In this document: positions 1 through 46,987 of the stretch, piece by piece
Numbering within the stretch: the first letter of the stretch is position 1
Layout: every line of letters starts with the position of its first letter
Virus record (IMG/VR): IMGVR_UViG_2526164667_000034
Direction: 5' to 3' (one strand)
Source: a virus
Taxonomy: Duplodnaviria > Heunggongvirae > Uroviricota > Caudoviricetes
Length of the DNA: 46,987 nucleotides
Made by a program: the position numbers and the translations under genes
The notes under the pieces: generated by a model
Told to the model about the DNA's origin: nothing
The model's database searches: none
What the model saw: the letters and a program-made list of their open reading frames with translations, nothing else

Positions 1-1158
1 ATGCTCACCGTTAAGCAGATTGAAGCAGCAAAGCCGAAAGAAAAACCATACCGCCTTCTCGATGGTAATGGCCTGTACCTTTATGTTCCTGTATCCGGGA
101 AAAAGGTATGGCAGCTTCGCTACAAGATTGACGGTAAGGAGAAAATCCTGACCGTCGGAAAATATCCGCTAATGACTTTGCAGGAGGCAAGGGATAAGGC
201 ATGGACTGCGAGGAAAGACATCTCGGTTGGCATCGATCCGGTAAAGGCGAAAAAGGCTTCGTCTAACAACAATTCCTTTAGTGCGATTTACAAGGAATGG
301 TACGAGCACAAGAAGCAAGTATGGTCAGTAGGGTATGCGACTGAACTTGCAAAAATGTTTGATGACGACATTTTGCCTATCATCGGCGGCCTTGAAATTC
401 AGGATATTGAGCCGATGCAACTGCTGGAAGTAATCCGCAGATTTGAAGATCGCGGTGCAATGGAGCGAGCAAATAAAGCCCGCAGAAGATGCGGCGAGGT
501 TTTCCGTTACGCTATTGTCACCGGCAGGGCTAAATATAACCCGGCACCTGACCTTGCTGACACCATGAGGGGATACCGCAAGAAGAACTTCCCGTTTCTT
601 CCTGCAGACCAGATCCCGGCATTCAATAAAGCACTGGCAACATTTTCAGGAAGTATCGTATCGCTCATTGCCACCAAGGTTTTACGCTACACAGCCCTAA
701 GAACAAAAGAGCTTCGTTCCATGCAATGGAAGAACGTCGATTTTGAAAACAGGATTATCACCATTGACGCCAATGTGATGAAGGGACGCAAAATTCATGT
801 TGTCCCGATGTCGGACCAGGTGGTTGAACTTCTCACTACGTTAAGCTCCATCACCAAACCAGTATCAGAATTTGTTTTTGCCGGGCGCAACGATAAGAAG
901 AAGCCAATCTGCGAGAACGCGGTGCTACTTGTGATCAAACAAATCGGCTATGAGGGTCTGGAAAGCGGTCACGGATTCAGGCATGAATTCAGCACGATTA
1001 TGAACGAGCACGAATGGCCTGCTGACGCTATTGAAGTGCAACTGGCACATGCCAACGGCGGATCTGTGCGCGGTATTTACAACCATGCTCAGTATCTCGA
1101 TAAGCGCAGAGAAATGATGCAATGGTGGGCGGACTGGCTTGATGAAAAGGTGGAGTGA
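1..1158 (+). CDS. int: Tyrosine integrase, P4 family (IntS-like, argW-integrating type)
   Basis: 385-aa ORF from the track. N-terminal arm-binding region plus C-terminal catalytic domain (HGFRHEF, RGIYNHAQY). Recalled as close to E. coli CPS-53 IntS; not verified by search. Lies at the prophage end opposite attR. Confidence 0.9.
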   Translation: MLTVKQIEAAKPKEKPYRLLDGNGLYLYVPVSGKKVWQLRYKIDGKEKILTVGKYPLMTLQEARDKAWTARKDISVGIDPVKAKKASSNNNSFSAIYKEWYEHKKQVWSVGYATELAKMFDDDILPIIGGLEIQDIEPMQLLEVIRRFEDRGAMERANKARRRCGEVFRYAIVTGRAKYNPAPDLADTMRGYRKKNFPFLPADQIPAFNKALATFSGSIVSLIATKVLRYTALRTKELRSMQWKNVDFENRIITIDANVMKGRKIHVVPMSDQVVELLTTLSSITKPVSEFVFAGRNDKKKPICENAVLLVIKQIGYEGLESGHGFRHEFSTIMNEHEWPADAIEVQLAHANGGSVRGIYNHAQYLDKRREMMQWWADWLDEKVE

Positions 1159-1402
1159 ACCACCTTAACCACTATCGAAGTGCACAAAGCCTTGCAATCC
1201 AGTGCAAAGCTTGTGTGTCTTAGATTTCAGGGTTGCTTTCTTAGGCGTACAGGTTAATGAAATGCATCAAAATACCATTCACATCCACCTCACCCAGTAC
1301 TTCATAACCAACTGTTATCAGTGTATTTCCTCTCAGTTTGGTAAAGTGACAACCCTATGAGTACGAAATCGGTTAGGTGCTATCTGGCTATTGCTCTATT
1401 TA

Positions 1403-2545
1403 TCAAGGTGCTTCTCTAACGGATTCAGTTTTAATTGAAGATACATCTGATTTTTTTTGCATTCTACGAGCGATGGCATGCCCTATGGATACTGATGGTT
1501 TTTCAATAAAGTTATAAGATATGATTGATATAATAAAAGTAGCGCAAATCATAGCTAGAAAAACACCAAATCCTTTACTATCCAATACCCCGTACGGTTT
1601 GAGATATAAAACAGCAAGACTGTATACAACCATATGATTAATGTAAAGTGAATAGGATATTTCACCAACATACGTTAGAATTTTATTTCTATATACATCC
1701 CTACACTTAGAAATAAGGACTATTGGGGCTATAATCATAAATGAATAAGCCCCCCATGCTACAATTCCAGGTCCATTCCTTAACCCTAGGCATAAAAAAA
1801 GCAAGGCAATCGCTAATGTAATATTAAGAAATTGAACAACAGGCATTTTATTTATAAGTCTAGAAGGTAGCCTAATGTAGGCCTCTGCAATAATCATCCC
1901 CAAAATAAAGTCATATATTATTGGATTTGATACAAATACCAGATTACGAATAATTCCATCACCAGATGGCGGTTGCGCGATAGGATTTAGAAAAACATCT
2001 CCGTGAAAGTACAGTTGACCAAGAACGCAAATAATGATGAGAAGAAATGATGCGATCGCAGTTCTATATTTATGGCTGATGCATAATGAAAAAAAGAAAA
2101 CCACATAGAACCAAATTTCATACGTTAGTGTCCATGCAGGTATTATTATACTATAACCTGACCATGGCCCTATAAAATTATAGTCAATTGGTATGAGCAA
2201 GTAGCTCTTTATTATTTGTGATGATGTATATATTGCCTCATAGTTGAGGTATATAGCCAGAGTAAGGATTATAAAGTAAACAGGGTACAACCTAAAAAAA
2301 CGCTTAGCAGCAAACACCATTGGCCGGTTTTTTGCCTTATTCATTGAAGAATAAGTAATGATAAATCCACTTATAACAAAGAATATATCAACACCAACCT
2401 CACCTATACCAAAAAGAATGTCGCCCAAGTCCTTTTGGGCATACACTCCATTTAAATATACTCTAAAGTGAAACGCAATGACTAGAAGTACCGCGATCCC
2501 TCTAAGGACTTGAATAGAGTCTAACTTATTTGTTTTTCTTTCCAT
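1403..2545 (-). CDS. Acyltransferase family 3 membrane protein, putative O-antigen O-acetyltransferase (lysogenic conversion)
   Basis: 380-aa ORF, multi-TM, with N-terminal motif LRGIAVLLVIAFHF typical of OafA/Oac acyltransferases. Very AT-rich (roughly 32% GC). Sits between int and tailspike, where P22-like and Shigella phages carry serotype-converting genes. Confidence 0.75.
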   Translation of the reverse strand: MERKTNKLDSIQVLRGIAVLLVIAFHFRVYLNGVYAQKDLGDILFGIGEVGVDIFFVISGFIITYSSMNKAKNRPMVFAAKRFFRLYPVYFIILTLAIYLNYEAIYTSSQIIKSYLLIPIDYNFIGPWSGYSIIIPAWTLTYEIWFYVVFFFSLCISHKYRTAIASFLLIIICVLGQLYFHGDVFLNPIAQPPSGDGIIRNLVFVSNPIIYDFILGMIIAEAYIRLPSRLINKMPVVQFLNITLAIALLFLCLGLRNGPGIVAWGAYSFMIIAPIVLISKCRDVYRNKILTYVGEISYSLYINHMVVYSLAVLYLKPYGVLDSKGFGVFLAMICATFIISIISYNFIEKPSVSIGHAIARRMQKKSDVSSIKTESVREAP

Positions 2546-2615
2546 ATCAAAATGTGTTTTACTGATTTTTTTTAAACATACCAGATCAAAGTAATCATTT
2601 CAATACATAGGTCTT

Positions 2616-4489
2616 TTAAAAGTTTCCCTCTGATAAGAAAGAATAGGTTCCTGGCCCACCTGGAATATTGCATGTCCATGCCTTTGGTTGTCCTGAAGCA
2701 GGTGCGCTATTGATAACACGCTCACCTATATCCCAGAAACCGGATGTAGGTACTGACGAAAGATAAAATGTTGTTTTTTCAACTTGCAACGCGTTTGATG
2801 GCATTCCATATGCACATAGAGAAGGTGAGTTTATGAGTACATTTCCTGAACCATAATTTCTTATACCAACATTTATAGCTGTATCAGTTTCGTATATATA
2901 CACACCACAACTAACATAGCTCCATTTCCCATTACCAGCTAAAGGTGCTGTAGAGTCTGTTTGTCCTGCACCATTAATTATAAACATAAGTTTTGACGCT
3001 GATCCCTGGTCATTGACCCACGCACCAAACCATACAAATTTCCCTTTTAGTTCTGGTGATTTGTTGAGGTCTATCGTTCGTCCCCAAACTCTATCTCCTG
3101 TCGTAACTAAGAATGAATAATTACCAGCATAGATGTTTTGAGTTTTTATCAATGTTCCTGTAGTTCCAGATGCCGCAGTCCAGAGCAACATATTTCGATC
3201 AAGATAGTTAGCAGTTAACTCTCTGTTCGCAATATCTATTAAATGCGCAGTGTCAGGGTTTTGTGTCGCCGGGTCATAACTACCAACGTATCCGATGGAG
3301 TTCACTGTGTTGTTGGCAAGATATAGCCTGTCAGTAACTTTGGACGAAAGATTATTGTGGTACATTGCTAATAAATTATTCACTTTCGATGCGTCTAATA
3401 ACTGATTATTTTCAATCGTCAGGTTTTTCGCATAGTTCGTGAAAATAAATCCGTCTTGGTTAGGTAGCGCGCTGGCGTAGCCAATCGCGGTCTGCTGATT
3501 CCCGCGAATAGATACGGTATCATTAATTTTTGAAAGGTCAGGAATTAATGTAAAATTGTTCGCGATAAGGTGGATATCCGCACGTACTGTAATAGACTCA
3601 GGTACTCTATACTGGTAACCAATCTCACCGTTGCGTTCCCAATAGTTATCATCAAGGTTAAGGCCTTTAACCCCGTAAGCCAAAAGTCCGTAGAACTTAT
3701 TTTGCTCTATATTGTTGCCATTAACTCTGACGCTCATACCGCCCTCAGCGTAAGCTGGCGTAAGTAAAACTCCACCGGCTCCGTTACCATAGATACGGCT
3801 GTTGATTATATTAATATTATTGCAGTAACCACCAACATTAATACCGTTACCGGCGTTTTGAAACAACCGGCACCCAATGATGTCAATGGAGTAACCGTTA
3901 ACTAATATTGCGTTGTTATTAGTATTAACCACGTCAATATTTTCTATTTTAATGTGGTTGGCTTCAGTAAGACTGATGCCGTTAGCTGCGTAGCCATTTC
4001 CGTCAAGACCAAAGTCCCTGAACTCGCAGAACGTAATTACCCCATCTTGTTGCGTGATTATCGGTGCCGCTGTACCCGTAGAGAAAATTCTGGACTGATA
4101 TGCGCCAGCACCTCGTATCATGGTGACAGTATTCTTAATCGTAATACCAGGGTCAACAATGAACGCCCCCTCTGGTATAACAATCTCAGTTGGCAACGTA
4201 GCATCATCAATAGCCTTCTGAAATGCAGCTTTGTTCTGAGCACCGGTGTTTCCCTCAGCAAACCCGTAGTCTGTAAGCGTCCTCAGGTCGATAGTTAGCT
4301 TTTTTGAGAGAATGGTCGATGTGCTATCGACAAACTGTGGGTTATGCATGACTAGAGAGTCGCCAAGTGAGTGATCTTCGCTCAGGAGATTGCCCTTAAA
4401 CTGATCTGGATCATACTTTAGCACATTCGGAAAATAGAACTGCTGCGCACCGTATGCATCATAAACAGCCATAGAATGGCCTTGCACAG
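2616..4489 (-). pseudogene. Tailspike, C-terminal receptor-binding part (gene interrupted by IS2)
   Basis: Track ORF 2616..4517; its first 9-10 codons (MSGDSGGQS) are translated IS2 terminal sequence. The genuine part starts at [11 protein letters not shown], which continues the P22 gp9 head-binding domain. The long Asn/Gly-rich body fits a beta-helix tailspike and is not P22-like. Confidence 0.85.
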
Positions 4490-4580
4490 TAGACTGGCCC
4501 CCTGAATCTCCAGACAACCAGTATCACTTATTTAAGTGATAGTCTTAATACTAGTTTTTAGACTAGTCATTGGAGAGCAG

Positions 4581-4946
4581 ATGATTGATGTCTTAGGACC
4601 GGAGAAACGCAGACGGCGTACCACACAGGAAAAGATCGCAATTGTTCAGCAGAGCTTTGAACCAGGGATGACGGTCTCCCTCGTTGCCCGGCAACATGGT
4701 GTAGCAGCCAGCCAGTTATTTCTCTGGCGTAAGCAATACCAGGAAGGAAGTCTTACTGCTGTCGCCGCCGGAGAACAGGTTGTTCCTGCCTCTGAACTTG
4801 CTGCCGCCATGAAGCAGATTAAAGAACTCCAGCGCCTGCTCGGCAAGAAAACGATGGAAAATGAACTCCTCAAAGAAGCCGTTGAATATGGACGGGCAAA
4901 AAAGTGGATAGCGCACGCGCCCTTATTGCCCGGGGATGGGGAGTAA
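4581..4946 (+). CDS. insC: IS2 transposase OrfA (InsC)
   Basis: Track ORF 4536..4946; true start taken at [18 protein letters not shown]... (121 aa), recognised as IS2 InsC. Confidence 0.85.
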
Positions 4947-5809
4947 GCTTAGTCAGCCGTTGTCTCCGGGTGTCGCGTGCGCAGTTGCACGTCATTCTCA
5001 GACGAACCGATGACTGGATGGATGGCCGCCGCAGTCGTCACACTGATGATACGGATGTGCTTCTCCGTATACACCATGTTATCGGAGAGCTGCCCACGTA
5101 TGGTTATCGTCGGGTATGGGCGCTGCTTCGCAGACAGGCAGAACTTGATGGTATGCCTGCGATCAATGCCAAACGTGTTTACCGGATCATGCGCCAGAAT
5201 GCGCTGTTGCTTGAGCGAAAACCTGCTGTACCGCCATCGAAACGGGCACATACAGGCAGAGTGGCTGTGAAAGAAAGTAATCAGCGATGGTGCTCTGACG
5301 GGTTCGAGTTCCGCTGTGATAACGGAGAAAAACTGCGAGTCACGTTCGCGCTGGACTGCTGTGACCGTGAGGCACTGCACTGGGCGGTCACTACGGGCGG
5401 CTTCAACAGTGAAACAGTACAGGACGTCATGCTGGGAGCGGTGGAACGCCGCTTCGGCAACGAGCTTCCGGCGTCTCCAGTAGAGTGGCTGACGGATAAT
5501 GGTTCATGCTACCGGGCTAATGAAACACGGCAGTTTGCCCGGATGTTGGGGCTTGAACCGAAGAGCACGGCGGTGCGGAGTCCGGAGAGTAACGGCATAG
5601 CAGAGAGCTTCGTGAAAACGATAAAGCGTGACTACATCAGTGTCATGCCCAAACCAGACGGGTTAACGGCAGCAAAGAACCTTGCAGAGGCGTTCGAGCA
5701 TTATAACGAATGGCATCCGCATAGTGCACTGGGTTATCGCTCGCCACGGGAATATCTACGGCAGCAAGCCAGTAATGGGTTAAGTGATAACAGGTGTCTG
5801 GAAATATAG
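4904..5809 (+). CDS. insD: IS2 transposase OrfB (InsD), DDE catalytic domain
   Basis: 301-aa ORF overlapping orfA in the -1 frame (frameshift fusion architecture of the IS3 family); recognised as IS2 InsD. Confidence 0.85.
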
Positions 5810-5820
5810 GGGCAAATCCA

Positions 5821-6078
5821 CACAGTTACGAACTTGGCAATCTGTCCGTTATATACAGGGTAACCAGCAGCGTTAATGATGATTGGTTGCGAAACAGGAA
5901 CGTGAGAACCATCTTCGTTCTCTACATAAACCTGAATCTGGTTTTCAGGATTTACCGGGTCAGTGTCAATTTTACCGATATAAATTTTGCCATTGGCTAC
6001 AGCTTTAAAAGAACGCGCCATAGTGAAGAGTTGCGAAGGCATCGATACGATCACATTGGCATTTATTGAATCTGTCAT
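5821..6078 (-). pseudogene. Tailspike, N-terminal head-binding domain fragment (P22 gp9-like)
   Basis: [62 protein letters not shown]...KFVTV matches the P22 tailspike N-terminus as recalled. Fragment lengths minus the duplication give an in-frame 708-codon ancestral gene. Confidence 0.85.
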
Positions 6079-6136
6079 TTAATTTGCTCCAGATACAAGG
6101 AATCGCCGCAGCGTGGCTACGGTGAATTTTGGGCAT

Positions 6137-6159
6137 AAAAAAACCCAGCCGAAGCTGGG
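6137..6159 (-). terminator. Rho-independent terminator downstream of ant
   Basis: Hairpin CCCAGC-CGAA-GCTGGG followed on the minus strand by a 7-U run. Confidence 0.6.
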
Positions 6160-6200
6160 TCGTTGCGTTGGTTATTGACCTACACTTTTCGTGCAGGTAG

Positions 6201-7136
6201 TTAAAGTTTTATTGAGTGGCACGCTCTATCACGTATCGCTGCGAATGAAGCTATCTCTTTAAGTGCCCAGCTTTGCTCAGCCATTAAATGGCGAAGTGCT
6301 TTTAGTTCAGCTCTTACTGCTGAAACGTCATACCCCGCTTTTGTCAGAATATTGATTAGTTTATACGCCGGACTGCATTCAACGAGTGCGCTGCGGTCAA
6401 GAGCAACAGTATCACCGCATTGCTGCCTGATAATGGCGTAAGGTGCATTTTCAGCAAACCATGAAATCGGGAAGTTAATATCCAGTTTTGGCGCTGGTAA
6501 CTCTTCTTGTTTGCCAATGAACTCACCTTCAAGTGGAACTCGAGCTGCAAGTGACAGTGCTTCGGTGAACTGCTCCTCACTGATTTCTTTGTACGAACAT
6601 CCAAAATGGGATTTCAGTGAGGACCACATGGTGATCATCGCCTTAGCCTGTTTTTCTTTTGGCAGAGACTGACCACGACTCATGACGAGTTGTTTAATGG
6701 CTTCCTGCTGTTCAGTGGTGATTTTACCCGGCAACGCCTTTTTAGCTTTGCGTGGGTTAAATACATGACCTTTAGTCCAGTAGTCATGCAGCACGCTAAA
6801 GCATTCTTCCTGGTACTGAATCAGTTTATCACGGATGTCAGCACGAACTTTCTCAGGGTTGATGCTGAACAGCCATCCATTTAACTTCTTCAGCGGGATG
6901 CATAAAAGCTTACGTAACTTGCCATCAGCAGCAACCATAGAGATATCTCTACAGTTGAATTTGTCCTTCATTTTACGCAACTTAACAGATTGACCAGTCC
7001 AGTCGATACCAATGTTTTCCACAATTTGACGCATCGCTACATAAGTCACTCCGGCAGCCACAGCGGTTAAAATCTGCTGACCATTGAAAGGCACGTAAGA
7101 GGTGTTCACTGCTTCTAAAATTGCTATACTATTCAT
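6201..7136 (-). CDS. ant: Antirepressor Ant (P22 immI-type)
   Basis: Start trimmed to [21 protein letters not shown]... with GGAG RBS; track ORF extends to 7202. Recognised as P22-type antirepressor; adjacent to arc and mnt. Confidence 0.85.
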
Positions 7137-7204
7137 GTTGGTTTTTCTCCACGAATTTACCGACAACCGAAGCCCTGACTGTTCCAGCAGTTGGGGCTTC
7201 AACT

Positions 7205-7366
7205 TTACGCGCCAATGCGCCCTTCCTTCTTAAAGCTGTCCATTACTCTCTGATAAATCTCAGAGTTAACAGACCGACCATTCTCTTCCGCCACCTTGCG
7301 TACCAAATCCAATACTTCTTTAGGCCACCGCAAATTGAACTGCGGCATTTTTCTTGCGCCTTGCAT
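7205..7366 (-). CDS. arc: Arc repressor (ribbon-helix-helix)
   Basis: ...[48 protein letters not shown] is near-identical to P22 Arc as recalled. Start chosen at [10 protein letters not shown] (track ORF begins upstream at 7396). Confidence 0.9.
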
Positions 7367-7396
7367 ATTCCACTCCATTCCATTAAATGATAGCAC

Positions 7397-7459
7397 CGTA
7401 CTACTATTGAAAGCGTACTACTACCGTTCTAGCATGTCAACAAATAACAGGAGAGCGAC
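7397..7459. promoter_or_regulatory. Divergent Pant/Pmnt promoter-operator region of immI
   Basis: Intergenic between divergent arc and mnt. Contains ATGATAGCACCGTACTACTAT, resembling the P22 arc operator, and a direct repeat CGTACTACTA x2. Confidence 0.5.
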
Positions 7460-7699
7460 GTGGCTAGAAACGATCCACAATTTAACGTAAGAATGCCAAG
7501 TGAAATCAAGCAGCAGCTTACTCACATTGCGGCAACAAACAGGCGCTCTATCAATGCTGAAATCATAGCTGCAATACAGCTATGGATTAAGATTAACAGA
7601 GAAAAGGTCATACCATCGACATCTCAAGATCTCACAAAAACAGAGAAGGAAGCAATGGATATTGCAATTAGCGTACTTAAGAAGATTCGAGGCCAATAA
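7460..7699 (+). CDS. mnt: Mnt repressor (ribbon-helix-helix)
   Basis: MARNDPQFNVRMPSEIKQQL...RRSINAEIIAAIQ: Arc/Mnt RHH N-terminus, divergent from arc as in P22 immI. Confidence 0.8.
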   Translation: MARNDPQFNVRMPSEIKQQLTHIAATNRRSINAEIIAAIQLWIKINREKVIPSTSQDLTKTEKEAMDIAISVLKKIRGQ

Positions 7700-8046
7700 T
7701 GAGCAGTAAGGAGCAATACTTAAAAGTTACTTTTGAGTCTTTTAGTAATTACTTGACTTCATTCAAAAAAACTTATGTATGCCCAATATGCAGCAATACA
7801 AACTGGACTCTTTTAGCACCGGAGCATCTTAAAAAAGATGATGGTGTTGAAGTTATAGGCCCATCCATACCAGGTAAAAGCTTGCCTAATAATCCTGTTA
7901 ATCAAGATACTTATAGCAACGATAGTCTTAACATGGTAGCCATGCAATGCACCACTTGCGGTTTCTTCCACTTTTTTAGTTTAAACAAAGTTAGTGAAAA
8001 TATCTCTTCTGGAAAATTCGTAAAGGGTGATGGAGATAATGTTTGA
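7699..8046 (+). CDS. Hypothetical protein, Cys-pair (zinc-ribbon-like), low-GC accessory gene
   Basis: 115-aa ORF whose ATG overlaps the mnt stop (TAATG). Motifs CPIC and CTTCG. No family recognised. Confidence 0.6.
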   Translation: MSSKEQYLKVTFESFSNYLTSFKKTYVCPICSNTNWTLLAPEHLKKDDGVEVIGPSIPGKSLPNNPVNQDTYSNDSLNMVAMQCTTCGFFHFFSLNKVSENISSGKFVKGDGDNV

Positions 8047-8539
8047 CCAACATGTTCACAATAAATCACCTAGTATTTATGGAGATGCTCAAAGCCAACA
8101 TGAAAACCTTGACTTTGACAAATCGTTATGGAGTTCAATAGAGAACGCTAAATATTCAGAGTATTACAGACCAACTGGCAGAAATCCGTCAAAGGAACCA
8201 CAAATATTTAGCCTACAAGAAGAGCAACACAAAGAAGAAGGTCGTGATACCGTGAAACGTTTAGAGCTATACGGGGTTGCAGTTGCTATCATTGGTTCTA
8301 TCGTTGCCGCCACATGGACGATTCGAGGCACTATAGATGATAAAGTTGAATCATCACGACAAGAGCTAACAGGAAACATCCAAACCAGTAAGGCAGAGAT
8401 AATGGCTACTATCCAAAACAACCAATCAGTATTACAGTCAAGGATTGATAACACTGATCAAAAATTAGACTCAACAAACCAATCTCTTTATAAGGTATTG
8501 GCTATATTAGAGTCTCAAAAAGACAAACGTTCTCAATAG
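8039..8539 (+). CDS. Hypothetical single-pass membrane protein with C-terminal coiled-coil-like region
   Basis: Track ORF 8027..8539; start chosen at MFDQHVH with GGAG RBS, overlapping the upstream stop. TM helix LYGVAVAIIGSIVAATWTI; Q/S/T-rich heptad-like C-terminus. AT-rich. Confidence 0.55.
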   Translation: MFDQHVHNKSPSIYGDAQSQHENLDFDKSLWSSIENAKYSEYYRPTGRNPSKEPQIFSLQEEQHKEEGRDTVKRLELYGVAVAIIGSIVAATWTIRGTIDDKVESSRQELTGNIQTSKAEIMATIQNNQSVLQSRIDNTDQKLDSTNQSLYKVLAILESQKDKRSQ

Positions 8540-8560
8540 TTTCTTGATTTATTACCTATA

Positions 8561-8595
8561 GCTGCATGATTGATGTCTGTTGAAAATCATGCAGC
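8561..8595. repeat. Perfect 11-bp inverted repeat (hairpin) between accessory genes 2 and 3
   Basis: GCTGCATGATT...AATCATGCAGC with a 13-nt spacer, 25 bp upstream of the next start codon. Confidence 0.6.
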
Positions 8596-8619
8596 ATTGA
8601 TAAATCTAAGGAGATCGGC

Positions 8620-8940
8620 ATGTACATATCGCTCTCTACCATTTTTTTCATCTGCTTAGCTATTTGGCTTTTAAGAATATGGCAGGATTGCTCTGTCAGC
8701 CATGCTGCTGCGGTGAGAAATAAAAACGCCCTCATAAAAGAAGCTGAAAACGTTGTCTTATCAATGGATCACCTTTCATGGACCGAGATGACTACAGGGC
8801 AACAAGAGGTTTATGAGTGTGCGATTGAGCGGTTAAGGCTGCTTAAATCGTACAAAAAGAACCACGCTCCCGACTCATTCCCATTCCTGAAAGAATGGCC
8901 GAGATGGTATGACCCGAAAAAAGCAACCATCAACCGCTAA
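8620..8940 (+). CDS. Hypothetical small membrane protein
   Basis: 106-aa ORF with AGGAG RBS and N-terminal hydrophobic helix (ISLSTIFFICLAIWLLRIW). Convergent with gp16-like gene. Confidence 0.5.
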   Translation: MYISLSTIFFICLAIWLLRIWQDCSVSHAAAVRNKNALIKEAENVVLSMDHLSWTEMTTGQQEVYECAIERLRLLKSYKKNHAPDSFPFLKEWPRWYDPKKATINR

Positions 8941-8948
8941 CCAACTTT

Positions 8949-20893: not shown

Positions 20894-22110
20894 GGCTGTG
20901 TATATCCTGCCGGGGTAGCTCCAGCGATAATGTTGCCAGATTTATCTCTCACTTCGCGCAACGGCAAGAACGCTGGGCGTTTCTTGTTGCGAGCCTCCCA
21001 GTGCTTCTCAAGTCCACGAATTTGCTCCATGCCAACTATAGGGATCTGACCGGGGTCTTGCGCTGCAGTATCAGCCAGCATTGATACCTGAAGGTTATAC
21101 AAACGCTGTGGATCCATTGCTTTTGCAATATGTCCTTCGACACGCTCAATGTCATCAATGAACCAGCGTTTTCCATAAACCGGGATGAGGGGGATATGCT
21201 CACCAGGAATACGTCGAGGTTTCTCAAGGAAACCATCACCATCCACTACGGATACATACACACGACGGCGCTTCACTGAGCGCCTTGCCACTTCCTGAAA
21301 TCCAGCTATTGCCAGTTCATCTTCAATATCTTCAACCTGATCACTGTCGTATGTTGCAATCTCTCCAGTGATTGGATGTCGATAACTGATGACGTCAACA
21401 GACTCTTTACGAACTTCGTAATACTTCGCTATGTAAATAACATCTGCATCAAACCAGTCATATTCCCAACTGGTCATAGACGTTACATCCAGAGAAGCAG
21501 GAGGTTTCTTTCCGTATTCAGCCTCATATTTTTCAGGTGACAACGAATACATGCAGAACGCCCACAACGCGTCAGATTTGTCGTACTTCTTAGCGTCAGG
21601 GTCAAACCACACAGAGCGCGACGGGTCGTATATTGGTTCAATAGCAATACGCTGACGATCGTCCATGGGGTCGTATTCATTGACCAGCATCGACGTCAAA
21701 CGGAAGCAACCGAAACCACCAGTAGCAGCGTCGTCAAATGCATTATCGCAAGCCTCACCGCCATCGGTTTCTTCGTAGTCAGCACGGAACAGACCATTTA
21801 ATTTATTGGCTAACTCTTCGCTTGCCTCTCTGTCACCAGGACGAAACTTAACAGTGATTCTGTTATTGCGGTATTCTGCAATGATGCGGTTAAGTTCAGT
21901 TGCTACCTTATTGATTTCAAACTTAGGATACTTCTCGAACTGCTCATCAAGCTTAGTTCCAGCCGCCGTTGCTCCTTCCCATTGACCTCCGGGGACACGA
22001 GCAAACCTCGTAGCTTCAATGCACTTTTCGCGCACTTCCTGCTGTGGAGAATAGGCGCGGTCAAACCTGAGCATGATCCGCTCATGTTTTTTCTCTAATG
22101 TCTCTGCCAT
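20894..22110 (-). pseudogene. Portal protein, N-terminal fragment (gene interrupted by IS629-like element)
   Basis: Track ORF 20659..22182; start trimmed to MAETLEKKHERIML. The C-terminal 78 residues of the track ORF (PEPPRVPGECF...) are translated IS sequence. Body aligns to P22/Sf6 portal. Confidence 0.8.
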
Positions 22111-22112
22111 GT

Positions 22113-23525
22113 TTACCAACCGGAGGATGAGGGAACGTATATTTCTGTTTCTTCGCGGACCAATGCCGGGCAATGCATACACATCATCAGCGCATCAGCC
22201 AGGTTAGGAGATGGGATACCGAGCTTCTGCTTCATTTCGACCTTAGTCATAAGCTCCAGCTTCCCGTTATTATTGAATTTGCGCTGAATCTGCGTCAGTT
22301 CTGCAAACAGCTTCTCCAGCATCTTCTCGCCTATCGCTTCTTTGTCGAAGCTCAGCATGTCGTCGGGGTCTGCATACTCACCGTGGACAACCGCCCGATA
22401 TGTCAGATACAGCCTGTCAGCCAGCGCGTAATAGAATTGCGCTCGCTTATTGCGGAATACATCGCCAATAGTGCGAACGTTGTCGCCCTGTACGACTTCA
22501 TCAGCCCATGCTCCGGCCTGATAAGGCCCATCTTCATCGAATGGCGATTCGCTGCCCTTGAACATCGTGGCGGTAATTTTCTTGCCGGAGAATGCTTCCG
22601 TTGTCTGTCTGCGTAGGCCCGCACCGACGCCATCACCGTCCCACAGGTAATGGTCAGCGCCGTCTTCAATCGCCAGCGAAGTAGCCCAGTCAGCACCCTC
22701 GTTGATGTCCATCAGCAGACCTTCGGCAATGCGCTTAACTACCGAACCGTGACGCGATGCATAACCTTTAGCATCTGGCCCTGTATCTGATGGGTCATGC
22801 GCAGAAACAACCGCACCTTTCGCTTTCCACCCGAGTTTCGTGTGCGCATCGGTTGCGGCTTCAAGCCATTCACGTTTGATGATTGCCATATCACTTGCGC
22901 TTACCGGCTCACCAAGCCAGATGTGACGATACAGTGTCGGATTTCTGCGTTTACACTCTTCCATCTCCAGACGGAGGACTTCAGGAAAATGCGGGTTGTC
23001 GGTGTAGTTCACCGTCAGCAGGCAAATATCATCGGGAGGATTTACGACGAATCGCTGATAGGTATCGTCGAGGATGTTTTTCGGGTTGAAACTTACCCAT
23101 ATTTCAGAGAACGGCTTACGGATGGTTGGAATCAGGATATCCCACGATTCCTTCGTTACCGCTTCCGCTTCTTCCACCCAGCAGATATCAATGCCTTCGA
23201 GCGATTTAATCTTCGTCGGGTTGTTTTTGATGCCGTAGAACATGAATTCAGCATTCGTTCCGAGATGACGAATCATTGAACGCTGAATTTCAAACTCAGC
23301 CGAATACCCTTCACGCTCGATGGTGTCTTCAAGCAACCTGATTACCGAATCGCTGATACTGTTTTGCAGCTCACGAGCGCAAAGAATACGCACAGGCTGC
23401 CGACGCGCCGCTTCAACAAGAAGCCTCGCAATTGCCCATGACTTACCGCTACCTCGACCGCCTTTAGCGACTTTGTAGCGATGCGCCTCAATGAACGGTT
23501 CAAAGATAGGATTAATCGAGGTCAT
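22113..23525 (-). CDS. terL: Terminase large subunit (Sf6 gp2-like)
   Basis: 470-aa ORF with Walker A (KGGRGSGKS) and C-terminal nuclease region; upstream of portal, downstream of terS. Confidence 0.9.
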   Translation of the reverse strand: MTSINPIFEPFIEAHRYKVAKGGRGSGKSWAIARLLVEAARRQPVRILCARELQNSISDSVIRLLEDTIEREGYSAEFEIQRSMIRHLGTNAEFMFYGIKNNPTKIKSLEGIDICWVEEAEAVTKESWDILIPTIRKPFSEIWVSFNPKNILDDTYQRFVVNPPDDICLLTVNYTDNPHFPEVLRLEMEECKRRNPTLYRHIWLGEPVSASDMAIIKREWLEAATDAHTKLGWKAKGAVVSAHDPSDTGPDAKGYASRHGSVVKRIAEGLLMDINEGADWATSLAIEDGADHYLWDGDGVGAGLRRQTTEAFSGKKITATMFKGSESPFDEDGPYQAGAWADEVVQGDNVRTIGDVFRNKRAQFYYALADRLYLTYRAVVHGEYADPDDMLSFDKEAIGEKMLEKLFAELTQIQRKFNNNGKLELMTKVEMKQKLGIPSPNLADALMMCMHCPALVREETEIYVPSSSGW

Positions 23526-23947
23526 TTTCCGAATAGAGTGCTCATCGGTGATGTTTCAATCTGGATTGCGCCGCCGTCTTTGCCGACAAGCTCGTTAGTT
23601 ACCTTGTCGCCATACTTACGGGGATTCATTCGGGCCAGCGCCCATTTGCGGGTATCAACGCGAAGTCTTGCCTTTGCCACCTCGGCGGCATCAGGGATTA
23701 CGTCGTCAGCAATTTCGAATATCTCTTCGAAAATAGAGTCGGCCCGAGTCTCTGTTGCCTTCGCGTACTGGTCACGAAACTCCTGATGTTCAGCCAGCCA
23801 GCGAAAAACTGATGTTTTGCTCGGCATTCCTGGGCGTTCGCAAACTTTGCGCAGACTCTCACCGGAGGAAAGCAATGCGCAAATGTCATTAGCCACCTCC
23901 GGCATATAATCAGAGGGGCGACCACCTTTCTTTTTCTCAGTCGCCAT
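23522..23947 (-). CDS. terS: Terminase small subunit (Sf6 gp1-like)
   Basis: 141-aa MATEKKKGGRPSDYMPEVANDICALLSSGESLRKVCERPGMPSKTSVFRWLAEH..., recalled as highly similar to Sf6 gp1. Confidence 0.85.
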   Translation of the reverse strand: MATEKKKGGRPSDYMPEVANDICALLSSGESLRKVCERPGMPSKTSVFRWLAEHQEFRDQYAKATETRADSIFEEIFEIADDVIPDAAEVAKARLRVDTRKWALARMNPRKYGDKVTNELVGKDGGAIQIETSPMSTLFGK

Positions 23948-24026
23948 ATTGATTATTTCCCTTCTGCTTGCTTATCCCATTCATCGCGGAATTTGGATGG
24001 GTTGTCGAAACCTTGAGTTGCCATGT

Positions 24027-24269
24027 TTACGCTCCGGTAGTGAACAGGTCTAACGCTTCCTTCGATTTACGCACCGCTTCGATTGTGCGGGTCGTGATAT
24101 CTGAATTAGCGCCACCTGACTGGAAGTGAATTTTGAATAGCTCAAGCTTCAGCTCGTCAGTGCCAATGAACTGAAATGCTTCCTCCGCGGCTGCGTTCTG
24201 GTTCATGACCAGTTTGTAAATCTCTAACTGGAATTTCTGTTCTTCAGTCATGGGAATAATCTCTGCCAT
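24027..24269 (-). CDS. Hypothetical phage protein
   Basis: 80-aa ORF upstream of terS; no family recognised. Confidence 0.45.
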   Translation of the reverse strand: MAEIIPMTEEQKFQLEIYKLVMNQNAAAEEAFQFIGTDELKLELFKIHFQSGGANSDITTRTIEAVRKSKEALDLFTTGA

Positions 24270-24372
24270 TGTTGGCTCCGTTTATCCGTTAAAAGGGATA
24301 TCAGTTAAGTTATCCCGTGTAGGGTATAAGCCATTATCAAAGCCACTCAGTAAGGAATGGCTTTTGTAATAA

Positions 24373-24744
24373 CTACTGTTCGCTTAGCTTCTGCTTCAGC
24401 AAGTAACCTTCGAGCATCCAGATTTTGTTTACAGCATTCTGCCGGGCAATCTTCCGACCAATTTCTGCATCAAAATTTTCCTGACTTGCACAGGCACTCT
24501 CTCCGGTGACGGTGAAGCCGTTGCGCAGCACCAGGACGCAGAACGTCAGCAGAGAAAGTGATTCGTGCGACTGGTAGTTTACCTCTCCGCCAGTATGTTT
24601 CGCTTTTATGGCTTTGCCAAAGGCACCATCCTCTGCTGTGAAATATGCCTCCTGAGCAATAATTCCTTCGATATGGTCTGGCGTAACTCGCGGTGCCGTT
24701 TTGCCTTTCTCAACGATTTCTTTTTCGATTTGCTGGTCGTTCAT
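24373..24744 (-). CDS. Conserved hypothetical phage protein
   Basis: 123-aa ORF between lysis and packaging modules; no family recognised. Confidence 0.5.
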   Translation of the reverse strand: MNDQQIEKEIVEKGKTAPRVTPDHIEGIIAQEAYFTAEDGAFGKAIKAKHTGGEVNYQSHESLSLLTFCVLVLRNGFTVTGESACASQENFDAEIGRKIARQNAVNKIWMLEGYLLKQKLSEQ

Positions 24745-25027
24745 AATTATGACCCTGTAGAGTGGTTGCTTGATTAGGATGTCTTTCCATCAGTTCGCCA
24801 CCACAAAGAATCTTTTTTGCCATAAGGCTGGAGGTTCATCTTTCAGTGGCTGCCAGTGTTATTTCCCCACTTACTGGCTTGGGTTGTTTCGCGGTACTGC
24901 CGTAACTGGTGGTGCACAGATTTAGTTAAATCTGTTCTCGCCTGAACTATCTTTTACATACCCGGATTGTGGGGATGTAAATCACGGTTTCATTATCAAG
25001 CCCACCCGTAGATGGGCTTTGGAATGG

Positions 25028-27459
<2,432 letters not shown>

Positions 27460-27651
27460 CAACCACCATGTCCCGGAAATCGAGATTAGCCAATTGATGA
27501 TTCATAGCGTCTTTACCTTTTAGAAAGTGAGCCTGTCTCACAGAAAAGCCGCCCCGAGATGGTCGCCACCATATACGGCAGTTCTCAGGCTCAACTTTCT
27601 GAAAGGCTCGGGTGATGTAATATGCGCGTGAGATGCGCTGTGAAATTCAGA

Positions 27652-27680
27652 TGTAAAAAAAGCCCCGCATCGCGAGGCTC
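27652..27680 (-). terminator. Rho-independent terminator downstream of lysis operon
   Basis: Hairpin GCCTCGCGATGCGGGGC (one G-U pair) followed by a 7-8 U run on the minus strand, just after the Rz stop. Confidence 0.6.
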
Positions 27681-27710
27681 ATTAAATGGACTTTGTGATT
27701 TGCAAAAAAA

Positions 27711-28148
27711 TTATTTCAGGCACTGAGTCCTGATGTACTCCTGCAGGTAGTTAACCTGCGCGGTTATCCTGTCGATTCCACTTCGGAGACGGTAATAATT
27801 GAGTTCAGCATCTGCTGTAAGTCTTGGGCTTTCTCCATCGCCCATGCTGCTGGCTCCGGTCGTTGACTTTGCACAGGTGGCGGCGACTTGCAGGCGCTTA
27901 CGACCAGCAGAAACATCAGCACGAAGGCTTTCGATAGTAGCGTTAGCATCAGCAAGCTCCTTTGTGTATCTGGCGTCGAGTTCTGCTACATCACGTTGAC
28001 GCTTCTGCATATCAGCGATGATGGATGTGGCTTTATCGCGCTGCTCTTTGTAGGTCATGGCGTTATCACGGTAATGATTAACAGCCCATGACAGGCAGAC
28101 GATGATGCAGATAACCAGAGCGGAGATAATCGCGGTGACTCTGCTCAT
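27711..28148 (-). CDS. Rz: Spanin, inner-membrane subunit Rz
   Basis: 145-aa ORF with N-terminal TM and coiled coil, downstream of endolysin; lambda-type lysis cassette. Confidence 0.85.
27764..27955 (-). CDS. Rz1: Spanin, outer-membrane lipoprotein subunit Rz1 (embedded in Rz, +1 frame)
   Basis: 63-aa ORF entirely inside Rz; lipobox LVVSAC followed by a Pro-rich segment. Confidence 0.75.
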
Positions 28149-28621
28149 ACCTCAATCTCTCTGACCGTTCCGCCCGCTTCTTTGAATTTTGCAATCAGGC
28201 TGTCAGCCTTATGCTCGAACTGACCATAACCAGCGCCCGGCAGTGAAGCCCAGATATTGCTGCAACGGTCGATTGCCTGACGAATATCACCGCGATCAAT
28301 CATCGGCAAAGCGCCACGCTCTTTAATCTGCTGCAGCGCAACAGCGTCCTGGCTTTTGGGAGAGAAGTCTTTCAGGCCAAGCTGCTTACGATAGGCATCC
28401 CACCAACGGGAAAGAAGCTGGTAACGTCCGGCGGCTGTTGATTTGAGTTTTGGGTTTAGCGTGACAAGTTTGCGAGGATGATCGGAGTAATCAGTGAATA
28501 GCTCTCCGCCAACAATGACGTCATAACCATGATTTCTGGTTTTCTGCCGTCCATTATCTGTTCCCTCTGACCACGCCAGCATATCGAGGAACGCCTTGCG
28601 TTGATTATTGATTTCCACCAT
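28145..28621 (-). CDS. R: Endolysin, lambda R-type lytic transglycosylase
   Basis: 158 aa [39 protein letters not shown]..., recalled as near-identical to lambda R. Confidence 0.95.
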
Positions 28622-28928
28622 CTTCTACTCCGGCTTTTTTAGCAGCGAAGCGTTTGATAAGCGAACCAATCGAGTCAGTACCGATGTAGCCGATGAACAC
28701 GCTCGTTATATAAGCGAGATTGCTACTTAGTCCGGCGAAGTCGAGAAGGTCACGAATGAACCAGGCGATAATGGCACACATCGTTGCGTCGATTACTGTT
28801 TTTGTAAACGCACCGCCATTATATCTGCCGCGAAGGTACGCCATTGCAAACGCAAGGATTGCCCCGATGCCTTGTTCCTTTGCCGCGAGAATAGCGGCTA
28901 ACAGGTCATGTTTTTCTGGCATCTTCAT
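28605..28928 (-). CDS. S: Holin, lambda S-type (dual-start MKM motif)
   Basis: 107 aa [41 protein letters not shown]..., recalled as near-identical to lambda S107/S105. Confidence 0.95.
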
Positions 28929-29732
28929 GTCTTACCCCCAGAAGGGGATCTGTTCAAATTAGGAATTATGGATATGGTCGCTTGAACAAATCCGGGTTAC
29001 GGTTGATTTGTAACGGGTTTGTTCGTGACCGCATTCATGAGCAAATCAGGCGTGGATTGCGCCAACAATACATGCCGCTCATATCACGAAGCCCAGCCAT
29101 TGATGCTGGGTTTTCTTTTTTAAAGCGTACTAGACAACCGTATCCACAGAGTGTCAGCAATGAGTTGGTTAGGTCTGGTTCTTGGTGGAAGTACGCTTTA
29201 AAAAATGGGCTGAGGGTGTAGCACAAAATACTGAGTGAATGGTAAGGATGAACAACGGTTTTGCTCTGGGTGGATTTGGCTGTGGTGGCCGGCGCTGATC
29301 TCCGGCTTGTATACAGGCACCTTGTTCTTCCGAAGCTCTCCTGCGCGCATCAGCCTGCGCATTCACCACACCGGAAAGAGCACTCAGTTGTACCGGCCAG
29401 TTGTGCCACTAAGAAATGCTTTCGCAGACCGTTAAGCTCTTTGCCAGTTCTTTAATGCTCTTACCTGTTGTGTGCCCATTATTAATCACACCGGGCCAGT
29501 GCGCCGAATTTGTTTACAAGGAGTCGGAAGACTTTGCTGACTTACAGGCTATTACGCCGCCATCAGAACAACATCATCGTTTGCATTTATCTTTGTGGTC
29601 AGTTTCTAAAAAACCGCAAAGTCGCCAACTCTGACGAAAACTATCGTTGTGCTGCCACAACGATAAGAGCACTCGGTGCATTTAAGCCAAGCCCCATAAG
29701 GGAGAATGCTCTTACCTGTTACACAGATATAA

Positions 29733-29790
29733 AAAATCCCGAAACCGTTATGCAGGCTCTAACTATTACCTGCGAACTGTTTCGGGATTG
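29733..29790 (-). terminator. tR'-like terminator (end of 6S-type pR' leader RNA)
   Basis: Minus-strand sequence ...CCCGAAACAGTTCGCAGG...GCCTGCATAACGGTTTCGGGATTTTTTAT matches the lambda tR' hairpin plus U-run as recalled. Confidence 0.8.
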
Positions 29791-29929
29791 CATTTTGCAG
29801 ACCTCTCAGCCTGCGATGGTTGGAGTTCCAGACGATACGTCGAAGTGACCAACTAGGCGGAATCGGTAGTAAGCGCCGCCTCTTTTTATCTCACTACCAC
29901 AACGAGCGAATTAACCCATCGTTGGGTCA

Positions 29930-29958
29930 AATTTACCCAACTTTATTCAATAAGTCAA
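29930..29958 (-). promoter_or_regulatory. Late promoter pR' with overlapping qut region
   Basis: Minus strand TTGACT-17 bp-TAAATT, about 45 bp downstream of the Q stop, matching lambda pR' as recalled. Confidence 0.8.
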
Positions 29959-30000
29959 TATCATGCCGTTAATATGTTGCCATCCGTGGCAATCATGCTG

Positions 30001-30624
30001 CTAACGTGTGACCGCGTTCAAAATGTTGTCTGCGATTGACTCTTCCTTGTGGCATTGCACCACCAGAGCGTCATACAGCGGCTTAACAGTGCGTGACCAG
30101 GTGGGTTGAGTAAGGTTTGGGATTAGCATCGTTACAGCGCGATATGCGGCACTTGCTGGCATCCTTGAATAGCCGACGCCTTTGCATCTTCCGCACTCTT
30201 TCTCAACAACTCTCCCCCACTGCTCTGTTTTTGCTATATCAACCGCACGGCCTGTACCGTGACAATCTCTGCATCTTGCGCCCGGCGTCGCGGCACTACG
30301 GCAATAATCCGCATAAGCGAATGTTGCGAGCACTTGCAGTACCTTTGCCTTAGTATTTCCTTCAAGCTTTGCCACGCCACGGTATTTCCCCGATACCTTG
30401 TGTGCAAATTGCATCAGATAGTTGATAGCCTTTTGTTTGTCGTTCTGGCTGAGTTCATGCTTACCGCAGAATGCAGCCATTCCGAATCCGGCTTGTGATT
30501 GCGCCATCCCCATAGCAGCCATCACATCAGTACCGGAAAGAGAGTCAGAAGCCGTAGCCCGTGGTGAGTCACTCATCATCGGGCTTTTTGGCGAATGAAA
30601 TTTAGCTACGCTTTCGAGTCTCAT
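30001..30624 (-). CDS. Q: Late antiterminator Q (lambda-type)
   Basis: 207 aa MRLESVAKFHSPKSPMMSDSPRATASDSLSGTDVMAAMG... with zinc-binding CRDCHG...CGRCKG, recalled as near-identical to lambda Q. Confidence 0.95.
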   Translation of the reverse strand: MRLESVAKFHSPKSPMMSDSPRATASDSLSGTDVMAAMGMAQSQAGFGMAAFCGKHELSQNDKQKAINYLMQFAHKVSGKYRGVAKLEGNTKAKVLQVLATFAYADYCRSAATPGARCRDCHGTGRAVDIAKTEQWGRVVEKECGRCKGVGYSRMPASAAYRAVTMLIPNLTQPTWSRTVKPLYDALVVQCHKEESIADNILNAVTR

Positions 30625-30809
30625 CGTCTTCCCTTTTTGCCTGGCGTGACCATCAGGACGCCGTTAACTATTACGTGACGCTCGCCTTTGCTGTCTCGGT
30701 TGTACTTGAGCACTGTTCCTCTTGCGCAGGAAAGCATCCTTGCCACTTCGGTCTGATTTCCTCGTGTCTGGATAAGAAGCTCTGGTATCGTTTGAATTGT
30801 GGCGTTCAT
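30621..30809 (-). CDS. ninH: NinH-like protein
   Basis: 62-aa ORF with ...GNQTEVAR...RGTV.KY...IVN.VLMV motif shared with lambda NinH; directly upstream of Q. Confidence 0.75.
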   Translation of the reverse strand: MNATIQTIPELLIQTRGNQTEVARMLSCARGTVLKYNRDSKGERHVIVNGVLMVTPGKKGRR

Positions 30810-31168
30810 ACGTTCTCCAGTTCGGTGATTTTTATTCCAAGCCTTCCGCCTGGTACTTTCACTCCACGAATTACGCGAATGTCATCGAATTGCTCGTCGT
30901 CTTCCGCAAATCCGGCGTGGATAAGTGAGTCGAGTAAACCTTTCAGGATGTTATCGAGGTCGCGGCGGCGGGAGTCTGGAACGTCTGCGATTACTTTGAT
31001 GCGGAGTCGTGATTTGGTGAAAATGTCTAACTTGAGTTGGCGGATGATTTTCTGAACGTCTTTTCGGTATTTCTGGCCTTTATCGCTGATGTAGTATTGG
31101 CTTCCCCGTCTTCGCCAGTAGGTATTCACCGACGGCGGGTATGGAAGCACAAACTGATATTCGTTCAT
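30806..31168 (-). CDS. rusA: Holliday-junction resolvase RusA
   Basis: 120-aa ORF; LPYPPSVNTYW, catalytic-region DSRRRDLDNILKGLLD and GGRLGIKITEL resemble E. coli RusA. Confidence 0.85.
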   Translation of the reverse strand: MNEYQFVLPYPPSVNTYWRRRGSQYYISDKGQKYRKDVQKIIRQLKLDIFTKSRLRIKVIADVPDSRRRDLDNILKGLLDSLIHAGFAEDDEQFDDIRVIRGVKVPGGRLGIKITELENV

Positions 31169-31455
31169 GGCTTAATCTTCCCCTCCTTCAGCAGTATCGC
31201 CTGCGTCCTGATCACGCCTTCGAGGTGGTAAAGTCTGGCGTCTTTGTTGTCGAGGTTATGGGTGCGTCGGTCGATTTCATCGTGACACGCGCTACAAGCC
31301 CATGCGCCGATCAGGTCGTCAGGCTTCATTCCCGTTCCGCAAATTCCAGCCATCCGGTAATGTGCCAGAACTGTAGTTTCAGGATTGCCATTGCATATGC
31401 CGTAAATACGTACCTGGCATTCTCTGCCGCGCGCTTCTTTGCGTAGGTTAGCCAT
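31165..31455 (-). CDS. DUF1364/YbcO-like nin-region protein (Cys-rich)
   Basis: 96 aa MANLRKEARGRECQVRIYGICNGNPETTVLAH...CSACHDEIDRRTH, recalled as similar to DLP12 YbcO. Confidence 0.7.
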   Translation of the reverse strand: MANLRKEARGRECQVRIYGICNGNPETTVLAHYRMAGICGTGMKPDDLIGAWACSACHDEIDRRTHNLDNKDARLYHLEGVIRTQAILLKEGKIKP

Positions 31456-31724
31456 TATGGTTCACTCCAGTAATTCTCAATTGCAGCAGCCATTCTCTGC
31501 ATCCACTCAGCCAGCTTTAACGCGGCTTCTCTTTCAGAACCACATTTAGGGAAATCCTTCATTTCCATGCTGGCCTTATATGTTCTGAATGCCAGGTCTC
31601 CGGTAATAACCAGCTCCTGATCAAGCACCGAGCGTTTATTCCGGTGTTGAACGTAATAGACAGATTCAGTCCGCATTTCTTCTCTGTCTTTTTTGAAGGA
31701 AATAAGCTCAGAGAAATCACTCAT
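31455..31724 (-). CDS. Hypothetical nin-region protein
   Basis: 89-aa ORF tightly packed between neighbours; no family recognised. Confidence 0.5.
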   Translation of the reverse strand: MSDFSELISFKKDREEMRTESVYYVQHRNKRSVLDQELVITGDLAFRTYKASMEMKDFPKCGSEREAALKLAEWMQRMAAAIENYWSEP

Positions 31725-31893
31725 CGTCTTCTTCCTCGTACATTGAGCTATTCGGATCGCTCATCAGTTCTGCGCAGCAGTACTCACACACGTGAACTTC
31801 CAGCACATGCAGCTTCTGACCGCAGTTAGCGCACGTTAAAGCCCGCTCGACGCTTTCTTTCTGGTATTGAATGGATTGGGATGGGCTAAGCAT
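31717..31893 (-). CDS. ninF: NinF-like small zinc-ribbon protein
   Basis: Hand-translated 58 aa, below the track threshold: [58 protein letters not shown]. Start overlaps upstream stop (TAATG). Coordinates +/-2 nt. Confidence 0.6.
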   Translation of the reverse strand: MLSPSQSIQYQKESVERALTCANCGQKLHVLEVHVCEYCCAELMSDPNSSMYEEEDDE

Positions 31894-32258
31894 TATTGGA
31901 TTCTCTGCATCATGAGAAAGACAATCATGGCGGCTCGGAGGGGATTTTCATGTATAGCTCGCTTAGATTTACAGTAGGCCACACCGCGTGCACCCCACTC
32001 ATCTTCATCGAGATTGATAATGCTAATCCTGTATTTTTCAATAATCGGCCATGCGTCTGCTGGGTTTGCGCATGGGTTAAAGGAACCGCGCTCAACTTCT
32101 ACTTCAACTGCGTCTCCGTTTACAATGTCTCCCTCAAATGAGACAAACACCATCGCGCCATTCTCACCTTCTTTGTAATCCGGTGATCCGTTATGAATGG
32201 CTTCGAATACCGCCACGTTAATTTCAAAATCACTTAACTGTGAATAATCCATTGTCAT
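31893..32258 (-). CDS. Hypothetical nin-region protein
   Basis: Track ORF 31893..32294 (GTG); start trimmed to MTMDYSQL, whose ATG overlaps the ninE stop (ATGA). Confidence 0.55.
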
Positions 32259-32431
32259 TTCCTCGCACGATGTCTTAGCCACCGGATATCCCACAGGTGA
32301 GCCGTGTAATTGAAGGTTTTTACGTCAGATTCTTTTGGGATTGGCTTGCGTTTATTTCTGTAGCGTTTCGTTGGAAGGTATTTGCAGTTTTCGCAGATGA
32401 TGTCGGTGAAACTTCGTCGCTGTCGCCTCAT
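32255..32431 (-). CDS. ninE: NinE
   Basis: [58 protein letters not shown], recalled as near-identical to lambda NinE. Track ORF extends to 32521. Confidence 0.85.
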
Positions 32432-32955
32432 GCCGCCCTCCTGACGCCCTGCCCGATCGCCATCAATGCCGCTTTGGATACGGTAGTAAACATCCGTCGA
32501 GGACTGATGAACGGTCGCCAAATCAGCAGCATGGAGCCTTTACTGTTTCCCTTCTTCTCCAGCCCTGTCGATGGTTCGATAAAATTAATCCGTCCATCAG
32601 TGATAATGCGAACTTCGTCAACACTCTCCAGAGCCTTGCTGAACCATCCGACAGACATATCCTCTGGCACAAGCATCACTACCGTCTGTCGCTGTTGTAT
32701 GCACTGCTCAGCGGCTTTTTCCACCCACGGCCTGATATTGCTGTACGGTGGGTTATTCCAGATTGCACCGTGGCTTATCCACTCAGAATTGAGTGCGTCG
32801 TCGGCCTCAGTTAGCCAGTGAGCGCACAGAGCATTTTTGTCGCTCGCAGCTGAATCCAGCCAGAATCCAAACTCAATATCCAGCGCATCAAAAAGCCAAA
32901 GCGGCGTTTGCCAGCAGTCCTTGTCGTGTGCTGGTGTATTTGATTTGATAGTCAT
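32428..32955 (-). CDS. Phage DNA N6-adenine methyltransferase (orphan Dam-like)
   Basis: 175-aa ORF with catalytic motif NPPYS and a C-terminal AdoMet-binding-like region; occupies the ninC/ninD slot. Confidence 0.8.
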
Positions 32956-33404
32956 GCAGCCCTACCTTTTCGTTGTGACCATTCATACTCTCGCCGGGAG
33001 TCATCACTCCACCGCACGTTGCGCTCTGAGCCGAACCAAAACATGATTTCGATAAGCTCAGTCATGCTGGCCTTTCGCATTTTGCTGGTACGCACGCCAA
33101 GCATGACAACGCCACCATCGATACCAGGCACACTTCGTTGCTCCAGTTTTTTGGTCTTAAGCCACAGGGCAGTGAACAGGTCTTTCCAGTCCTCCGGCGC
33201 AAGTCTCTGTCCATGCCAAAGCACCTGACGTGATACGTCCTGCAATAACGCCCACATAAGGCGGTTTTGAGGATTGCTCCGCTTTGGTTCTTTAATGTGG
33301 ACTTCGTGAGGTGACTTGTCGTCGATCGGAAGTGAGAGTATTGCGTCTATGGCGTTGTTTCTGATTGCTTCGTTGCGAAGCATGTATATTTGCTTCATTG
33401 TCAC
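32952..33404 (-). CDS. ninB: NinB (Orf) recombination mediator
   Basis: 150-aa ORF; ...QNRLMWALLQDVSRQVLWHG...WKDLFTA and C-terminal [21 protein letters not shown] parallel lambda NinB. Confidence 0.85.
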   Translation of the reverse strand: MTMKQIYMLRNEAIRNNAIDAILSLPIDDKSPHEVHIKEPKRSNPQNRLMWALLQDVSRQVLWHGQRLAPEDWKDLFTALWLKTKKLEQRSVPGIDGGVVMLGVRTSKMRKASMTELIEIMFWFGSERNVRWSDDSRREYEWSQRKGRAA

Positions 33405-33405
33405 C

Positions 33406-33612
33406 TCAACTCACAAAACGCCACGCCATTTTTGCTACAGCGACAGGCGCAACACCGATAATCACCCACAGGAAAATGCTACCGAAAAGCACACCAACCA
33501 GGTCTTTACCTTCGCCTACCAGCCGGACAAAACTGCTGGCAACCACAATGAACGTCGCCACCATCCACATAGCACCGAGAATCCTCAATGCAGAAAAAAT
33601 CAACTCAACCAC
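33406..33612 (-). CDS. Hypothetical small two-TM membrane protein
   Basis: 68-aa hydrophobic track ORF between orf96 and ninB; no RBS assessed. Confidence 0.35.
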   Translation of the reverse strand: MVELIFSALRILGAMWMVATFIVVASSFVRLVGEGKDLVGVLFGSIFLWVIIGVAPVAVAKMAWRFVS

Positions 33613-33684
33613 GATTTACTCTCCCCCAAATAAAAAGGCCTGCGATTACCAGCAGGCCTGTTATTAGCTCAGTGATGTAGATGG

Positions 33685-33975
33685 TCATCTTTTAACTCCA
33701 TATACCGCCAATACCCGTTTCATCGCGGCACTCTGGCGACACTCCTTAAAAATTAGGTTCGTGCTCATCTTTCCTTCCCGTTCTTCCTTGGTAGCAAACC
33801 GGTAATACACCGTTCGCCAGACCTTACCTTCGATAACCAGAAGACCTGCCCGTGCCATTTTAGCCGCGGCCTGATTTATGCTGGTTACTGTTGCGCCTGT
33901 TAGCGCGGCAACGTCCGGCGCACAGAAGCTATTATGCGTCCCCAGGTAATGAATAATTGCCTCTTTGCCCGTCAT
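33685..33975 (-). CDS. Hypothetical phage protein downstream of P
   Basis: 96-aa ORF whose start overlaps the P stop; no family recognised. Confidence 0.55.
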   Translation of the reverse strand: MTGKEAIIHYLGTHNSFCAPDVAALTGATVTSINQAAAKMARAGLLVIEGKVWRTVYYRFATKEEREGKMSTNLIFKECRQSAAMKRVLAVYGVKR

Positions 33976-34673
33976 ACACTTGCTCCTTTCAGTCCGAACT
34001 TAGCTTTGAGTTCTGCGATCTTCGCCAGAGCCTGTGCACGATTTAGAGGTCTACCGCCCATGACAGGAAGTTGTTTTACTGGTTCAGGGATCGCCTCACC
34101 ACGGTTAATTCTCGCAGTCATATGGACAAGCTCATCTGCGGCCTTACGGCGTAATTCCGCATCAGTAAGCGCATTGGCCCGCATGTTCTGATACAGGTTG
34201 GTAACCAGCCAGTAGTGCGCGTTTGATTTCCACGGATAAGACTCCGCATCCGGATACAGGCCTCGCTTCCGGCAATACTCGTAAACCATATCAACCAGCT
34301 CGCTGACGTTTGGCAGTCCGGCGATAACGGATGCTTCTTCCCGGCACCATGCAACAAACTGCCCGGGTGATGGCAGGAATGGTCGATTCTGCCGACGGGC
34401 TACGCGCATTCCTGCGTTAACCTGTTCCATTGTGGTGATCCCGTTTTCCCGGAAAGCCAGAACCCACTGGCGGCGGATTTCGTTCAGTTCGTTCTGGTCA
34501 CGGTTAGCCAGGCTCGCCGGGAAAGTTGCCAGTAACTGGCTGAACACACCGTTGATGATCTGCGCTACCTGTTGTACCTGCGGCTTTTCGTCGTACTGTT
34601 CCGGCATGTTGTTGGCGATCCGACGCATCTGCTCACGGTCAAAGTTAACCATCTGTGCGGCGATGTTTTTCAT
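33972..34673 (-). CDS. P: Replication protein P (DnaB helicase loader), lambda-type
   Basis: 233 aa MKNIAAQMVNFDREQMRRIANNMPEQYDEKPQVQQVAQIING..., recalled as near-identical to lambda P. Confidence 0.95.
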   Translation of the reverse strand: MKNIAAQMVNFDREQMRRIANNMPEQYDEKPQVQQVAQIINGVFSQLLATFPASLANRDQNELNEIRRQWVLAFRENGITTMEQVNAGMRVARRQNRPFLPSPGQFVAWCREEASVIAGLPNVSELVDMVYEYCRKRGLYPDAESYPWKSNAHYWLVTNLYQNMRANALTDAELRRKAADELVHMTARINRGEAIPEPVKQLPVMGGRPLNRAQALAKIAELKAKFGLKGASV

Positions 34674-35608
34674 AAATCCACCCCGTAAATCCAGTCAGTG
34701 TTTGTCAGGTCGAGTTTTGGTTTGCTGGCTGTCACGCCTGCCTGTTGCTTGTTACGGTTGATTTCGAGCTGGGTCCACTTGTCGCGGAGTTTGGCCGGAC
34801 TCAGCACGTTACCGGACCAGAAGTTGTCCTGGCAGGCCCAGCGGAAAAGCACACACATATCGCGGTGGTTACGTCCGTCACGTTCACGCATCAGGCGGAT
34901 ATCGTTAGCCCACCCTGCAAAATTCGGTTTTCTGGCTGATGGTGCGATGGTCTTCACCATGTCAAACATCCACTCTGCGGCGGTCAGGTCTTCTGCTGTT
35001 CCCCACTTGCTGCCGCTCTGAATTGCAGCATCCGGTTTAACCACAGAAAGATCGTTTTCTGGCTGGTCAGAGGATTCGCCAGAATTCTCGGACGAATAAT
35101 CTTTTCTTTTTTCTTTTGTAATAGTGTCTTTTGTGTCCCCCTGTTTTGAGGGATAGCAATCCCCTAATTTGAGGGATGTTTTATCCCTCGTTTTAGGGGA
35201 TTTTCCCTCGTTTTGAGGGATCTCCCTCATTTTAGGGGAACCTCCCTCGTTTTGAGGGATGCACCATTCTGAGATGTTTTTATTTGGTCCAAACATGCCG
35301 CCTTGCTGCTTGATAATATTCATTCTGACGAGTTCTAACTTGGCTTCATTGCACCGTTTGACAGGTAACTTTGTAATCTCGCTAAGTTGAGAATCGGTGA
35401 TTCTGTCCATTGGTTTATTCCACCCATAGGTTTTACGCAGAATGGCAAGCAGCACTTTAAACTGTCGCTTGGTCAGATCTGCGCCTGAATAGGCCTCAAG
35501 CAGCATATTTGATAGTCTGGCGTAACCATCATCGAGATCTGCCACATTACGCTCCTGTTCGGCAAAGTTACCTCTGCCGAAGTTGAGTATTTTTGCTGTA
35601 TTTGTCAT
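34670..35608 (-). CDS. O: Replication initiator O, lambda-type, with expanded iteron-encoded repeat
   Basis: 312 aa MTNTAKILNFGRGNFAEQERNVADLDDGYARLSNMLLEAY..., recalled as lambda O (299 aa). Contains tandem IPQNEGGSPKMRE / IPQNEGKSPKTRD encoded by the iterons. Confidence 0.95.
   Translation of the reverse strand: MTNTAKILNFGRGNFAEQERNVADLDDGYARLSNMLLEAYSGADLTKRQFKVLLAILRKTYGWNKPMDRITDSQLSEITKLPVKRCNEAKLELVRMNIIKQQGGMFGPNKNISEWCIPQNEGGSPKMREIPQNEGKSPKTRDKTSLKLGDCYPSKQGDTKDTITKEKRKDYSSENSGESSDQPENDLSVVKPDAAIQSGSKWGTAEDLTAAEWMFDMVKTIAPSARKPNFAGWANDIRLMRERDGRNHRDMCVLFRWACQDNFWSGNVLSPAKLRDKWTQLEINRNKQQAGVTASKPKLDLTNTDWIYGVDL
35137..35260. repeat. Replication origin iterons (about 6 copies, TCCCTC-N-GAGGGA type) with adjacent AT-rich tract
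   Basis: Repeats CCCCTGTTTTGAGGGA, CCCCTAATTTGAGGGA, ATCCCTCGTTTTAGGGGA, TCCCTCGTTTTGAGGGA, CTCCCTCATTTTAGGGGA, CTCCCTCGTTTTGAGGGA inside O; AT-rich region at about 35085-35135. Confidence 0.85.
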
Positions 35609-35640
35609 AATGACTCCTGTGGATTGATCCAGTAATTCCC

Positions 35641-35937
35641 TCAGAATTGCATATCAATTTGCTTAGAGTCCCCGGCGGCCACCGGGGATTTTTTCTTTGT
35701 GATTTCATCAAGCGCATACTTAAAAGCCCTGCTAATCGGACTGATGTCTGATGCCATTCCGAAAGCACACAAGACCGAAGCAATAAATCTCCAGTCCGTT
35801 CTGCTTATCTTCGATTCATGACAGCCAATCATCTTTGCCAGACCGCGCTGGGTAAGCGTTGACAGGTTGATGAGTAAATCTGTTTCTGCGCGATCAATTT
35901 CTCGCTGTGTTAGCTTGCTGTAACTTGCTTGTTCCAT
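35641..35937 (-). CDS. cII: CII-like lysogeny activator
   Basis: 98-aa ORF with HTH (GLAKMIGCHESKISR) and C-terminus KKKSPVAAGDSKQIDMQF paralleling the lambda CII C-terminal degradation tag region. Confidence 0.8.
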   Translation of the reverse strand: MEQASYSKLTQREIDRAETDLLINLSTLTQRGLAKMIGCHESKISRTDWRFIASVLCAFGMASDISPISRAFKYALDEITKKKSPVAAGDSKQIDMQF

Positions 35938-35989
35938 TTCTTATGATTTCCAATAGTGAATATTACGCATCTGTTGATGCGTTTTTTGT

Positions 35990-36006
35990 GGGGACGAATC
36001 ATCCCC
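35990..36006 (-). promoter_or_regulatory. nutR boxB-like hairpin
   Basis: Minus-strand GGGGATGATTCGTCCCC (5-bp stem) between cro and cII, identical to the nutL copy; followed by a second hairpin CGCATC-AACA-GATGCG. Confidence 0.65.
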
Positions 36007-36034
36007 GACCTGATTGTTTAAAGAGCGGTGTTAC

Positions 36035-36259
36035 TTATGCTGCCTGATTCGGTTTTGGAAACAGGTGTGGCAAATCGGGGCGAATTTCGTAAGCCTTGAT
36101 CTGCCCTCCAGTGGCGTTAACGATGGCGGTAACTTTCTCTGGAGAGACCAACCCGCCTTTCAGCCATTTGTGTACTGCTGGCTGCGTTACACCACACTTG
36201 TCGGCAAGGCGCTTTTGGCTACCGACAATTTTCAAGGCTCGTTGAATTACTAAATTCAT
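36035..36259 (-). CDS. cro: Cro-like repressor (HTH)
   Basis: Start at MNLVIQRALKIVGSQKRLADKCGVTQPAVHKW... with AAGAGG RBS 7 nt upstream; divergent from cI across the operators. Confidence 0.8.
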   Translation of the reverse strand: MNLVIQRALKIVGSQKRLADKCGVTQPAVHKWLKGGLVSPEKVTAIVNATGGQIKAYEIRPDLPHLFPKPNQAA

Positions 36260-36295
36260 GAGCATACCTCTTGTGGTCATTACTTATAACCAAAG

Positions 36296-36358
36296 ATAAC
36301 TCAAGTTATAAAAAATAGCAATAACCTTTGTTATTTTACTTTGGATAACCGTAGTTAT
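36296..36358. promoter_or_regulatory. Right operator OR (three ATAAC-N4-GTTAT palindromes) with divergent pR/pRM
   Basis: ATAACTCAAGTTAT (36296-36309), ATAACCTTTGTTAT (36321-36334), ATAACCGTAGTTAT (36345-36358), spaced about 24 bp, between cro and cI. Confidence 0.75.
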
Positions 36359-36370
36359 AGATTTGTGGGT

Positions 36371-37078
36371 ATGAAAACATTCGCAGAAAGACTAAATGCA
36401 GCCATGAGCTCAGCAGGGGTATCACAATCACAGCTTGCTGACATGGTTGGAATATCTCAGCCAGCCATACAGAAGATGTCGTCCGGTAAAACAAACGGAT
36501 CTCGCAAGATGGTTGAATTAGCCAATGCTTTAAAAGTGCGCCCTGAATGGCTTAGTTCTGGTATTGGTGAAATGAGGGATGGTGCACATGAAGAACCATC
36601 CAATGTCCGTGAGTCATCTTTAAAAGCTGTGGTATGGGAAGACATTAAAAGAAACGATGACGAGTTTGTTGCGTTGCCTCTTCTTAACGTTTCGCTTTCA
36701 GCTGGAAGCGGTAGCTGCGAGCTAGAGGAATCATCGGAGTTCTCTTTGGTTTTCAGAAAGCACTATCTGAAAAAGATGGGAGTATCTGAAAGATCAGCCA
36801 AGCTAGTTAGGGTTGTAGGGCAAAGCATGGAACCAACGCTTCACGATGGCGATGTTGTTGGTGTTAACACGCAAGATACCACCATCAGAGATGGTAAAAC
36901 CTACGCTATTTGCCAGTCTGATTTGTTACGAGTAAAAACATTAATCGCCACCCCTACATCGGTGATAATCAGATCAATAAATCGCGAAGAGTACCCGGAT
37001 GAAGTAATGGATAGAGATGAATTTCATGAAACCGTAAGGATTATTGGCAGAGTATTCTGGTCGTCTCATAGTTGGTAA
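36371..37078 (+). CDS. cI: CI-type prophage repressor (HTH plus LexA-like S24 peptidase domain)
   Basis: Track ORF 36341..37078; start chosen at MKTFAERLN. HTH QSQLADMVGISQPAIQKM and C-terminal autoproteolytic domain GQSMEPTLHDGDVVGV. Confidence 0.9.
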   Translation: MKTFAERLNAAMSSAGVSQSQLADMVGISQPAIQKMSSGKTNGSRKMVELANALKVRPEWLSSGIGEMRDGAHEEPSNVRESSLKAVVWEDIKRNDDEFVALPLLNVSLSAGSGSCELEESSEFSLVFRKHYLKKMGVSERSAKLVRVVGQSMEPTLHDGDVVGVNTQDTTIRDGKTYAICQSDLLRVKTLIATPTSVIIRSINREEYPDEVMDRDEFHETVRIIGRVFWSSHSW

Positions 37079-37118
37079 CCGATAATCAGAAGAAGACTTA
37101 CGGAAGTGCGGAGGGATA

Positions 37119-37415
37119 ATGGAATTTCTGATAGTTTTTGTTGTTGTTTTGGTCATCATTCTTTTTGTTTTGCTAAGCATTAGTAAAAAGCTATCTCAAG
37201 TGATTGAACATAGCTCTAATCGCGCAAAAGAAGAAGAGCATCTAATTGATATAAAAGAGATTCTCTCTGATATAAAAATCACATTAGATGAAATAAAATA
37301 CACAACAGATCTAATTGAACAGTATAAAATACCAACCCCAAACGAGAGAAAAGCAATAGATCAATATCGTATTGACTTAGAAATCGACGAAATGCTAAGC
37401 AAAAGAAAAGACTAA
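37119..37415 (+). CDS. Hypothetical small membrane protein co-transcribed with cI (rexAB position)
   Basis: 98-aa ORF 40 bp after the cI stop with GGAGGG RBS. N-terminal TM EFLIVFVVVLVIILFVLLSI, charged helical remainder. Very AT-rich. Followed by a strong terminator. Confidence 0.6.
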   Translation: MEFLIVFVVVLVIILFVLLSISKKLSQVIEHSSNRAKEEEHLIDIKEILSDIKITLDEIKYTTDLIEQYKIPTPNERKAIDQYRIDLEIDEMLSKRKD

Positions 37416-37420
37416 AAACA

Positions 37421-37448
37421 CCCGGCCTCAGCGCCGGGTTTTCTTTTC
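37421..37448 (+). terminator. Rho-independent terminator ending the cI operon
   Basis: CCCGGC-CTCAGC-GCCGGG hairpin followed by TTTTCTTTTCC. Confidence 0.85.
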
Positions 37449-37589
37449 CTGCCGTCCCCCACCCAATCAACCATCCTCATCATAGACAAGCATCAAGCCA
37501 AAGGTAGCACTTTCACCCCGCACGCAAGCCCTCAAACACCAATCAATCAGCAACATTTACAAAAATAAAATACCTTTGTTATCCATCAC

Positions 37590-37654
37590 TTATAACTTAT
37601 TTACCATAAAATATAAACTAAGTTATTGACCGCGCCTATAACCTAAGTTATCTT
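37590..37654. promoter_or_regulatory. Left operator OL and promoter pL
   Basis: ATAACCTAAGTTAT (37638-37651) and ATAAACTAAGTTAT (37612-37625) match the OR half-sites. Putative pL TTGACC-17 bp-TATCTT reads rightward toward N. Confidence 0.65.
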
Positions 37655-37721
37655 TAAGCCATCAGCAGGACGCAGGAAGCCAAACGGAACAGATTGGCAG
37701 GCTCTTTAACATTGATGGAAT

Positions 37722-37738
37722 GGGGATGATTCGTCCCC
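37722..37738 (+). promoter_or_regulatory. nutL boxB hairpin
   Basis: GGGGATGATTCGTCCCC in the pL leader, identical to the nutR copy. Confidence 0.65.
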
Positions 37739-37893
37739 ACCAAAGAGAGGTTGGCTTTGGGATTTGATGAATGTGCAGGTCGATGCACTAACGCTTAGCG
37801 GTGAGCACCTGCCTTTGGGGCAGGATGGGTAGCCGCAATCAGGAGATCGACACCTGACATCAAATCACCAAAGTCAATCATCGGAGGTATCCA

Positions 37894-38100
37894 GTGAAAG
37901 CAAGAGAGATTCGCAAACTCAAACGCGCTCGTAAGCACAAAGAGGCGACAGCAAAACGTAAAAATATTGACCGTGTTTCAATGGTGGTTTCGCTAGCAGG
38001 AGCGAATAGGAAGAAGGTTGAATGTGGTTCGTGCTGCCTGCCAAACGTAGCCATTTACGCGGCAGGCTACCGGAAATCAAAACAACTGACGGCGAGGTAA
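37894..38100 (+). CDS. Early antiterminator N, P22 gene 24-like
   Basis: 68-aa ORF (GTG start, GGAGG RBS) with Arg/Lys-rich N-terminus. C-terminus RVSMVVSLAGANRKKVECGSCCLPNVAIYAAGYRKSKQLTAR matches the P22 gp24 C-terminus as recalled. Confidence 0.75.
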   Translation: MKAREIRKLKRARKHKEATAKRKNIDRVSMVVSLAGANRKKVECGSCCLPNVAIYAAGYRKSKQLTAR

Positions 38101-38102
38101 TT

Positions 38103-38465
38103 ATGGGTCAGGAAGAAAAATATGAGCTTAAAAAGCTCATTGGAGAAGACGCCATAGAAGAAATTGCAGCATTAACAACAGCTATAAAGAATATTAGGTA
38201 TGCGCTAAATACGCTTATCTCCTCATGCGACAAAAATAGCAGGGAATTTTTGATACTTGGCGCAGCTCTAGGAATAGTTGATGCGGCAACGCTTCACCTA
38301 ATTACTCATGACGATATTCTTATTGAGCCGTATGAAACATTACTGCTTGTCAGGCAAAAAATGGCTGATGCCGCAGCAAATGGAGACCTTCAACTTTACA
38401 TCGACTTAAGGAAAGTATTAAGGCGAATGGTCAAAACTGAAGGAGATATCCCCCTGACAAAGTAA
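38103..38465 (+). CDS. Hypothetical protein (AT-rich early-left accessory gene)
   Basis: Track ORF 38022..38465; start chosen at MGQEEKYELKK, whose ATG overlaps the N stop (TAATTATG) with GAGG RBS. No family recognised. Confidence 0.55.
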   Translation: MGQEEKYELKKLIGEDAIEEIAALTTAIKNIRYALNTLISSCDKNSREFLILGAALGIVDAATLHLITHDDILIEPYETLLLVRQKMADAAANGDLQLYIDLRKVLRRMVKTEGDIPLTK

Positions 38466-38495
38466 GGGGGTGAAGAGGCCATTTCAGGAATAAAA

Positions 38496-38990
38496 TTAAT
38501 AATTTGTCAGCGGCGGTACATATACAGGCTTAGGGTCTGGCGCTCTATACATCCGGTATTCATTCTTACAGCGAGGACATGAATGCACAAAGAACCCATT
38601 AGATTTTATAGTAACCGTGCTTGGTTGAAGTATCGATATTTTATGTTCGCCGAAGCAATGTGCACAAAGGTTATGCTGCTGAATAGAAGGATCGGAATGA
38701 CTCTTAGGTCGATACACGACAGAACCACCTTCAGTTGTATGAAGTTCATAATTCTCAGCTTGCACAACAAACATCTTGATTTTTCTATTTTCATCTCGAA
38801 GCTTCATTGCGATCTCCTTCTCGGCCTGATAAAGGCCAGAGAGCTCCGCATTAAGCATCTGTAAGTCAGTTATTCTTTGGTGTAGATCACCAATAGCTTT
38901 AGCGATAACAGCATCGTCTCTGGTTTCTTTTATTGTCTTCAGCAGATCATAAGCCTGTTTCGCGGCAGTTATACCAGATAACACATCCAT
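38496..38990 (-). CDS. Hypothetical coiled-coil plus C-terminal zinc-ribbon protein, opposite strand to the pL operon
   Basis: 164-aa ORF; N-terminal heptad-rich region and C-terminal CAHCFGEHK...CPRCKNEY. AT-rich. Upstream region carries direct repeats. Confidence 0.6.
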   Translation of the reverse strand: MDVLSGITAAKQAYDLLKTIKETRDDAVIAKAIGDLHQRITDLQMLNAELSGLYQAEKEIAMKLRDENRKIKMFVVQAENYELHTTEGGSVVYRPKSHSDPSIQQHNLCAHCFGEHKISILQPSTVTIKSNGFFVHSCPRCKNEYRMYRAPDPKPVYVPPLTNY

Positions 38991-39001
38991 ATAAATTACT
39001 C

Positions 39002-39056
39002 TCTTACTGTAGGGGTAAGAGGATTTTACTATTTTTCTCGCTGTAGGGGTACACGA
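39002..39056. repeat. Direct repeat CTGTAGGGGTA x2 upstream of opposite-strand gene
   Basis: TACTGTAGGGGTAAGAGG (about 39002-39021) and GCTGTAGGGGTACACGAG (about 39038-39056), 36 bp apart, in the 200-bp region between divergent genes. Confidence 0.5.
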
Positions 39057-39190
39057 GAACCACCGAGCCTGATGTGGTTAAAAGACAGGCACAATCTTTA
39101 CTACCGCAAGCCACGCAGTGAAATGGGTGTGACTTGTGTTGGTCGCCAGAAAATGAAATTAGACAGCAAACCACTTATTTGAGGTGAGAT

Positions 39191-39661
39191 ATGACAAAAT
39201 CATGGAGCGTACCTTTTCCTGAATCAGAAACTGAACATGATGGAATGCCTGTTTTCTGGAGATTCCAGGCGACAGTTGAAGAAGATGGAATCAAAATATT
39301 CGCACTTCAATATATAGCTTTTCATCAGACAGAGCATTATGCATGGTTGGTTCCTGCGTATTGGATTGTTAATTTTAAACCAGCACCAAATCAGTGGTTA
39401 CAGGAATGGAAACAAAAGAGAAATAGATATGCAATTAAGAAAGTAGCAAAAAATGCAGAAAGATCTTTTGCATTCCCAACGAAGAAACTTGCTATTGAAA
39501 GTTTATTGCGCCGGAAGAAATACCATTTAATGAGAATAAAACAAGATTTGGCTGTTGTATCAACTCTTGTTGATGGGATGAAAAATATTGATACATCAAC
39601 ACCAGATATTGAATATAACTTTGGACACAACCAAGAAACAGAAAATTGGGTATTCTACTAG
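39191..39661 (+). CDS. Hypothetical protein (AT-rich accessory gene)
   Basis: 156-aa ORF with GAGGTGAG RBS, Trp/basic-rich; no family recognised. Followed by a terminator. Confidence 0.55.
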   Translation: MTKSWSVPFPESETEHDGMPVFWRFQATVEEDGIKIFALQYIAFHQTEHYAWLVPAYWIVNFKPAPNQWLQEWKQKRNRYAIKKVAKNAERSFAFPTKKLAIESLLRRKKYHLMRIKQDLAVVSTLVDGMKNIDTSTPDIEYNFGHNQETENWVFY

Positions 39662-39687
39662 GCCGCATAGTCGGCCTTTATTTTTGG
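39661..39687 (+). terminator. Rho-independent terminator after orf156
   Basis: GGCCG-CATAGT-CGGCC hairpin overlapping the stop codon, followed by TTTATTTTTGG. Confidence 0.6.
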
Positions 39688-39707
39688 CATAAACAACAGA
39701 GGCTAAC

Positions 39708-39998
39708 ATGGAATTTAAAGGTACTGAAGGTAAGTGGGAAATAATGATGGATGGCGATGAGATTAAAATCATCCAGGCAGACTCACTTGAAAATGGCGCA
39801 GGCTGGCGTTCGTATATTGCAATCTGTGAGGAAGTTCAATGTATTGAAGATGCCAATCTAATAGCGGCAGCACCTGACCTTTTAAATGCCCTGAAAGCGA
39901 TGCTAAACAAGGCATACAAGCAAAACTGGAATGACCATTATCCTGATGAAGTATCGAAAGCACAGTCAGCAATTAGCAAAGCTCTTGGGGAAGAATGA
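39708..39998 (+). CDS. Hypothetical protein
   Basis: 96-aa acidic ORF with GAGG-type RBS; no family recognised. Confidence 0.5.
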   Translation: MEFKGTEGKWEIMMDGDEIKIIQADSLENGAGWRSYIAICEEVQCIEDANLIAAAPDLLNALKAMLNKAYKQNWNDHYPDEVSKAQSAISKALGEE

Positions 39999-40156
39999 TG
40001 AATAAGAAATACATTGTTGAAGTTATAGAGCGAGAAACGAAAGAAGTAATTAAACATTTCGAATTTGATAATTATAGAAAAGCTGACCACGTCGAAGAAG
40101 GATTGTTGCGACAAAGTAATCTCGAAAAATTTGATGTTGTCATGCGATGCGAATAA
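39995..40156 (+). CDS. Small hypothetical protein
   Basis: Hand-translated about 53 aa (MMNKKYIVEVIERETKEVIKHFEFDNYRKADHVEEGLLRQSNLEKFDVVMRCE), ATGA overlap with upstream stop. Coordinates +/-2 nt. Confidence 0.4.
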   Translation: MMNKKYIVEVIERETKEVIKHFEFDNYRKADHVEEGLLRQSNLEKFDVVMRCE

Positions 40157-40249
40157 GCGCCTATAGCAGATTTACGAGTCTGCTATGTGAGCAATGTCGC
40201 TCGTAACTAAACAGGAGCCGACTTGTTCTGATTATTGGAAATCTTCTTT

Positions 40250-40275
40250 GCCCTCCGATGTGAGGGCTTTTTTAT
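40250..40275 (+). terminator. Rho-independent terminator within the early-left operon
   Basis: GCCCTC-CGATGTG-AGGGC hairpin followed by TTTTTTAT. Confidence 0.7.
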
Positions 40276-40339
40276 ATGCATACCAATAACGCTTCACTCG
40301 AGGCGTTTTCGTTATGCAATCAAATATAAGGAGTTACCC

Positions 40340-40474
40340 ATGATGCACTTTCAGCTCGCGGGTAGCGGCGTCATGTCCGCTTTCTACCCGCACGAATCTG
40401 AATTATCACGCCGAGTTAAACAATTAATTAGAGCAGCAAAGAAACAACTGGAGGCGTTATGCGCAATGAAATAG
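40340..40474 (+). CDS. cIII: CIII-like protein (putative FtsH/HflB inhibitor)
   Basis: 44 aa MMHFQLAGSGVMSAFYPHESELSRRVKQLIRAAKKQLEALCAMK with AAGGAG RBS. Shares the x-A-G ... SE-L ... amphipathic helix pattern and operon position of lambda CIII. Confidence 0.6.
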   Translation: MMHFQLAGSGVMSAFYPHESELSRRVKQLIRAAKKQLEALCAMK

Positions 40475-40611
40475 CCATTAATCACCAGATGCTTCGTGCG
40501 GCACAAAACAAAGCAGTAATAGCCAGATTTATTGGTGATTCAAAAATGTGGCTTGAAGCAAATAAAGCGATGAAATCAGCTATCAACCTTCCGTGGTATC
40601 GCAGGAAATGA
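40459..40611 (+). CDS. Small hypothetical protein (kil-position)
   Basis: Hand-translated about 50 aa (MRNEIAINHQMLRAAQNKAVIARFIGDSKMWLEANKAMKSAINLPWYRR...), overlapping the cIII end. Coordinates approximate. Confidence 0.35.
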   Translation: MRNEIAINHQMLRAAQNKAVIARFIGDSKMWLEANKAMKSAINLPWYRRK

Positions 40612-40778
40612 GTTTCACAGATAACTGGTCAGACGAAGAATTCATTCGTCAGATGAAAGAATTAATCGGTAACGAAGGAGATATTCATGTCACTTGCAAC
40701 CACAGTGAAGGAGAGCAAGTTACAGAGACGCATGTACACGCAGCAGGCGTTAATGTATCGCCAGAAGGGAGATCGTGA
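40608..40778 (+). CDS. Small hypothetical protein
   Basis: Track ORF 40593..40778; ATG at MSFTDNWSDEEFIRQ overlaps upstream stop (ATGA). Confidence 0.35.
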   Translation: MSFTDNWSDEEFIRQMKELIGNEGDIHVTCNHSEGEQVTETHVHAAGVNVSPEGRS

Positions 40779-40867
40779 AGGTGTTCGCGTATTTTTAAAT
40801 GCGGCAAAGACTGAAGTATTAAATCAGCGTTATTTCCTTGGGCCATGCCCATTCTGAGAACAAACAT

Positions 40868-41473
40868 ATGAGCAAAGACTTTTACGCAAGACTGGCAGCT
40901 ATTCAGGAGAACTTGAACGCGCCAAAGAATCAGTACAACTCATTCGGTAAATATAAATACAGAAGCTGCGAAGACATTCTTGAAGGCGTTAAGCCGTTAC
41001 TGAATGGCCTGTTTTTATCAATCAGCGATGAAGTTGTGTTGATTGGTGATCGGTATTATGTGAAAGCCACGGCAACTATTACCGATGGCGAAAACAGTCA
41101 TACGGCAACCGCTCTTGCACGAGAGGAAGAAAGCAAGAAAGGAATGGATTCTGCACAAGTTACGGGAGCTACAAGCTCTTATGCACGCAAGTATTGCCTC
41201 AATGGTTTATTCGGCATTGATGATGCGAAAGATGCAGATACCGACGAGCATAAACATCAGCAGAACGCAGCAGCAAAGCAGTCAAAACCATCACCTACAC
41301 CTGAACAGGTTCTAAAAGCATTCACTGACGCAGCATTGCAGAAAAACACCGTGGAAGAGCTTAAACAGGCGTTCGCCAAAGCGTGGAAGATGCTCGAAGG
41401 CACACCGGAGCAGCACAAAGCGCAGGACGTTTACAACATCAGACGAGACGAATTAGAAGGAGCTGCTGCTTAA
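40868..41473 (+). CDS. erf: Erf-family single-strand annealing protein (P22 Erf-like)
   Basis: Start at MSKDFYARLAAIQENLNAPKNQYNSFGKYKYRSCEDILEGVKPLLNGLFLSISDE..., recalled as near-identical to the P22 Erf N-terminal domain. Confidence 0.9.
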   Translation: MSKDFYARLAAIQENLNAPKNQYNSFGKYKYRSCEDILEGVKPLLNGLFLSISDEVVLIGDRYYVKATATITDGENSHTATALAREEESKKGMDSAQVTGATSSYARKYCLNGLFGIDDAKDADTDEHKHQQNAAAKQSKPSPTPEQVLKAFTDAALQKNTVEELKQAFAKAWKMLEGTPEQHKAQDVYNIRRDELEGAAA

Positions 41474-41856
41474 TGGCACATTCGATTACTGTAAGACTAA
41501 ACAAGCCCGCAAGAGAGTTTCAGGCCGGGGAAAATATCGGATTCAACATCCGTGCTGGCGTTCAGTATTACGATCGCCAGACAAAAAAGAAAGAATGGAC
41601 AAACTACAGCGCCGTTGTATTTGCCAAGCCGGGAGCGCAAGCGGATTACTACCGTAGTGTTCTTGTTGAAGGTGGCATTGTGGAAATTACCGGAGAAAAC
41701 ATCAGGGTTGATGTTTATCAGGGGCAAAATGGTCAATCAATCACTCTTGAATTACTGAATGCAAAGATTGGATTTGCAGCTTCAGGAAATGGCCCGCAGC
41801 AGCAAAGTAGTAACCAGCAGAACACTCCTGTATACGACGATTCCATCCCATTCTGA
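41473..41856 (+). CDS. Single-stranded DNA-binding protein-like (OB fold with acidic DDSIPF tail)
   Basis: Track ORF 41383..41856; start at MAHSITVRLN (TAATG overlap with erf). Gln-rich linker and C-terminal ...DDSIPF typical of SSB tips. Confidence 0.7.
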   Translation: MAHSITVRLNKPAREFQAGENIGFNIRAGVQYYDRQTKKKEWTNYSAVVFAKPGAQADYYRSVLVEGGIVEITGENIRVDVYQGQNGQSITLELLNAKIGFAASGNGPQQQSSNQQNTPVYDDSIPF

Positions 41857-41879
41857 TTTAGAAAAATAAGGATTTAATT

Positions 41880-42173
41880 ATGCCAGCGCCTCTGTATGGT
41901 GCGGATGACCCACGCCGCTGTTCCGGCAATTCCGTATCGGAGGTGCTGGATAAATTCAGAAAAAACTACGATCGGATAATGTCGCTACCGCAGGAAACGA
42001 AAGAGGAAAAGGAATTTCGCCATTGTATATGGCTTGCAGAGAAAGAAGAACGCGAGCGAATTTACCAGACATCAATCCGACCATTCCGCAAAGCCACATA
42101 TACCCACTTCCCTGAAATTGACCCGCGCCTGCGTAATTACCGCTCACGCTATGGCGCTATCAGTAATGACTGA
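41880..42173 (+). CDS. Hypothetical protein (position of P22 abc anti-RecBCD genes)
   Basis: 97-aa ORF with AAGGA RBS; function inferred only from position after erf/ssb. Confidence 0.4.
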
Positions 42174-42344
42174 GGAATTTACCATGAGAGGACTTGCATA
42201 CAATCCCGGCATTCTTCCGGCAGAAATGATTATTCGCCAACGCGTAAAGCCAATGCCATCGAGAGAGTAATTGCTTAAGAGAAAGAGTTTCGGTTCTGTT
42301 AATGACAACAAATATCTGAATGCTATGTGGCGGAGTGGGAAAAA

Positions 42345-42932
42345 ATGAAACAAATGTCACTAATTGAGATGGATGGTTTTCTGAAAGGTAAATGCATCCC
42401 ACGAGATCTAAAGGTTAACGAAACAAACGCTGAATATCTTGTCCGTAAGTTCGGTGAACTTGAATCAAAACTGGAAACGGCGTTGCGGGAGTGTCGTTCT
42501 GCTGGAATCACGATTGATAACCTTGAGGCCAAGTGCGCGGCGCTGGCAGCGGAGAGTGCGGGGATGAAGAAGTTCTGCAAAGACGCTGCATTCGATGCCG
42601 ATTACGAAGCAGAGCTAGGTATGGAGCGTGGTTTATTCAGTGATGCGCTTAACGAAATCAAAACCCCAGCCACCGATGCTTTCCTGGCTGAAGTACGTGC
42701 GGAAGCACGCAACGAGGGTATTAACTATGCCGCAAGCCGTCTTGCTGCTGCTTTCAACCACGGATTTATCAATAAGTCTTTACGTGAAGTTTTCGATGTT
42801 ACGCGCATGATTCTGTCAGCGAAAGAAGAGTTGGCTAATGAACCGCATCCGATTGATGGCCTGTCTGGTGAATATGCGGAGAAATCCCTTGAAGAATGGG
42901 CGGAACAGATTCGCAAAGGAGGCAACCAGTGA
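42345..42932 (+). CDS. Hypothetical early-left protein
   Basis: Track ORF 42327..42932; start chosen at MKQMSLIEMDGF with GGAGTGG RBS. Confidence 0.5.
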   Translation: MKQMSLIEMDGFLKGKCIPRDLKVNETNAEYLVRKFGELESKLETALRECRSAGITIDNLEAKCAALAAESAGMKKFCKDAAFDADYEAELGMERGLFSDALNEIKTPATDAFLAEVRAEARNEGINYAASRLAAAFNHGFINKSLREVFDVTRMILSAKEELANEPHPIDGLSGEYAEKSLEEWAEQIRKGGNQ

Positions 42933-43669
42933 GCAAGATTGACTATCAGGCACTGCGTGCCAAGGCAGAAAAAGCAACGTGTGGTGTATGGTCGCTCGAA
43001 TATGGAGAGAGCCGATTTGATTGTGATGATGCGTTAATTCATCGTGAAGTTGTTGGATATCTTCCCATTTGCAGAATTGAAGGAGCACATCCAGAAAGCG
43101 GTTTCGATGAAGATTTCCAAATGGAACAGCAGGCCAATGCTGAATTCATCGCCGCAGCCAATCCGGCTACTGTGCTGGCATTACTGGATGAACTGGAAAG
43201 AAACCAGCAATACATCAAACGCCGCGATCAGGAGAACGAGGAAATTGCGCTAACGGTAGGGAAGCTGCGTGTTGAGCTTGAGGAAGCAAAATCAAAACTC
43301 AACGAGCAGCGTGAGTATTACGAAGGTGTTATCTCGGATGGGAGTAAACGTATTGCTGAACTGGAGAAAAGCGAAGAGCAACTCATTAACGAGCGTGACC
43401 ATGCTGAGTCTGCTTTAGCTGATATGTACTTCGCAACAACCGGGGATAGGCCTGAGTGGAGTAACTGTTTCAGTTTTTCAGATGCTGTCGATGCCGTAGT
43501 TGACAGAATTGCTGATTTAGAAGCCAAACAGCCATCGCCAGTAGTACCGGAAGAAAAACCAATGCCTAACCCTCTTAGCATGTACACAGTTGATGCTGTT
43601 GCAGCTATTGCAGAGGTGAGAGGCTGGAACGCCTGCCGTGCAGCCATGCTTAAGGGAGATAAATCATGA
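42929..43669 (+). CDS. Ead/Ea22-like protein
   Basis: GTG start overlapping upstream stop. VSKIDYQALRAKAEKATCGVWSL...ANAEFIAAANPATVLALLDELE resembles lambdoid Ea22-family proteins. Confidence 0.65.
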   Translation: MSKIDYQALRAKAEKATCGVWSLEYGESRFDCDDALIHREVVGYLPICRIEGAHPESGFDEDFQMEQQANAEFIAAANPATVLALLDELERNQQYIKRRDQENEEIALTVGKLRVELEEAKSKLNEQREYYEGVISDGSKRIAELEKSEEQLINERDHAESALADMYFATTGDRPEWSNCFSFSDAVDAVVDRIADLEAKQPSPVVPEEKPMPNPLSMYTVDAVAAIAEVRGWNACRAAMLKGDKS

Positions 43670-44016
43670 TTAATCGAACCAAACTGGAGCACATCCTCGA
43701 GTATGCCAGGCAGCAGAGGCGCTTTGGCCAGCTTTGTAAAATTCTGCCAGGAGATATGGTTGAAATCGTGGAGATTGCCATGCGTAAGACTGGCAACTCT
43801 CCGGTAAGTCCGGGTGGTTGGATAAGCTGTAGTGAGCGAATGCCCGCTCAAGATGATTGGATTTTAATTTATTCAAAGCACGGTGAGTATATGGCAGGAC
43901 AGGTACAAGAGGAATACGTGGAGTTGAGCGACGGCACTTTATCGTGGTTAGGGAACGCCTTGTACTGGATGCTGCTACCAGAACCGCCGCAGGGAGTGAA
44001 TGATGAATTGGCCTGA
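43666..44016 (+). CDS. DUF551-like phage protein
   Basis: 116-aa ORF; ...WISCSERMP...DGTLSW...ALYWMLLPEPP matches the conserved DUF551 C-terminal pattern as recalled. Confidence 0.6.
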   Translation: MINRTKLEHILEYARQQRRFGQLCKILPGDMVEIVEIAMRKTGNSPVSPGGWISCSERMPAQDDWILIYSKHGEYMAGQVQEEYVELSDGTLSWLGNALYWMLLPEPPQGVNDELA

Positions 44017-44084
44017 AGCATTCACCGCTGTAGGAGTTGCAATCGCGGTGGCATTTATTCTGTATTCGCTTTTCCGCTGGGGAT
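43997..44084 (+). CDS. Very small hydrophobic peptide (about 28 aa)
   Basis: Hand-translated MMNWPEAFTAVGVAIAVAFILYSLFRWG; single TM. Below track threshold; speculative. Confidence 0.25.
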
Positions 44085-44090
44085 AAAGGA

Positions 44091-44333
44091 ATGTTCGCTC
44101 TGATTCAACGTGGTCAGATATACACCGATAGCGCCGGCTACCCGATAAAAATTCTTCGCTGCATAAACAACACTGTGTTGTACAGAAGAATGGATGGGCG
44201 AACACAGTCGGTAAAAATAAACGATTTTAATGAACTGTTTGAACGGATCGATCACCAGGAATACCGACAAATTCTGGCTGAAACAGAGCAGGAGAACCAT
44301 CTGAAAAAATTACGCGCCATGCAAAGGAGATAA
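44091..44333 (+). CDS. Hypothetical protein
   Basis: Track ORF 44037..44333; start chosen at MFALIQRGQIY with AAGGAATG context. Confidence 0.45.
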   Translation: MFALIQRGQIYTDSAGYPIKILRCINNTVLYRRMDGRTQSVKINDFNELFERIDHQEYRQILAETEQENHLKKLRAMQRR

Positions 44334-44450
44334 ACCGGTAAAGGTGTTCGCGATAAAGGTGAATATCGGCAATGAATAACAATCCTCGCACTGACGGGGA
44401 TTTCTTTTATCTGAACTCGCTACGGCGAGTTTTGTTTTATGGAGATGATT

Positions 44451-44750
44451 ATGGCCTGTTCAACATTCAACCCTTTAACGTTACAGAAATACCAGCCAGA
44501 CCCTGAAGATTTATGCTCACTGTGTGGCGGAAATCATGGTAAAGCTGCCATGATCGAATGTAAGGACAAAATCCACATATGCCTTAATTGCGTTGATGTC
44601 CTCGTTGATATCAAAAATGAAAGAGAAGATAAAAAGCGTAGCGAGGCTATTCGCGCCTTAGATTCATGGATGCGAGATGGGTATAGTGCTGCGCAAATTT
44701 ATGACTTAGCCATTTCAAAAGGCGAAATACCAGGTGTGCGAATCGAATAA
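44451..44750 (+). CDS. Hypothetical Cys-rich (zinc-binding-like) protein
   Basis: Track ORF 44439..44750; start at MACSTF with GGAG RBS. Cys pattern C..CGG...C...C..C. Confidence 0.5.
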   Translation: MACSTFNPLTLQKYQPDPEDLCSLCGGNHGKAAMIECKDKIHICLNCVDVLVDIKNEREDKKRSEAIRALDSWMRDGYSAAQIYDLAISKGEIPGVRIE

Positions 44751-44770
44751 GAAGCGCACTCAAGCATCTT

Positions 44771-44953
44771 TTGGGGAAATCACAAATGCACTTCCGAGTC
44801 ACAGGTGAATTGAATGGAGAACCATTCAACAGAGTTATCGAAGCAGAGGACATCAACGACTGCTATGACCACTGGATGATATGGGCGCAGATAGCACATG
44901 CAGACGTAACCAATATTCGAATTGAAGAACTGAAAGAACACCAAGCCGCCTGA
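44771..44953 (+). CDS. Small hypothetical protein
   Basis: 60-aa track ORF (possible internal start MHFRV) ending in a terminator hairpin. Confidence 0.35.
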   Translation: MGKSQMHFRVTGELNGEPFNRVIEAEDINDCYDHWMIWAQIAHADVTNIRIEELKEHQAA

Positions 44954-44968
44954 TGGCGGTTTTTTATT
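44945..44968 (+). terminator. Rho-independent terminator upstream of xis
   Basis: GCCGCC-TGATG-GCGGT hairpin followed by TTTTTTATT. Confidence 0.7.
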
Positions 44969-45010
44969 GCCTGATTTGCAGGTTCGATTCCCTATTCGGA
45001 GATAGCACTC

Positions 45011-45211
45011 ATGCAACACGAACTACAACCTGATTCACTGGTTGATTTGAAATTCATCATGGCTGATACTGGCTTTGGTAAAACCTTCATCTACGACCGG
45101 ATTAAGTCCGGCGACCTGCCTAAAGCCAAAGTTATCCACGGTCGAGCAAGATGGTTATATCGTGACCATTGTGAATTCAAAAATAAGCTCTTAAGCCGCG
45201 CTAATGGGTAA
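45011..45211 (+). CDS. xis: Excisionase / AlpA-family DNA-binding protein
   Basis: 66-aa ORF; ...LKFIMADTGFGKTFIYDRIKSGDLPKAKVIHGRARW... is a typical AlpA/Xis winged-helix motif. Last phage gene before attR. Confidence 0.75.
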   Translation: MQHELQPDSLVDLKFIMADTGFGKTFIYDRIKSGDLPKAKVIHGRARWLYRDHCEFKNKLLSRANG

Positions 45212-45284
45212 AATAGCGGGTAAAATATTTCTCACATCTAAAAAATACCATTCTAATCAATCCCCTGCCACTCTAAGTAGATGT

Positions 45285-45299
45285 CTGCAGGGGACACCA
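45285..45299 (+). other. attR core: 15-bp copy of the tRNA-Arg (argW) 3' end
   Basis: CTGCAGGGGACACCA equals the 3' acceptor/T-arm end of argW as recalled. Upstream sequence diverges from the tRNA, so this is the partial copy. Exact core extent not determinable from one junction. Confidence 0.6.
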
Positions 45300-45739
45300 G
45301 ATACCCTTCAAACGAAATCTACCTTCACCCCGTAAAAGATAGGTTTGGCAGCACACTTGCCTTATATCTACTCATTTTTACTGCAACAGGTTGAAATCTC
45401 AGCACTGTCAGAAAGCGCTGATGACTAAACAGCCCTGGGCCGGGCGATGTAACCATCACACAGAATCCTGATAGCGAAATATGGCGTGACTCGATACTTC
45501 ACTCCGCAATGCATTCCTTGATGAATTCGCAGGACCGTGATACACGGGACAGGTCGCTGAATGACGACAATGTCCTGGAAATCAGCGAACCGCGCATCTG
45601 AAGTACATTTGAGCGACTGTACCAGAACATGAATGAGGCGTTTGGATTAGGTGATTATTAGCAGGGCTAAGCACTTTAGTATTATTATTTTCCGGTTGAG
45701 GGATAGGGAGATATCGACAACAACCGGAAAAGTTTACGT

Positions 45740-46987
45740 CTATATTGCTGAAGGTACAGGCGTTTCCATAACTATTTGCTCGCGTTTTTTACTCAGGAAG
45801 AAAATGCCAAATAGCAACATCAGGCAGACAATACCCGAAATTGCGAAGAAAACTGTCTGGTAGCCTGCGTGGTCAAAGAGTATCCCAGTCGGCGTTGAAA
45901 GCAGCACAATCCCAAGCGAACTGGCAATTTGAAAACCAATCAGAAAGATCGTCGACGACAGGCGCTTATCAAAATTTGCCACGCTGTATTTGAAGACGGA
46001 TATGACACAAAGTGGAACCTCAATAGCATGTAACAGCTTCACTAATGAAATAATCCAGGGGTTAACGAACAGCGCGCAGGAAAGGATACGCAACGCCATA
46101 ATCACAACACCGATAAGTAATGCATTTTTTGGCCCTACCCGATTCACAAAGAAAGGAATAATCGCCATGCATAGCGCTTCGAGTACCACCTGGAATGAGT
46201 TGAGATAACCATACAGGCGCGTTCCTACATCGTGTGATTCGAATAAACCTGCATAAAAGACAGGAAAAAGTTGTTGATCAAAAATGTTATAGAAAGACCA
46301 CGTCCCCACAATAAATATGACGAAAACCCAGAAGTTTCGATCCTTGAAAACTGCGATAAAATCCTCTTTTTTTACCCCTCCCGCATCCGCCGCTACGCAC
46401 TGGTGATCCTTATCTTTAAAACACATGTTGATCATCATAAATACAGCGCCAAATAGCGAGACCAACCAGAAGTTGATATGGGGACTGATACTAAAAAATA
46501 TGCCGGCAAAGAACGCGCCAATAGCATAGCCAAAAGATCCCCAGGCGCGCGCTGTTCCATATTCGAAATGAAAATTTCGCGCCATTTTTTCGGTGAAGCT
46601 GTCAAGCAAACCGCATCCCGCCAGATACCCCAGGCCAAAAAAGAGCGCCCCCAGAATTAGACCTACAGAAAAATTGCTTTGCAGTAACGGTTCATAAACG
46701 TAAATCATAAACGGTCCGGTCAAGACCAGGATGAAACTCATACACCAGATGAGCGGTTTCTTCAGACCGAGTTTATCCTGAACGATGCCGTAGAACATCA
46801 TAAATAGAATGCTGGTAAACTGGTTGACCGAATAAAGTGTACCTAATTCCGTCCCTGTCAACCCTAGATGTCCTTTCAGCCAAATAGCGTATAACGACCA
46901 CCACAGCGACCAGGAAATAAAAAAGAGAAATGAGTAACTGGATGCAAAACGATAGTACGCATTTCTGAATGGAATATTCAGTGCCAT
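45740..46987 (-). CDS. cscB: LacY-family oligosaccharide:H+ symporter, sucrose permease CscB-like (host gene)
   Basis: 415-aa 12-TM ORF starting at the window edge. LacY-family motifs (GLKKPLIW..., FEYGTARAWGSFGYA). Recalled as CscB of the csc regulon, which maps next to argW; not verified. Confidence 0.75.
   Translation of the reverse strand: MALNIPFRNAYYRFASSYSFLFFISWSLWWSLYAIWLKGHLGLTGTELGTLYSVNQFTSILFMMFYGIVQDKLGLKKPLIWCMSFILVLTGPFMIYVYEPLLQSNFSVGLILGALFFGLGYLAGCGLLDSFTEKMARNFHFEYGTARAWGSFGYAIGAFFAGIFFSISPHINFWLVSLFGAVFMMINMCFKDKDHQCVAADAGGVKKEDFIAVFKDRNFWVFVIFIVGTWSFYNIFDQQLFPVFYAGLFESHDVGTRLYGYLNSFQVVLEALCMAIIPFFVNRVGPKNALLIGVVIMALRILSCALFVNPWIISLVKLLHAIEVPLCVISVFKYSVANFDKRLSSTIFLIGFQIASSLGIVLLSTPTGILFDHAGYQTVFFAISGIVCLMLLFGIFFLSKKREQIVMETPVPSAI

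Follow-up and report, generated by a model that had tools for sequence, protein, structure and literature searches.

A putative membrane O-acyltransferase gene inherited with a tailspike receptor-binding domain in an argW P22-like prophage of Escherichia coli O26

At the attL end of an argW P22-like prophage of E. coli O26 lies a gene whose product, by analogy with known enzymes, is probably a stand-alone AT3 inner-membrane O-acyltransferase, likely an O-acetyltransferase, that would serve in lysogenic conversion with the O26 O-antigen as its target. O-antigen-modifying acyltransferases of phages are a familiar kind of protein, whereas one for O26 would be new, judging from our literature search. 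The features discussed below are given by their coordinates in the window, i.e., the whole stretch of DNA that was analysed (46,987 nt; IMG/VR record IMGVR_UViG_2526164667_000034).

1..1158, plus strand: gene for the argW-specific tyrosine integrase IntS, 99% identical to Sf6 Int; it marks the attL end of the prophage.
1141..1166, minus strand: putative weak terminator-like hairpin, AAGGTGG-TTCACT-CCACCTT followed by TTCATC, downstream of the acyltransferase gene and overlapping the int stop codon.
1403..2545, minus strand: putative AT3-only membrane O-acyltransferase gene, an ORF with an ATG start encoding 380 aa (PF01757, PHROG 3333).
2546..2615, minus strand: AT-rich spacer from the tailspike stop to the acyltransferase start, 70 bp, 24% GC.
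2575..2603, minus strand: promoter-like site and candidate prophage-state promoter, TTGAAA-17 nt-TATGTT with an extended -10 TG, 29 nt upstream of the ATG.
2616..4489, minus strand: C-terminal fragment of the tailspike gene, codons 85-708, comprising the end of the head-binding domain and the beta-helix receptor-binding domain (RBD).
4490..5820, plus strand: IS2 (IS3 family) within the tailspike gene, 1331 bp, with a 5-bp target duplication, CACAG, at 4485-4489 and 5821-5825.
5821..6078, minus strand: N-terminal fragment of the tailspike gene, the first 84 codons, with a P22-type head-binding domain (Pfam Head_binding, E 1.9e-47).

The ORF and its Pfam match bear out the first-pass annotation of this DNA, which had placed a 380-aa acyltransferase-3 membrane protein between the integrase and tailspike genes. 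The gene runs in the same direction as the tailspike gene and is convergent with int. It had also been described as foreign in composition, at about 32% GC; the value we measured was 34.5% (28% at third codon positions), but the gene is indeed foreign by this measure, being the lowest-GC stretch of the window, with only 0.4% of 1143-bp windows as GC-poor (window mean 46.8%, sd 4.2). The low-GC tract also takes in 3' sequence of the tailspike gene, with 36-39% over about 2400-3600. The annotation had further stated that Sf6 carries oac at the equivalent position, and this was correct: oac lies between the Sf6 tailspike gene and int and, since the integrase of the window is identical to Sf6 Int at 379 of 384 residues, the slot is truly homologous. 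The same slot, between tailspike and int/attL, holds oacB in Sf101. A tRNA-Arg gene is found 160 bp upstream of int in related genomes. The acyltransferase gene is therefore placed as lysogenic-conversion genes of P22-like phages are, as a compositionally distinct moron between tailspike and int/attL.

When IS2 was removed in silico, a 708-aa tailspike ORF of P22 type (Pfam Head_binding and Beta_helix) was restored; it differs by two aa from the gene in strain 2013C-3277, which is intact. The same IS2 insertion was present in only three complete genomes (DEC9B, F2_407_2_2 and 7_33_46A), and two further IS insertions in the window prophage are absent from DEC9B. The prophage is thus crippled by three IS insertions, and its acyltransferase gene is still intact.

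Expression in the lysogen might start within the 70-bp spacer. The promoter-like site there matches the consensus at 9 of 12 positions, although matches of this quality were no commoner than in shuffled sequences (consensus scan). The spacer and its -35/-10-like elements are kept in the 87%-identical cassette L182 (TTGAAA ... TGGTATG), and the spacer is also kept in L004, with 77% nt identity beginning 13 nt inside the tailspike 3' end. A perfect TATAAT, again as a consensus match, occurs in 7 of 13 other cassettes, 43-54 nt upstream of a conserved N-terminal motif. No clear Shine-Dalgarno sequence was seen before the acyltransferase ATG. The hairpin was recognised from the sequence and an RNA fold of positions 1130-1410 (minus strand), and the terminator scan did not report it.

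By its sequence, the encoded protein is an AT3 membrane acyltransferase. Acyl_transf_3 (PF01757) is its sole Pfam domain (E 9e-29, residues 9-344 of 380) and is matched over its full length (score 100.9 bits, gathering cut-off 31; positions 2-325 of the 326 in the profile), and PHROG 3333, 'O-acetyltransferase', matches at E 3e-103. No NCBIfam model matched the protein, a PDB sequence search returned nothing at E up to 1 and PADLOC reported nothing for it; at the DNA level, the gene was absent from the phage collection, where the only match was a 60-70-bp segment just 3' of int. The motifs R15-X10-H26, V52xxFFxISGF61, R82xxR85, W138-T-L-T-Y-E143, S297-Y-S-L-Y-I-N-H304, and E348 were invariant or nearly so in an alignment of 36 relatives (H26 invariant; R15 and R85 at least 90%). 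The second of these, V52-D-I-F-F-V-I-S-G-F61 in TMH2, follows the pattern V-x-x-F-F-x-(I/V/L)-S-G-(F/W/Y), and the RXXR motif is R82-F-F-R85 at the cytoplasmic end of TMH3. The R-X10-H, VxxFFxISGF, RXXR, and E348 motifs are those on which OafA, Oac, OafB, and Lag1 have been found to depend.

An AlphaFold model of the protein (pLDDT 82, pTM 0.84) contains 10 long helices, predicted at residues 6-26, 39-66, 75-100, 137-156, 161-181, 210-231, 234-253, 261-279, 288-318, and 326-350, with a TMH3-4 loop of 36 aa. Lysine and arginine account for 16 of 57 residues in the predicted cytoplasmic loops versus 6 of 90 in the periplasmic loops; in the topology predicted from this bias, TMH1 has H26 at its periplasmic end, and RXXR faces the cytoplasm. 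There is neither a fused SGNH domain nor an 11th helix, i.e., the protein is of the AT3-only type, and its C-terminal 30 residues are hydrophilic and basic. The top Foldseek match in the PDB, a weak one, was the acetyl-CoA transmembrane acetyltransferase HGSNAT (probability 0.99, TM 0.37-0.42, E about 0.02); this resemblance of the model fits the proposed TmAT superfamily and is uninformative on substrate.

The homology search against Oac and OafA that had been proposed as a check yielded no orthologue: identity was 28% or less to every characterised O-antigen acetylase compared, and none of the compared homologues above 28% has a tested function. Orthology with Oac or OacB was rejected (28% over 120 aa to Sf6 Oac, E 4e-5; 26% over 93 aa to Sf101 OacB), and the protein was not assigned to the Oac/OacB/OacC/OacD group of Shigella O-antigen acetylases. 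Homology alone, at the sequence level, tells nothing of the substrate; the link to the O-antigen rests on the genomic context of the acyltransferase and its relatives.

The gene was found at 99.8% identity or more in 105 of 5426 complete E. coli genomes, with the ORF full length in every case, and O26 wzy was found in 109 of the 5426. By these counts, about 96% of the 109 complete O26 genomes carry the prophage gene, and at least 31 strain names occur in both lists. With 105 genomes set against 109, the acyltransferase would belong to normal O26 and would not convert it to another serotype; hence 'serotype-converting', the term of the first-pass annotation, is doubtful as worded. No acetyltransferase was found in the O26 rfb gene cluster. 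One paper gives the composition of the O26 antigen as GlcNAc, FucNAc, and Rha, with no O-acetyl or other O-acyl group mentioned, and our literature search found no report of O26 O-acetylation and no paper naming the protein (WP_000440209) or describing the argW P22-like prophage gene. Clonal descent or the host range of the phage might by itself account for the association with O26.

The gene, although intact, could also be silent in O26 or of no consequence there, a passenger retained through the clonal descent of its argW prophage: it would either go unexpressed or, its cassette having evolved on another host glycan, find no substrate in O26. We consider this unlikely, though it would fit the O26 composition reported with no mention of O-acetyl, the weak promoter evidence, and the fact that the closest cassettes outside E. 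coli stem from different hosts (a metagenome contig and Limnobaculum). Moreover, since all 105 copies are at least 99.8% identical, they carry no signal of within-lineage selection. However, a full-length ORF in 105 of 105 genomes, its integrity despite three IS elements in the same prophage copy, the retention of every catalytic motif, and the conservation of the spacer with its -35/-10-like elements in L182 and L004 all argue against a silent passenger. In addition, a resident temperate phage of O26, a leading non-O157 STEC serogroup (PMC10408124), with an O-antigen-type tailspike is expected to be O26-specific, a rationale used in the same study.

The genomic context was assessed in 13 other phage or prophage loci, collected from IMG/VR and by exact-protein look-ups, whose acyltransferases are 45-87% identical to ours; a family-alignment scan of genome contigs gave mostly relatives of 24-36% identity from unrelated phyla, which were left out of the context test. 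In 12 of the 13 loci, a tailspike of 650-760 aa ends 27-331 bp upstream of the acyltransferase on the same strand, and a Cronobacter homologue (50% identical) adjoins gtrA-gtrB-gtrC. No wec, wca, opg, OPG, ECA, or peptidoglycan genes were found beside the homologues in the loci examined. Since the closest relatives adjoin tailspike genes or gtrABC rather than peptidoglycan, OPG, or ECA loci, they do not appear to be the non-LPS acyltransferases that the first-pass annotation had named as the finding that would speak against it.

Similarity among the acyltransferases was correlated with that among the tailspike RBDs (Mantel rho 0.63, p 0.0006; 14 loci, three virion-anchor types). In two pairs of loci, the acyltransferases are 100% identical and the RBDs 98-99.8% identical, and the N-terminal anchors are different. 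On the O26 branch, L182 is 87% identical in the acyltransferase and 64% in the RBD, and L012 is 56% identical in both; each has a Tail_spike_N anchor. For many pairs of acyltransferases that are 51-57% identical, the RBDs are unrelated, and phage N7 has a related RBD (59%) and no acyltransferase. The acyltransferase and the RBD are inherited together across anchor types, which could stem from physical linkage alone. As a modest general point, such co-inheritance can serve to predict the glycan target of orphan AT3 genes.

It is rather improbable that the enzyme acts, as other AT3 proteins do, on another envelope glycan, namely enterobacterial common antigen, colanic acid, osmoregulated periplasmic glucans, or peptidoglycan. 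A review (PMC9558356) describes many acceptors for AT3 proteins, the identity of our protein to O-antigen acetylases is no higher than expected of any AT3 protein, and the first 261 residues of the tailspike match PHROG 8280 ('tail spike protein with colanic acid degradation activity'). However, that match is confined to residues 2-261, mostly the anchor region, and the gene is tied to tailspike RBDs and, in Cronobacter, to gtrABC, not to wec, wca, opg, or peptidoglycan genes. Furthermore, those glycans are already served in E. coli by other, native enzymes (WecH, WcaB/F, and OpgC).

We regard as very unlikely the idea that the enzyme edits the tailspike's receptor glycan with a non-acetyl group such as succinyl, or creates rather than destroys the receptor: for some AT3 proteins, the transferred group is succinyl or another acyl (PMC9558356), and at locus L102 a tailspike with a GDSL/SGNH esterase domain, which would act on an acylated receptor, lies beside a 51%-identical acyltransferase, but the characterised phage-borne O-antigen AT3 enzymes mentioned in the passages on this subject are all acetyltransferases (PMC9558356) and the O26 tailspike domain is a beta-helix, not an esterase.

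The reading that we favour, an acetyltransferase of the O26 O-antigen expressed by the lysogen, is modelled by analogy with Oac, OafA, and OafB. The ten-helix protein would admit cytoplasmic acetyl-CoA to a central pore, with the donor held by the RXXR arginines where TMH3 meets the cytoplasm and the acetyl group exposed on the periplasmic side, close to His26 of the R-X10-H motif. Transfer would be to a sugar hydroxyl (L-Rha, L-FucNAc, or D-GlcNAc) of the O26 O-unit or polymer while this is still undecaprenyl-linked, ahead of its ligation to lipid A-core. Once modified, the O-antigen might serve less well as a substrate of the tailspike whose gene lies just upstream and of related phages, the outcome being superinfection exclusion and an altered epitope. 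The acyltransferase and the RBD probably arrived together in a single low-GC cassette, whose likely donor is an epsilon15/phiV10-like phage.

More tentatively, the O-antigen of O26:H11 STEC and EPEC, a lineage of global importance, may naturally bear a phage-encoded O-acyl group, probably O-acetyl, through a gene that travels with its cognate RBD as a portable cassette on at least three anchor types. If true, the cassette would be a two-part one, joining a receptor reader (the RBD) to a receptor editor (the acyltransferase). Serotyping sera, serodiagnostic glycoconjugates, vaccine candidates, and O26-specific phages all have the O26 O-antigen as their target. Should the gene be active, about 96% of the complete O26 genomes searched would encode a modification that lies outside both the rfb cluster and the reported composition; epitope design would be affected, since rfb-only recombinant O26 glycoconjugates would lack the acyl group, and so would the choice of phages or tailspikes for O26 detection or therapy. 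Should it be inactive, it would be an ordinary prophage moron.

Among known systems, Sf6 Oac (OacA) shares with the O26-prophage protein the AT3-only architecture, 10 TMH, and the R-X10-H, FFxISG, and RXXR motifs, and its gene is likewise a low-GC moron in the tailspike-int slot of a Lederbergvirus, the two integrases being 99% identical. Sf6 Oac is known to block its own phage's endorhamnosidase tailspike. It differs in length (333 aa versus 380), in its low and partial identity to our protein, in the host O-antigen, and in orientation, since oac is convergent with the tailspike gene and co-directional with int. OafA and OafB (family II GtrC of the Salmonella prophage BTP1) are, similarly, prophage- or island-borne AT3 O-antigen acetyltransferases that share the essential R-X10-H and RXXR residues, and OafB gives protection from the BTP1 tailspike; in both, however, the AT3 part is fused to a periplasmic SGNH domain, by way of an 11th helix, and our protein has no SGNH domain. 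The review states that Sf6 Oac, BTP1 OafB, and phiV10 Oac, the last acting on the O157 antigen, modify O-antigen, and that in the cases of Sf6 and BTP1 this also protects against the carrier phage (PMC9558356). The O-acetyltransferase of phiV10/TL-2011b-type phages (E. coli O157 and O103) is also AT3-only, and the layout in TL-2011b is alike, with a 697-aa ORF (a putative tailspike), a 70-bp gap, and an annotated O-acetyltransferase on the same strand; the TL-2011b enzyme is, however, only 25% identical over its full length (E 1e-15), and the D3 acetylase is also 25% identical. In the cassettes most closely related to that of O26, the anchor is Tail_spike_N, presumably the type of phiV10/TL-2011b-like phages, whereas in our Lederbergvirus-like prophage the cassette has been joined to a head-binding anchor of P22 type. 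Finally, the gtrABC operons of P22, epsilon34, and SfV-type phages, which in P22 occupy the same slot beside int, also modify the O-antigen from a prophage; they act by glucosylation through Und-P-Glc, with proteins unrelated to the acyltransferase, and are known to move between phage types.

The acyltransferase gene belongs to a P22-like prophage integrated at argW in E. coli O26, and its immediate surroundings comprise the following features:

1-1158, plus strand: tyrosine integrase gene (int), flanking the acyltransferase gene
1403-2545, minus strand: acyltransferase ORF, ATG start, 380 codons
2603-2575, minus strand: candidate promoter, TTGAAA-17-TATGTT with an extended -10 TG (consensus match only)
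Minus strand: P22-type tailspike gene (Head_binding and Beta_helix), flanking the acyltransferase gene

The ORF call and a match to Pfam Acyl_transf_3 (PF01757) bore out the first-pass annotation of a 380-aa acyltransferase-3 (AT3) protein between int and the tailspike gene; the match is full-length (E 9e-29, residues 9-344), and the Pfam search returned no other domain. GC content, put at ~32% in that annotation, was measured at 34.5%, with 28% at third positions. Compared with 1143-bp windows across the window (mean 46.8%, sd 4.2), the gene is the lowest-GC stretch of that length, 0.4% of windows being equally low, and its description as compositionally foreign to the phage backbone is upheld. 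The 70-bp spacer between tailspike and acyltransferase has a GC content of 24%, and low GC persists across the 3' portion of the tailspike gene (2616-3600, 36-39%), which fits joint acquisition of the tailspike receptor-binding domain (RBD) and the acyltransferase.

The window's integrase is identical to Sf6 Int at 379 of 384 residues, and gene order in related RefSeq genomes is yfdC, tRNA-Arg (argW), intS, acyltransferase, tailspike, ant, arc/mnt and ejection proteins, followed by the remaining P22-like prophage up to torI/xis. Together these place the acyltransferase in the slot of oac in Sf6 and oacB in Sf101, where a conversion gene of a P22-like phage is expected. In O26 strain 2013C-3277 (L001, 1-6411) the opposite flank of tRNA-Arg (argW) carries another integrase gene together with phage-like genes; in strain DEC9B, yfdC directly adjoins this tRNA gene. 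The acyltransferase gene is downstream of the tailspike gene on the same strand. A single GATC (Dam site) occurs in the spacer of the candidate promoter (region 2566-2592), and an A8 run lies between its -10 element and the start codon. The int stop codon is overlapped by a weak hairpin that leads into a T-rich stretch. Directly 3' of int (1160-1228), a 60-70-bp segment with a hairpin of ~14-bp stem shows 88-95% identity to short segments of many lambdoid/P22-like phages (JEP4, Sf101, 434, HK542, ECP1) and could represent an int terminator or a module boundary that these phages have in common.

The product is a stand-alone AT3 membrane acyltransferase, with every structural feature expected of an AT3-only protein. 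PHROG 3333 ('O-acetyltransferase') matches it over its full length (E 3e-103), while no match was found among NCBIfam models, in PADLOC or in a sequence search of solved structures. Alignments with 21 and 35 relatives showed R15 and H26 (R-X10-H, TMH1), V52-D-I-F-F-V-I-S-G-F61, R82-F-F-R85, W138-T-L-T-Y-E143, S297-Y-S-L-Y-I-N-H304 and E348 to be invariant or nearly so, R15 and R85 being conserved in 90% or more of relatives. According to PMC7448272, PMC9558356 and PMC9833829, mutation of the R-X10-H, V-x-x-F-F-x-I-S-G-F or RXXR motifs abolishes the activity of OafA, Oac, OafB or Lag1. An AlphaFold model from 36 sequences (pLDDT 82, pTM 0.84) shows ten long helices, with 36 residues in the TMH3-4 loop. 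Since Lys and Arg account for 16 of 57 predicted cytoplasmic loop residues vs 6 of 90 periplasmic ones, both termini and RXXR are predicted to lie inside and H26 where TMH1 reaches the periplasm, the same topology as described for Oac (PMC9833829). The best solved-fold matches were to HGSNAT, a transmembrane acetyltransferase of human lysosomes that uses acetyl-CoA (probability 0.99, yet E ~0.02 and TM 0.37-0.42), which agrees with the TmAT superfamily proposed in PMC12423673 but adds little.

Among 5426 complete E. coli genomes, the acyltransferase gene was present at full length and at least 99.8% identity in 105, and otherwise as just four partial 81% matches. O26 wzy was present in 109 of these genomes, so at least four O26 genomes are without the acyltransferase gene. 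At least 31 strain names were common to the acyltransferase and wzy matches listed, where ~2 would be predicted under independence. In strain 2013C-3277 the O26 rfb genes (rfbBDAC, wzx, wzy, GT2, fnlA, wbjC, wecB, GT4, wbuC) include none for an acetyltransferase. The O26 structure of Manca et al., dating from 1996, is reportedly free of O-acetyl. A 2025 paper gives the reported composition of the O26 polysaccharide as GlcNAc, FucNAc and Rha, with O-acetyl unmentioned (PMC12093740), and our literature search found no paper on O26 O-acetylation or on this protein.

We consider it probable, by a modest margin, that the acyltransferase O-acetylates the O26 repeat unit, alters the substrate of the tailspike and excludes the same or related phages. 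If the gene is expressed, cytoplasmic acetyl-CoA would be threaded through the AT3 pore and the repeat unit acetylated on the periplasmic face, before ligation; the neighbouring tailspike would then meet a changed substrate, which, by analogy, could produce the exclusion. The analysis demonstrates the family, motifs, fold, position, linkage and distribution of the protein; its expression, acyl donor, acceptor and phenotype are inferred.

The acyltransferase could instead be a silent hitchhiker of a clonal lineage, an account we think unlikely, although the acetyl-free composition reported for O26 and the weak promoter evidence speak for it. Against it, the gene is intact in 105 genomes, including the copy in the window, which is riddled with insertions:

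4490-5820: IS2, 1331 bp, splitting the tailspike gene after codon 84, with CACAG target duplication at 4485-4489 and 5821-5825
19587-20891: IS3-family element, ~1.3 kb, in the portal gene, without counterpart in DEC9B; OrfA 19639-19965, OrfB 19962-20852
25505-27457: IS21-family element, ~1.95 kb, in the Rha-type (Rha-family) regulator gene, without counterpart in DEC9B; IstA 25591-26613, IstB 26610-27392

In silico excision of IS2 restored a tailspike ORF of 708 aa. The same IS2 insertion was found in just three of the complete genomes searched (DEC9B, F2_407_2_2 and 7_33_46A), and the acyltransferase-positive genomes inspected have a tailspike annotated as uninterrupted. The other two elements are additional relative to DEC9B; that in the portal gene, which we take to be IS629-like, contains an Rfam ALIL frameshift pseudoknot (19920-20036). 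Three IS insertions leave the prophage in the window plainly defective and unable to make virions; the acyltransferase ORF is nevertheless untouched. Elsewhere in the prophage, an Rfam match to sar (7137-7204, plus strand, 90.6 bits), an antisense RNA encoded in immI (ant) of P22, indicates a P22-like immI module. To the right of the prophage, where torI/xis ends near 45,211, sucrose-utilisation genes run from about 45,740 to 46,987 and onward in L178, with cscB inside the window and cscK, cscA and cscR past its end, then a truncated dsdX (variable argW-dsdCXA region).

The genomic context of 13 other phage or prophage loci with a 45-87% identical acyltransferase was also examined. At 12 of these (Enterobacter hormaechei, two Morganella prophages, Limnobaculum, a metagenome contig and seven IMG/VR contigs), a co-directional gene for a tailspike of 650-760 aa stops 27-331 bp short of the acyltransferase gene; these tailspikes were recognised from Pfam matches (Tail_spike_N, Head_binding or Beta_helix) or from their similarity to tailspikes with such matches. 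A Cronobacter turicensis homologue (50%) adjoins gtrA-gtrB-gtrC. Action on another envelope glycan, which this context speaks against, seems improbable. Near guaA in Escherichia sp. GCA_004211955.1 (L004, 5019-9140), the spacer is kept beside an 81% identical acyltransferase and the tailspike survives as no more than a 41-aa C-terminal remnant, a decayed version of the arrangement; another AT3 gene is interposed, and downstream is a DUF5384 gene, found near the TL-2011b end too.

The adjoining tailspikes have three N-terminal anchors: P22 Head_binding, Tail_spike_N and a third class with just a sub-threshold T7 tail-fibre-N match. Across 14 loci, acyltransferase similarity tracks RBD similarity (Mantel rho 0.63, permutation p 0.0006), also where anchors differ:

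Acyltransferase and RBD identity between loci with different anchors
L009 and L010 (Morganella morganii): acyltransferase 100%, RBD 99.8%
L103 and L104 (IMG/VR): acyltransferase 100%, RBD 98%
L100 and L010: acyltransferase 81%, RBD 86%
Window (O26) and L182 (Tail_spike_N): acyltransferase 87%, RBD 64%
Window (O26) and L012 (Tail_spike_N): acyltransferase 56%, RBD 56%

The two pairs with identical acyltransferases, one combining Tail_spike_N with Head_binding and the other Tail_spike_N with the third class, indicate recent transfer between phage types. The unit of inheritance is thus RBD, spacer and acyltransferase, roughly 1229-4400, an extent that agrees with the low-GC tract; a DNA search of sequenced phages gave no match over a coextensive region. 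Adjacency alone can produce such co-inheritance, and many acyltransferase pairs at 51-57% identity have unrelated RBDs. The O26 cassette likely came from a phage with a Tail_spike_N-type anchor. A further caveat on co-inheritance is Escherichia phage N7 (MH717096, L179; Lederbergvirus), which has an RBD 59% identical to that of O26; its tailspike-int slot holds just an unrelated 107-aa ORF21 (6329-6652) and a non-coding stretch of ~540 bp, and not even a remnant of an acyltransferase gene. In an IMG/VR contig (L102, UViG_646311918_000001), the tailspike encoded at 2448-4655 combines a Tail_spike_N anchor with a GDSL/SGNH esterase domain, and a gap of 331 bp separates it from a downstream acyltransferase gene whose product is 51% identical. 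A putative deacylating tailspike is thereby paired with an acyltransferase, a hint that this family is concerned with acyl groups carried by the receptor glycan. The cassette also hints at two readings that we consider very unlikely: that an acyl group other than acetyl is transferred, or that the modification creates the phage receptor.

A phage O-antigen acyltransferase is a kind of gene that would not surprise a specialist. Beyond the first-pass annotation are its almost one-to-one co-occurrence with O26, for which the composition is nonetheless reported without O-acetyl, the RBD-acyltransferase cassette common to several anchor types, and the orientation, likely Tail_spike_N-type origin and IS2-disrupted tailspike. 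The predicted O-acylation of the native O26 antigen is specific and cheaply testable, with bearing on O26 diagnostics, vaccines and phage use.

Comparison with Oac/OafA, as suggested at first pass, did not reveal an Oac orthologue, and orthology with tested O-antigen acetylases was rejected at identities of 28% or less: 28% over 120 aa to Sf6 Oac, 26% over 93 aa to Sf101 OacB, 25% over full length to the TL-2011b O-acetyltransferase and about 25% to the Pseudomonas D3 acetylase. The best matches in sequenced phages were 36% (Pseudomonas IME307) and 32% (Salmonella SI8 group), and relatives among 5.8 billion proteins are all named just 'acyltransferase family protein'; homology therefore indicates the type of reaction and not the acceptor. 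The earlier statement that Sf6 carries oac at the equivalent position holds for the slot but not for orientation, since Sf6 oac, Sf101 oacB and the Salmonella SI8 acyltransferase gene converge on the tailspike gene, whereas the O26 gene shares its strand. The layout of TL-2011b matches that of O26, with a 697-aa ORF, a 70-bp gap and then the O-acetyltransferase. According to a review (PMC9558356), Sf6 Oac and BTP1 OafB change the tailspike substrate and thereby exclude phages, and phiV10 Oac modifies the O157 antigen; by analogy, the function of the O26 acyltransferase would resemble that of Sf6 Oac and phiV10 Oac.

Follow-up and report, generated by a model that had tools for sequence, protein, structure and literature searches.

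IS2 within the tailspike gene

The stretch of DNA analysed here (IMG/VR virus record IMGVR_UViG_2526164667_000034; 46,987 nt, referred to as the window) carries a P22-like prophage whose tailspike gene is split by a complete IS2, with a copy of the pentanucleotide CACAG abutting each end of the element (Table 1). An earlier note on this DNA had described a full IS2 with intact CACAG direct repeats, and this description holds to the base, in length and at both ends. The 5′ fragment of the gene runs on into IS2 for 28 out-of-frame codons, which gives a 114-aa ORF (5734-6078) with at most 86 tailspike residues, and the 3′ fragment, which has no native start, ends with a stop codon at 2616-2618.

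Table 1. Positions of the features of the tailspike locus and of the surrounding prophage in the window
Feature	Positions	Strand	Remarks
Integrase IntS	1..1158	+	Adjoins the argW tRNA-Arg gene in sister genomes
Acyltransferase-3 family gene, intact	1403..2545	-	Just downstream of the tailspike; PF01757, WP_000440209.1
Tailspike 3′ fragment	2616..4489	-	Domain end (residues 87 to ~114), linker, right-handed beta-helix body, C-terminal beta-rich region
Target-site duplication copy CACAG	4485..4489		Abuts IS2 IRL
IS2 (IS3 family)	4490..5820	+	1331 bp; transposase strand opposite to the tailspike gene
IS2 left inverted repeat (IRL)	4490..4531	+	Terminus 5′-TAGACTGG; matches the published IRL type
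IS2 orfA/orfB (OrfAB transposase via -1 frameshift)	4581..5809	+	orfA 4581-4946; orfB frame to 5809
IS2 right inverted repeat (IRR)	5780..5820	+	Terminus ...AAATCCA-3′; matches the published IRR
Target-site duplication copy CACAG	5821..5825		Abuts IS2 IRR
Tailspike 5′ fragment	5821..6078	-	Codons 1-86; initial three quarters of the head-binding domain (P22 type)
Second IS (IS1203/IS629 type)	19585..20893	+	Splits the portal gene; GGC flanks
Third IS (IS100, IS21 family, istA/istB)	25505..27457	+	Between a Rha-family gene and the lysis genes; boundaries +/- ~6 bp

The element begins with TAGACTGGCCCCCTGAATC on the IRL side and finishes with GGGGCAAATCCA on the IRR side; its terminal inverted repeats are imperfect (TAGACTGGCCCCC... 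and ...GGGGCAAATCCA) and its length is that expected of IS2 (~1331 bp). The published IRL of IS2 is 42 bp long (5′TAG...TTAA) with a TA-3′ end, and the published IRR is 41 bp long (5′TTAA...AATCCA3′; PMC3299598). The A6G motif AAAAAAG at 4898-4904 lies within the orfA/orfB overlap, in keeping with the two-ORF frameshift arrangement of IS2, for which an A6G slippery window is known (PMC3219604), and the transposase has HTH and DDE domains (HTH_Tnp_1 in OrfA; HTH_21, rve and rve_3 in OrfB). At the equivalent coordinates of Escherichia coli DEC9B, RefSeq annotates a joined CDS (IS3 family transposase, programmed frameshift) with no pseudogene flag, and the window and DEC9B copies have zero mismatches inside the element. 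Over its full length, the window element is also 100% identical to copies that carry an IS3-family/IS2 transposase annotation in several E. coli genomes, and IS2-like sequence is present in 4846 of the 5426 complete E. coli genomes that formed our comparison set. The window copy thus shares with IS2 of E. coli its 1331 bp, the TA/CA end types, the A6G orfA/orfB organization, the HTH and rve domains and the 5-bp duplication, and is a sequence variant, with no functional difference, from which the majority of E. coli IS2 copies deviate slightly (95-99% identity). Its intact sequence and the identical copies elsewhere suggest that it may be competent for transposition.

Five base pairs is the usual length of an IS2 target duplication, and the chance probability of a 5-bp match at fixed flanks is 1/1024. 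A 5-bp spacing has also been mentioned for the IS2 catalytic centres (PMC3299598). The CACAG target corresponds to tailspike codons 85-86.

The restored tailspike and its probable receptor

With 2616-4489 and 5826-6078 joined in silico, an ORF of 2127 nt (708 codons and a stop) is open on the minus strand, and the earlier claim that excision of IS2 and one repeat restores an in-frame 708-codon tailspike is therefore borne out. The restored protein aligns in one piece over the junction with the tail protein of Escherichia phage N7 (MH717096; 100% coverage), and this end-to-end colinearity over all 708 residues confirms that both fragments belong to one contiguous tailspike. Because the two proteins are just 65% identical, however, the N7 protein may represent a different receptor-binding variant. 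A reading of the fragments as two separate genes, for an adaptor and a depolymerase, is ruled out, since in phage N7, as in the uninterrupted alleles, the two parts form one colinear protein.

The N-terminal part of the restored protein is P22-like, with a Pfam Head_binding domain (PF09008) at residues 4-114 (E = 2.6e-65) that is split at codon 86 as the gene stands. IS2 had been placed between the head-binding domain and the body, but it in fact lies inside the domain, after codon 86 of ~114. PF09008 is shared by the tailspikes of P22, Sf6 and HK620, from which the window gene differs in being interrupted and predicted to be non-functional. Residues 5-116 align with the P22 head-binding domain and residues 1-257 with Sf6 gp14, and the HK620 protein is 92.7% identical over residues 1-123. 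The known structures of the P22 and Sf6 tailspikes align over residues 1 to ~116, and the bodies of all three of these tailspikes are also right-handed beta-helices; sequence similarity to the window body is not detectable for P22 and is weak for Sf6, reaching residue 257. The proposal that the receptor-binding part is not P22-like consequently stands, since the similarity to P22 gives out near residue 116 and a distinct beta-helix module makes up the body.

This body is a right-handed parallel beta-helix module. A Pfam Beta_helix match covers residues 222-327 of the restored protein, and an AlphaFold model of the intact allele is all-beta with pLDDT 80-96 for residues 152 to ~420 (mean pLDDT 66.7). 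Foldseek matches the model to beta-helices of tailspikes and depolymerases in the PDB, the best being the tailspikes of Sf6, CBA120, a Klebsiella phage and P22. Whole-model TM-scores are low (0.2-0.35), as the model is poor over the first 151 and the last 64 residues; the fold search therefore supports the fold class only and no specific relative.

The receptor of the tailspike is probably the O26 O-antigen. Over 594 residues, the body has 94% identity to that of 873-aa tailspikes of phiV10-type prophages in E. coli O26 strains; these phiV10/epsilon15-like (Uetakevirus) proteins carry the same body on a different N-terminal anchor (PF18668 instead of PF09008), and many O26 genomes contain such a second, 93-94% identical body copy. 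Receptor-binding proteins of a Lederbergvirus prophage (RM10386) and a Uetakevirus prophage (E2865) of O26 strains have been assigned to serogroup O26 on horizontal-transfer evidence (PMC10408124), and E2865 also has an intact P22-type tailspike allele. It is the occurrence of the same body on two anchors in O26 strains, together with this published prediction, that argues, circumstantially, for O26 as the target. The RM10386 protein of that study may be the same allele as the window tailspike. The tailspike is further predicted to be a homotrimer with O-antigen-cleaving activity.

Prophage context and history of the insertion

The prophage is laid out as argW-intS ... torI; a tRNA scan of the window found no tRNA, and the argW attachment-site gene lies just beyond its end. 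The late genes, read from the RefSeq annotation of the colinear DEC9B locus, have the P22-type set and order (terminase, portal, scaffold, coat, gp4/gp10/gp26, ejection proteins, immI with arc/ant, and tailspike). The late and immI region of phage N7 is 98.1% identical to that of the window over 97% of 13.5 kb and is free of IS elements in the matched region, and parts of HK620 and Sf6 have 95-97% nucleotide identity to the window. The defective prophage KplE1/CPS-53 of E. coli K-12 occupies the same argW site, with intS at one end, the torI excisionase gene at the other and O-antigen-modification genes beside intS, as in the window prophage; KplE1 is a small remnant, whereas the window prophage retains a nearly full gene set and is at an earlier stage of decay. 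The acyltransferase-3 gene of the window is a probable O-antigen acetylase (lysogenic conversion) gene.

IS-free alleles do occur in related genomes. In about 100 complete E. coli genomes, the tailspike allele, 99.8-99.9% identical, is uninterrupted and the site holds CACAG only once. In strain 2013C-3277, the intact 2127-nt gene is annotated as "phage tailspike protein" (WP_032345496.1), its body differs from that of the window by 2 nt, and the empty site reads ...GGCCTTGCACAGTTACGAAC..., with one CACAG where the window has two. Conversely, the very same insertion is present in the complete genomes of three strains of human and bovine origin (DEC9B, F2_407_2_2 and 7_33_46A), where the annotation gives an IS3-family transposase and, for the tailspike, two pseudogene pieces. 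The insertion is thus already known from public genomes, where it is carried and annotated, and is an ordinary step of prophage decay. The best coverage of the window among the 5426 genomes is 95% and 91%, and the window lineage is related to DEC9B and probably of serotype O26:H11, as read from the sister genomes. For one sub-lineage of DEC9B-like, probably O26, E. coli, the common IS2 junction can serve as a convenient clonal marker.

The IS1203 insertion in the portal gene and the IS100 insertion are both absent from these three genomes. Because IS2 is common to the sister genomes and the other two elements occur in the window alone, the order of events was IS2 first and then IS1203 and IS100. 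The earlier note had called the IS2 insertion recent and clean: intact ends, an IS copy identical to those of the sister genomes and nearly unchanged flanks agree with a clean event, but the insertion is common to three other genomes and older than two further ISs, so that it is young in a relative sense and not confined to this strain. We consider it almost certain that a single IS2 transposition split the tailspike gene and that progressive decay of the argW P22-like prophage followed. An intact IS2 would have moved, by one copy-out-paste-in transposition, into the tailspike gene of an argW prophage of N7/HK620/Sf6-like (P22-like, Lederbergvirus-type) affinity, in a common ancestor of the window strain and at least three sequenced strains; later, in the window strain only, IS1203 would have entered the portal gene and IS100 a site beside the lysis cassette, while the acyltransferase (conversion) gene stayed intact.

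It is unlikely, by comparison, that the head-binding region is a preferred IS2 target at which insertion was favoured or is reversible, silencing virions while keeping the conversion and immunity genes. Strains DETEC-P829 and F8, each with a P22-like remnant at argW, have an independent IS2 only 12 bp away, in the same orientation (a 96.6% identical variant with the duplication CTTGG), IS2 is found no more than ~0.5 kb from where the tailspike gene starts in GPEC87-32-644, FACU 2024 and probably GPEC79-13-647, and local DNA curvature has been connected with the target choice of IS2 (PMC3299598). However, there are just two independent events in 5426 genomes, in a pattern noticed post hoc, and the notion that codons ~80-90 of P22-like tailspikes and the adjacent immI region form a preferred landing site is accordingly doubtful. 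The intact acyltransferase gene would suit selected inactivation, but neutrality or benefit to the host is expected to be enough for an insertion in a prophage gene to persist, and the two other ISs in the prophage point to generic decay. As for reversibility, according to an overview preprint, IS3-family elements of pathogenic E. coli are subject to an excision enhancer (IEE), but the window contains no excision-enhancer gene, and no revertant was identified. If this explanation were true, IS2 would repeatedly and independently disarm such prophages and spare their O-antigen-conversion genes, and in a strain with an IS-excision enhancer the disarming might even be reversible.

Consequences for virion production

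Under the favoured account of one transposition followed by decay, the prophage would no longer yield particles able to adsorb. The 3′ piece, even if translated, would be missing the greater part of the domain by which the spike is attached to the tail hub, and from P22 biology and the sequence of the locus we infer that particles could not bear functional spikes. Virion production would be blocked twice, by the split tailspike and by the split portal gene; because IS1203 also splits the latter, the loss of adsorption-competent virions, which the earlier note attributed to the tailspike, is over-determined. The prophage is thus presumably unable to yield infectious particles, which has little significance beyond annotation.

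It is possible that late transcripts read through IS2 and that translation reinitiates at TTG 4517, but the resulting spike would still lack residues 1-86.

A P22 tailspike from which the N-terminal domain is missing still folds and retains enzymatic activity. It can therefore be asked whether the 3′ fragment is still made as a free, virion-independent O-antigen depolymerase from the ORF 2616-4517, which is open for 633 codons from a TTG in the IRL, 28 nt inside IS2. This appears very unlikely. Upstream of the TTG there is no promoter-like site and no Shine-Dalgarno-like sequence, and a scan of 2400-6400 for promoters and terminators gave counts no higher than in shuffled sequence, with no convincing promoter for the 3′ piece. 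The IRL-side promoter of IS2 faces inward, and the minicircle junction to whose formation it contributes is likewise directed into IS2 (PMC3299598). In addition, the window copy has a private nonsynonymous change, S379R, which fits relaxed constraint, although it is a single change.

The chance that a mis-assembled, multi-copy IS2 masks a truly intact tailspike gene is negligible: IS2 lies in 13-16 places per related genome and the second body copy of O26 genomes could likewise confuse assemblers, but base-perfect junctions with a 5-bp duplication would not be a product of mis-assembly, and the same junctions recur in three complete genomes, each assembled independently.

As a restored sequence of 708 aa, the protein offers a usable template for a probable O26-specific tailspike, of which intact copies are already public.

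Disruption of the tailspike gene by IS2

The tailspike gene is disrupted by an ordinary IS2 knockout; the earlier note described a real event and read it correctly. As the note had claimed, in silico deletion of IS2 and of one copy of the flanking pentamer restores a tailspike, in the form of a 2127-nt ORF of 708 codons. This ORF is more than a formal reconstruction, because exactly the same uninterrupted gene is carried by approximately 100 complete E. coli genomes (99.8-99.9% nucleotide identity), which thus provide IS-free alleles in relatives, and because the tail protein of Escherichia phage N7 aligns in one piece with all 708 residues of the restored protein (65% identity), as expected of fragments of one contiguous tailspike. 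In strain 2013C-3277, in which the intact gene is annotated as 'phage tailspike protein' (WP_032345496.1), the empty site reads GGCCTTGCACAGTTACGAAC, with a single CACAG. In the window as it stands, the frame of the 5′ piece continues for 28 more codons inside IS2.

The inserted element is a full IS2 abutted at both ends by the CACAG pentamer, as had been noted. It contains two overlapping ORFs on the plus strand, the first with an HTH_Tnp_1 domain and the second with HTH_21, rve and rve_3 domains, and the slippery motif AAAAAAG at 4898 lies within their overlap. The end sequences and the A6G frameshift window agree with those published for IS2 (IRL 5′-TAG..., IRR ...AATCCA-3′, PMC3299598; frameshift window, PMC3219604), and several E. 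coli genomes have copies, annotated as IS3-family/IS2 transposase genes, to which the element is identical (100%) from end to end. Of 5426 complete genomes, 4846 contain IS2-like sequence. The insertion is already known, in that public genomes carry and annotate the allele, and it is an instance of textbook prophage decay through IS accumulation.

Features of the prophage in the window
Feature	Position	Strand	Remarks
Integrase gene intS	1-1158		Window begins exactly at the start codon; attL and tRNA lie outside
Acyltransferase-3 family gene	1403-2545	minus	Intact; directly downstream of the tailspike gene
Tailspike, 3′ piece	4489-2616	minus	Open to the stop codon at 2616-2618
CACAG repeats	4485-4489, 5821-5825		Abut IS2
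IS2	4490-5820		1331 bp; start TAGACTGGCCCCCTGAATC, end GGGGCAAATCCA
Tailspike, 5′ piece	6078-5821	minus	86 codons
Portal gene fragments	18672-19574, 20659-22182	minus
IS1203/IS629-type element (IS3 family)	19585-20893		GGC flanks; splits the P22-type portal gene
IS100 (IS21 family)	about 25505-27457		Between Rha-family regulator gene and lysis genes; istA 25591-26613, istB 26610-27392
torI homologue (TorI-type excisionase)	about 44900-45200		Placed by colinearity with 18548-18748 of comparison locus L006

Position of the break and the receptor-binding body

Residues 4-114 of the restored protein fall in the Pfam Head_binding domain (PF09008), and the structures solved for the P22 and Sf6 tailspikes align with residues 1 to about 116. 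IS2, which follows codon 86, therefore lies inside the head-binding domain and not, as the earlier note had it, between this domain and the body. The pentamer that was duplicated, CACAG, comprises codon 86 together with the final two bases of codon 85.

The view that the receptor-binding part is not P22-like holds: in the comparison with solved structures, no similarity to the P22 tailspike was found past residue 116, and that to the Sf6 tailspike is weak and reaches residue 257. Pfam recognizes a right-handed Beta_helix region at residues 222-327. In the AlphaFold model of the intact allele, which is poor over the N-terminal 151 and the C-terminal 64 residues, residues 152 to about 420 are all-beta (pLDDT 80-96), and Foldseek matches in the PDB are tailspikes and depolymerases (Sf6, CBA120 TSP4, Klebsiella phage spikes and P22), with low whole-model TM-scores. 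By fold class the body is thus an ordinary tailspike beta-helix, but it belongs to a sequence family other than that of P22.

Residues 114-707, which make up the body, share 94% identity with the C-terminal 594 residues of a set of 873-aa tailspikes. At their N-terminus these proteins have an anchor of another kind (PF18668, phiV10/epsilon15-type), and several bear names that place them in E. coli O26. A survey that included Lederbergvirus and Uetakevirus prophage receptor-binding proteins from O26 strains RM10386 and E2865 assigned both to serogroup O26 on evidence of horizontal transfer (PMC10408124), and E2865 also has the intact P22-type allele. Because of this agreement, the receptor is probably the O26 O-antigen. 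The body module (window 2616-4270, residues about 114-708) occurs on two unrelated anchors, often within one genome, a distribution that fits horizontal exchange and O26 specificity.

Prophage context and order of the insertions

The prophage is P22-like (Lederbergvirus-type) and occupies the KplE1/argW site. In the E. coli genome DEC9B, the order is argW tRNA-Arg, intS, acyltransferase, split tailspike, immI region (ant, arc), ejection proteins, tail and head genes, terminase, lysis genes, Q, nin genes, replication genes, cII/cro/cI, erf and torI, followed by the chromosomal csc sucrose genes. The prophage has its integrase at one end and its excisionase at the other, an arrangement shared with KplE1, at argW in E. 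coli K-12. Phage N7 matches the late region at 98.1% identity over 97% of 13.5 kb, and in parts of this region the identity to HK620 and Sf6 is 95-97%. The acyltransferase gene, likely an O-antigen acetylase conversion gene that survives prophage decay, has its own promoter-like site (2603-2575, extended -10); because it is also intact, the host keeps this likely O-antigen-modifying function.

Three complete genomes have both IS2 junctions in base-identical form: DEC9B (human), F2_407_2_2 (bovine) and 7_33_46A (bovine). RefSeq treats the tailspike there as a pair of pseudogene fragments on either side of an IS3-family transposase. The insertion was therefore inherited and is not private to the window's strain. 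It is nevertheless young, because the element is identical to other IS2 copies in these sister genomes and because, across the window, DEC9B and the intact 2013C-3277 allele, the tailspike body varies at only two positions. Thus, of the earlier description of the insertion as recent and clean, the youth and the exact ends and duplication stand, but the event is common to three sister genomes. Of the two variable positions, 3613 separates 2013C-3277, and 3606, in the orphaned body, is a nonsynonymous change (AGT to AGA, S379R) private to the window, seen neither in DEC9B nor in the intact alleles. This single change is compatible with relaxed constraint after inactivation.

The IS1203/IS629-type element, which matches annotated IS1203 copies at 100% identity, is found in none of the three sister genomes with the IS2 insertion; it is therefore a later hit, and the second lethal one for the prophage. 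IS100 (99.7% identical to annotated copies; ends and duplication placed only to within a 6-bp overlap) is likewise missing from the three genomes. IS2 was the first insertion, followed by IS1203 and IS100.

Consequence for the phage and IS2 near other tailspike starts

In P22, the spike trimer attaches to the tail hub through its N-terminal domain, and spike-less particles cannot adsorb. In the window, the tailspike gene is physically split into a 5′ piece, which encodes only part of the head-binding domain followed by a nonsense tail, and a 3′ piece without a start codon. A promoter scan found no sites above chance level before the 3′ piece, and the IRL-side promoter of IS2 is directed into the element, not outward (PMC3299598). 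With its tailspike split, the most that the prophage of DEC9B-like strains could release is non-infectious heads without spikes; in the window, the portal gene is also broken, and no DNA-filled particles at all should therefore form. The claim that no adsorption-competent virions can be made is thus upheld by reasoning from P22 biology.

An independent IS2 lies in the tailspike head-binding region of another P22-like remnant at argW with gtrABC, in DETEC-P829 (locus L003, 5110-6440) and F8. This copy is a variant of 96.6% identity, flanked by the duplication CTTGG, and lies in the same orientation 12 bp away from the CACAG site. IS2 is also found within about 0.5 kb of the tailspike start in GPEC87-32-644 and FACU 2024, and a two-piece match suggests the same proximity in GPEC79-13-647. 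Regional target preference of IS2 near the tailspike start could account for this clustering, as could simple host tolerance of insertions in prophage genes; a true hot spot is unlikely, given two events and a pattern noticed post hoc.

Follow-up and report, generated by a model that had tools for sequence, protein, structure and literature searches.

A mobile gene pair and a separate gene linked to gene 16 follow mnt in a P22-like E. coli prophage

Introduction

What are the three small genes that separate mnt from gene 16 in a P22-like phage genome, and do they form one unit? Prophage genes expressed together with the repressor, among them rexAB, bstA and sieA, have long been recognised to determine which phages can infect a lysogen, though how they do so is still poorly understood. 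Between cI and N lies a recognised mosaic hotspot where rexAB and bstA are found, and in lysogens the activity of the repressor promoter is high (PMC8585504). Similarly, the interval between gene 16 and gene 9 holds sieA (PMC10883804). The stretch of DNA analyzed here (the window) is a virus record of 46,987 nucleotides from the class Caudoviricetes (IMG/VR IMGVR_UViG_2526164667_000034). An initial annotation had read the three genes behind its mnt as one low-GC cassette, translationally coupled to the repressor gene and seated in the sieA slot, and had put them forward as a candidate membrane-associated exclusion or defence module.

Results and discussion

Three genes occupy the interval between mnt and gene 16

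The three open reading frames are present behind mnt as described (Table 1). Each is conserved at the protein level, with 25–75% identity at other loci, and none of them is therefore a chance reading frame: ORF1, ORF2 and ORF3 are real genes between mnt and gene 16. The first ATG overlaps the mnt stop codon (TAATG) and the start of ORF2 overlaps the end of ORF1 by 8 nt (ATGTTTGA), start/stop overlaps that agree with an operon-style arrangement of mnt, ORF1 and ORF2, as proposed. The layout agrees with that of P22, where the order is 16 - sieA - orf59a - mnt - arc - ant - 9 (BK000583). In the window it reads 16 - ORF3 - ORF2 - ORF1 - mnt - arc - ant - tailspike, with ant and arc (6201-7396) forming the remaining immI region. 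Homologues of the gene 16 product carry the Pfam domain Phage_P22_gp16, and the window Mnt is 48% identical to P22 Mnt across N-terminal residues 1-40. As is the case for sieA, the interval lies between homologues of gene 16 and gene 9 in a P22-like prophage, its genes run in the direction opposite to the late genes and it encodes predicted membrane products.

Table 1. Features of the mnt-gene 16 interval and its surroundings (positions in the window)
Feature	Position	Strand	Evidence
ant	6201-7202	-	Pfam P22_AR_N 4.1e-42
arc	7205-7396	-	Pfam Arc 1.1e-30
Predicted Pmnt-like sigma-70 promoter, TTGAAA-17-TAGCAT	7407-7435	+	Consensus scan
mnt, ribbon-helix-helix repressor gene, 79 aa, GTG start	7460-7699	+	Pfam Arc 4.8e-13
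ORF1, zinc-ribbon protein gene, 115 aa	7699-8046	+	phrog_4293 at 4.7e-31
ORF2, single-pass membrane protein gene, 166 aa	8039-8539	+	phrog_24865, AF2
Perfect 11-bp inverted repeat, hairpin	8561-8595	+	Repeat search, RNA folding
ORF3, N-terminally anchored membrane protein gene, 106 aa	8620-8940	+	phrog_10450 at 3.2e-52
Gene 16-type ejection protein	8949-10955	-	tblastn to P22-like DNA transfer proteins

Within this slot, comparison with P22 sets the genes apart. In P22, orf59a is part of the mnt operon, ahead of the mnt terminator, and sieA has its own promoter beyond that terminator (BK000583). The assignment of all three genes to the sieA slot stands insofar as they lie between mnt and gene 16, but only ORF3, which is convergent with gene 16 exactly like sieA, sits at sieA itself; ORF1 and ORF2 are inside the mnt operon, at the place of orf59a. 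Base composition is also uneven across the three genes. Together they have a GC content of 38.6%, below the backbone (~47%) as had been noted, yet the earlier figure of about 35% holds for ORF1 only (35.1%, against 38.1% in ORF2 and 43.6% in ORF3).

The predicted promoter ahead of mnt has the same position as Pmnt of P22, in the divergent control region of arc and mnt (comparison with BK000583). A consensus scan predicted neither a terminator nor a promoter between mnt and ORF2, and no promoter upstream of ORF3, which is preceded by the ribosome-binding site AAGGAG. The perfect inverted repeat reported between the second and third genes was found again, with arms at 8561-8571 and 8585-8595 and a loop of 13 nt; as RNA it folds more stably than shuffled sequence (z = -3.45). 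The window hairpin has no T-run, while the relatives have one at the equivalent place, and in all 14 relatives the second gene is followed by an intrinsic terminator.

ORF3 is inherited separately from ORF1 and ORF2

The initial annotation had treated the three genes as one exclusion cassette, with products acting together. Since the genes have neither a canonical terminator between them nor a good promoter for ORF3, and lie on one strand, they may share one transcript, and at one other locus (L005) mnt is likewise followed by genes for a zinc-ribbon protein and a membrane protein and then by a homologue of ORF3. Elsewhere the grouping comes apart. ORF3 is found alone behind mnt, without ORF1 and ORF2, at L006, and it is likewise present without the pair at L040 (19 E. 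coli records); conversely, the pair occurs without ORF3 at L023 and at all cI-linked loci. A mosaic breakpoint lies at 8601, immediately past the inverted repeat and between ORF2 and ORF3. For example, E. coli K71-77 shows 99% homology to the window from 8601 through ORF3 and gene 16, both of which are identical to those of the window, and other genes occupy the space behind its mnt. ORF3 and gene 16 are collinear with those of the window at DNA identities of 99% (L040), 77% (L005) and 66% (L006). Overall, ORF3 travels with the gene 16 block as a gene of its own, and ORF1-ORF2 and ORF3 are two separate evolutionary units. Joint action of the three products is, on these distributions, very improbable.

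A tblastn search of 50,697 phage records matched ORF1 and ORF2 in N7 and HZ41 only, and ORF3 also in mEp043, whose gp49 is a distant homologue (34-38% identical) encoded directly behind cI. Phage mEp043 belongs to the genus Aguilavirus and the cassette carrier N7 to Lederbergvirus.

ORF1 and ORF2 encode a predicted zinc-ribbon protein and a single-pass membrane protein

The two cysteine pairs noticed earlier in the 115-aa ORF1 protein are CPIC (residues 28-31) and CTTC (residues 84-87), in the pattern CPxC...CxxCG, and all four cysteines are invariant in an alignment of 13 family members. The AlphaFold2 (AF2) model has beta-hairpins with flanking helices (pLDDT 68.6), and structure comparison gave generic zinc-ribbon fold matches only. 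The family is tiny: in a collection of 1.84 billion proteins it makes up ~13 clusters (50% identity). In a word-indexed search of 5.8 billion proteins, the ORF1 matches were almost all near-identical copies, and a few relatives of ORF2 and ORF3 turned up. An exhaustive phmmer search with ORF1 returned 16 matches, two of which (P0033 and P0036) were dropped as repetitive false positives. ORF1 is predicted to be a small cytoplasmic zinc-ribbon protein and the conserved core of the two-gene module.

Both membrane segments proposed earlier were recovered, at residues 1-26 of ORF3 and, as its sole hydrophobic segment, at residues 75-95 of ORF2. The coiled-coil-like C-terminus ascribed to ORF2 corresponds in the AF2 model to a single long helix, residues 69-165, with pLDDT >90 for most of its length; residues 1-69 are predicted to be disordered, and the N-terminal ~70 aa vary among homologues. 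An alignment of 11 members revealed a conserved juxtamembrane motif, ATWTI..I.DK..SRQEL. Charges flanking the membrane segment are balanced across 12 homologues, and across 16 membrane partners the positive-inside rule singled out no orientation. ORF2 is probably a single-pass inner-membrane protein whose long helix forms oligomers.

No recognisable homology had been reported for the three proteins. This holds for Pfam and NCBIfam, which contained nothing significant for ORF1, ORF2 or ORF3, and for PADLOC-DB 2.0.0 (5027 models, systems to 2023), a search proposed earlier, in which Mnt and ORF1-ORF3 matched no family at E<=1. It does not hold for PHROGs, where each protein falls into a family of unknown function (phrog_4293, phrog_24865 and phrog_10450 respectively), nor for other prophages, which carry homologues. 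No solved structure specifically resembled any of the three proteins, and no enzymatic or known effector domain was found in ORF1 or ORF2. Homology to virion proteins or to SieA, which would have told against the exclusion module first proposed, was also absent. Three accession numbers are not present in the DefensePredictor supplements, and literature searches by accession, by architecture and for mEp043 returned nothing on these proteins.

The pair lies behind repressors of unrelated types

Having delimited the pair, we turn to its context in other prophages. A gene of the ORF1 family is always overlapped by one for a membrane-anchored helical protein. Homologues of ORF1 (34% identity) and ORF2 (46%) overlap each other at L004, L013, L017 and others. 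The pair directly follows a prophage repressor gene, on the same strand, in 17 of 19 distinct contexts: 13 with cI types that carry Peptidase_S24, one with an HTH-only repressor and three with Mnt. The cI proteins ahead of the pair are only 19-57% identical to one another, which points to a tie with the expression slot rather than with a particular repressor. In 615 complete E. coli genomes the same cI allele is found without the pair. At all 19 loci, the GC content of the pair is lower than that of its flanks, by 4-12 points (37.0% versus 47% in the window).

Sequence divergence within the pair is high. Between the window and L023, Mnt is 83% identical and the adjoining ORF1 and ORF2 are only ~33% identical, which points to fast divergence or allele swapping of the pair. 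The 98-aa protein encoded behind the window's own cI has no similarity to the third gene of L023. At some loci, the zinc-ribbon protein is accompanied by a different, type B, partner. The type B zinc-ribbon proteins are homologous to ORF1 (hhalign 98.2%, E 4e-14), and their partners of about 100-120 aa have a coiled coil and a C-terminal membrane anchor; the membrane partner of the zinc-ribbon protein thus appears, by sequence comparison, to be exchangeable. A common origin of type A (ORF2) and type B partners was considered and dropped, as none was detectable (hhalign probability 1%). At L005, the type B partner has an architecture like that of XhlA (PF10779), a family of small membrane proteins from phage lysis cassettes. 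Its sequence resemblance to XhlA is weak (E 5.8e-5), and the 23.6 bits are below the Pfam cut-off of 34.7. ORF2 has no XhlA match and the reverse order of membrane segment and then helix, and this lead belongs to the type B partners, which are not detectably related to it.

The pair is rare. The identical cassette was found in viable phages N7 and HZ41 and in 41 of 5426 complete E. coli genomes, with STEC strains among the hosts; the cI-linked variant was not found in these 5426 genomes. Two scans of species-representative genomes yielded one locus, in Klebsiella spallanzanii, and a metagenome scan two further loci. No family members were found in a plasmid collection. A moron is an extra gene unit between conserved genes, with its own terminator and often its own promoter. 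The pair shows the differing base composition of such units and is present or absent between conserved neighbours (the 615 genomes and K71-77). As to the terminator, it is canonical in 14 of 14 relatives, and the window has a hairpin without T-run and no predicted promoter of its own. Overall, these comparisons mark ORF1-ORF2 as a mobile two-gene module at the 3' end of the repressor operon.

A possible Rex-like role for the pair

What could such a module do for a lysogen? The reading we prefer, with a probability of roughly 0.45, is that the interval holds two independent accessory units, and that the pair is a lysogen-expressed, Rex-like membrane module acting against superinfecting phages. 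The anti-phage role and its mechanism are inferred from gene position and predicted protein architecture. A lysogen-expressed accessory role is plausible, and the repressor linkage in 17 of 19 contexts strengthens it. The first unit would consist of ORF1, ORF2 and the hairpin. From the 3' end of the repressor operon, the two proteins would presumably be made continuously in lysogens from Pmnt, alongside Mnt, and, by analogy with P22 biology, late antisense transcription would probably oppose the pair in lytic growth. The tight gene overlap suggests that both proteins belong to one complex, in which ORF1 could serve as a cytoplasmic sensor or regulator that holds or triggers ORF2. On infection by another phage, ORF2 would damage or block the inner membrane, and the lysogen population would be protected. 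Such a pair would be akin to lambda RexAB or to an abortive-infection pair of the toxin-antitoxin type.

RexA is a protein of ~279 aa and RexB spans the membrane several times; their genes lie behind cI in the PRM operon of lambda. As with rexAB, the pair consists of two genes in the repressor's orientation, directly downstream and apparently closing the repressor operon, with one predicted cytoplasmic and one membrane-bound product. In contrast, ORF1 is a 115-aa zinc ribbon and ORF2 has one segment, and neither has a sequence or family relationship to RexAB: the RexA and RexB families were absent among Pfam matches at E<=1, and PADLOC was also blank. Lambda RexAB is known for abortive infection with loss of membrane potential, and the likeness of the pair to it is one of gene position and predicted products alone. 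BstA of prophage BTP1, an abortive-infection protein encoded behind cI, is found behind diverse repressors in a strikingly conserved position, presumably under the repressor's promoter (PMC8585504). The pair shares the placement behind diverse prophage repressors, but BstA is one large, DNA-associated protein of the cytoplasm, to which the pair has no homology and for which PADLOC gave no match. A position in a defence hotspot is suggestive of defence only; repressor-linked genes can serve other roles in lysogenic conversion. With its rarity (~13 clusters) and absence from plasmids, the family does not look like a defence system of broad success.

The conserved cytoplasmic motif of SieA (types A, B and C), FxRYPxEAxxFNK (PMC10883804), bears on a different possibility, namely that ORF2 and/or ORF3 sit in the inner membrane and block DNA injection as SieA does, obstructing the gp7/gp20/gp16 ejection conduit of superinfecting P22-like phages, or a host entry factor, without cell death. 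The slot is that of sieA; ORF3 is convergent with gene 16 and diverges along with it (99%, 77% and 66% DNA identity), and it is small and single-anchored like classical exclusion proteins. If ORF2 were oriented N-in, its conserved helix would be in the periplasm, as a coiled coil. Yet no sequence similarity to SieA was found: BLASTP of ORF1 and ORF2 with P22 SieA reached E values of 11 and 4.3 at best, ORF3 had no hit, and a regular-expression search for the motif was negative in the three proteins and in all six frames of 7400-9000. ORF2 and ORF3 have one membrane segment each, and classical blockers are single proteins, which leaves the conserved zinc-ribbon partner without an obvious role. 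Most relatives of the pair are behind cI, as is gp49 in an Aguilavirus, so neither the pair nor ORF3 is tied to P22-type ejection proteins. We consider an entry block unlikely.

A lysogenic-conversion role unrelated to phages, in which the pair would alter the envelope or physiology of the host (stress tolerance, division or colonisation), draws on the presumed lysogen-expressed slot, the moron features, the lack of a match to defence models and the STEC strains among the hosts. The layout of ORF2, a single-pass membrane segment followed by a coiled coil, recalls the envelope and division proteins FtsB and FtsL. Fast divergence (83% versus ~33%) and partner swapping fit an arms race better than a conserved host target, and both slots are known best for anti-phage genes, which makes this role distinctly unlikely. 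The chances are slimmer for an addiction pair that stabilises the prophage, with ORF2 as membrane toxin and ORF1 as antitoxin. A small protein upstream, tightly coupled to an overlapping membrane protein downstream, is the arrangement of such pairs, and antitoxins such as MqsA contain zinc ribbons, though the fold-level matches here are weak. Against this, no toxin or antitoxin family was matched in Pfam or NCBIfam, ORF1 is without a DNA-binding domain for autoregulation, and the pair appears to use the repressor's promoter and not its own. The addiction reading also overlaps with the Rex-like one, since abortive infection is what many toxin-antitoxin pairs bring about.

The Rex-like reading has a bolder extension, tentative and in our estimate rather likelier to be wrong than right: the ORF1 family would be an undescribed two-component anti-phage class housed in prophage repressor operons (cI or Mnt), with a zinc-ribbon sensor and interchangeable, unrelated membrane coiled-coil effectors (type A, such as ORF2, and the XhlA-like type B) that kill or seal the cell at the inner membrane upon infection, and ORF3/gp49 would be a second new exclusion family. 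The pair is a compact case of a repressor-linked module, with ~280 codons, no enzymatic domain and a very clear rule of placement, after repressor genes that belong to unrelated types. Should it be a defence system, it would offer a simple model of a small cytoplasmic sensor controlling a single-pass membrane effector and would show effector swapping around a conserved sensor. It is carried by P22-like, O-antigen-specific prophages of E. coli, STEC strains included, in which it could then affect phage typing, phage therapy and competition between prophages. If it is not, the pair would still represent a conserved membrane function, presumably expressed in lysogens.

The second unit would be ORF3, linked to gene 16, as a positional analogue of sieA and a candidate single-protein superinfection-exclusion factor. 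Lactococcal Sie2009 and gp15 of HK97 are single small membrane exclusion proteins encoded beside repressor genes. ORF3 and gp49, of ~100 aa, with one N-terminal anchor and a place beside repressor or ejection genes, are similar to them by description.

Gene organization of the immI region

The window carries a complete P22-like prophage, and the genes studied here lie in its immI region. Their coordinates are listed in the table; the gene order in the P22 record is 16 - sieA - orf59a - mnt - arc - ant - 9.

Coordinates of the features discussed in the text
Feature	Position	Strand	Description
Acyltransferase gene	1403-2545	minus	Acyl_transf_3
IS3-family element	4536-5809 (with 2616-4517 and 5734-6078, minus)
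Tailspike gene	beyond arc/ant	minus	P22-type
ant	6201-7202	minus
arc	7205-7396	minus
Pmnt-like promoter	7407-7435		predicted
mnt	7460-7699	plus
Foreign segment	7595-8600
ORF1	7699-8046	plus	115 aa
ORF2	8039-8539	plus	166 aa
Inverted repeat	8561-8571 / 8585-8595		11 bp, perfect
ORF3	8620-8940	plus	106 aa
Gene 16	8949-10955	minus	ejection
Gene 20	10952-12367	minus	ejection
cI	36341-37078		HTH, Peptidase_S24
98-aa ORF	37119-37415	plus
164-aa ORF	38496-38990	minus	early-left region

The anatomy described in the initial annotation was borne out: the mnt stop overlaps the ORF1 start (TAATG), the ORF2 ATG lies inside the end of ORF1 (8 nt), ORF1 carries both cysteine pairs (CPIC and CTTC), and a single hydrophobic segment is found at residues 75–95 of ORF2 and another at the N-terminus of ORF3 (residues 1–26). 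The GC content of about 35% given there fits ORF1 (35.1%) but not ORF2 (38.1%) or ORF3 (43.6%), in a prophage of about 47%. An ORF1 structure model of modest confidence matched generic zinc ribbons only, and the AlphaFold2 model of ORF2 consists of 69 disordered N-terminal residues followed by one confident helix (69–165). Charges on the two sides of the ORF2 membrane segment balance out across 12 homologues and favour neither orientation. Neither a promoter nor a canonical terminator was predicted between mnt and ORF3.

No match to any of the proteins was found in Pfam, NCBIfam or PADLOC, and a check, through the literature alone, of defence systems newer than the 2023 PADLOC release was negative too. 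The claim that they lack recognisable homology stands for these three collections, but three PHROGs families of unknown function contain them. Similarity to P22 SieA was found in none of them, and the conserved SieA sequence motif (PMC10883804) is absent from all three.

ORF3 is a separate unit in the sieA position

Identical copies of the cassette, all annotated as hypothetical, occur in two viable phages, N7 and HZ41, in 41 of the 5426 complete E. coli genomes searched, and on six contigs of IMG/VR. The finding of ORF3 without the pair, and a breakpoint between them at 8601, speak against a single three-gene cassette as first proposed. Another 19 E. coli records have an ORF3 of 97% identity, with homology that starts at 8601–8602, just past the inverted repeat. 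Similarly, E. coli K71-77 shares ORF3 (same protein, WP_000275950.1) and gene 16 with the window, at 99% DNA identity from 8601 through gene 16, but has unrelated genes behind mnt, while in locus L006 mnt is followed by a canonical terminator and then directly by ORF3, without ORF1 or ORF2. ORF3 is also collinear with gene 16 at 77% (L005) and 66% (L006) DNA identity and, being separable as well, is therefore the true occupant of the sieA position. The sieA slot initially assigned to the whole cassette thus belongs to ORF3, whereas the ORF1-ORF2 pair sits at the place of P22 orf59a, inside the mnt operon. A relative of ORF3, mEp043 gp49 (34–38% identical), lies 14 bp behind cI. Of the two units, ORF3 is the one that more closely resembles a classical exclusion factor of the single-protein kind.

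K71-77 (L040, 2491-3489) fills the slot behind mnt with three genes annotated as hypothetical: one of 69 aa that overlaps the stop of mnt, and two on the minus strand, of 61 and 121 aa. Cargo at the site between mnt and ORF3 is therefore variable. In L023 (IMG/VR UViG_2906490466_000002), a second Mnt-linked locus, the gene (4358-4657) beside an 826-aa gene-16-like protein, which differs from the window's gene 16, is not an ORF3 homologue. Its 99-aa product is a coiled-coil protein anchored at the N-terminus that matches DUF2730 weakly (E 0.018). The small membrane gene beside gene 16 seems to change along with the gene 16 type.

The perfect 11-bp inverted repeat noted between ORF2 and ORF3 is present, at the exact place of the relatives' terminator and at the right-hand mosaic boundary. 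Lacking a T-run, it could at most terminate leakily or act as a hairpin that stabilises the 3' end. In a predicted extended stem, UUUCUU right after the ORF2 stop codon pairs with the ORF3 Shine-Dalgarno, through which, speculatively, ribosomes completing ORF2 could unmask ORF3; all copies of the repeat are identical, leaving no covariation.

The ORF1-ORF2 pair mostly follows repressor genes

When 1.84 billion representative proteins were searched exhaustively with phmmer, only about 13 true relatives of ORF1 emerged. In every recovered locus the zinc-ribbon gene is overlapped by one for a membrane-anchored helical protein. We counted the gene directly upstream on the same strand in 19 distinct contexts, with repressors confirmed by Pfam. 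The neighbourhood rule was unusually clean: a cI-type repressor with Peptidase_S24 in 13 (one with an extra gene between), an HTH-only repressor in one (Klebsiella spallanzanii), Mnt in three (window type, L023 and L005), excisionase and integrase in one (L036), and no repressor nearby in one (L041). That the linked repressors are of two kinds, unrelated in structure, argues for use of the expression slot by the pair rather than action on the repressor itself. The associated cI proteins are mostly 19–57% identical to each other, and one such allele is present without the pair in 615 E. coli genomes.

The pair has moron-like features, its GC content being 4–12 points under the flanks in 19/19 loci. 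A canonical intrinsic terminator stands behind the second gene in 14/14 relatives. The pair also diverges fast: the Mnt proteins of the window and L023 share 83% identity, the neighbouring ORF1 and ORF2 products only about 33%. DNA similarity to mnt of other P22-like phages (83.6%, against Salmonella phage Emek) ends at about 7594, past the part encoding the DNA-binding ribbon-helix-helix; the foreign segment therefore has its left mosaic junction inside mnt, and the pair travels with the C-terminal third of Mnt, as in L023.

The module can exchange its membrane partner. At five loci (L005, L024, L037, L038/L042 and L041) the partner's layout is reversed, with the coiled coil first and the anchor at the C-terminus; it shows no detectable relation to ORF2 (hhalign probability 1%) and resembles XhlA weakly, below the Pfam threshold. 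The zinc-ribbon proteins encoded there show homology to ORF1 (hhalign 98.2%, E 4e-14), which makes the zinc-ribbon protein the constant part of the module.

Possible functions

Overall, the ORF1-ORF2 pair and ORF3 are two real and so far uncharacterised accessory units. Repressor promoters are highly active in lysogens (PMC8585504), and this together with P22 Pmnt biology leads us to infer that the pair is expressed there. The slot behind cI, occupied by most relatives of the pair, is also that of rexAB and bstA (PMC8585504), and the module adds to the passengers already known from prophage repressor operons; the slot between genes 16 and 9 is that of sieA (PMC10883804). We give a probability of about 0.45 to the reading that the pair comprises a sensor or regulator and a membrane effector, which would act in abortive infection of the Rex or toxin-antitoxin type. 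A rival is a SieA-like block of entry; a sensor with an effector fits better than a simple entry blocker because the products are a predicted cytoplasmic and a predicted single-pass membrane protein with no enzymatic domain, the genes are tightly coupled and the membrane partner is exchangeable. Further rivals to the sensor-effector reading are a conversion function unrelated to phage, a prophage addiction pair and the view of all three genes as one cassette.

Other features of the prophage

The IS3-family element (orfA with HTH_Tnp_1, orfB with rve) interrupts the tailspike gene inside its head-binding domain; E. coli E2865 has the gene uninterrupted. The present copy of the prophage, whose immI genes are intact, is probably unable to make infectious virions. 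The 98-aa ORF directly behind the prophage's own cI adds a further small membrane protein to the rex/bstA slot; it has a membrane segment at the N-terminus (1–30) and a charged helical tail, with no Pfam match and no relation to the third gene of L023. In the 164-aa ORF the N-terminal half is coiled-coil-like and the C-terminal part contains a CxxC...CxxC pair (CAHC...CPRC); this ORF likewise has no Pfam match. Finally, the acyltransferase gene adjoining the tailspike gene at the prophage end probably encodes an O-antigen acetylase, and so would be a lysogenic-conversion gene.

Follow-up and report, generated by a model that had tools for sequence, protein, structure and literature searches.

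Since the 1990s, phage growth (for example, of lambda-immP22 hybrids, P22, and Mu) has been linked genetically to tmRNA, the universal ribosome-rescue RNA of bacteria, with no phage-encoded player known. To our knowledge, there is no natural RNA that docks on tmRNA or replaces its message. One-piece tmRNA (SsrA, RF00023) is a 363-nt molecule in which the acceptor stem, T-arm, and CCA are joined to a pseudoknot (PK1), a 10-residue tag frame, and three downstream pseudoknots. The coding piece of two-piece (permuted) tmRNA (RF04321 and RF01850), also known from phages (locus L006), carries a tag frame without a complete tRNA-like domain; the 5' acceptor strand is at its start, and its pairing partner is an acceptor piece from the same precursor. 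The mycobacteriophage DS6A encodes a CDS-less tmRNA, consisting of the tRNA-like domain only, which, in the account cited in PMC11915505, is reported to inhibit host tmRNA. Another set of RNAs, PasA, PasC, PasD, and STnc100 (PMC8550237; bioRxiv 10.64898/2026.05.13.724894) and the anti-sRNAs AgvB and AsxR, occupies the Q-to-holin slot of lambdoid prophages in pathogenic Escherichia coli. These are 80- to 240-nt Hfq-dependent mRNA regulators or sRNA sponges that base-pair with host RNAs, and none has a reading frame or a tmRNA target. Here, we describe the same slot in a lambdoid prophage contained in 46,987 nt of phage DNA (the window).

Layout of the tR'-to-S interval

The interval between tR' and S spans ca. 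800 nt in this prophage, and its features are read on the minus strand, that is, in the sense of the late transcript (Table 1). Its upstream boundary is the tR' hairpin with its U-run. By blastn, window positions 30631 to 29705 matched lambda 43878 to 44805 at 97% identity, the homology stopping directly after AACAGGTAAGAGCATT at 29705; from there on, the window has 674 nt (29705 to 29031) where lambda has 273 nt (44805 to 45078). Both the length of ca. 800 bp and the excess of ca. 400 bp over lambda given in an earlier note on this DNA are thus borne out. Homology to lambda, at 93 to 97%, covers Q, pR', the 6S RNA, tR', a single hairpin module, and the leader of S. The tag unit, module B, unit 2, and the 16-bp inverted-repeat hairpin have no counterpart in lambda. 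The alignment to lambda that the note had proposed as a check gave a divided answer: one copy of the hairpin module is present in lambda itself (44787 to 44868), and the extra 400 nt are not.

Table 1. Features of the interval and its borders, in window coordinates
Feature	Positions	Strand	Basis
Q	30624..30001	minus	
tR' terminator hairpin and U-run, end of lambda-like 6S RNA	29731..29789	minus	Inverted repeat I3; 97% lambda identity
Hairpin module A: stem AACAGGUAAGAGCAUU / GAGUGCUCUUAUCGUU around insert CUCCCUUAUGGGGCUUGGCUUAAAUGCACC	29652..29726	minus	Fold of -29.5 kcal/mol, z = -3.65
Small hairpin UAUCGUUGUG-GCAG-CACAACGAUA, then UUUUCG	29641..29666	minus	Inverted repeat I13; scored terminator-like
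Antisense arm AUAGUUUUCGUCAGAGUUGGCGACUUUGCGGUUUUUUAGAAACUGACCACA	29594..29644	minus	Imperfect reverse complement of host tmRNA nt 54-107
Single-stranded spacer AAGAUAAAU ahead of resume codon	29585..29593	minus	Direct sequence reading
tmRNA-type tag frame GCA AAC GAU GAU GUU GUU CUG AUG GCG GCG UAA UAG (ANDDVVLMAA, two stops)	29549..29584	minus	Weak Rfam matches; 116-copy comparison
H5-like hairpin (CUGA...UCAG) around last tag codons and stops	29537..29566	minus	Covariation; RNAalifold
Pseudoknot A: stem CAAAG/CCUUG; loop CCGA pairs with downstream UCGG	29504..29536	minus	Two helices, 98.7% and 100% paired
Pseudoknot B: CGCACU/GGUGUG interleaved with GCCC/GGGC, invariant loop UGUGAUUAAUAA	29474..29503	minus	Covariation
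Hairpin module B: stem of module A (CACACAACAGGUAAGAGCAUU / GAGUGCUCUUUCCGGUGUG), unrelated 72-nt insert	29367..29474	minus	Repeat families D1, D3, and I8; fold
Unit 2, cloverleaf-shaped RNA: GGUGUGGUG/CACCACAGCC stem closing three hairpins	29278..29372	minus	Folds
16-bp perfect inverted repeat, long hairpin with 58-nt loop	29116..29205	minus	Inverted repeat I1; z = -3.57
Hairpin CCCAGC...GCUGGG	29088..29124	plus	Terminator-like call on plus strand
Lambda-like S leader: GAACAAA...UUUGUUC hairpin and AUCCCC...GGGGGU stem directly before S start codon	28934..29024	minus	92.7% identity to lambda 45078-45513
S start	28928	minus	

The absence of a convincing ORF and of a tRNA-like T-arm, both stated in the earlier note, held under database searches: the six longest ORFs of the interval had no Pfam or PHROG match, ARAGORN found no tRNA or tmRNA in the window, and PGAP annotates nothing between Q and the holin gene in an identical E. 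coli chromosome. Protein coding was therefore set aside on the grounds of these unmatched ORFs and of the lack of conservation of an AUG frame that overlaps the tag; in the ordinary sense, the interval is noncoding. The suggestion of structured RNA in what in Stx phages is a tRNA slot proved apt, as the interval is rich in conserved RNA structure. Its main feature, a tmRNA-type tag frame and pseudoknots between the hairpin modules with an antisense arm ahead, had been overlooked.

Two motifs that the note had reported in two copies each, as imperfect reverse complements able to form hairpins, were recovered as such. AACAGGTAAGAGCATT occurs exactly twice (29454 to 29469 and 29705 to 29720; 0.04 expected in window shuffles, with two or more copies in 0 of 100), as does GAGTGCTCTTWYCGKTGTGG (29366 to 29385 and 29655 to 29674; 0.00 expected); they pair as inverted repeats I8 and I12, and module A folds stably (Table 1). 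The 65-nt module A recurs on ca. 264 P1-like plasmids, immediately 3' of tRNA-Thr, and its insert is found in FelixO1, with a compensated stem, 3' of the tag unit. HK620 has module B as well, at 96% identity. Stem variants covary within modules, including the relatives of module B. The interval is highly mosaic, with recombination joints located at module boundaries. We infer that the flanking modules would act as processing signals and recombination boundaries, roles that would account for the insertion of the cassettes relative to lambda. Where module A gives way to the arm, a small hairpin takes in the last bases of the former and the first of the latter, and it may serve in processing or pausing. 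Overall, the interval is a mosaic array of phage noncoding RNA cassettes bounded by conserved long hairpin modules.

Downstream of module B, unit 2 folds into a four-way junction in both the minimum-energy and the centroid structures (z of only -1.1), with GCCA located 3' of a core 7-bp pairing, UGUGGUG/CACCACA. It has neither a canonical D-loop nor a T-loop, and ARAGORN and Rfam gave no tRNA (RF00005) match for unit 2 or the module inserts. It follows the layout of the STnc100/PasD 5' domain (GGUG-AAU-hairpin...CCGG-loop-CCGG-CACC), a likeness in layout only: the STnc100 model (RF02076) had no match in window positions 28000 to 31000 at an E value of ≤10, and it matched related cassettes with 48.7 bits (L070; threshold, 47) and 38 bits (P1-like L003). 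Identity with the Pas sRNAs of enteropathogenic E. coli was rejected, as blastn found no similarity between the window and the PasD2-PasA region of E2348/69. Further downstream, the perfect inverted repeat reported earlier as 15 bp is present and is 16 bp long (29116 to 29131 and 29190 to 29205); the hairpin is kept with other arms (GAAAGCACUCUA / UAGAGUGCUG) in a diverged sequence type (L021/L075). The adjoining CCCAGC...GCUGGG stem covaries among relatives (CCCGC/GCGGG) and reads on the plus strand as an intrinsic terminator (GAAGCCCAGCCAUUGAUGCUGGGUUUUCUUUUUU) for transcripts opposing the late operon. Both blocks of the S leader, the second of which we take to be the lambda sdi structure, are kept in all three sequence types.

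The tag frame and its downstream structures

The core cassette (29474 to 29645, minus strand) resembles the mRNA-like half of tmRNA. The tag frame has no start codon; it opens with an Ala resume codon in the context AUAAAU-GCA, runs for 10 codons to a hydrophobic or Ala-rich C terminus, and ends in a stop. GCA as the resume codon, U at -5, and A at -4 (U85 and A86 of E. coli tmRNA) are features shared with one-piece tmRNA, as is a 10-residue AND... tag with small or hydrophobic residues at its end (-L-x-A/V-A). In 116 of 116 copies, the frame consists of 10 codons plus a stop, with 26 distinct ORF sequences encoding 15 peptides of the form A-N-[DE]-x-x-x-L-x-[AV]-A. The terminal Ala is specified by GCA, GCC, GCG, and GCU, Leu by CUG and UUG, and all three stop codons occur. 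Codon changes are synonymous or conservative, and the other two frames are not conserved. The predicted tags of other carriers include ANEEMYLAVA (HK620), ANDDLMMVAA (P1), and ANDNVFLAVA (FelixO1). At the level of sequence comparison, this pattern shows that the tag frame is under codon-level constraint. The phage tags deviate from the host tag exactly at codons 3 to 6, which are among the positions targeted by the arm.

In tmRNA, the stop lies inside the H5 hairpin and is followed by H-type pseudoknots. The phage cassette has the same order, with two H-type pseudoknots supported by covariation instead of three and a total length of ca. 170 nt. The H5-like helix was 100% paired, with four of four pairs changed on both sides (for instance, G-C in 26 and A-U in 19), and the same helix was predicted by RNAalifold. 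In pseudoknot A, compensatory sets were found for the stem (CAAGG/CCUUG, UGAGG/CCUCA, CGGGG/CCCCG, and CAUGG/CCAUG) and for the loop pairing (CCGA/UCGG, CCAG/CUGG, and CCAA/UUGG); the copy in the window has one A.C mismatch. In pseudoknot B, one helix pair takes three forms (C-G in 32, G-C in 7, and U-A in 7), and stem 2 has nine sequence versions of 4 to 8 bp, all complementary, in 45 of 46 sequences. Across the 26 pairs considered, 94.7% were paired and 15 had compensatory changes, a result equaled in none of 500 shuffles and far from the 28 to 45% of slid controls. The Rfam matches were confined to the tag region and stayed below the gathering thresholds of the tmRNA models (scores of 10 to 27 bits): the best, although weak, were to permuted tmRNA models (tmRNA_permuted, 26.3 bits, E = 0.0098, threshold of 47; beta_tmRNA, 16.3 bits, threshold of 84), and tmRNA scored ca. 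10 to 12 bits (threshold of 47).

Phage records with a relative of the tag unit, the family being defined by BLAST and pattern scans, number 719 and span at least six families; further copies lie in 137 E. coli chromosomes and on 587 P1-like plasmids. None of these is annotated. Carriers include P1, FelixO1, Det7, HK620, and Vi1-like and N4-like phages, and the element is 70 to 95% identical among phages that belong to several families and are in part virulent, in part temperate. Several contexts have no lysis genes nearby, namely, the tRNA arrays of FelixO1 and Det7, the C1-controlled ban operon of P1, and phage C1, where the element is a stand-alone gene; function thus cannot depend on the lambda late operon. 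In phage C1, a consensus sigma-70 promoter ends 8 nt ahead of the arm, and in FelixO1 the arm lies ca. 90 nt from a predicted transcript start. No promoter of its own was predicted for the tag RNA in the window, where it lies inside the long late transcript, so its 5' end depends on a putative processing step. The literature that we searched, whose coverage is incomplete, contained no description of this RNA, and an earlier one may exist.

The arm and its predicted host target

The stretch ahead of the tag is imperfectly complementary to a defined part of host tmRNA (nt 54 to 107), which takes in the spacer, the resume codon, and the first six codons in addition to the 3' part of PK1. The arm of the window and E. 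coli K-12 ssrA gave a predicted duplex of -49.4 kcal/mol with 42 bp (RNAduplex), against -32.1 ± 3.4 for shuffles (0 of 1,000 as good; z of about -5), although pairing with nt 54 to 78 needs the host PK1 to be opened, a cost outside the folding model. Among 34 distinct leaders, the median duplex was -44.2 kcal/mol and the target was always ca. nt 54 to 107 of tmRNA. Base composition adds to these energies, as reversed decoys reached ca. -28 kcal/mol for 36-nt arms, for which the real median was -35. Local alignment of the first 36 nt of the arm with the perfect antisense gave scores of 11 to 19 (null, 6.9 ± 1.5), and in 34 of 34 leaders, pairing with the downstream part of the same RNA was weaker than pairing with host tmRNA. 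Arm substitutions stay wobble compatible with the fixed target GUCGC (GCGAC to GUGGC, GCGGC, or GCGAU), and divergent arm types recover complementarity to AAAAAAUAGUCGC. Extended complementarity is thus conserved among homologues, beyond both chance and self-pairing. As predicted pairing, this shows that the first ca. 50 nt of the phage RNA are an antisense copy of host tmRNA nt 54 to 107.

The host target is nearly invariant across Enterobacterales, from E. coli to Aeromonas, and the "Vibrio" phage pYD38-A has an arm of the E. coli type. In Salmonella, tmRNA (GAA ACC) has one internal mismatch with the invariant arm segment GUUUUCGU, and this single A-to-C difference is uncompensated: the FelixO1 arm pairs at -27.2 with E. 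coli tmRNA and at -22.5 with Salmonella tmRNA, so that Salmonella phages are not adapted, which counts slightly against covariation between phage arm and host tmRNA. No conserved intramolecular structure of the PK1 type was predicted in the 5' 60 nt of the unit. In the phage RNA, the single-stranded antisense arm takes the place of PK1, and the predicted duplex would supply a structured element ca. 10 to 11 nt 5' of the resume codon, as in one-piece tmRNA: in 31 of 34 leaders, this duplex stops 10 nt short of GCA, compared with an 11-nt spacer from PK1 to GCA in the host.

The tRNA-like half is missing. ARAGORN and Rfam found no tRNA-like domain (acceptor stem with G3.U70, T-arm, and 3' CCA) in the window or in the loci of enterobacterial phages, 120 or more in total, so the phage RNA would not be alanylated alone. 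A manual scan for a T-arm and an acceptor stem with G3.U70 and CCA retrieved only a tRNA-like element of FelixO1, which is D-armless and of Ala identity, with G3.U70, A73, and CCA, ca. 170 nt downstream of the tag. In the window, only tR' and module A lie upstream of the unit, and neither a T-arm nor CCA is present there. Phage C1 carries no tRNA, tmRNA, or clear T-arm candidate anywhere in its genome, and its promoter abuts the unit where a permuted tmRNA would have the acceptor piece. A 17-mer, AAGAUAAAUGCAAACGA, is common to the phage RNA and a genuine permuted phage tmRNA. Unlike the permuted coding piece, however, the phage RNA has no acceptor piece, and its sequence-predicted partner is complete host tmRNA. 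As far as DS6A is described in the cited account, its RNA resembles the present one in being a phage-encoded partial tmRNA thought to interfere with host trans-translation and represents the opposite half, with the tRNA-like domain kept and the tag and antisense arm absent. A recurrent GCUCC-ACGAAAC-GGAGC (after CAGCUCCAC) considered as a tmRNA 3' end proved to be a covarying local hairpin (GCCAC/GUGGC) that is absent from the window.

Possible roles of the tag RNA

The reading that we prefer is that a ca. 170-nt RNA forms the core of the interval, that it descends from the mRNA-like half of tmRNA and has no tRNA-like domain of its own, and that by docking on host tmRNA it replaces the host tag with one specified by the phage; taken jointly, we give these propositions an even chance. 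Read-through of tR' in lytic growth would produce the phage RNA, whose predicted 5' end after processing is at or near (G)AUAGUUUUCG. The arm would then anneal to host tmRNA, invading PK1 and masking the resume codon together with codons 1 to 6 of the host tag, and the intermolecular helix would end ca. 10 nt upstream of the phage resume codon, mimicking the PK1-spacer-GCA geometry of the host. Host SmpB and the alanylated tRNA-like domain would carry the hybrid into stalled ribosomes, where the phage frame would be translated, and the C terminus of rescued proteins would be (A)ANDDVVLMAA in place of (A)ANDENYALAA. This docking model is inferred from computation alone, and we know of no precedent for a ribosome resuming on a template merely base-paired to tmRNA at the resume site.

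The RNA might instead be a pure antisense inhibitor that blocks or destroys host tmRNA, for instance, by RNase III cleavage of the ca. 40-bp duplex, for which a long imperfect duplex is a plausible substrate, and thereby shuts down tagging in infection. No part of the RNA is better conserved than the arm, which spans the resume codon and codons 1 to 6, as an inhibitor would have it, and the CDS-less tmRNA of DS6A, as cited in PMC11915505, would be a precedent. The tag-like frame and the pseudoknots would then be untranslated inherited baggage or a protein-binding mimic. However, the constraint on the tag (10 codons, synonymous third positions, three stops, and the form A-N-[DE]...L-x-[AV]-A), the conserved resume context, and the stop-codon hairpin would all be superfluous for an antisense role, and we consider this reading unlikely. 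Less probable still is a self-contained phage tmRNA, two-piece or permuted, that obtains a cryptic acceptor from insert-excised modules or neighboring tRNA-like elements and needs no host tmRNA. Permuted tmRNAs do exist in phages (L006) and gave the weak Rfam matches, FelixO1 has its tRNA-like element downstream of the tag, most modules would have a G.U pair at position 3:70 after removal of the insert, and the 3' strand of the upstream module adjoins AGUUUUCGUC, which resembles the tmRNA D-loop GGUUUCGAC. Yet many modules have C-G or U-A in place of the G.U pair, the module stem is not followed by CCA, the tag RNA of phage C1 has its own promoter and no module upstream, and AGUUUUCGUC is more readily read as complementary to host codons 3 to 6; for these reasons, we dropped, as the main model, the idea that the modules are permuted acceptor stems from which the inserts are excised. 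The lack of a tRNA-like domain in 120 or more loci also speaks against self-sufficiency, the tRNA-like neighbors vary between phage families and are missing from some, and the complementarity of the arm to host tmRNA would be left unexplained.

We rate as equally improbable a cis-acting leader, in which hairpins, pseudoknots, and terminator-like elements govern how the S-R-Rz mRNA is processed or translated or how stable it is, and the likeness to tmRNA is a relic. It would fit the position of the elements ahead of the lysis genes, in their 5' leader, the conserved and covarying S-proximal hairpins, the several terminator-like hairpins, and the small RNA of P22 that ends 48 nt upstream of the holin gene (PMC13397905); the tag unit is, however, also found away from lysis genes (FelixO1, Det7, P1 ban, and C1). 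A last reading is nonfunctional mosaic DNA, in the form of a duplication or a scar of excised tRNA or toxin cargo, as considered in the earlier note. The joints at module boundaries and the end of lambda homology after AACAGGTAAGAGCATT would agree with such an origin. The two modules are alike in their stems only, with unrelated inserts, which discounts tandem duplication, and every piece is a conserved cassette present in many unrelated phages, contrary to a deletion scar. Compensatory covariation, the codon-level constraint on the tag, and the conservation across phage families already contradict this reading, the least probable by far.

Returning to docking and tag substitution, its extension to the group as a whole, namely, that many enterobacterial phages (P1, FelixO1, HK620, Vi1-like, N4-like, and lambdoid prophages) encode a ribosome-rescue parasite that pairs with host tmRNA and swaps the tag template, is more tentative, at somewhat less than an even chance. 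The element is unannotated in textbook phages (P1, FelixO1, and HK620), in hundreds of therapeutic-candidate phages, and in STEC prophages, and standard pipelines return "no tmRNA" for the genomes that carry it. The predicted tags make the hypothesis directly testable by mass spectrometry, and a base-pair-programmable change of the rescue tag would be a useful tool. Even if the antisense part alone were functional, this would be the first phage anti-tmRNA RNA. Together, the data make RNA of this type a candidate for the reprogramming of ribosome rescue by phages. If so, proteins rescued during infection would receive another C-terminal tag and hence another proteolytic fate, while ribosome recycling by SmpB and tmRNA would continue.

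Layout of the interval and its hairpin modules

The region studied is the late control region of a lambdoid prophage on the minus strand. Lambda 43878-44805 matched window 30631..29705 at 97%, and lambda 45078-45513 matched window 29031..28601 at 92.7%. Between these two matching blocks (29705 to 29031), the window contains 674 nt and lambda 273 nt, which bears out the ca. 400 nt of extra DNA estimated in the earlier note. The two motifs described there are indeed imperfect reverse complements of each other; the 47-kb window contains precisely two copies of each, against chance expectations of 0.04 and 0.00, and the perfect inverted repeat exists, with a length of 16 bp instead of the 15 bp given. 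The reported lack of tRNAs and coding capacity also held, since ARAGORN called neither tRNA nor tmRNA in the window and the six largest ORFs of the interval had no match in Pfam or PHROG. The longest mechanical ORF, likewise without family match, contains ...ANSDENY... because the 5' arm of the tag unit (see below) copies the host tag region (ANDENY) in antisense; this ORF could mislead gene callers. A sequence identical to this region is present in a bovine E. coli chromosome, in which PGAP annotates an antitermination protein, 1072 nt of unannotated DNA, and a lambda-family holin.

Coordinates of features in the window and in loci from other phages, plasmids, and contigs
Feature	Record	Position	Strand	Remarks
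Q	window	30624..30001	-	
pR'	window	about 29958..29930	-	
tR' hairpin and U-run	window	29789..29731	-	
Hairpin module A	window	29652..29726	-	
Tag unit	window	29474-29645	-	tag ANDDVVLMAA
Pseudoknot A, stem 1	window	29532-29536 / 29518-29522	-	
Hairpin module B	window	29367..29474	-	
Unit 2	window	29278-29372	-	
Longest mechanical ORF	window	29510-29848	+	112 aa
16-bp inverted repeat	window	29116-29131 / 29190-29205		
Intrinsic terminator-like hairpin (CCCAGC/GCUGGG)	window	29088-29124	+	ca. 165 nt upstream of S, oriented against the late operon
Lambda-like S leader	window	last ~100 nt of interval	-	
Holin S	window	start 28928	-	then R, Rz
Lambda hairpin module	L125 (NC_001416)	988-1069 = record 44787-44868		overlaps end of annotated 'orf-64'
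P1 tag unit	L224 (NC_005856)	1501-1680 = record 68883-69062		tag ANDDLMMVAA; unannotated
Vibrio phage pYD38-A tag unit	L222 (NC_021534)	601-777		tag ANEEMYLAVA
FelixO1 D-armless tRNA-like element	L126 (AF320576)	2694-2775		~170 nt downstream of tag; unannotated
Permuted (two-piece) tmRNA	L006 (IMG/VR UViG_3300018418_001574)	about 1150-1700		tag ANDNIAYEEFALAA; genuine
STnc100 (RF02076) match	L070, Ackermannviridae-like contig	1118-1331	-	48.7 bits
STnc100 (RF02076) match	L003, P1-like plasmid	3218-3337		38 bits
GUUGUGG/CCACAAC tRNA-like family	L086; also L012, L029, L041, L055, L069, L073, L083	around +230 to +330 from tag (L086)		
ACGAAAC-GGAGC cassette	L005, L008, L031, L055, L003	about 3040-3140 (L003)		

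Lambda has one hairpin module directly 3' of tR' (CACAACAGGTAAGAGCATT, 39 nt, AGTGCTCTTTCCGTTGTG) and lacks the extra ca. 400 nt; the alignment proposed earlier found part of the repeat structure in lambda itself. Homology of lambda with the window extends to the last base of AACAGGTAAGAGCATT (29705) and no further. The two modules of the window have the stem sequences alone in common, with unrelated inserts (30 nt versus 72 nt), so the extra DNA is not the suggested duplication. Since both strands of one module covary in relatives (AAUGGCAUU/AGUGCUAUU, AAUUGCAUU/AGUGCAAUU, and AAGCUGCUU/AGGCAGCUU), the modules are self-contained hairpins. In many phages they stand between different cassettes, with recombination joints at their edges, and HK620 matches the window at 96% from 29625 to S while differing in the upstream module and the tag. 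We infer that the modules are cassette boundaries serving as recombination linkers; they are probably RNA processing sites as well. The extra DNA, which is not the scar of a cargo deletion, would then be cassettes inserted between two such boundaries. In the unrelated siphovirus C1, the tag unit is followed by a module whose insert is almost identical to that of lambda.

A tag unit resembling the mRNA-like half of tmRNA

Permissive scanning with Rfam yielded a weak tmRNA_permuted match (26.3 bits, E = 0.0098), together with beta_tmRNA, at 29606..29552, with the tag region alone aligned. The window tag reads AUAAAU GCA AAC GAU GAU GUU GUU CUG AUG GCG GCG UAA UAG (ANDDVVLMAA), and scanning IMG/VR with the 17-mer around the resume codon retrieved at least 120 loci. 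Across 116 family copies, the frame occurred in 26 nucleotide versions, each of exactly 10 codons plus stop, encoding 15 peptides (e.g., ANEEMYLAVA, ANDDLMLMAA, ANDEQFLAVA, ANDNTFLAVA, and ANDTEFKAAA). The last Ala used all four codons, Leu7 CUG or UUG, and the stop UAA, UAG, or UGA; the other two frames showed no conservation in these copies.

Structure was analyzed in an alignment of 46 diverse copies. A hairpin encloses the last tag codons and the stop. It is accompanied by pseudoknot A, with a 5-bp stem and a loop (CCGA/CCAG/CCAA) covarying with downstream UCGG/CUGG/UUGG, and by pseudoknot B, formed by CGCA[C/G/U]U and G[G/C/A]UGUG together with an interleaved second stem that has nine versions, all complementary. 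Of all cells, 94.7% were paired, with compensatory changes in 15 of 26 pairs, while none of 500 shuffles was as good and slid controls reached 28 to 45%. Frame, hairpin, and pseudoknots match the message, helix 5, and following pseudoknots of tmRNA. In the window, stem 1 of pseudoknot A carries an A.C mismatch (CAAAG/CCUUG) where relatives, such as the near-identical locus L017 of the alignment, have CAAGG; this may be a slightly weakened allele.

By blastn, the tag unit was found in 719 of 50,697 phage records (333 at ≥80% coverage), with carriers among C1-like and Webervirus siphoviruses, Ackermannviridae (Det7 and other ~157-kb phages), Felixounavirus (FelixO1), Schitoviridae (PGN829.1), Chaseviridae (Faunus), HK620, and HK633. 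Among 5426 complete E. coli genomes, 137 carried it, in every case chromosomally, and a P1-type version was found in P1 itself and 587 PLSDB plasmids. In P1 it belongs to the C1-controlled (C1-repressed) ban operon, where it is flanked upstream by the annotated 'dicF-like region' and its terminator and downstream by tRNA-Asn and tRNA-Thr. Typically the unit sits inside or beside phage tRNA arrays, annotated as nothing or as small hypothetical proteins, and genome announcements of such phages report the absence of tmRNA. The full-text literature searched, whose coverage is incomplete so that an earlier mention elsewhere is possible, contained no description of this RNA. The interval thus holds a widespread, unannotated phage RNA; the earlier note had seen real, nonrandom structure and missed this tmRNA-like content.

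Complementarity of the 5' arm to host tmRNA

The almost invariant motif (U)AGUUUUCGU(C) of the arm, the first ~50 nt of the unit, is exactly complementary to codons 3-6 of E. coli tmRNA (GAC GAA AAC UA). Conserved blocks GCGAC and UUUGCGG complement tmRNA GUCGC (-3 to +2 around the resume codon) and CCGCAAA (3' strand of PK1), and UUUUUAG..CUGACC complements UAAAAA..GGUUGG. With ssrA of E. coli K-12 as the target, RNAduplex paired the 60-nt window leader with tmRNA 54-107 at -49.4 kcal/mol over 42 bp (shuffles, -32.1 ± 3.4; 0 of 1000 as good), all 34 distinct leaders targeted the same site (median, -44.2), and the P1 leader scored -46.3 at tmRNA 56-106, values inflated by A/U-run composition and from a model that leaves out the cost of opening PK1. 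Reversed decoys of 36-nt arms gave about -28 versus -35, clearly worse yet not negligible. Local alignment of the first 36 nt with perfect antisense of tmRNA 61-112 scored 11 to 19 (null, 6.9 ± 1.5; maximum of 15 in 2000 trials).

The details of substitution fit pairing to a fixed external target. Changes in the GCGAC block (GUGGC, GCGGC, and GCGAU) stay wobble compatible with GUCGC; two divergent arm types lost UUUGCGG..AGAAAC and gained GCGGCUGUUUUU or GUGAUUAUUUUU, both complementary to AAAAAAUAGUCGC; and the arms of P1, FelixO1, and the Erwinia phage Faunus keep the complementarity through different subsegments. The target is almost invariant across the hosts compared; Salmonella tmRNA (GAA ACC) has an uncompensated mismatch with the invariant GUUUUCGU. 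The arm pairs much less strongly with its own downstream RNA (median, -25.1; host tmRNA the better partner in 34 of 34) because it is at codons 3-6 exactly that the phage tags depart from the host tag, and cofolding the whole unit with full-length tmRNA still gained -12.5 kcal/mol. The predicted duplex stops 10 nt short of the phage GCA in 31 of 34 leaders, compared with a PK1-to-GCA spacer of 11 nt in the host. The bases U at -5 and A at -4 persist in the phage spacer; they are equivalent to U85 and A86 of E. coli tmRNA, which are determinants of frame choice. In pYD38-A, whose recorded host is a marine Vibrio, arm, tag, and promoter are almost identical to those of enterobacterial siphoviruses; the element here, or else the host on record, is unexpected.

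Neighboring RNAs and possible modes of action

Other RNAs surround the tag unit. Unit 2 folds into a cloverleaf-like four-way junction with GCCA after the core 7-bp pairing, an unexceptional fold (z = -1.1). Its layout is that of STnc100/PasD, without a match to the Rfam STnc100 model. Unit 2 looks like a degenerate relative of a tRNA-like family, not called by ARAGORN, with acceptor GUUGUGG/CCACAAC, D-arm, canonical T-arm (GGUUCGAUUCC), a 60- to 100-nt variable center, and no CCA. The 16-bp repeat forms a long hairpin, which is retained with other arm sequences in a diverged sequence type. The CCCAGC/GCUGGG hairpin next to it covaries, and its plus-strand terminator form suggests that the S leader encodes an antisense small RNA, positioned and oriented like PasA of EPEC prophages; no promoter-like site for it was found. 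STnc100 matches in tag-unit arrays link these to the STnc100/PasD family of EPEC/EHEC prophages. Another recurrent cassette (UGGGUAACAACGGGCAU..GCCUUAGUAAAUCCC...GCCGUUAGCUCC-ACGAAAC-GGAGC), absent from the window, has a covarying terminal hairpin (GCCAC/GUGGC). The Q-to-holin slot of EPEC/EHEC prophages encodes the Hfq-dependent sRNAs PasA, PasC, PasD, and STnc100 (PMC8550237; bioRxiv 10.64898/2026.05.13.724894), which share no sequence with the window interval and of which none targets tmRNA. For P22, a 2026 study (PMC13397905) describes an RNA, 'P22E', with its 3' end 48 nt upstream of holin gene 13, so stable RNAs do arise from the equivalent leader of a P22-like phage.

The tag unit is a conserved structured RNA with a constrained tmRNA-type frame, a conserved arm complementary to host tmRNA, and no tRNA-like domain. 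A self-contained tmRNA with a cryptic acceptor is an unlikely alternative. A D-armless tRNA-like element does follow the tag in FelixO1, with acceptor stem CGGGGCG/CGCCUCG, G3.U70, A73, and CCA (alanine identity), an anticodon-like loop CUUCUAA, and a 20-nt variable region (31.7 bits with the Rfam tRNA model; missed by ARAGORN). Neither such neighboring elements nor the hairpin modules, considered as permuted acceptor stems, had supporting features general across loci. ARAGORN made no valid tmRNA call in the enterobacterial-phage loci, Rfam alignments of tag-unit loci never extended past the tag region, and the complete C1 genome, in which promoter TTGACA-17-TAGATT ends 8 nt upstream of the unit, has no tRNA, tmRNA, or clear T-arm candidate. 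The sole permuted call was in an unrelated low-GC viral contig sharing the exact resume 17-mer AAGAUAAAUGCAAACGA; that tmRNA may be an evolutionary source of the phage RNA. The phage RNA would act like part of tmRNA and differs from it in lacking the tRNA-like domain and PK1 and in scoring below Rfam thresholds, and from two-piece tmRNA, whose coding piece pairs with the acceptor piece of the same precursor. It is the mirror image of the CDS-less tmRNA of phage DS6A to which PMC11915505 refers.

Junk DNA is a very unlikely reading in view of the covariation and the fixed frame length, and the unit is almost certainly a functional conserved RNA. A cis-regulatory structure, also unlikely, would suit its place in a late leader, and the same unit stands in P1 and in tRNA arrays. 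A pure anti-tmRNA antisense RNA, a less likely reading than the main one, would account for the arm, and pairing with host tmRNA is probable; the tag frame, which is very likely translated, is the part that this reading leaves aside. The best-supported reading of the sequences is a tmRNA mimic that has no tRNA-like domain and docks on host tmRNA, for which there is no known counterpart, although replacement of the host tag template is a tentative proposal, at best evenly balanced. No other promoter-like site was found near the prophage unit, which is downstream of tR', so the RNA is expected only after Q-dependent read-through, and its 5' end would be released by processing at module A or a small hairpin. 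Once docked, the arm would mask the host resume codon and tag and open PK1, the intermolecular helix standing in for PK1, and ribosomes under rescue by SmpB and the tRNA-like domain of the host would be presented with the phage resume codon. Addition of the phage tag would follow; this tag keeps the AND start and the -AA/-VA end of the host tag and replaces ENYAL, a change that may alter recognition by SspB/ClpXP.

Follow-up and report, generated by a model that had tools for sequence, protein, structure and literature searches.

An intact phage-type Dam adenine methyltransferase gene with a predicted GATC target between ninB and ninE of a P22-like Escherichia coli prophage

The Dam proteins of Haemophilus phage HP1 (orf13, 173 aa) and of coliphage T1 (237 aa) are the founding members of a family of small phage N6-adenine methyltransferases; both are orphan enzymes, and both are given as GATC enzymes in the literature cited for them. 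The described enzyme closest to the one analysed here is the Dam protein of the Stx2 phage VT2-Sakai (M.EcoVT2Dam, BAA94133; 175 aa), whose gene lies between ninB and ninE. A paper from the laboratory that cloned the enzyme states that Dam-like activity (GATC to Gm6ATC) was shown for VT-2 (PMC7139368), and Table 3 of a STEC methylome paper gives GATC for M.EcoVT2 homologues (PMC6602927). A more distant relative, M.Phi93DAM of lactococcal 936-type phages, was assigned the target G6mATC by SMRT sequencing and DpnI/DpnII digestion, heterologous expression included, and guards DNA against DpnII (PMC4190342); its host is a Gram-positive bacterium without a Dam of its own.

The DNA analysed here, called the window throughout, is a stretch of 46,987 nucleotides that holds a P22-like prophage of E. 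coli, with intS at the left end (argW side) and the csc sucrose genes at the right end. After intS the order is O-antigen acyltransferase gene, tailspike gene, immI region with the sar RNA, head genes, terminase, lysis genes and Q; from Q on it continues with the nin genes, P, O, cII, cro, cI, erf and torI/xis. A near-identical prophage is present in E. coli 7_33_46A and DEC9B. intS (1-1158) and torI/xis (about 45010-45210) stand at opposite ends of the prophage, torI being at the end of the pL operon by the csc genes, an arrangement described for KplE1, HK620 and Sf6-type elements. The immI region is of the P22 type and contains, beside the antirepressor and Arc-family genes, a full-length sar antisense RNA (Rfam RF00262, 90.6 bits) at 7137-7204 on the plus strand.

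The dam gene occupies 32428..32955 on the minus strand, starts with ATG and encodes a protein of 175 aa that belongs to the phage N-6-adenine-methyltransferases (PF05869/TIGR01712) and is a predicted G(m6A)TC DNA methyltransferase. The list of open reading frames bears out this frame, and the NPPYS motif that a sequence-only reading had named as catalytic is found in the translation (WNNPPYSN). Its position at residues 68-72 was confirmed by decoding the DNA by hand: the codons for N68-P69-P70-Y71-S72 are at 32740..32754 on the minus strand (AAC CCA CCG TAC AGC once the window is reverse-complemented) and correspond to motif IV, the catalytic and adenine-binding loop. The codons for L33-D34-S35-A36-A37-S38, likewise decoded from the DNA, are at 32842..32859 (minus) and specify a motif I-like strand and loop, while those for D13-C-W15-Q-T17-P18, at 32902..32919 (minus), specify an N-terminal motif X-like element of the form D-x-W-x-T-P.

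Upstream of dam in the same operon lies ninB (32952..33398, minus), encoding the recombination mediator NinB/Orf (PF05772, 7.6e-49); its start is given as in RefSeq, and the list of open reading frames also permits a GTG start at 33404. Downstream lies ninE (32255..32431, minus; 58 aa, PF05322, 3.7e-42), whose Shine-Dalgarno sequence AGGAGG sits within the 3' end of dam. The claim that dam is joined to both neighbours by ATGA overlaps was verified in the minus-strand DNA. The ninB/dam overlap is at 32952..32955 (ninB TGA at 32954-32952, dam ATG at 32955-32953), and the dam/ninE overlap is at 32428..32431 (dam TGA at 32430-32428, ninE ATG at 32431-32429). VT2-Sakai has the same 4-nt overlaps on both sides of its dam gene, ninB/dam included. 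In lambda the pairs ninB/ninC and ninC/ninD share 4-nt overlaps too, so such overlaps are typical of nin operons in general; they point to co-translation and not to a special link with dam.

Family membership was assessed with profile HMMs, in which the dam product matched a single Pfam family, PF05869 "Dam" (8.3e-65, 218 bits for a cut-off of 28.1, profile positions 1-167 of 169), as well as the NCBIfam equivalog TIGR01712 (phage_N6A_met; 3.3e-79, 264.2 bits for a cut-off of 97.05, positions 1-165 of 165) and phrog_111 "DNA methyltransferase" (8.6e-88). The best PADLOC matches were "orphan methyltransferase" (oMTase) models. The protein is a single small catalytic domain without a separate target-recognition domain, as is usual for this family (about 140-240 aa). 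Across the VT2, HP1, T1 and Phi93-type lineages, D13, W15, T17, P18, L33, D34, N41 and W59 are invariant, as are N68-Y71, E114, R122, F125, N137 and K139, and the same positions are equally invariant in an alignment of 40 enterobacterial homologues. The alignment was also examined for loss of conserved AdoMet-binding residues, and the residues proposed for this function proved to be retained in the window protein and invariant across the homologues. The HMMs, PADLOC and the invariant residues thus agree with the description of the gene as an orphan phage N6-adenine DNA methyltransferase with an NPPY motif, placed between ninB and ninE.

Relatives of the protein are widespread. A tblastn search of a phage collection returned relatives in 1901 records, ranging from phages of Escherichia, Klebsiella and Vibrio to those of Lactococcus and Gordonia, and a search of 1.84 billion cluster representatives returned 8734 related clusters at E<=1e-3, of which 2358 at E<=1e-10. 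Among the distant relatives, six (P0139, P0140, P0144, P0147, P0156 and P0241) carry the Dam-type domain C-terminally in proteins 500-690 aa long, with about 46-51% identity; as judged from these sequences, fused versions of the small phage Dam-type methyltransferase exist.

Comparison with VT2-Sakai was carried out at the protein and DNA levels. The two proteins are identical at 174 of 175 residues, the sole change being I60V, and the protein of phage Nil2 is 100% identical to the window Dam; the same gene is carried by 933W, Phi24B, Min27, HK97, Nil2 and Lahn2. The two prophages themselves differ: VT2-Sakai is a Stx-converting phage, whereas the element in the window is P22-like and non-Stx, is located at argW and has a Q gene of the lambda type. 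At the DNA level the dam genes differ at 12 nucleotides, and 11 of these lie at third codon positions; 11 codons carry synonymous changes and one the conservative non-synonymous change I60V. This is the pattern expected for a translated gene, and it indicates, from the aligned sequences, that the minus-strand frame is under purifying selection.

An open reading frame of 174 aa on the other strand (32297..32821) was weighed as a candidate gene and rejected: nearly all the differences from VT2-Sakai fall at third positions of the minus-strand frame, so that the opposite frame is a shadow of dam. It is the minus-strand dam frame, too, that gives the end-to-end matches to the family HMMs. Scans with Rfam models and for tRNA genes detected no RNA element in dam or its surroundings.

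The sequence-only reading had held that target specificity cannot be read from sequence. Here that statement does not stand: the protein is 99% identical to M.EcoVT2Dam, for which GATC is reported, and it shares the invariant residues with three distant GATC relatives, so that G(m6A)TC can be offered as a well-supported prediction of the target. The distant relatives are HP1 Dam (38% identity), T1 Dam (33%) and M.Phi93DAM (about 31%, with an NPPY motif). HP1 and T1 Dam belong to the same Pfam and TIGR family and present the same order of elements as the window protein (DxWxTP, LDxxA, NPPYS, GRxxF, NxK). T1 Dam differs by an N-terminal extension of 45 residues and an insertion of 14 residues, and M.Phi93DAM (140 aa) is without the loop formed by window residues 126-135. 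For M.Phi93DAM the orthologue compared was PhiM5_03, which was tied to the published enzyme because its gene starts with precisely the coding sequence contained in the cloning primer. Gene context differs among these relatives: HP1 dam follows replication genes, T1 dam follows a helicase gene, and the M.Phi93DAM gene lies between terminase genes. The GATC assignment made here rests on the 99% identity to M.EcoVT2Dam, the activity of which is cited from later papers.

The enzyme has to be set apart from several other adenine methyltransferases that go under similar names. No match to PF02086 (MethyltransfD12, class alpha), the profile of the cellular and T-even Dam family, was obtained in the Pfam search. 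E. coli Dam and T4 Dam have DPPY and not NPPY, arrange their motifs in another order, contain a distinct domain for DNA recognition and exceed the window protein by about 100 residues; structure-based identity to the window protein is 6% for E. coli Dam and 3% for T4 Dam. The window enzyme is thus a "Dam" by function and not by descent, with only the general methyltransferase fold in common with the host and T4 enzymes.

Two further groups of orphan adenine methyltransferases, carried by prophages of pathogenic E. coli or Haemophilus and often annotated in the same words, were considered as kin and rejected. The STEC "prophage-encoded ribosomal RNA methyltransferase", M.EcoPA8orf6770P, is an MT-A70-like enzyme with a DPPW motif that methylates 16S rRNA with PNB-2; it is gp5, encoded beside gp6 (PNB-2) near the left end of a Stx prophage, outside the nin region (PMC10810198). 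The window Dam has NPPY in place of DPPW and its neighbours are nin genes, which sets it outside the MT-A70 type. The non-specific adenine methyltransferases Hia5, M.EcoGI and M.EcoGII are of different families; M.EcoGII is described as a class beta enzyme in PMC7544214, and the Hia5 paper nowhere mentions VT-2, HP1 or T1 Dam. The odd properties of M.EcoPA8orf6770P and of M.EcoGII/Hia5 are not transferable to the dam gene of the window.

Taken with the near-identity to M.EcoVT2Dam, the comparisons make it very probable that the gene encodes a small, active, AdoMet-dependent N6-adenine methyltransferase, an allele of M.EcoVT2Dam.

A structural model of the window Dam was built with AlphaFold2 on the 40 homologues and is of moderate confidence (mean pLDDT 74.5, pTM 0.75). 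Residues 42-51 and 67-70 are below pLDDT 50, and since these weak segments take in the NPPY loop, neither the catalytic geometry nor the proposed recognition segment is established by the model. A sequence search of the PDB gave no Dam chain at E<=1 and chance-level matches only (SdiA, E 0.18; DHH protein, E 0.72), so that no solved structure of the family is detectable in this way. The order DxWxTP - LDxxA - NPPY resembles the order X - I - IV of M.TaqI-type enzymes, and by this analogy D34 is the presumed acidic AdoMet-binding residue. Following the general mechanism of amino-methyltransferases, one Rossmann-fold domain would bind AdoMet through the N-terminal DxWxTP and the LD(S/A/P)A elements, and the target adenine would flip into the pocket formed by N68-P-P-Y71 and receive the methyl group on N6 by direct transfer. 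Because there is a single domain and no recognition domain, the conserved segment G121-R-x-x-F ... N137-x-K139 is proposed as the most plausible reader of GATC.

The position of dam in the nin region was compared with that in lambda. The gene order is ren-(68-aa ORF)-ninB-dam-ninE-ninX-ninF-...-ninH-Q, all on the minus strand, NinX being recognised by Pfam PF10765. The order in lambda is ninB-ninC-ninD-ninE, and the view that dam replaces ninC/ninD holds with respect to it. Homology to lambda DNA spans P, ren and a terminator hairpin, ends at window position 33619 and restarts at 32424 inside ninE, which is 96% identical to lambda ninE at the DNA level from 7 nt past its start. The block between the lambda-like parts consists of a 68-aa ORF, a 933W/VT2-type ninB and dam, and stands in for lambda ninB-ninC-ninD. 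The hairpin, a tR2-type intrinsic terminator found by a terminator scan at 33636..33659 (minus) between ren and ninB, has a 34-nt sequence identical to lambda 40596-40629, located between lambda ren and ninB at the position of tR2. The 68-aa ORF (33406-33612, minus), between the terminator and ninB, encodes a hydrophobic protein given as hypothetical in RefSeq (WP_000229807.1), with no Pfam or PADLOC match.

Several mosaic features were observed around this block. Lambda-like segments, 97-99% identical to lambda, mark joints at 29910-30631 (Q gene) and 33619-34100 (P-ren-tR2); the ninB-dam block is 95% identical to VT2-Sakai (933W/VT2-type), and the virion genes are P22-like. Compared with VT2-Sakai, ninB differs at 41 nucleotides and 11 amino acids, all of them confined to codons 4-53, and since the adjacent dam shows 12 nucleotide differences, the alignments suggest a recombination joint inside ninB.

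Downstream of the tR2-type terminator in the pR operon, dam is probably, by analogy with lambda, a delayed-early lytic gene that needs antitermination (N). It would be silent in the lysogen and made in the delayed-early phase after induction or infection, with translational coupling to ninB and ninE. In Phi24B, where the gene is identical to that of VT2-Sakai, the expression pattern obtained by qPCR was linked to the lytic cycle; the Phi24B gene was first detected in a screen of lysogen cultures, and some expression in the lysogen is possible (PMC3342100). No restriction enzyme gene was found beside dam, among the neighbours NinB, NinE, NinX, NinF, YbcO-like, RusA, NinH and Q, and a PADLOC scan of seven neighbouring gene products gave no defence match.

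For steady-state methylation a GATC methyltransferase looks redundant here, since the E. coli host has its own Dam. With moderate confidence, the most likely role of the enzyme would be to keep fast-replicating phage DNA fully GATC-methylated where the host's own Dam falls short or is missing. DNA packaged in this state would withstand methylation-sensitive GATC restriction (of the DpnII/MboI type) in the next host, and full methylation would also avert nicking by MutH. The anti-restriction role has been demonstrated for the distant lactococcal relative only, and its extension to the window Dam is by analogy. Instead of serving phage replication, the enzyme could add to host Dam in the lysogen and act as an epigenetic factor that alters host or prophage expression, for instance by stabilising lysogeny or tuning spontaneous induction. 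The recovery of the Phi24B gene from lysogen cultures speaks for this, along with the suggestion made there that its product may add to the host Dam activity on which stable 933W lysogeny depends (PMC3342100), and so does the finding that another Stx-prophage methyltransferase regulates spontaneous induction (PMC10810198). That regulator, however, is of a different family (MT-A70, DPPW), and the same Phi24B study tied the qPCR pattern to the lytic cycle. Moreover, dam in the window lies in the pR operon behind a terminator identical to tR2, no promoter-like site of its own was seen close to it, and host Dam already methylates GATC, so that an extra enzyme would change few sites; a lysogen-side function is therefore quite improbable. 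Even less likely is another substrate or a relaxed specificity (RNA, single-stranded DNA, recombination-intermediate DNA or near-random adenines, perhaps with NinB), which comes to mind because a 175-aa enzyme is without a target-recognition domain; as the protein all but matches a GATC enzyme that has been characterised, this reading has the smallest chance of all those weighed here. Hardly more probable is a neighbouring proposal, in which GATC would be read by an unrecognised mechanism (an obligate dimer or the GRxxF...NxK segment), or in which the enzyme would partner NinB or act on single-stranded or recombination-intermediate DNA or on RNA; the translational coupling to NinB, conserved in lambdoid phages, could be a sign of such a partnership. 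For a partner or a second substrate there is the precedent of the unrelated prophage enzyme that is an rRNA methyltransferase once paired with its neighbour's product (PMC10810198).

A more serious competitor to the role in phage DNA methylation, though still an unlikely one, is that the enzyme is functional in principle and has no current role, being inert cargo of a prophage disrupted by IS elements in the portal, rha-family regulator and tailspike genes. The portal gene is interrupted by an IS3-family element of 1.3 kb (19587-20891), with OrfA (HTH_Tnp_1) at 19639-19965, OrfB (rve) at 19962-20852 and an ALIL frameshift pseudoknot (RF01497) at 19920-20036. The Rha-family regulator gene is interrupted by an IS21-family element of 1.95 kb (25505-27457), with IstA at 25591-26613 and IstB at 26610-27392. 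Both elements are absent from the otherwise identical prophage of 7_33_46A. A third insertion, an IS3-family transposase with a programmed frameshift at about 4581-5809 (L003 5081-6309), leaves the tailspike gene as two pseudogene fragments and is common to the reference 7_33_46A. With three IS insertions the prophage is probably defective and unable to make particles, and dam is probably intact cargo in this window. Against the absence of any role, the dam frame and its neighbours are intact, and early-operon expression and replication after derepression need neither portal nor tailspike, so that the enzyme could appear on induction. This alternative also concerns the present use of the gene and not its identity, and is compatible with the reading of dam as an active phage Dam.

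The gene is common among E. coli genomes. Of 5426 complete E. coli genomes, 1566 (about 29%) contain the 528-bp dam at >=95% DNA identity, with up to five copies per genome, and it is 100% identical in many STEC strains of O26, O103 and O111 type. RefSeq already names the product "phage N-6-adenine-methyltransferase" (WP_000153270.1). Named and frequent as it is, and hardly different from an enzyme that has been cloned, dam here is an intact and ordinary copy of a well-known phage Dam. Annotators can record GATC, and not "unknown", as its target motif, with the caution that the gene should not be mixed up with the similarly labelled MT-A70 rRNA methyltransferase or with the non-specific M.EcoGII.

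GATC frequency was computed over the whole window, in which the motif is under-represented: 124 sites were counted (one per 379 bp), with an observed/expected ratio of 0.55 under a second-order Markov expectation. Among 4-base palindromes only CTAG is more strongly depleted, although the expectation looks inflated for most palindromes. GATC is counter-selected in enterobacteriophages, and the depletion in the window, which is consistent with this, is worth noting in a phage that carries its own GATC methyltransferase.

Follow-up and report, generated by a model that had tools for sequence, protein, structure and literature searches.

A small gene behind the cI repressor of a P22-like prophage encodes a predicted membrane protein and candidate phage-exclusion factor

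The interval between cI and N is the place at which lambdoid prophages carry genes that benefit their host, namely, rexAB, bstA, and toxin-antitoxin pairs, and the locus described here raises the question of what is contributed by the single small gene, orf98, that was found at this place. The window, which is the entire stretch of DNA analyzed (46,987 nt), corresponds to a P22-like prophage encoding P22-type coat, portal, injectosome, and stabilization proteins as well as a tailspike. A first-pass annotation had read orf98 as a gene in the rexAB position that is co-transcribed with the repressor, and had suggested that its product is a minimal exclusion or abortive-infection factor. In this work, the position was verified and co-transcription was found to be implied by related loci, whereas no homology to Rex or to any defense or exclusion family emerged; it is the position and the architecture of orf98 that point to an exclusion or abortive-infection function. 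The family to which orf98 belongs is an uncharacterized occupant of the interval.

The gene upstream of orf98, initially taken for a CI repressor, is indeed of the cI type, with matches to HTH_3, Peptidase_S24 (E = 1.4e-17), and phrog_4 (Table 1). The neighboring cro gene is shorter in its RefSeq version (36035-36259). A search of the whole 47-kb window for the operator pattern ATAAC-N4-GTTAT returned five matches, three at oR and two at oL (37613-37626 and 37638-37651), with none elsewhere. A third, degenerate oL operator was read from the sequence at 37572-37585, and a pL-like promoter, TTGACC-17-TATCTT, is located at 37626-37654. Since operators occur solely at oR and oL, which flank orf98, the gene lies inside the immunity region, and coordinates and operator search together assign it to the rexAB position, downstream of cI on the same strand and ahead of oL/pL. 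By analogy with lambda, pRM is expected at oR, a region in which no consensus promoter was scored on the plus strand. Comparison with the known boxA consensus suggests that a nutL site follows pL; an Rfam search of positions 35500-38600 gave no match, nutL included. The genes P, O, cII, and cro are carried on the minus strand, and cI, orf98, its terminator, and an N-like ORF on the plus strand, on which cIII and kil probably follow beyond the N-like ORF, judging from an identical annotated locus.

The N-like ORF (37894-38100, 68 aa, GTG start) matches the C-terminal half alone of the N_peptide family, and its RefSeq equivalent is a pseudogene devoid of the N terminus. The start of the ORF is nonetheless K/R-rich, and nutL appears to be intact. 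Elsewhere, the same immunity module is accompanied by a 90-aa gene at this position.

Table 1. Location of the features of the orf98 region, of the segments of the orf98 protein, and of small ORFs in related loci and in the sieA-type slot
Feature	Coordinates	Strand	Basis or remark
cro-type repressor gene	36035..36280	-	Pfam YdaS_toxin, P22_Cro, HTH_3; RefSeq of identical locus
oR, three ATAAC-N4-GTTAT operators between cro and cI	36296..36358	.	Pattern search
cI-type prophage repressor, 235 aa, HTH + S24 autoprotease	36371..37078	+	Pfam, PHROG, RefSeq start; stop codon ends at 37078
cI-orf98 junction, 40 nt	37079..37118	+	Contains GGAGGG; no terminator or credible promoter
orf98, 98 aa	37119..37415	+	ATG start at 37119; six-frame ORF listing, phrog_18389 match, architecture
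Intrinsic terminator, t_imm equivalent	37420..37448	+	Stem and T-run, folding
oL operators and pL-like promoter	37572..37654	+	Operator pattern, promoter scoring
nutL (putative): boxA GCTCTTTAACA at 37701-37711, boxB hairpin GGGGATGATTCGTCCCC at 37722-37738	37701..37738	+	Read from sequence
orf98 protein, TM helix	residues 3-21
orf98 protein, variable linker	residues 23-44
orf98 protein, conserved helical hairpin	residues 45-97
Convergent ORF, L004	6324-6530	-
Convergent ORF, L006	5324-5548	-
Convergent ORF, L011	4733-4960	-
Convergent ORF, L012	1924-2133	-	DUF2767
170-aa ORF, central TM helix and coiled coil	8027-8539		sieA-type slot
106-aa ORF, N-terminal TM helix	8620-8940		sieA-type slot

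The signals that had been noted around orf98 were all recovered. The ORF starts 40 nt past the cI stop, a GGAGGG Shine-Dalgarno sequence (37110-37115, read from the sequence) precedes its ATG by 3 nt, and the gene is closed by a terminator with a stem at 37420-37439 (7 pairs, 6 of them G-C) that is followed by TTTTCTTTT up to 37448. This terminator folds with -17.1 kcal/mol (z = -2.9) and scores on the minus strand too, and the junction between cI and orf98 has no significant structure (fold z = +0.23). The AT-richness relative to cI was equally evident, the GC content being 30.3% for orf98, 43.6% for cI, and 46.8% for the whole window.

orf98 is a real gene under purifying selection. At its composition, the probability of encountering no stop in 98 codons is 1.6e-4, and an ORF of at least 98 aa arose in 22 of 5000 shuffles of the region. 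Comparison with the Citrobacter-type and metagenome copies (74-77% amino acid identity) resulted in dS values of 0.76-0.85 and dN/dS ratios of 0.16-0.18. The frame was intact at all 31 IMG/VR loci inspected, which differ by a few conservative substitutions. About 2% of the complete E. coli genomes (98-110 of 5426) carry orf98, annotated every time as hypothetical, and many O26:H11 EHEC strains are among the carriers. Of 50,697 deposited phage genomes, a single one contains the gene, namely, that of an unannotated Stx1a-converting phage, in which it lies in the immunity region; the only carrier in the plasmid collection is a 1.4-Mb record. One E. coli copy is interrupted by an IS3 element in a prophage that is otherwise maintained, and orf98 is therefore dispensable. 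In E. coli O26:H11 FWSEC0001 (L057), the cro-cI-orf98 module resides in a decayed P22-like prophage; IS600 is present there twice, the integrase carries an internal stop, and there are several pseudogenes, yet cI and orf98 are both intact.

Relatives of orf98 were retrieved first by a word-indexed search and then by searching 1.84 billion representative proteins exhaustively with HMMER; among these proteins, the family comprises 21 clusters at E <=1e-3. The relatives that share 41-77% identity with orf98 are each encoded 14-44 nt past the stop of a cI-type (HTH + S24) repressor gene and before oL/N. They fall into seven kinds of locus, namely, those of the window, L004 (C. freundii), L006/L008, L011, L012/L014, L015, and L048/L049. 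The repressors at six of the seven are 19-64% identical in pairwise comparisons, with 19-30% between that of the window and the others. A GGAG site was present at every homologue locus read, and a hairpin with a T-run at all except L015. The DNA homology between cassettes extends from the ribosome-binding site through the terminator hairpin, and the six loci at which the GC content was measured all show lower values for the homologue (30-37%) than for the neighboring cI (44-50%).

The co-transcription with cI that had been claimed for orf98 is strongly implied by these gaps of 14-44 nt behind mostly unrelated repressors, with no intervening terminator. Read-through from the repressor promoter is the parsimonious interpretation, since a gap of 14-15 nt cannot hold a promoter and since a promoter buried in unrelated cI genes is unlikely to be conserved. 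The only promoter-like site near orf98, within the 3' end of cI (37044-37072), was rejected as its promoter because the 9/12 match has chance frequency and because unrelated cI genes could not all preserve it. The sRNA svsR, reported for another prophage at the cI 3' end (PMC12803456), appears to be unrelated to orf98.

None of the remotest relatives (<=35% identity) was found behind a repressor. Their contexts are an integrase-adjacent island, a position after a sigma-54 NtrC-type regulator, and a Pseudomonas chromosomal island; the remote members P0025 and P0028 also match phrog_18389. Among the GTDB representative genomes, no close relative and a single remote match, from Pseudomonas, were detected. 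In a Pseudomonas sp. locus (L054, 1876-5174), the chromosomal genes around the remotest homologue encode several small predicted membrane proteins but no repressor, and PADLOC returned no match for the neighbors of the remote homologues, this locus included. A further hit, P0036 (446 aa, five matched stretches), was dismissed as spurious, being a match to a short tandem repeat protein. A convergent ORF of 68-75 aa lies between the orf98 terminator and oL at loci of the Citrobacter type and at related ones (Table 1); neither the window type nor L015 has it, and it was therefore rejected as an obligate partner of orf98.

The cI-N interval has been described as a mosaic hotspot that harbors rexAB and bstA as lysogen-expressed defense cargo (PMC8585504), and its mosaicism in lambdoid phages is credited there to Degnan 2007 (as cited in PMC8585504). 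The distribution of orf98 agrees with this description. In E. coli, cro, cI, orf98, the terminator, and oL travel as one block, around which cII/O and nutL/N vary, and the number of genomes with the cI allele of the window at >=99% identity (about 105) is near that of the orf98 carriers. cI alleles that are 93-94% identical are followed by a DUF3024 gene or other genes instead, with homology to SH2026Stx1 breaking 2 nt past the cI stop, and behind an allele that is 79% identical the slot is empty on the cI strand. In phage H-19B the slot holds HigB/HigA, and this different cargo is closed by the same terminator hairpin that closes orf98 and its homologues in other genera. The same or nearly the same cI is thus found with other cargo, and orf98-type cargo behind unrelated cI genes, as is typical of hotspot cargo; orf98 has been placed independently behind unrelated repressors. 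The cI-to-N stretch of H-19B (L009, 1151-2550) comprises the HigB toxin, an HTH antitoxin-like gene, and a 93-aa ORF, which are unannotated in the record.

At the protein level, both parts of the proposed layout were confirmed, namely, one N-terminal TM helix and a charged, predicted-helical remainder. The TM helix is purely aliphatic, with a mean hydropathy of 3.7, and is flanked by M-E on its N-terminal side and by S-K-K on its C-terminal side; the net charge of the whole protein is -5. Family members all have an acidic or neutral N terminus and basic residues after the TM helix, so that, by the positive-inside rule, an N-out/C-in topology is predicted with about 75 residues in the cytoplasm and essentially nothing in the periplasm. 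AlphaFold2 models contain helices alone (pLDDT 81-84, pTM 0.29-0.35); in the model based on the deeper alignment, a long helix (residues 2-69) is followed by a K-I-P-T turn and a second helix (74-97). As modeled, the protein is elongated and probably oligomerizes, for which reason a low pTM is to be expected. The mean pairwise identity within the family amounts to 16-40% for the linker and 39-84% for the distal hairpin, which is characterized by the motif I-K-Y-(T/V)-T-D-x-I-E-x-Y-K-(L/I)-P-x3-E-R-x2-(I/L)-D-Q-x-R-(I/V)-D-x-E-I. This motif is kept down to 23% identity across genera, and Y69, P72, D81, and E88 are invariant. The most conserved part of orf98 is hence the hairpin predicted to be cytoplasmic and not the TM helix.

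Over its entire length, orf98 aligns with phrog_18389 (residues 1-98 versus 1-98, E = 1.8e-61), a PHROG without annotated function that names the family and explains nothing. Searches of Pfam, NCBIfam, and PADLOC returned sub-threshold matches alone and no defense or exclusion family. The matches to DUF5385, MscL, and ZorB (E ~0.01) were set aside as hydrophobic-segment noise driven by the TM helix. No match to the Rex families was obtained with Pfam, PHROG, NCBIfam, or PADLOC at E values up to 0.1-1. A profile search of PDB sequences gave nothing below E = 0.2, a fold search of the orf98 model against the BFVD and PDB structure libraries gave no match, and searches of the literature by accession or PHROG identifier yielded nothing. 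Judged by its sequence, the family is thus uncharacterized and unrelated to known cargo of the slot or to small prophage exclusion proteins. Its kind is already known, in that both cI-co-transcribed cargo of the cI-N interval and small phage-excluding prophage membrane proteins have been described.

Among these systems, RexAB of lambda shares with orf98 the slot between cI and oL, the strand, the location in the immunity region, and a terminator before oL; rexA and rexB are transcribed from pRM together with cI (PMC11077077). RexB is an inner-membrane protein, as orf98 is predicted to be, and the Rex system acts against T4 rII and other phages by way of a loss of membrane potential. However, RexAB consists of the soluble 31-kDa RexA and RexB with its four TM segments, whereas orf98 is one 98-aa protein with one TM segment, and no RexA-like partner gene was found, the interval between cI and the terminator containing a single ORF. 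BstA of the Salmonella prophage BTP1 is likewise encoded directly after cI, with a presumably shared promoter, a Rho-independent terminator, and a synteny that is maintained across diverse prophages (PMC8585504). It localizes to sites of phage DNA replication and has a self-immunity element, aba, inside its own locus (PMC8585504). orf98 occupies the same place behind cI but is similar to none of the defense models searched.

The closest analogy in layout is that to HK97 gp15, a superinfection-exclusion moron of a lambdoid prophage, which inserts into the inner membrane, blocks genome injection, and was derived from the bacterial YebO family (PMC3594210). The receptor is not blocked by gp15. 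Both proteins have an M-E-x-L start (MEPL in gp15), a TM helix, basic residues, and a charged helical tail, and both genes are followed by a terminator; gp15/YebO and orf98 also have distant relatives outside prophages. gp15 is expressed from the prophage, as orf98 presumably is. The two do not appear to be homologous (hhalign probability 0.4%; no YebO Pfam match). gp15 has 62 aa and is encoded in the tail operon, where it is described as an independent transcription unit, whereas orf98 has 98 aa and a conserved terminal hairpin and would rely on the cI promoter. [quoted passage not shown] SieA has 162-164 aa and three predicted TM segments and is encoded beside gene 16 (PMC10883804), whereas orf98 has 98 aa and one TM segment, lies beside cI, and has no homology to SieA. 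PdpSau of S. aureus, finally, is likewise encoded by a prophage, possesses an N-terminal membrane helix and a cytoplasmic C terminus, and alters membrane polarity and permeability (PMC10127798). It differs from orf98 in its Gram-positive host, its positively charged C terminus, and its linkage to lysis genes instead of a repressor, and homology between the two was examined through family libraries alone. In the window, lysis-type ORFs (27711-28621), identified by analogy with the annotated O26 locus, are located about 9 kb from orf98. A type I toxin or holin-like toxin was rejected as a classification, given the 98 aa of orf98 with a conserved soluble part of 75 residues and no Rfam RNA. Of the hallmarks of morons, orf98 shows a distinct composition and its own terminator, but not its own promoter.

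The reading that we favor, to which we assign a probability of roughly 40%, is that orf98 is a lysogen-expressed inner-membrane phage-exclusion factor with a mode of action like that of HK97 gp15. Having no promoter of its own, orf98 would be read through from cI, with pRM driving transcription in lysogens and pRE driving it during establishment; the transcript would end at the t_imm-like terminator before oL, and the product would hence be made constitutively in lysogens. A two-residue acidic stub would be exposed outside, a single TM helix would serve as anchor, and the cytoplasmic part would consist of a long stalk helix with the conserved helix-turn-helix hairpin at its end and would probably oligomerize. 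[quoted passage not shown] Exclusion is favored by the purifying selection, the position in the immunity region, the conserved synteny, the variable cargo slot, and the topology signal, and also by the travel of orf98 with the immunity module, the precedent of HK97 gp15, and the retention of the gene in a decayed O26:H11 prophage. Against it stand the near absence of a periplasmic part with which an incoming tail or ejection protein could make contact and the conservation of the hairpin, which is not diversifying as would be usual for a protein that targets phage components. The remote relatives outside repressor contexts, the IS3-disrupted copy, and the lack of any family or structure match also weigh against it. 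The conserved hairpin and the non-prophage relatives suggest a conserved cellular or host partner, and on this basis a role other than defense may be considered, in which orf98 modulates host physiology or the lysis-lysogeny switch of its own phage by tethering to the membrane a conserved protein of host or phage, such as FtsH/HflKC or a component involved in stress or division. There is precedent for an action of slot genes on the switch, since RexA biases that of lambda toward lysis independently of RexB (PMC11077077), and the transcription from pRE at the establishment of lysogeny that is presumed from lambda would suit such a role. However, orf98 resembles no known regulator, is disrupted by an IS element in an otherwise maintained prophage, and is not part of the core switch, since related cI alleles carry other cargo or nothing; we consider this alternative doubtful, although it is the strongest competitor of exclusion.

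Less probable again, and in our view unlikely, is abortive infection by one protein, in which the hairpin would sense a product of the infecting phage and the TM helices would form a pore or depolarize the membrane, so that the cell dies before phage release. orf98 would then be RexAB compressed into one polypeptide or a counterpart of PdpSau. Its slot is that of rexAB and bstA, both of them abortive-infection systems (PMC8585504), and in H-19B that of a toxin-antitoxin pair; PdpSau provides a matching layout together with a loss of membrane polarity (PMC10127798), and the one long amphipathic stalk and the low pTM would fit a functional oligomer. Yet a purely aliphatic TM helix of 19 residues without polar residues is a poor pore former, and neither a partner or sensor gene nor a defense-family match nor a self-immunity element was identified. 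Elements of these proposals may be combined in a one-protein, membrane-tethered sensor whose hairpin captures a specific conserved protein at the membrane, either an early protein of a phage or a factor of the host (for example, a protease or a component for DNA entry), and thereby triggers membrane failure or couples the membrane state to the cI/Cro switch. We regard this combination as quite improbable; if it were true, the Pseudomonas and other chromosomal relatives would be the cellular ancestors of the module. The least credible explanation is that of a selfish or nearly neutral passenger kept solely by tight linkage to cI. An AT-rich, foreign-looking, rare (21 clusters), and dispensable gene might be expected of a passenger, but the purifying selection (dN/dS ~0.17 at dS ~0.8) makes this very unlikely, and the maintenance of the motif to 23% identity and the independent occurrence behind unrelated repressors also argue against it.

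If exclusion is confirmed, orf98 would represent a new minimal membrane-based mechanism and could help to explain which phages, those encoding Stx among them, are able to superinfect the pathogenic carriers. If there proves to be no phage phenotype, the cargo of the cI-N hotspot would not be all defensive. With 98 residues and four invariant positions, the protein is well suited to quick genetic and structural study.

Several further observations were made in the remainder of the prophage. In the sieA-equivalent slot beside the injectosome gene (8027-8940), two more small membrane proteins are encoded that are candidate exclusion proteins (Table 1). Inside the pL operon, but on the opposite strand, lies a 164-aa ORF (38496-38990, minus strand) that belongs to phrog_1244, for which no function is annotated; its product resembles a coiled coil near the N terminus and carries two CxxC pairs near the C terminus, and the ORF may be a separately expressed moron. 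The P22-type tailspike gene (2616-6078) is split by an IS3-family element (orfA/orfB, 4536-5809) into fragments for the head-binding part (5734-6078) and the body (2616-4517), both on the minus strand, and the prophage probably cannot give rise to infectious virions. Adjoining the tailspike, an acyltransferase-3 family gene (1403-2545, minus strand) probably encodes an O-antigen acetylase for lysogenic conversion. A tyrosine integrase is found at the tailspike/acyltransferase end and a LacY-like permease at the early-left end (window positions 1-1158 and 45740-46987), an arrangement that departs from the usual layout of P22 prophages.

Follow-up and report, generated by a model that had tools for sequence, protein, structure and literature searches.

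A divergent member of the Rip1 family, probably a prophage defence gene, behind a sieB-type promoter between N and cIII

We analysed the segment between the N-like antiterminator gene and cIII (40340–40474) in a tailed-phage genome record of 46,987 nt (IMG/VR IMGVR_UViG_2526164667_000034; the whole of this stretch is referred to as the window). The segment holds five ORFs, one of which lies antisense to pL transcription and encodes a zinc-ribbon protein (Table 1), and its GC content of 39.4%, compared to 46.8% for the window, places it among the lowest 3.7% of 2-kb windows; the most AT-rich part lies elsewhere (~1400–3450, 36% GC). The genes, the AT-richness and a direct repeat upstream of the antisense gene were all recovered where the initial annotation had located them. 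In the DEC9B prophage, which is 100% identical, four of the five ORFs are annotated by RefSeq and the 53-aa ORF carries no annotation. No tRNA gene was found within the window. The earlier statement that the five ORFs belong to no recognisable family holds for Pfam, NCBIfam and PADLOC, where none gave a credible match, but not overall: all five are covered by PHROGs (families without known function only), and the antisense protein has a match among solved structures.

The N-like ORF that bounds the slot matches Pfam N_peptide (E = 7e-16, profile positions 44–100 of 100). HK620 N resembles just its last 31 aa (84% identity by BLASTP), and PGAP calls the ORF a partial pseudogene. At the other end, cIII matches PF08134 (E = 2e-30), and the two terminator-like hairpins that precede it are, judged by position, likely counterparts of tL2A and tL2B annotated in HK620.

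Table 1 Features of the segment between N and cIII, in order of position along the window
Feature	Position (nt)	Strand	Remarks
N-like antiterminator ORF	37894–38100	+	68 aa, GTG start, GGAGG Shine-Dalgarno; slot boundary
hkaQ-like ORF	38103–38465	+	120 aa, starts 2 nt past N stop; PHROG 7374, E 1e-79
Rip1-family gene, HK620 hkaP type	38496–38990	−	164 aa; converges on pL transcription
sieB-type promoter cassette of antisense gene (predicted)	38991–39095	−	Homology to P22
Shine-Dalgarno AAGAGAG	39005–38999	−	By homology to P22
Motif copy 2	39017–39007	−	At mapped sieB RNA start; by homology to P22
Predicted +1 (A)	39016	−	Homology to P22 RNA start
−10 TAAAAT	39028–39023	−	By homology to P22
Motif copy 1, TACCCCTACAG	39051–39041	−	Overlaps −35; by homology to P22
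−35 TGTACC	39053–39048	−	By homology to P22
Upstream hairpin	39090–39067	−	By homology to P22
orf156	39191–39661	+	Conserved lambdoid/Stx-phage gene; PHROG 1636, E 3e-111
Terminator-like hairpin AGGCCGCATAGTCGGCCT, then T-run	39660–39687	+	After orf156; consensus match only
orf96	39708–39998	+	PHROG 1273, E 2e-30
orf53	39995–40156	+	PHROG 6949, E 9e-40; start overlaps orf96 stop (ATGA)
Two terminator-like hairpins before cIII	40250–40307	+	Consensus scan

The antisense gene encodes a protein with a helical, coiled-coil N-terminal half and a C-terminal four-cysteine zinc ribbon, the architecture that had been read from its translation. The AF2 model (pLDDT 81) shows a helix at residues 3–22 followed by a long helix at residues 26–78, and the CxxC...CxxC motif is formed by C109/C112/C138/C141, which are invariant in 21 homologues. 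Between genera the protein is conserved at 45–79% identity with its motifs invariant. HK620 hkaP (AAK28864) is 99.4% identical, and within the hkaP clade conservation is lowest in the stretches between and after the cysteine pairs. The GenBank note of HK620 hkaP reads 'putative superinfection exclusion protein'; our literature search, whose reach stopped short of the primary Rip1 paper, returned no functional characterisation of HK620 hkaP or its clade. Published work on Tai, SieA and HepS bears no relation to this gene.

Profile hmmsearch of the PDB matched the antisense protein to HK446 Rip1 (9oox_L) with an E-value of 1.5e-17 over residues 17–148. The same relationship was obtained by phmmer (E = 1.8e-10), by BLASTP (E = 4e-14; identity 28%, both proteins 164 aa), by hhalign (98.7% over 146 columns) and, at the level of structure, by Foldseek comparison of the AF2 model with 9oox_M (E = 8e-7, target-normalised TM 0.75, rmsd 3.2, 124 columns). 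Beyond Rip1, Foldseek against the PDB returned nothing below E 0.4 (best non-Rip1 E 0.46), and when the Rip1-like model was compared with the folds in BFVD, one further relative came up and nothing else. PHROG 1244 is common to the antisense protein, HK446 Rip1 and JBD30 gp30, all as full-length matches, and C109, C112, C138, C141, L121, Q122 and Y81 are invariant in nine distant members including Rip1, L121 and Q122 being part of a SILQ-type motif. This invariant set spans phages from those of E. coli to those of Pseudomonas and Pelagibaca. The family comprises 2155 representatives at 50% identity, and its N-terminus comes in at least two styles.

Rip1 of HK446 (HK446_037) is also encoded next to N, antisense to pL and upstream of cIII, and a stand-alone antisense placement recurs in eight further phage or prophage contexts. 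This opposite-strand, lysogeny-type arrangement was seen in further coliphages and in phages of Salmonella, Pantoea, Yersinia, Pseudomonas and Pelagibaca; the GenBank note of HK446_037 from 2012 reads 'similar to HK620p16'. Homology, fold, locus and promoter identity show that the antisense gene is a divergent Rip1-family member, and we consider it likely that it functions as a single-protein defence gene expressed by the prophage in the lysogen. It adds a new member to a known defence family, with terminase sensing and pore formation as its predicted activities. The initial annotation had suggested an accessory or defence gene with its own promoter, and the closest characterised relative is indeed an anti-phage defence protein of a prophage. 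That the ORF instead encodes a zinc-ribbon regulator that binds nucleic acids, or is an unexpressed relic, is extremely improbable: the ribbon does give weak sub-threshold matches to SprT and TniQ zinc ribbons, but these have E > 0.01 and lie below curated cut-offs, and the conservation across genera, the invariant motifs and the specific match to Rip1 argue against both. In PADLOC-DB v2 (2023; predates Rip1), the best match was to a Cas10 model at E 0.0035, which is not credible.

HK446 Rip1 reportedly binds small-terminase rings as roughly a 12-mer and depolarises cells. The name stands for 'ring interacting pore 1'. PDB 9oox shows HK446 Rip1 in complex with the small terminase of T6, the one pairing for which ring binding is known, with 12 Rip1 chains capping the 11-subunit small-terminase ring, and a preprint (bioRxiv 10.64898/2026.04.30.721860) names the small terminase subunit as what Rip1 senses. 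The window protein shares with HK446 Rip1 (i) the length of 164 aa, the helix-plus-zinc-ribbon fold, the four cysteines, the LQ motif and PHROG 1244, and (ii) the genetic setting of a prophage-borne single gene that adjoins N, runs antisense to pL and follows a 99%-identical promoter/leader. It differs in sequence, with identity falling from 26–28% overall to 19% in the N-terminal 78 residues, and it lacks both the 11-residue N-terminal extension and the Gly/Ala-rich, moderately hydrophobic segment of HK446 Rip1; the maximum 19-aa Kyte-Doolittle hydropathy is 0.6 for the window protein versus 1.28 for HK446 Rip1. If the Gly/Ala segment of HK446 lines the pore, the effector step of the window protein may differ. 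What triggers the protein could also be another kind of ring, or terminases of another family.

These differences could be taken further, to a protein that kept the Rip1 fold and changed its job, so that the hkaP clade recognises another oligomeric ring (portal, host ring or another terminase family) or dispenses with a pore and instead, for instance, sequesters terminase and thereby blocks packaging. The divergent N-terminal half without its hydrophobic segment, the size and diversity of the family and its N-terminal styles, and the variable stretches between and after the cysteine pairs, which are expected if specificity diversifies, are all in line with such a change. The full-length homology and the preserved length, motifs, locus and promoter argue for the same overall mechanism, however, and positive evidence for another target is absent; we regard a change of job as unlikely.

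Upstream of the antisense gene, the sequence CTGTAGGGGTA occurs twice between 38991 and 39190 (39007–39017 and 39041–39051), in agreement with the repeat reported initially. At ≤1 mismatch, 0.29 matches per window would be expected by chance, and ≥2 matches arose in 2 of 100 shuffles; over a longer stretch the two copies agree at 14 of 16 nt, with a spacing of 34 bp. Since both copies are kept in lambda, P22, HK620 and HK446 as well as in Salmonella, Pantoea and Yersinia prophages, the pair does not arise by chance. The PhiR29_2-type form of the motif is CCCCAACAAC. The first 62 nt of the cassette are 100% identical to lambda 34392–34453 and 98% identical to P22 29648–29709, and the region upstream of HK446 Rip1 is 99% identical to the window cassette over 104 bp. 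The P22 annotation places the sieB promoter at 29690–29720 and has the RNA begin at 29727, on the A of ACCCCTACAG. From this annotation we infer that the antisense gene is driven by a sieB-type promoter in this strain. A generic promoter scan did not flag the cassette, which has a poor −35, TGTACC, and a spacer of 19 nt.

One and the same promoter cassette precedes SieB, proteins of the Rip1 family and two other proteins (PHROG 3983 and PHROG 19636). As the same repeats stand before unrelated cargo, they cannot serve the zinc-ribbon protein as specific operators; they belong to the sieB-type promoter, and the proposal that the gene regulates itself through them was rejected. Sequestration of the Shine-Dalgarno sequence by a hairpin around motif copy 2 was likewise dropped for promoter-initiated transcripts, because the start mapped in P22 falls inside the loop; in antisense RNA or read-through transcripts, the hairpin could still play a part. 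Folding of the intergenic region and of the region after the stop codon revealed no significant structure (z = −0.65 and −0.70, respectively). Around each motif copy, inverted repeats of ≥6 bp are commoner than after shuffling (29% versus 5% and 25% versus 3%), although the sequences compared are related and the feature is not universal.

The remaining four ORFs (hkaQ-like, orf156, orf96 and orf53) are independent mosaic genes of the pL operon and not partners of the Rip1-type gene. The ORF next to N corresponds to HK620 hkaQ; it has one hydrophobic stretch (KD 2.0) and is represented by just five protein clusters in 5.8 billion sequences, too few for a useful alignment. In E. coli, hkaQ precedes the hkaP clade; where HK446 and the Salmonella and Pantoea prophages carry a gene of the Rip1 family, hkaQ is missing beside it. 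For orf156, we found 33 protein clusters across Enterobacterales; its fold is unassigned because the AF2 model (20-sequence alignment) reached a pLDDT of 57 only. The gene is ~98% identical in many Stx phages without the other pieces. Behind it lies the terminator that had been proposed for the gene following the repeat, with the hairpin and T-run themselves at 39660–39677 in a consensus scan and supported by consensus match only. Many Stx phages carry the 41 bp at 39660–39700 with 100% identity and match nothing else of 39191–40156, orf156 included; the terminator is also a mosaic junction. In mEp043, orf96 and orf53 occur at 90% identity, and in O26:H11 str. 11368 a gene annotated 'superinfection exclusion protein' replaces both. 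PDB sequence searches with hkaQ, orf156, orf96 and orf53 found nothing.

This arrangement bears on the initial view of the whole 2-kb AT-rich segment as one acquired multi-gene defence module in which the zinc-ribbon protein regulates via the two repeats. Low GC content throughout the segment, five ORFs without Pfam, NCBIfam or PADLOC assignments and the occurrence of the exact five-gene combination in just 4 complete E. coli genomes would be compatible with a single acquisition. However, the pieces travel separately: HK620 has only hkaQ and hkaP, Stx phages carry orf156 alone, mEp043 carries orf96 and orf53, O26:H11 swaps the latter two for another gene, and genes of the Rip1 family are found by themselves in HK446, Salmonella, Pantoea and Yersinia. 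With the four remaining ORFs turning up independently elsewhere among phages, the 'island' is a mosaic. The repeats, moreover, precede SieB and other unrelated cargo, and we judge a single self-regulated module very unlikely. The swapping of cassettes in this slot, which had been anticipated, is seen among the related phages.

The slot is the ral/sieB/gene-17 region, as had been recognised. The antisense gene itself lies next to N, directed against pL, and so takes the sieB position behind the sieB-type promoter, a point that the initial annotation did not make. In lambda and P22, SieB is an abortive-infection system for superinfection exclusion that acts midway through the lytic cycle of the superinfecting phage; in P22, a further product, Esc, originates inside sieB, and an antisense RNA, sas, is made as well. 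The window gene resembles sieB in position, in orientation, in its promoter cassette with both ACCCCTACAG copies and, by analogy, in the presumed logic of lysogen expression against a superinfecting phage. Homology to SieB was rejected: hhalign against lambda SieB gave a probability of 0.3%, and the PHROG scan assigned the protein only to PHROG 1244 (SieB belongs to PHROG 6399/1301). Its maximum 19-aa KD value of 0.6 falls short of the membrane hydrophobicity of SieB (1.73 in lambda, 3.01 in P22), and an internal product resembling Esc, which P22 SieB yields, is not evident in the window gene. None of the five ORFs showed homology to Ral or P22 gene 17 in Pfam or PHROGs. The O26:H11 'superinfection exclusion protein' gene is a positional counterpart of P22 gene 17.

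In the mechanism that we propose for the Rip1-type gene, minus-strand transcription would start at ~39016 from the sieB-type promoter, as suggested by the P22 mapping. The transcript would run against the repressed pL operon and the protein would therefore be made in the lysogen. Once the small-terminase subunits of an infecting phage form a ring, the window protein would oligomerise on it, in analogy to HK446 Rip1, and the oligomer would form a membrane pore or otherwise block packaging, so that infection is aborted. The small terminase of the prophage itself is of the Sf6 type and is encoded at 23522–23947. When the prophage enters lytic growth, pL transcription antiterminated by N would pass in the antisense direction across the gene and across its promoter. 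Such read-through probably lowers expression, conjecturally in the way that P22 escapes SieB.

HK620 hkaP is the same gene as that of the window and shares its neighbours N, hkaQ and the promoter; in HK620, hkaP is followed by the tL2 terminators and cIII, whereas in the window orf156, orf96 and orf53 are inserted between. The Rip1 assignment provides a name, and the proposed mechanism a testable function, for a gene called 'hypothetical' since HK620 was sequenced in 2001. Among 5426 complete E. coli genomes, the hkaP-type gene is intact (≥99% identity) in 66, the HK446-type gene is present in 96 and the conserved 62-bp promoter block in 987. The comparison shows the sieB position of lambda to be a slot for cargo, in which the promoter is fixed and unrelated abortive-infection genes are exchanged, and association with the same promoter makes PHROG 3983 and PHROG 19636 candidate defence genes. 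More tentatively, as a possibility we hold to be rather doubtful, the cassette (hairpin, −35 over ACCCCTACAG copy 1, start at copy 2) would be a portable device by which abortive-infection cargo (SieB, Rip1 clades, PHROG 3983, PHROG 19636) is made in lysogens and silenced in the lytic cycle of its carrier, with the hkaP clade as a specificity variant that senses other terminase or ring proteins than HK446 Rip1. Silencing could then proceed via a common factor bound at the two copies, or via a sas-like antisense RNA with the motif in its hairpin loops. The 28%-identical clade offers a natural experiment on the diversification of Rip1 target specificity. The hkaP-type gene also occurs in O26 and other STEC prophages, and in the prophage of the window the antisense gene is intact and IS elements sit in the portal and tailspike regions.

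By sequence and predicted fold, the antisense gene, which runs against pL between the N-like ORF and cIII, is a new, divergent member of the very recently characterised Rip1 family. It is 99.4% identical to hkaP of phage HK620, a gene whose 2001 annotation by the HK620 authors reads 'putative superinfection exclusion protein'. We aligned 21 homologues (45-79% identity; Salmonella, Serratia, Yersinia, Pantoea, Hafnia, Edwardsiella, Sodalis and Enterobacter), and the resulting profile had a sole significant match among all PDB sequences, chain L of 9oox (164 aa, E 1.5e-17; E 1.8e-10 with the single sequence). This chain is Rip1, 'ring interacting pore 1', present in 12 copies in the entry released on 2026-02-04 as 'Cryo-EM Structure of the Escherichia phage HK446 Rip1 in complex with the Enterobacteria phage T6 small terminase'. 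A preprint (bioRxiv 10.64898/2026.04.30.721860) places Rip1 among systems that 'sense the... small terminase subunit'. The HK446 gene product was matched by BLASTP with 28% identity at E 4e-14, and hhalign against HK446 Rip1 aligned 146 columns with a probability of 98.7%. The AF2 model (pLDDT 81) has helices at residues 3-22 and 26-78 followed by short strands, and a Foldseek search of the PDB with this model found 9oox alone (E 8e-7, target-normalised TM 0.75).

HK446 Rip1, gp30 of Pseudomonas phage JBD30 and the window protein each match PHROG 1244 over their full length, and the four cysteines, L121-Q122 and Y81 are invariant in nine distant members. At E ≤ 0.001 the family comprises 2155 representatives at 50% identity, nearly all of 140-190 aa. 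The window protein lacks the N-terminal extension and the Gly/Ala-rich hydrophobic segment of HK446 Rip1, and the N-terminal halves share only 19% identity; because this half diverges, the two proteins may differ in target range and even in the effector step. Rip1-family genes are also found in Mu-like Pseudomonas aeruginosa phages (JBD30 gp30, D3112 orf25, DMS3 and MP38); in JBD30, the one of the four whose gene context was compared, gp30 is a single gene that faces the other way from each of its neighbours.

The initial annotation had described an AT-rich island with five ORFs of no recognisable family, and had proposed a possibly self-regulated accessory or defence module. The five ORFs lie where it had placed them, the segment is AT-rich (39.4% GC against 46.8% for the window, among the lowest 3.7% of 2-kb windows, yet not the minimum), and the antisense ORF encodes 164 aa with cysteines C109, C112, C138 and C141. 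Pfam, NCBIfam and PADLOC yielded no credible match for any of the five ORFs, but all five match PHROG families of unknown function. The guess of a defence gene was borne out for one gene of the five, the antisense gene.

The direct repeat upstream of this gene, CTGTAGGGGTA, is real, with exactly two occurrences at 39007 and 39041, and stretches to 14/16 nt at a spacing of 34 bp. The HK446 Rip1 gene (HK446_037) likewise adjoins N, antisense to pL and upstream of cIII, and over the 104 bp upstream the two genes share 99% identity, whereas the proteins share only 28%. The distal 62 bp match lambda 34392-34453 at 100% and P22 29648-29709 at 98% identity; both of these stretches lie directly upstream of sieB, in both phages a gene beside N on the strand opposite to pL. 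In the P22 record the sieB promoter is annotated at 29690-29720, with the sieB RNA starting at 29727; in the P22 sequence, the -35 (TGTACC) shares bases with motif copy 1, and the RNA begins at the A of copy 2, ACCCCTACAG. Because the P22 sieB promoter maps onto the repeat, the repeat is part of a known promoter and not an operator for the zinc-ribbon protein, and the idea of self-regulation is not supported. The antisense gene is placed by sequence identity in the classical sieB slot, behind a sieB promoter, whose elements were transferred from the P22 annotation.

Features of the early-left region and related genes
Feature	Position	Strand	Remark
integrase	base 1 of window
Sf6-type small terminase	23522-23947	(-)
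cI-like repressor	36341-37078		first in early-left order
98-aa membrane ORF	37119-37415	(+)	directly after repressor gene, rexAB/BstA-type slot
operators, pL, boxA-like GCTCTTTAACA			between 98-aa ORF and N-like ORF
N-like ORF	37894-38100		Pfam N_peptide E 7e-16
five ORFs			between N-like ORF and cIII
hkaQ	38103-38465	(+)
antisense gene	38496-38990	(-)
cassette	38991-39095	(-)	compared loci L004, L006-L008, L011-L013, L015, L017-L131
predicted leader		(-)	26 nt, Shine-Dalgarno AAGAGAG; P22 transfer
predicted +1	39016	(-)	P22 transfer
predicted -10 TAAAAT	39028-39023	(-)	P22 transfer
predicted -35	39053-39048	(-)	P22 transfer
orf156	39191-39661	(+)
orf96	39708-39998	(+)
orf53	39995-40156	(+)
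cIII	40340-40474		PF08134 E 2e-30
kil, Erf, anti-RecBCD gene			after cIII

Rip1-family genes of Salmonella and Pantoea (beside N), of Yersinia (between Q and holin) and of other coliphages are preceded by the same conserved elements: the two motif copies, the -10 and an upstream hairpin. In this cassette the hairpin, GCCTG-N14-CAGGC with compensatory variants CCGGG/CCCGG, is followed by two ACCCCTACAG copies 33-35 bp apart with the -10 in between. Viral contigs were scanned for CCCCTACA-N24-28-CCCCTACA and pooled with previously collected loci, giving at least 65 full cassettes. The cargo, in counts biased by the way the loci were gathered, belonged to the SieB family in at least 36 of the 65 and to the Rip1 family in at least 26, and was an 80-aa protein of PHROG 19636 in at least two (L110, L023) and a 168-aa protein of PHROG 3983 in at least one (L090). 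As judged from these alignments, the cassette is a portable, sieB-type element preceding four unrelated cargo families, and the PHROG 3983 and PHROG 19636 proteins are candidate defence genes by association. In PhiR29_2 (L015, ~2430-2480), before a Rip1-family gene, CCCCAACAAC takes the place of CCCCTACAG in each of the two motif copies; this change, common to both copies, suggests that one factor reads both. Inverted repeats flank each motif copy, not at every locus, and are commoner than in shuffled sequence. Of 5426 complete E. coli genomes, 987 contain the 62-bp block, 66 the hkaP-type gene and 96 the HK446-type gene.

What the analysis shows is the homology, the fold, the locus and the identity of the promoter; a mechanism with terminase sensing and killing is proposed by analogy. 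In the lysogen, pL would be repressed and the sieB-type promoter would yield the Rip1-type protein; the small-terminase ring of an incoming phage would template an oligomer, which would kill or disable the cell before progeny release. During the carrier's own lytic cycle, pL read-through would run antisense across the gene and its promoter. P22 reportedly evades SieB by means of antisense RNA and Esc (work of Ranade and Poteete from 1993), and an analogous escape is therefore plausible here.

The single module that had been suggested is not supported, as its pieces are found separately in other phages. hkaQ starts 2 nt past the N stop, contains one hydrophobic stretch and has only five protein clusters in a large protein database; in HK446, Salmonella and Pantoea the Rip1-family genes have no hkaQ next to them, and it is thus not an obligatory partner. 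A 147-aa ORF in another frame (38022-38465) starts within N and has a 148-aa public entry, 'antitermination N domain protein', a name that is an annotation artefact; the true hkaQ start is likely ATG 38103, with a GAGG Shine-Dalgarno. orf156, whose AF2 model was too poor for use, is common in Stx phages without the remaining pieces and is followed, as the initial annotation had noted, by a terminator-like hairpin. Many Stx1 and Stx2 phages share the 41 bp with this hairpin (39660-39700) at 100% identity and match no other part of the 39191-40156 query; this conserved stretch is a terminator or a mosaic junction. mEp043 carries orf96 and orf53 as a pair; O26:H11 str. 11368 has in their place a gene annotated 'superinfection exclusion protein', and in HK620 the tL2 terminators come directly after hkaP. 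No phage record contains 80% or more of 39191-40156, and the whole five-gene arrangement was found in only four complete E. coli genomes. Since the pieces are separate elsewhere and the full set is rare, the 'island' is a mosaic in which at least three pieces move independently. Mosaicism is typical of this lambdoid genome region.

The window is an E. coli prophage with P22/Sf6-type packaging and head genes (large terminase, P22-type portal and P22-type coat) and its early-left operon on the + strand. Positions 37800-40500 are 100% identical to prophages of strains DEC9B, F2_407_2_2, 7_33_46A and 99_0288, and ~99.7% identical, in pieces, to O26:H11 prophages. The 98-aa ORF after the repressor gene (30% GC, PHROG 18389 of unknown function) has a single very hydrophobic N-terminal helix, and a strong bidirectional terminator comes after it (37420-37439). 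The N ORF (68 aa, GTG start, strong Shine-Dalgarno), called a partial pseudogene by PGAP, matches HK620 or H-19B-type N solely in its last 31 aa; nothing in the phage collection closely matched its Lys/Arg-rich N-terminus or DNA 37790-38035, so that it either carries a novel RNA-binding arm or is a damaged N. The prophage contains three IS elements (4904-5809, 19962-20852 and 25591-27392; two IS3-like with rve, one IS21-like with IstA/IstB). A tailspike adjoining one of these keeps just the end of its head-binding domain, and another lies in or beside a P22-type portal gene that is shortened. The prophage as a whole is probably defective, yet it retains an intact Rip1-type gene. An Acyl_transf_3 family acyltransferase at 1403-2545(-), which neighbours the integrase within the window's most AT-rich 2 kb (~36% GC), is likely an O-antigen-modifying lysogenic-conversion gene.

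Follow-up and report, generated by a model that had tools for sequence, protein, structure and literature searches.

A common HK97-type recombination cassette, erf followed by a divergent SSB gene, in a P22-like prophage

The recombination module of phage P22 is ordered arf-erf-abc1-abc2 and contains no SSB (PMC12315714). A different arrangement is found in HK97, where kil and gp42-like genes precede erf, gp40 and abc2, and in both HK97 and HK022 the erf-gp40-abc2 module accompanies lambda-like O and P replication genes. HK97 gp40 was named 'SSB-1b' on the basis of its AlphaFold 3 fold (Zheng/Casjens/Smith et al., Genome Res 2025, PMC12315714), and the same survey assigns 27 of its 325 panel phages to the HK75 class of Rec module, which combines an anti-RecBCD protein, an SSB and an annealase and has no nuclease. 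In HK620, the gene for a RecA-like Sak4 recombinase is immediately succeeded by that of a non-canonical SSB, with abc2 next; this SSB belongs to the DUF669 family 'SSB-2' and has an acidic PPF tip, and its last six residues are required for loading the adjacent recombinase and stimulating it (Hutinet et al. 2018, PMC5928155, which also summarises the binding of the SSB tip to host partners). RecT-family annealases recognise the seven C-terminal residues of SSB (10.1101/2020.04.14.041095), and the C-terminal domain (CTD) of lambda Red-beta, a small helical annealase appendage, binds the SSB C-terminal peptide (Caldwell et al. 2019, PMC6393309).

The locus described here lies in a window of 46,987 nucleotides (IMG/VR record IMGVR_UViG_2526164667_000034), a P22-like prophage that carries lambda O/P replication genes and whose virion background is P22-like, not HK97-like. 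The recombination cassette, 40868-41856, is bounded exactly by the erf start and by the stop of the following open reading frame, ORF2 (Table 1). It is contiguous with abc2, the third member of the module, whose product is 94% identical to P22 Abc2, and the upstream gene kil belongs to the early-left operon. The gene order is that of HK97 throughout, and that of HK620 from the recombinase gene to abc2, with Erf in place of Sak4 and a gp40-type SSB in place of SSB-2. From the gene order of P22 and HK97, the cassette would itself be part of the early-left operon; a promoter and terminator scan of 39900-42400 returned no signal within the cassette that exceeded shuffled expectation, and Rfam identified no RNA family within the cassette region. 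Minus-strand ORFs across the region were disregarded. Pfam and PHROG scans of eight ORFs in 40459-43669 found no nuclease family, and with an anti-RecBCD protein, an SSB and an annealase the module belongs to the HK75 class.

Table 1. Coordinates of the recombination region and of the replication genes within the window.
Feature	Position	Strand	Description or evidence
kil	40459..40611	+	50 aa; Pfam Lambda_Kil PF06301 E 1.7e-20; PHROG 2055
Two overlapping small ORFs, 40608-40778 and 40687-40857	40608..40857	+	PHROG 2123 (5e-40), PHROG 1723 (4.5e-34)
erf (ORF1)	40868..41473	+	201 aa; ERF core residues 5-143; Pfam ERF 151.6 bits
Erf C-terminal domain, aa 142-201	41291..41470	+	AF2 model; CTD HMM matches
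Block without P22 DNA similarity (Erf C-terminal domain and ORF2)	41329..41869	+	blastn
AAGGAG Shine-Dalgarno for ORF2, within erf 3' end	41457..41462	+	read from sequence
ORF2, HK97 gp40-type divergent SSB ('SSB-1b')	41473..41856	+	127 aa
ORF2 OB domain, aa 1-103	41473-41781	+	
ORF2 disordered Q-rich linker, aa 104-121	41782-41835	+	
ORF2 acidic tip DDSIPF, aa 122-127	41836-41853	+	
abc2, anti-RecBCD protein	41880..42173	+	97 aa; Pfam Anti-RecBCD_p2 PF11043 E 6e-64
lambda-type O	34670-35608	-	Pfam
lambda-type P	33972-34673	-	Pfam

ORF1, which runs from an ATG at 40868 to a TAA at 41471-41473 on the plus strand, is an intact erf gene. Its product matches Pfam ERF (PF04404) with an E-value of 2.1e-44 and 151.6 bits against a cutoff of 25, aligning residues 5-143 with positions 1-146 of the 153-position profile, and matches PHROG 155 'Erf-like ssDNA annealing protein' (6e-57). 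The 201-residue protein aligns end to end with the 205-residue P22 Erf at 74% identity, much higher in the N-terminal core, and this full-length comparison revealed no stops or frameshifts. It is 99% identical to HK97 Erf, and copies that are identical or 99% identical occur in 80 IMG/VR loci. Judged from its family, Erf is a Rad52-like single-strand annealing protein, for which a ring and annealing activity are predicted.

ORF2 begins with an ATG at 41473, which shares one base with the erf stop codon (TAATG), and ends with a TGA at 41854-41856; the AAGGAG motif sits 10 nt upstream of its start. This overlap, together with a Shine-Dalgarno sequence that lies within erf, makes translational coupling of the pair probable. 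A longer, GTG-started version of ORF2 (41383, 157 aa) was rejected, as all homologues begin with MAHS or MAHT at the TAATG junction. The erf-gp40 pair is present at 95% identity or above in 580 of 5426 complete E. coli genomes, ORF2 is intact with its IPF tip in 74 of 78 parsed IMG/VR loci, and comparison with a Cronobacter homologue gives a dN of 0.10, a dS of about 3 and a dN/dS of 0.03 over the OB part. ORF2 is thus under strong purifying selection, and the widespread pair, the intact copies and the low dN/dS establish that both ORFs are real genes and not chance ORFs.

Domain profiles do not identify ORF2 as an SSB. No Pfam match, including PF00436, was found at E <= 0.1; NCBIfam TIGR00621 scored 13.5 bits against a cutoff of 53.95; a precomputed SSB Pfam domain is assigned to none of 120 ORF2 homologues; and phmmer and family-profile searches of PDB sequences gave nothing significant, the best profile E-value being 0.4. 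The connection to SSB comes only through PHROGs, hhalign and fold comparison. ORF2 matches PHROG 44 'single strand DNA binding protein' (E 2.9e-27) and belongs to the HK97 gp40 family ('SSB-1b'; PHROG 44), sharing 94% identity with gp40 over 127 residues. An hhalign comparison of the gp40-family profile with E. coli SSB reached 88.6% probability (E 2.6e-6), and it is on this 88.6%-probability alignment that the pairing of ORF2 Y32, W42, F50 and Y82 with E. coli SSB W40, W54, F60 and W88 rests; at each of the four ORF2 positions, 49-50 of 50 family members have an aromatic residue. The AF2 model of ORF2 (mean pLDDT 84, with block means of at least 83 and mostly 91-96 through residue 100) has the topology beta1-3, helix, beta4-5, a predicted OB fold of SSB-like topology, followed by disorder at residues 107-127 (pLDDT below or near 50). 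All of the top 50 Foldseek PDB matches listed are bacterial or mitochondrial SSBs or PriB, with a best E-value of 2e-5.

ORF2 therefore resembles E. coli SSB in its OB fold, its four aromatic ssDNA-contact positions, its disordered linker and its acidic IPF-ending tip, but shares little recognisable sequence similarity with it and has a linker of about 18 residues where E. coli SSB has about 55. Based on fold, aromatic positions, linker and tip, and selection, ORF2 is a remote homologue of bacterial SSB. Binding of ssDNA as a homo-oligomer (tetramer or dimer) is putative, the structure having been modelled as a single chain. It is highly improbable that ORF2 is instead an OB-fold protein with another ligand, such as RNA or the primosome in the manner of a PriB-like adaptor, and that its tail is a decoy, for instance one that evades or triggers host sensors directed at phage SSBs. 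Fold searches do place PriB and other OB folds that are not SSBs near to SSBs, and retron Eco8 has been reported to sense phage SSBs (bioRxiv 10.1101/2025.11.11.687766); however, the four ssDNA-stacking aromatic positions are conserved, PriB has no acidic tip, and the gene context lacks defence or anti-defence genes.

The C-terminus of ORF2 reads PVYDDSIPF, and an acidic tip ending in IPF, PPF or VPF is present in 44 of 50 aligned homologues. In the gp40 family the linker is Q/P-rich, its length ranging between 20 and 81 residues, and the tip keeps an aromatic-acidic-IPF pattern throughout. The allele in the window retains the DDSIPF tip, whereas the HK97 reference gp40 does not: a 1-nt insertion changes its end to DDSNPILI and destroys the tip. 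A frameshifted gp40-type copy is carried by HF4s and a truncated copy by mEp234. Since HK97, HF4s and mEp234 are all isolated phages, there are at least some conditions in which a phage can do without the ORF2-type protein or its tip.

Much of what an earlier sequence-only reading proposed for these genes is borne out. Its Erf-family annealing protein is secure from the Pfam score and the identity to P22 Erf, the erf gene is full length and shows no stops or frameshifts when checked for inactivating changes, and both the overlapping stop and start and the DDSIPF ending are as described. The SSB-like character that it gave to ORF2 agrees with the alignment to host SSB, the OB fold on which that character depended is predicted with bacterial SSBs as the best structural matches, the acidic tip that it singled out is a conserved feature of the family, and the lambda-like replication background is confirmed by Pfam matches for both O and P.

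The same reading erred in calling the pair P22-type and in regarding it as another mosaic joint with O/P. In P22, the slot between erf and abc2 is occupied by Abc1, a 94-residue protein unrelated to ORF2, and the arrangement in the window is the erf-gp40-abc2 of HK97 and HK022, which already join this module to lambda-like O/P genes. The window shares Erf, Abc2 and the operon position after kil with P22 but lacks a recognisable Arf or Abc1. The two small ORFs upstream of erf match P22 arf in position and are the equivalents of HK97 gp42/gp42.1, from whose continuous gp42 frame they differ by two 1-nt deletions; neither matches Pfam Phage_Arf at E <= 0.1, whereas two relatives (L089 and L091) do have PF17585 (Phage_Arf). 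By blastn, P22 aligns only with 40868-41328 (78.6%) and 41870-42326 (84.5%), so that the actual break lies inside erf at about 41329 and similarity returns at 41870. The cassette is a common, already catalogued HK97-type module and not a P22 one.

The shared position of ORF2 and Abc1 raises the idea that ORF2 substitutes for Abc1 and acts with Abc2 to modulate RecBCD rather than as an SSB. Both genes occupy the erf/abc2 slot, and both overlap erf by the same single base. Nevertheless, ORF2 and P22 Abc1 gave no alignment at E <= 100, and Abc1 resembles a small helix-turn-helix protein (sigma-70-like in some records). ORF2 homologues also adjoin Erf or Sak4 at loci where no Abc2 is recorded (L084, L087, L093, L094 and L099), and canonical SSBs fill the slot elsewhere; a role as an Abc1 substitute has very little to recommend it.

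One such canonical SSB, ending in DFDDDIPF, lies in the position of ORF2 in Salmonella phage ABTNLsp11242, directly after an Erf that is nearly the same as that of the window, C-terminal domain included; this SSB is close to E. coli SSB, unlike ORF2. A hypothesis in two parts, each tying an allele of the Erf CTD to its neighbour, was rejected. An HK97-type CTD allele restricted to gp40-type SSBs is contradicted by ABTNLsp11242, where it precedes a canonical SSB. A P22-type CTD allele restricted to Abc1 is contradicted by ES18, Sf6, HK75 and ECP1, all of which have this P22-type region and bear an SSB, as determined here for ECP1 and as given in PMC12315714 for the canonical SSBs of the ES18, Sf6 and HK75 Rec modules. 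With both parts rejected, the slot after erf is simply a swap site.

Replication requires an SSB, and many phages bring their own for this purpose; on these grounds ORF2 could be the SSB of the lambda-type O/P replisome, its linkage to erf being incidental. This is unlikely, as ORF2 lies about 6 kb from O/P, across the immunity region and in the early-left recombination cluster, and as the lambda O/P system is known to replicate with host SSB. Moreover, the ORF2 type travels with Erf or Sak4 across differing gene neighbourhoods. Conservation of the pairing was assessed by ten look-ups of diverged ORF2 homologues, down to about 52% identity: Erf is immediately upstream in five and within 1 kb in one, and a Sak4-like recombinase is immediately upstream in another one of the ten. 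Vibrio phage K7 likewise encodes Erf followed directly by a gp40-type SSB.

Taken with the HK620 precedent, ORF1 and ORF2 are likely, with a probability of roughly three in four, to form the core (annealase plus SSB) of a lambdoid recombination module of the HK97/HK75 class in which the phage SSB coats ssDNA and loads Erf through its tip. Under this proposal, Abc2-modified RecBCD or host nucleases would be the source of ssDNA exposed at phage DNA ends, and the phage SSB would coat it. The acidic tip would then recruit Erf to the SSB-covered strand, perhaps via the helical C-terminal domain of Erf, a contact that is purely conjectural. Annealing of complementary strands by Erf would close headful-packaged, terminally redundant DNA into circles and supply recombination-dependent replication.

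The tip may also look outward. The DDSIPF of ORF2 differs at one position from the DDDIPF of E. coli SSB and, because it matches the host's tip, ORF2 could also engage host SSB partners. The phage SSB might then act mainly as a competitor of host SSB that draws host partners to phage ssDNA or titrates them, the partners meant being Exo I, RecQ, RecO, PriA, Pol III chi and others. The near-identity of the tips, the conserved aromatic-acidic-IPF pattern and the established binding of such tips to partners (PMC5928155) are in keeping with competition, but the conserved neighbour is a recombinase and no host-takeover gene, and in HK620, the one experimentally studied analogue, the tip loads the phage's own recombinase (PMC5928155). 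Competition as the main role is accordingly doubtful, albeit a more serious candidate than a replication SSB. It is compatible with Erf loading; the HK620 precedent points first to recruitment of Erf and does not conflict with competition.

The C-terminal domain of Erf, the suggested partner of the tip, is modelled by AF2 as three to four helices (pLDDT 80). A Foldseek search of the PDB with this model gave no match below E = 3. Like the Red-beta CTD it is a small helical appendage of an annealase, with no sequence or structural match detected between the two. The domain, of about 55 residues, is attached to diverged Erf cores whose sources range from E. coli to phages of Vibrio. It also occurs on RecA-like Sak4/AAA_24 proteins at 13 loci, nearly all from Enterobacterales, and in Erwinia phage EhrS_59, with 52-69% identity; the C-terminus of a Leminorella AAA_24 protein is 52% identical (E 2e-15). 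These Sak4-like carriers, counted as loci, were found by gene-context look-ups and a genome scan. A word-indexed protein database search for carriers yielded only short Erf fragments, and an exhaustive phmmer search with the 60-residue CTD gave 17 matches, all the informative ones being Erf.

Of the 13 CTD-bearing Sak4-like loci, 11 are directly followed by a gene for an SSB with an acidic (I/P)PF tip. As caveats to a link between CTD and tip, three of five Sak4-like genes without the CTD have an SSB neighbour too, marine Erfs beside gp40-type SSBs have no CTD, and P22 Erf has the CTD but P22 has no phage SSB. Tentatively, and with less than even odds, the Erf CTD may be a mobile adaptor domain, recognising the acidic tip of SSBs of host or phage origin, that has been shuffled between unrelated recombinase cores.

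The importance of the locus is modest, as this is a lambdoid recombination module in its textbook position, with identical or almost identical copies in hundreds of E. coli genomes and in phages already described (HK97, HK022 and Stx1a phages), and the SSB assignment of ORF2 is already in the literature through HK97 gp40 'SSB-1b' (PMC12315714). The RefSeq label of ORF2, 'hypothetical protein', could nonetheless be improved, given that fold, residues, tail and context indicate an SSB. In other systems, the match between annealase and SSB tail decides whether recombineering succeeds in a given host, which makes the pair of Erf and its cognate mini-SSB a cheap candidate recombineering tool. A CTD common to Erf and Sak4-like recombinases also offers a concrete starting point for studying the 'shuffling of partner interaction domains', a matter that the 2025 survey did not settle. 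If the CTD is indeed such an adaptor, the main purpose of the host-mimicking tip would be the loading of the phage's own recombinase, and the CTD-tip pair would be a transferable unit deciding which recombinase works in which host.

The erf gene (ORF1) and the gene that follows it (ORF2) overlap at a TAATG junction, where the erf stop shares its A with the ATG of ORF2, and the ORF2 product ends in NTPVYDDSIPF. The sequence-only reading was exact in its coordinates and in its description of an Erf gene, an overlapping stop and start, and a DDSIPF end. Pfam ERF (PF04404) matches residues 5-143 of ORF1 with 151.6 bits against a 25-bit cutoff, PHROG 155 ('Erf-like ssDNA annealing protein') matches with an E-value of 6e-57, and the protein is 74% identical to P22 Erf in an end-to-end alignment and 99% identical to HK97 Erf. 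No stops or frameshifts are present in erf, and the inactivating changes named by that reading as an objection are therefore not found.

Features of the erf-ORF2 pair and of other parts of the prophage
Feature	Coordinates	Strand	Remark
erf (ORF1)	ATG 40868 to TAA 41471-41473	+	201 codons
AAGGAG	41457-41462	+	10 nt upstream of ORF2 start
ORF2	TAATG junction to TGA 41854-41856	+	127 codons
Integrase	1-1158	+	
Portal, C-part	18672-19574	-	
IS3 orfA	19639-19965	+	
ALIL frameshift pseudoknot	19920-20036		Rfam
IS3 orfB	19962-20852	+	
Portal, N-part	20659-22182	-	
istA-like	25591-26613		
IstB	26610-27392		
LacY-family oligosaccharide transporter	45740-46987	-	right flank; sugar kinase follows

ORF2 is named 'hypothetical protein' in RefSeq and is accepted by none of the curated SSB models: a Pfam scan gave no match at E <= 0.1, NCBIfam TIGR00621 scored 13.5 bits, below its 53.95-bit cutoff, and PDB sequences searched with the protein itself and with a profile gave no significant match. 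Four independent lines, namely fold, remote homology, architecture, and selection and integrity, place ORF2 among the bacterial-type SSBs. The AlphaFold2 model, made with 50 homologs, has a mean pLDDT of 84, with block means of at least 83 and mostly 91-96 up to residue 100, and predicts the topology beta1-3, helix, beta4-5, with residues 107-127 as a disordered tail. Every one of the best 50 Foldseek matches listed from PDB, from an E-value of 2e-5, is PriB or an SSB of bacterial or mitochondrial origin, with moderate scores and PriB nearly equalling SSB. Predicted fold and matches therefore dispose of the objection that ORF2 lacks an OB fold, and the SSB assignment passes the tests that the sequence-only reading had set for it. 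In hhalign, the ORF2-family profile matches E. coli SSB with 88.6% probability (E 2.6e-6) and pairs Y32, W42, F50 and Y82 with W40, W54, F60 and W88, which stack on ssDNA; each of these four positions is aromatic in 49-50 of 50 homologs. PHROG 44 ('single strand DNA binding protein') also matches ORF2 (E 2.9e-27). In 120 homologs, a Q/P-rich linker, whose length varies widely, comes after the OB part and leads to a conserved acidic tip ending in IPF, PPF or VPF. Comparison with a Cronobacter homolog indicates purifying selection (dN 0.10, dS ~3, dN/dS 0.03), and ORF2 is intact with an IPF tip in 74 of the 78 parsed IMG/VR loci.

The cassette is an ordinary, already described HK97-type module that had been wrongly labelled P22-type. 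HK97 has the same gene order (kil, gp42-like, erf, gp40, abc2), and its gp40 is 94% identical to ORF2. Over its full 1.8 kb the region matches HK97, HK022, HK106, HK446, several mEp phages and Stx1a-converting phages at 95-99.9% identity, and 580 of 5426 complete E. coli genomes contain the erf-ORF2 pair. In P22, by contrast, the gene that separates erf from abc2 is abc1, which overlaps erf by one base just as ORF2 does; the 94-aa Abc1 has no similarity to ORF2, and there is no DNA similarity across ORF2. Because P22 DNA aligns to the window only at 40868-41328 (78.6%) and 41870-42326 (84.5%), the block replaced relative to P22 comprises the C-terminal ~47 codons of erf plus ORF2, placing one mosaic boundary inside erf. 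The Abc2 gene directly downstream of ORF2 (PF11043, E 6e-64) encodes a protein 94% identical to P22 Abc2. RefSeq treats the DUF2737 gene just after abc2 as a pseudogene, interrupted by an internal stop, in an E. coli genome whose erf-ORF2 stretch is identical to that of the window (L095 7317-7481; about 42184-42350 in the window). A 2025 survey of 325 lambdoid phages reported that SSB genes are missing from the lambda, P22 and Rac modules, that the predicted structure of HK97 gp40, named 'SSB-1b', resembles bacterial SSBs, and that 27 phages form a class with anti-RecBCD, SSB and annealase and without a nuclease (PMC12315714); the cassette in the window is a member of this class. Lambda-type O and P genes are present as claimed, but the proposed mosaic joint with them is not new, because HK97 and HK022 already combine the same recombination module with replication genes of the same kind.

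Pairing with recombinases extends to distant relatives. Among context look-ups of 10 diverged gp40-type proteins (75% down to ~52% identity), an Erf gene lies immediately upstream in five and within 1 kb in one, and a Sak4-like gene (a RecA-like AAA_24 recombinase) lies immediately upstream with overlapping stop and start in another; the upstream region is IS-disrupted in one and contains no recognisable recombinase in two. Vibrio phage K7 has the order exonuclease, Erf, gp40-type SSB, endonuclease. In Salmonella phage ABTNLsp11242, the corresponding slot behind an Erf nearly identical to that of the window holds a canonical host-like SSB whose last residues are DFDDDIPF, and ES18, Sf6 and HK75, which have a P22-type Erf end, are reported to have a canonical SSB (PMC12315714). 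The position downstream of erf is therefore a swap site, taken by Abc1, a canonical SSB or a gp40-type SSB, and this non-orthologous replacement speaks for ORF2 acting as an SSB.

The gp40-type SSB gene is damaged in several phage isolates. A 1-nt A insertion in HK97 (L001 3576-3965) turns the tip DDSIPF into DDSNPILI (IPF to NPILI), a frameshift in an A-run in HF4s (L002 2517-2912) leaves ORFs of 94 and 36 aa, and mEp234 (L097 1674-1868), the prototype of a class scored SSB-positive (PMC12315714), keeps only 64 codons. Under laboratory conditions at least, plaques can therefore form without the gp40-type protein or its tip.

A small helical domain (pLDDT 80) is predicted for the final ~55 residues of Erf, which have the consensus LKAF..A......ELK.AF..AWK.L.GT..Q.KA.DVY.IR..ELE. 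The same domain is present on a very different Erf core that is 29% identical overall (L089), on Vibrio phage Erfs, and on a Sak4-like protein of Leminorella (52% identity, E 2e-15), whose copy is 69% identical to that of Erwinia phage EhrS_59 (L098). Of the 18 loci found when genomes were scanned with the Leminorella protein, 13 carry the domain, and 12 of those come from Enterobacterales genera. Domain-carrying Sak4-like recombinases are ~287-299 aa long and nearly all from Enterobacterales (L100-L113, L098); the domain is missing from the 221-aa relative in Enterobacter pasteurii (L111) and from relatives further removed. An SSB gene lies directly after, or one gene beyond, the domain-carrying gene in 11 of the 13 loci; two of these SSBs are of the gp40 type and the rest canonical, and, apart from the Mixta copy (L109), every one has an acidic tip of the form (I/P/V/T)PF. 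A portable domain fits the remark that module promiscuity probably stems from the shuffling of domains for partner interaction (PMC12315714). The distribution of this domain does not prove a tip-binding role, because three of five Sak4-like genes without the domain also adjoin SSB genes, marine Erfs adjoining gp40-type SSBs differ at the C-terminus, the domain is present on P22 Erf in a phage with no SSB of its own, Foldseek of the domain found no relative, and neither of two domain alleles sorts with the type of downstream gene.

Elsewhere in the prophage, an IS3-family insertion interrupts the P22-type portal gene (18672-22182); virions can probably no longer be made, although the recombination genes are intact. 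A second insertion sequence, of the IS21 family (25591-27392), separates the virion genes from the lysis/late-control region. The kil-erf interval (40608-40857) contains two overlapping ORFs in different frames, each matching a PHROG labelled 'recombinase' and neither matching P22 Arf; HK97 has one continuous 83-aa gp42 here, from which the window differs by two 1-nt deletions. The prophage also has a P22-like immI/ant region, since Rfam finds the P22 sar antisense RNA at 7137-7204 (90.6 bits). A TorI-like excisionase gene lies at the end opposite the integrase (annotated at L095 10144-10344; the 44750-46987 side of the window), and the int/xis arrangement resembles the KplE1/Sf6/HK620 type. 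No tRNA gene is present inside the window.

P22 Abc2 reprograms RecBCD, and the headful-packaged, terminally redundant DNA of P22 circularises by recombination. The virion genes of the window (coat, portal, stabilisation protein, tailspike) are P22-like, and the need for recombination to circularise headful DNA fits an Erf module here. Judging from precedents, the phage SSB would coat ssDNA arising at phage DNA ends and its tip would then bring Erf onto the covered strand. Sak4 depends on the last six residues of HK620 SSB both to bind SSB-coated DNA and to be stimulated in vivo and in vitro (PMC5928155), RecT-family annealases read the last seven SSB residues (10.1101/2020.04.14.041095), and the C-terminal three-helix bundle of Red-beta binds the SSB C-terminal peptide (PMC6393309). 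That the phage SSB competes with host SSB for partners, as the sequence-only reading had proposed, is compatible with such recruitment of Erf and would be a secondary effect. Only two items look forward from this module: the biochemistry of gp40-type SSBs and the C-terminal domain shared among recombinases.
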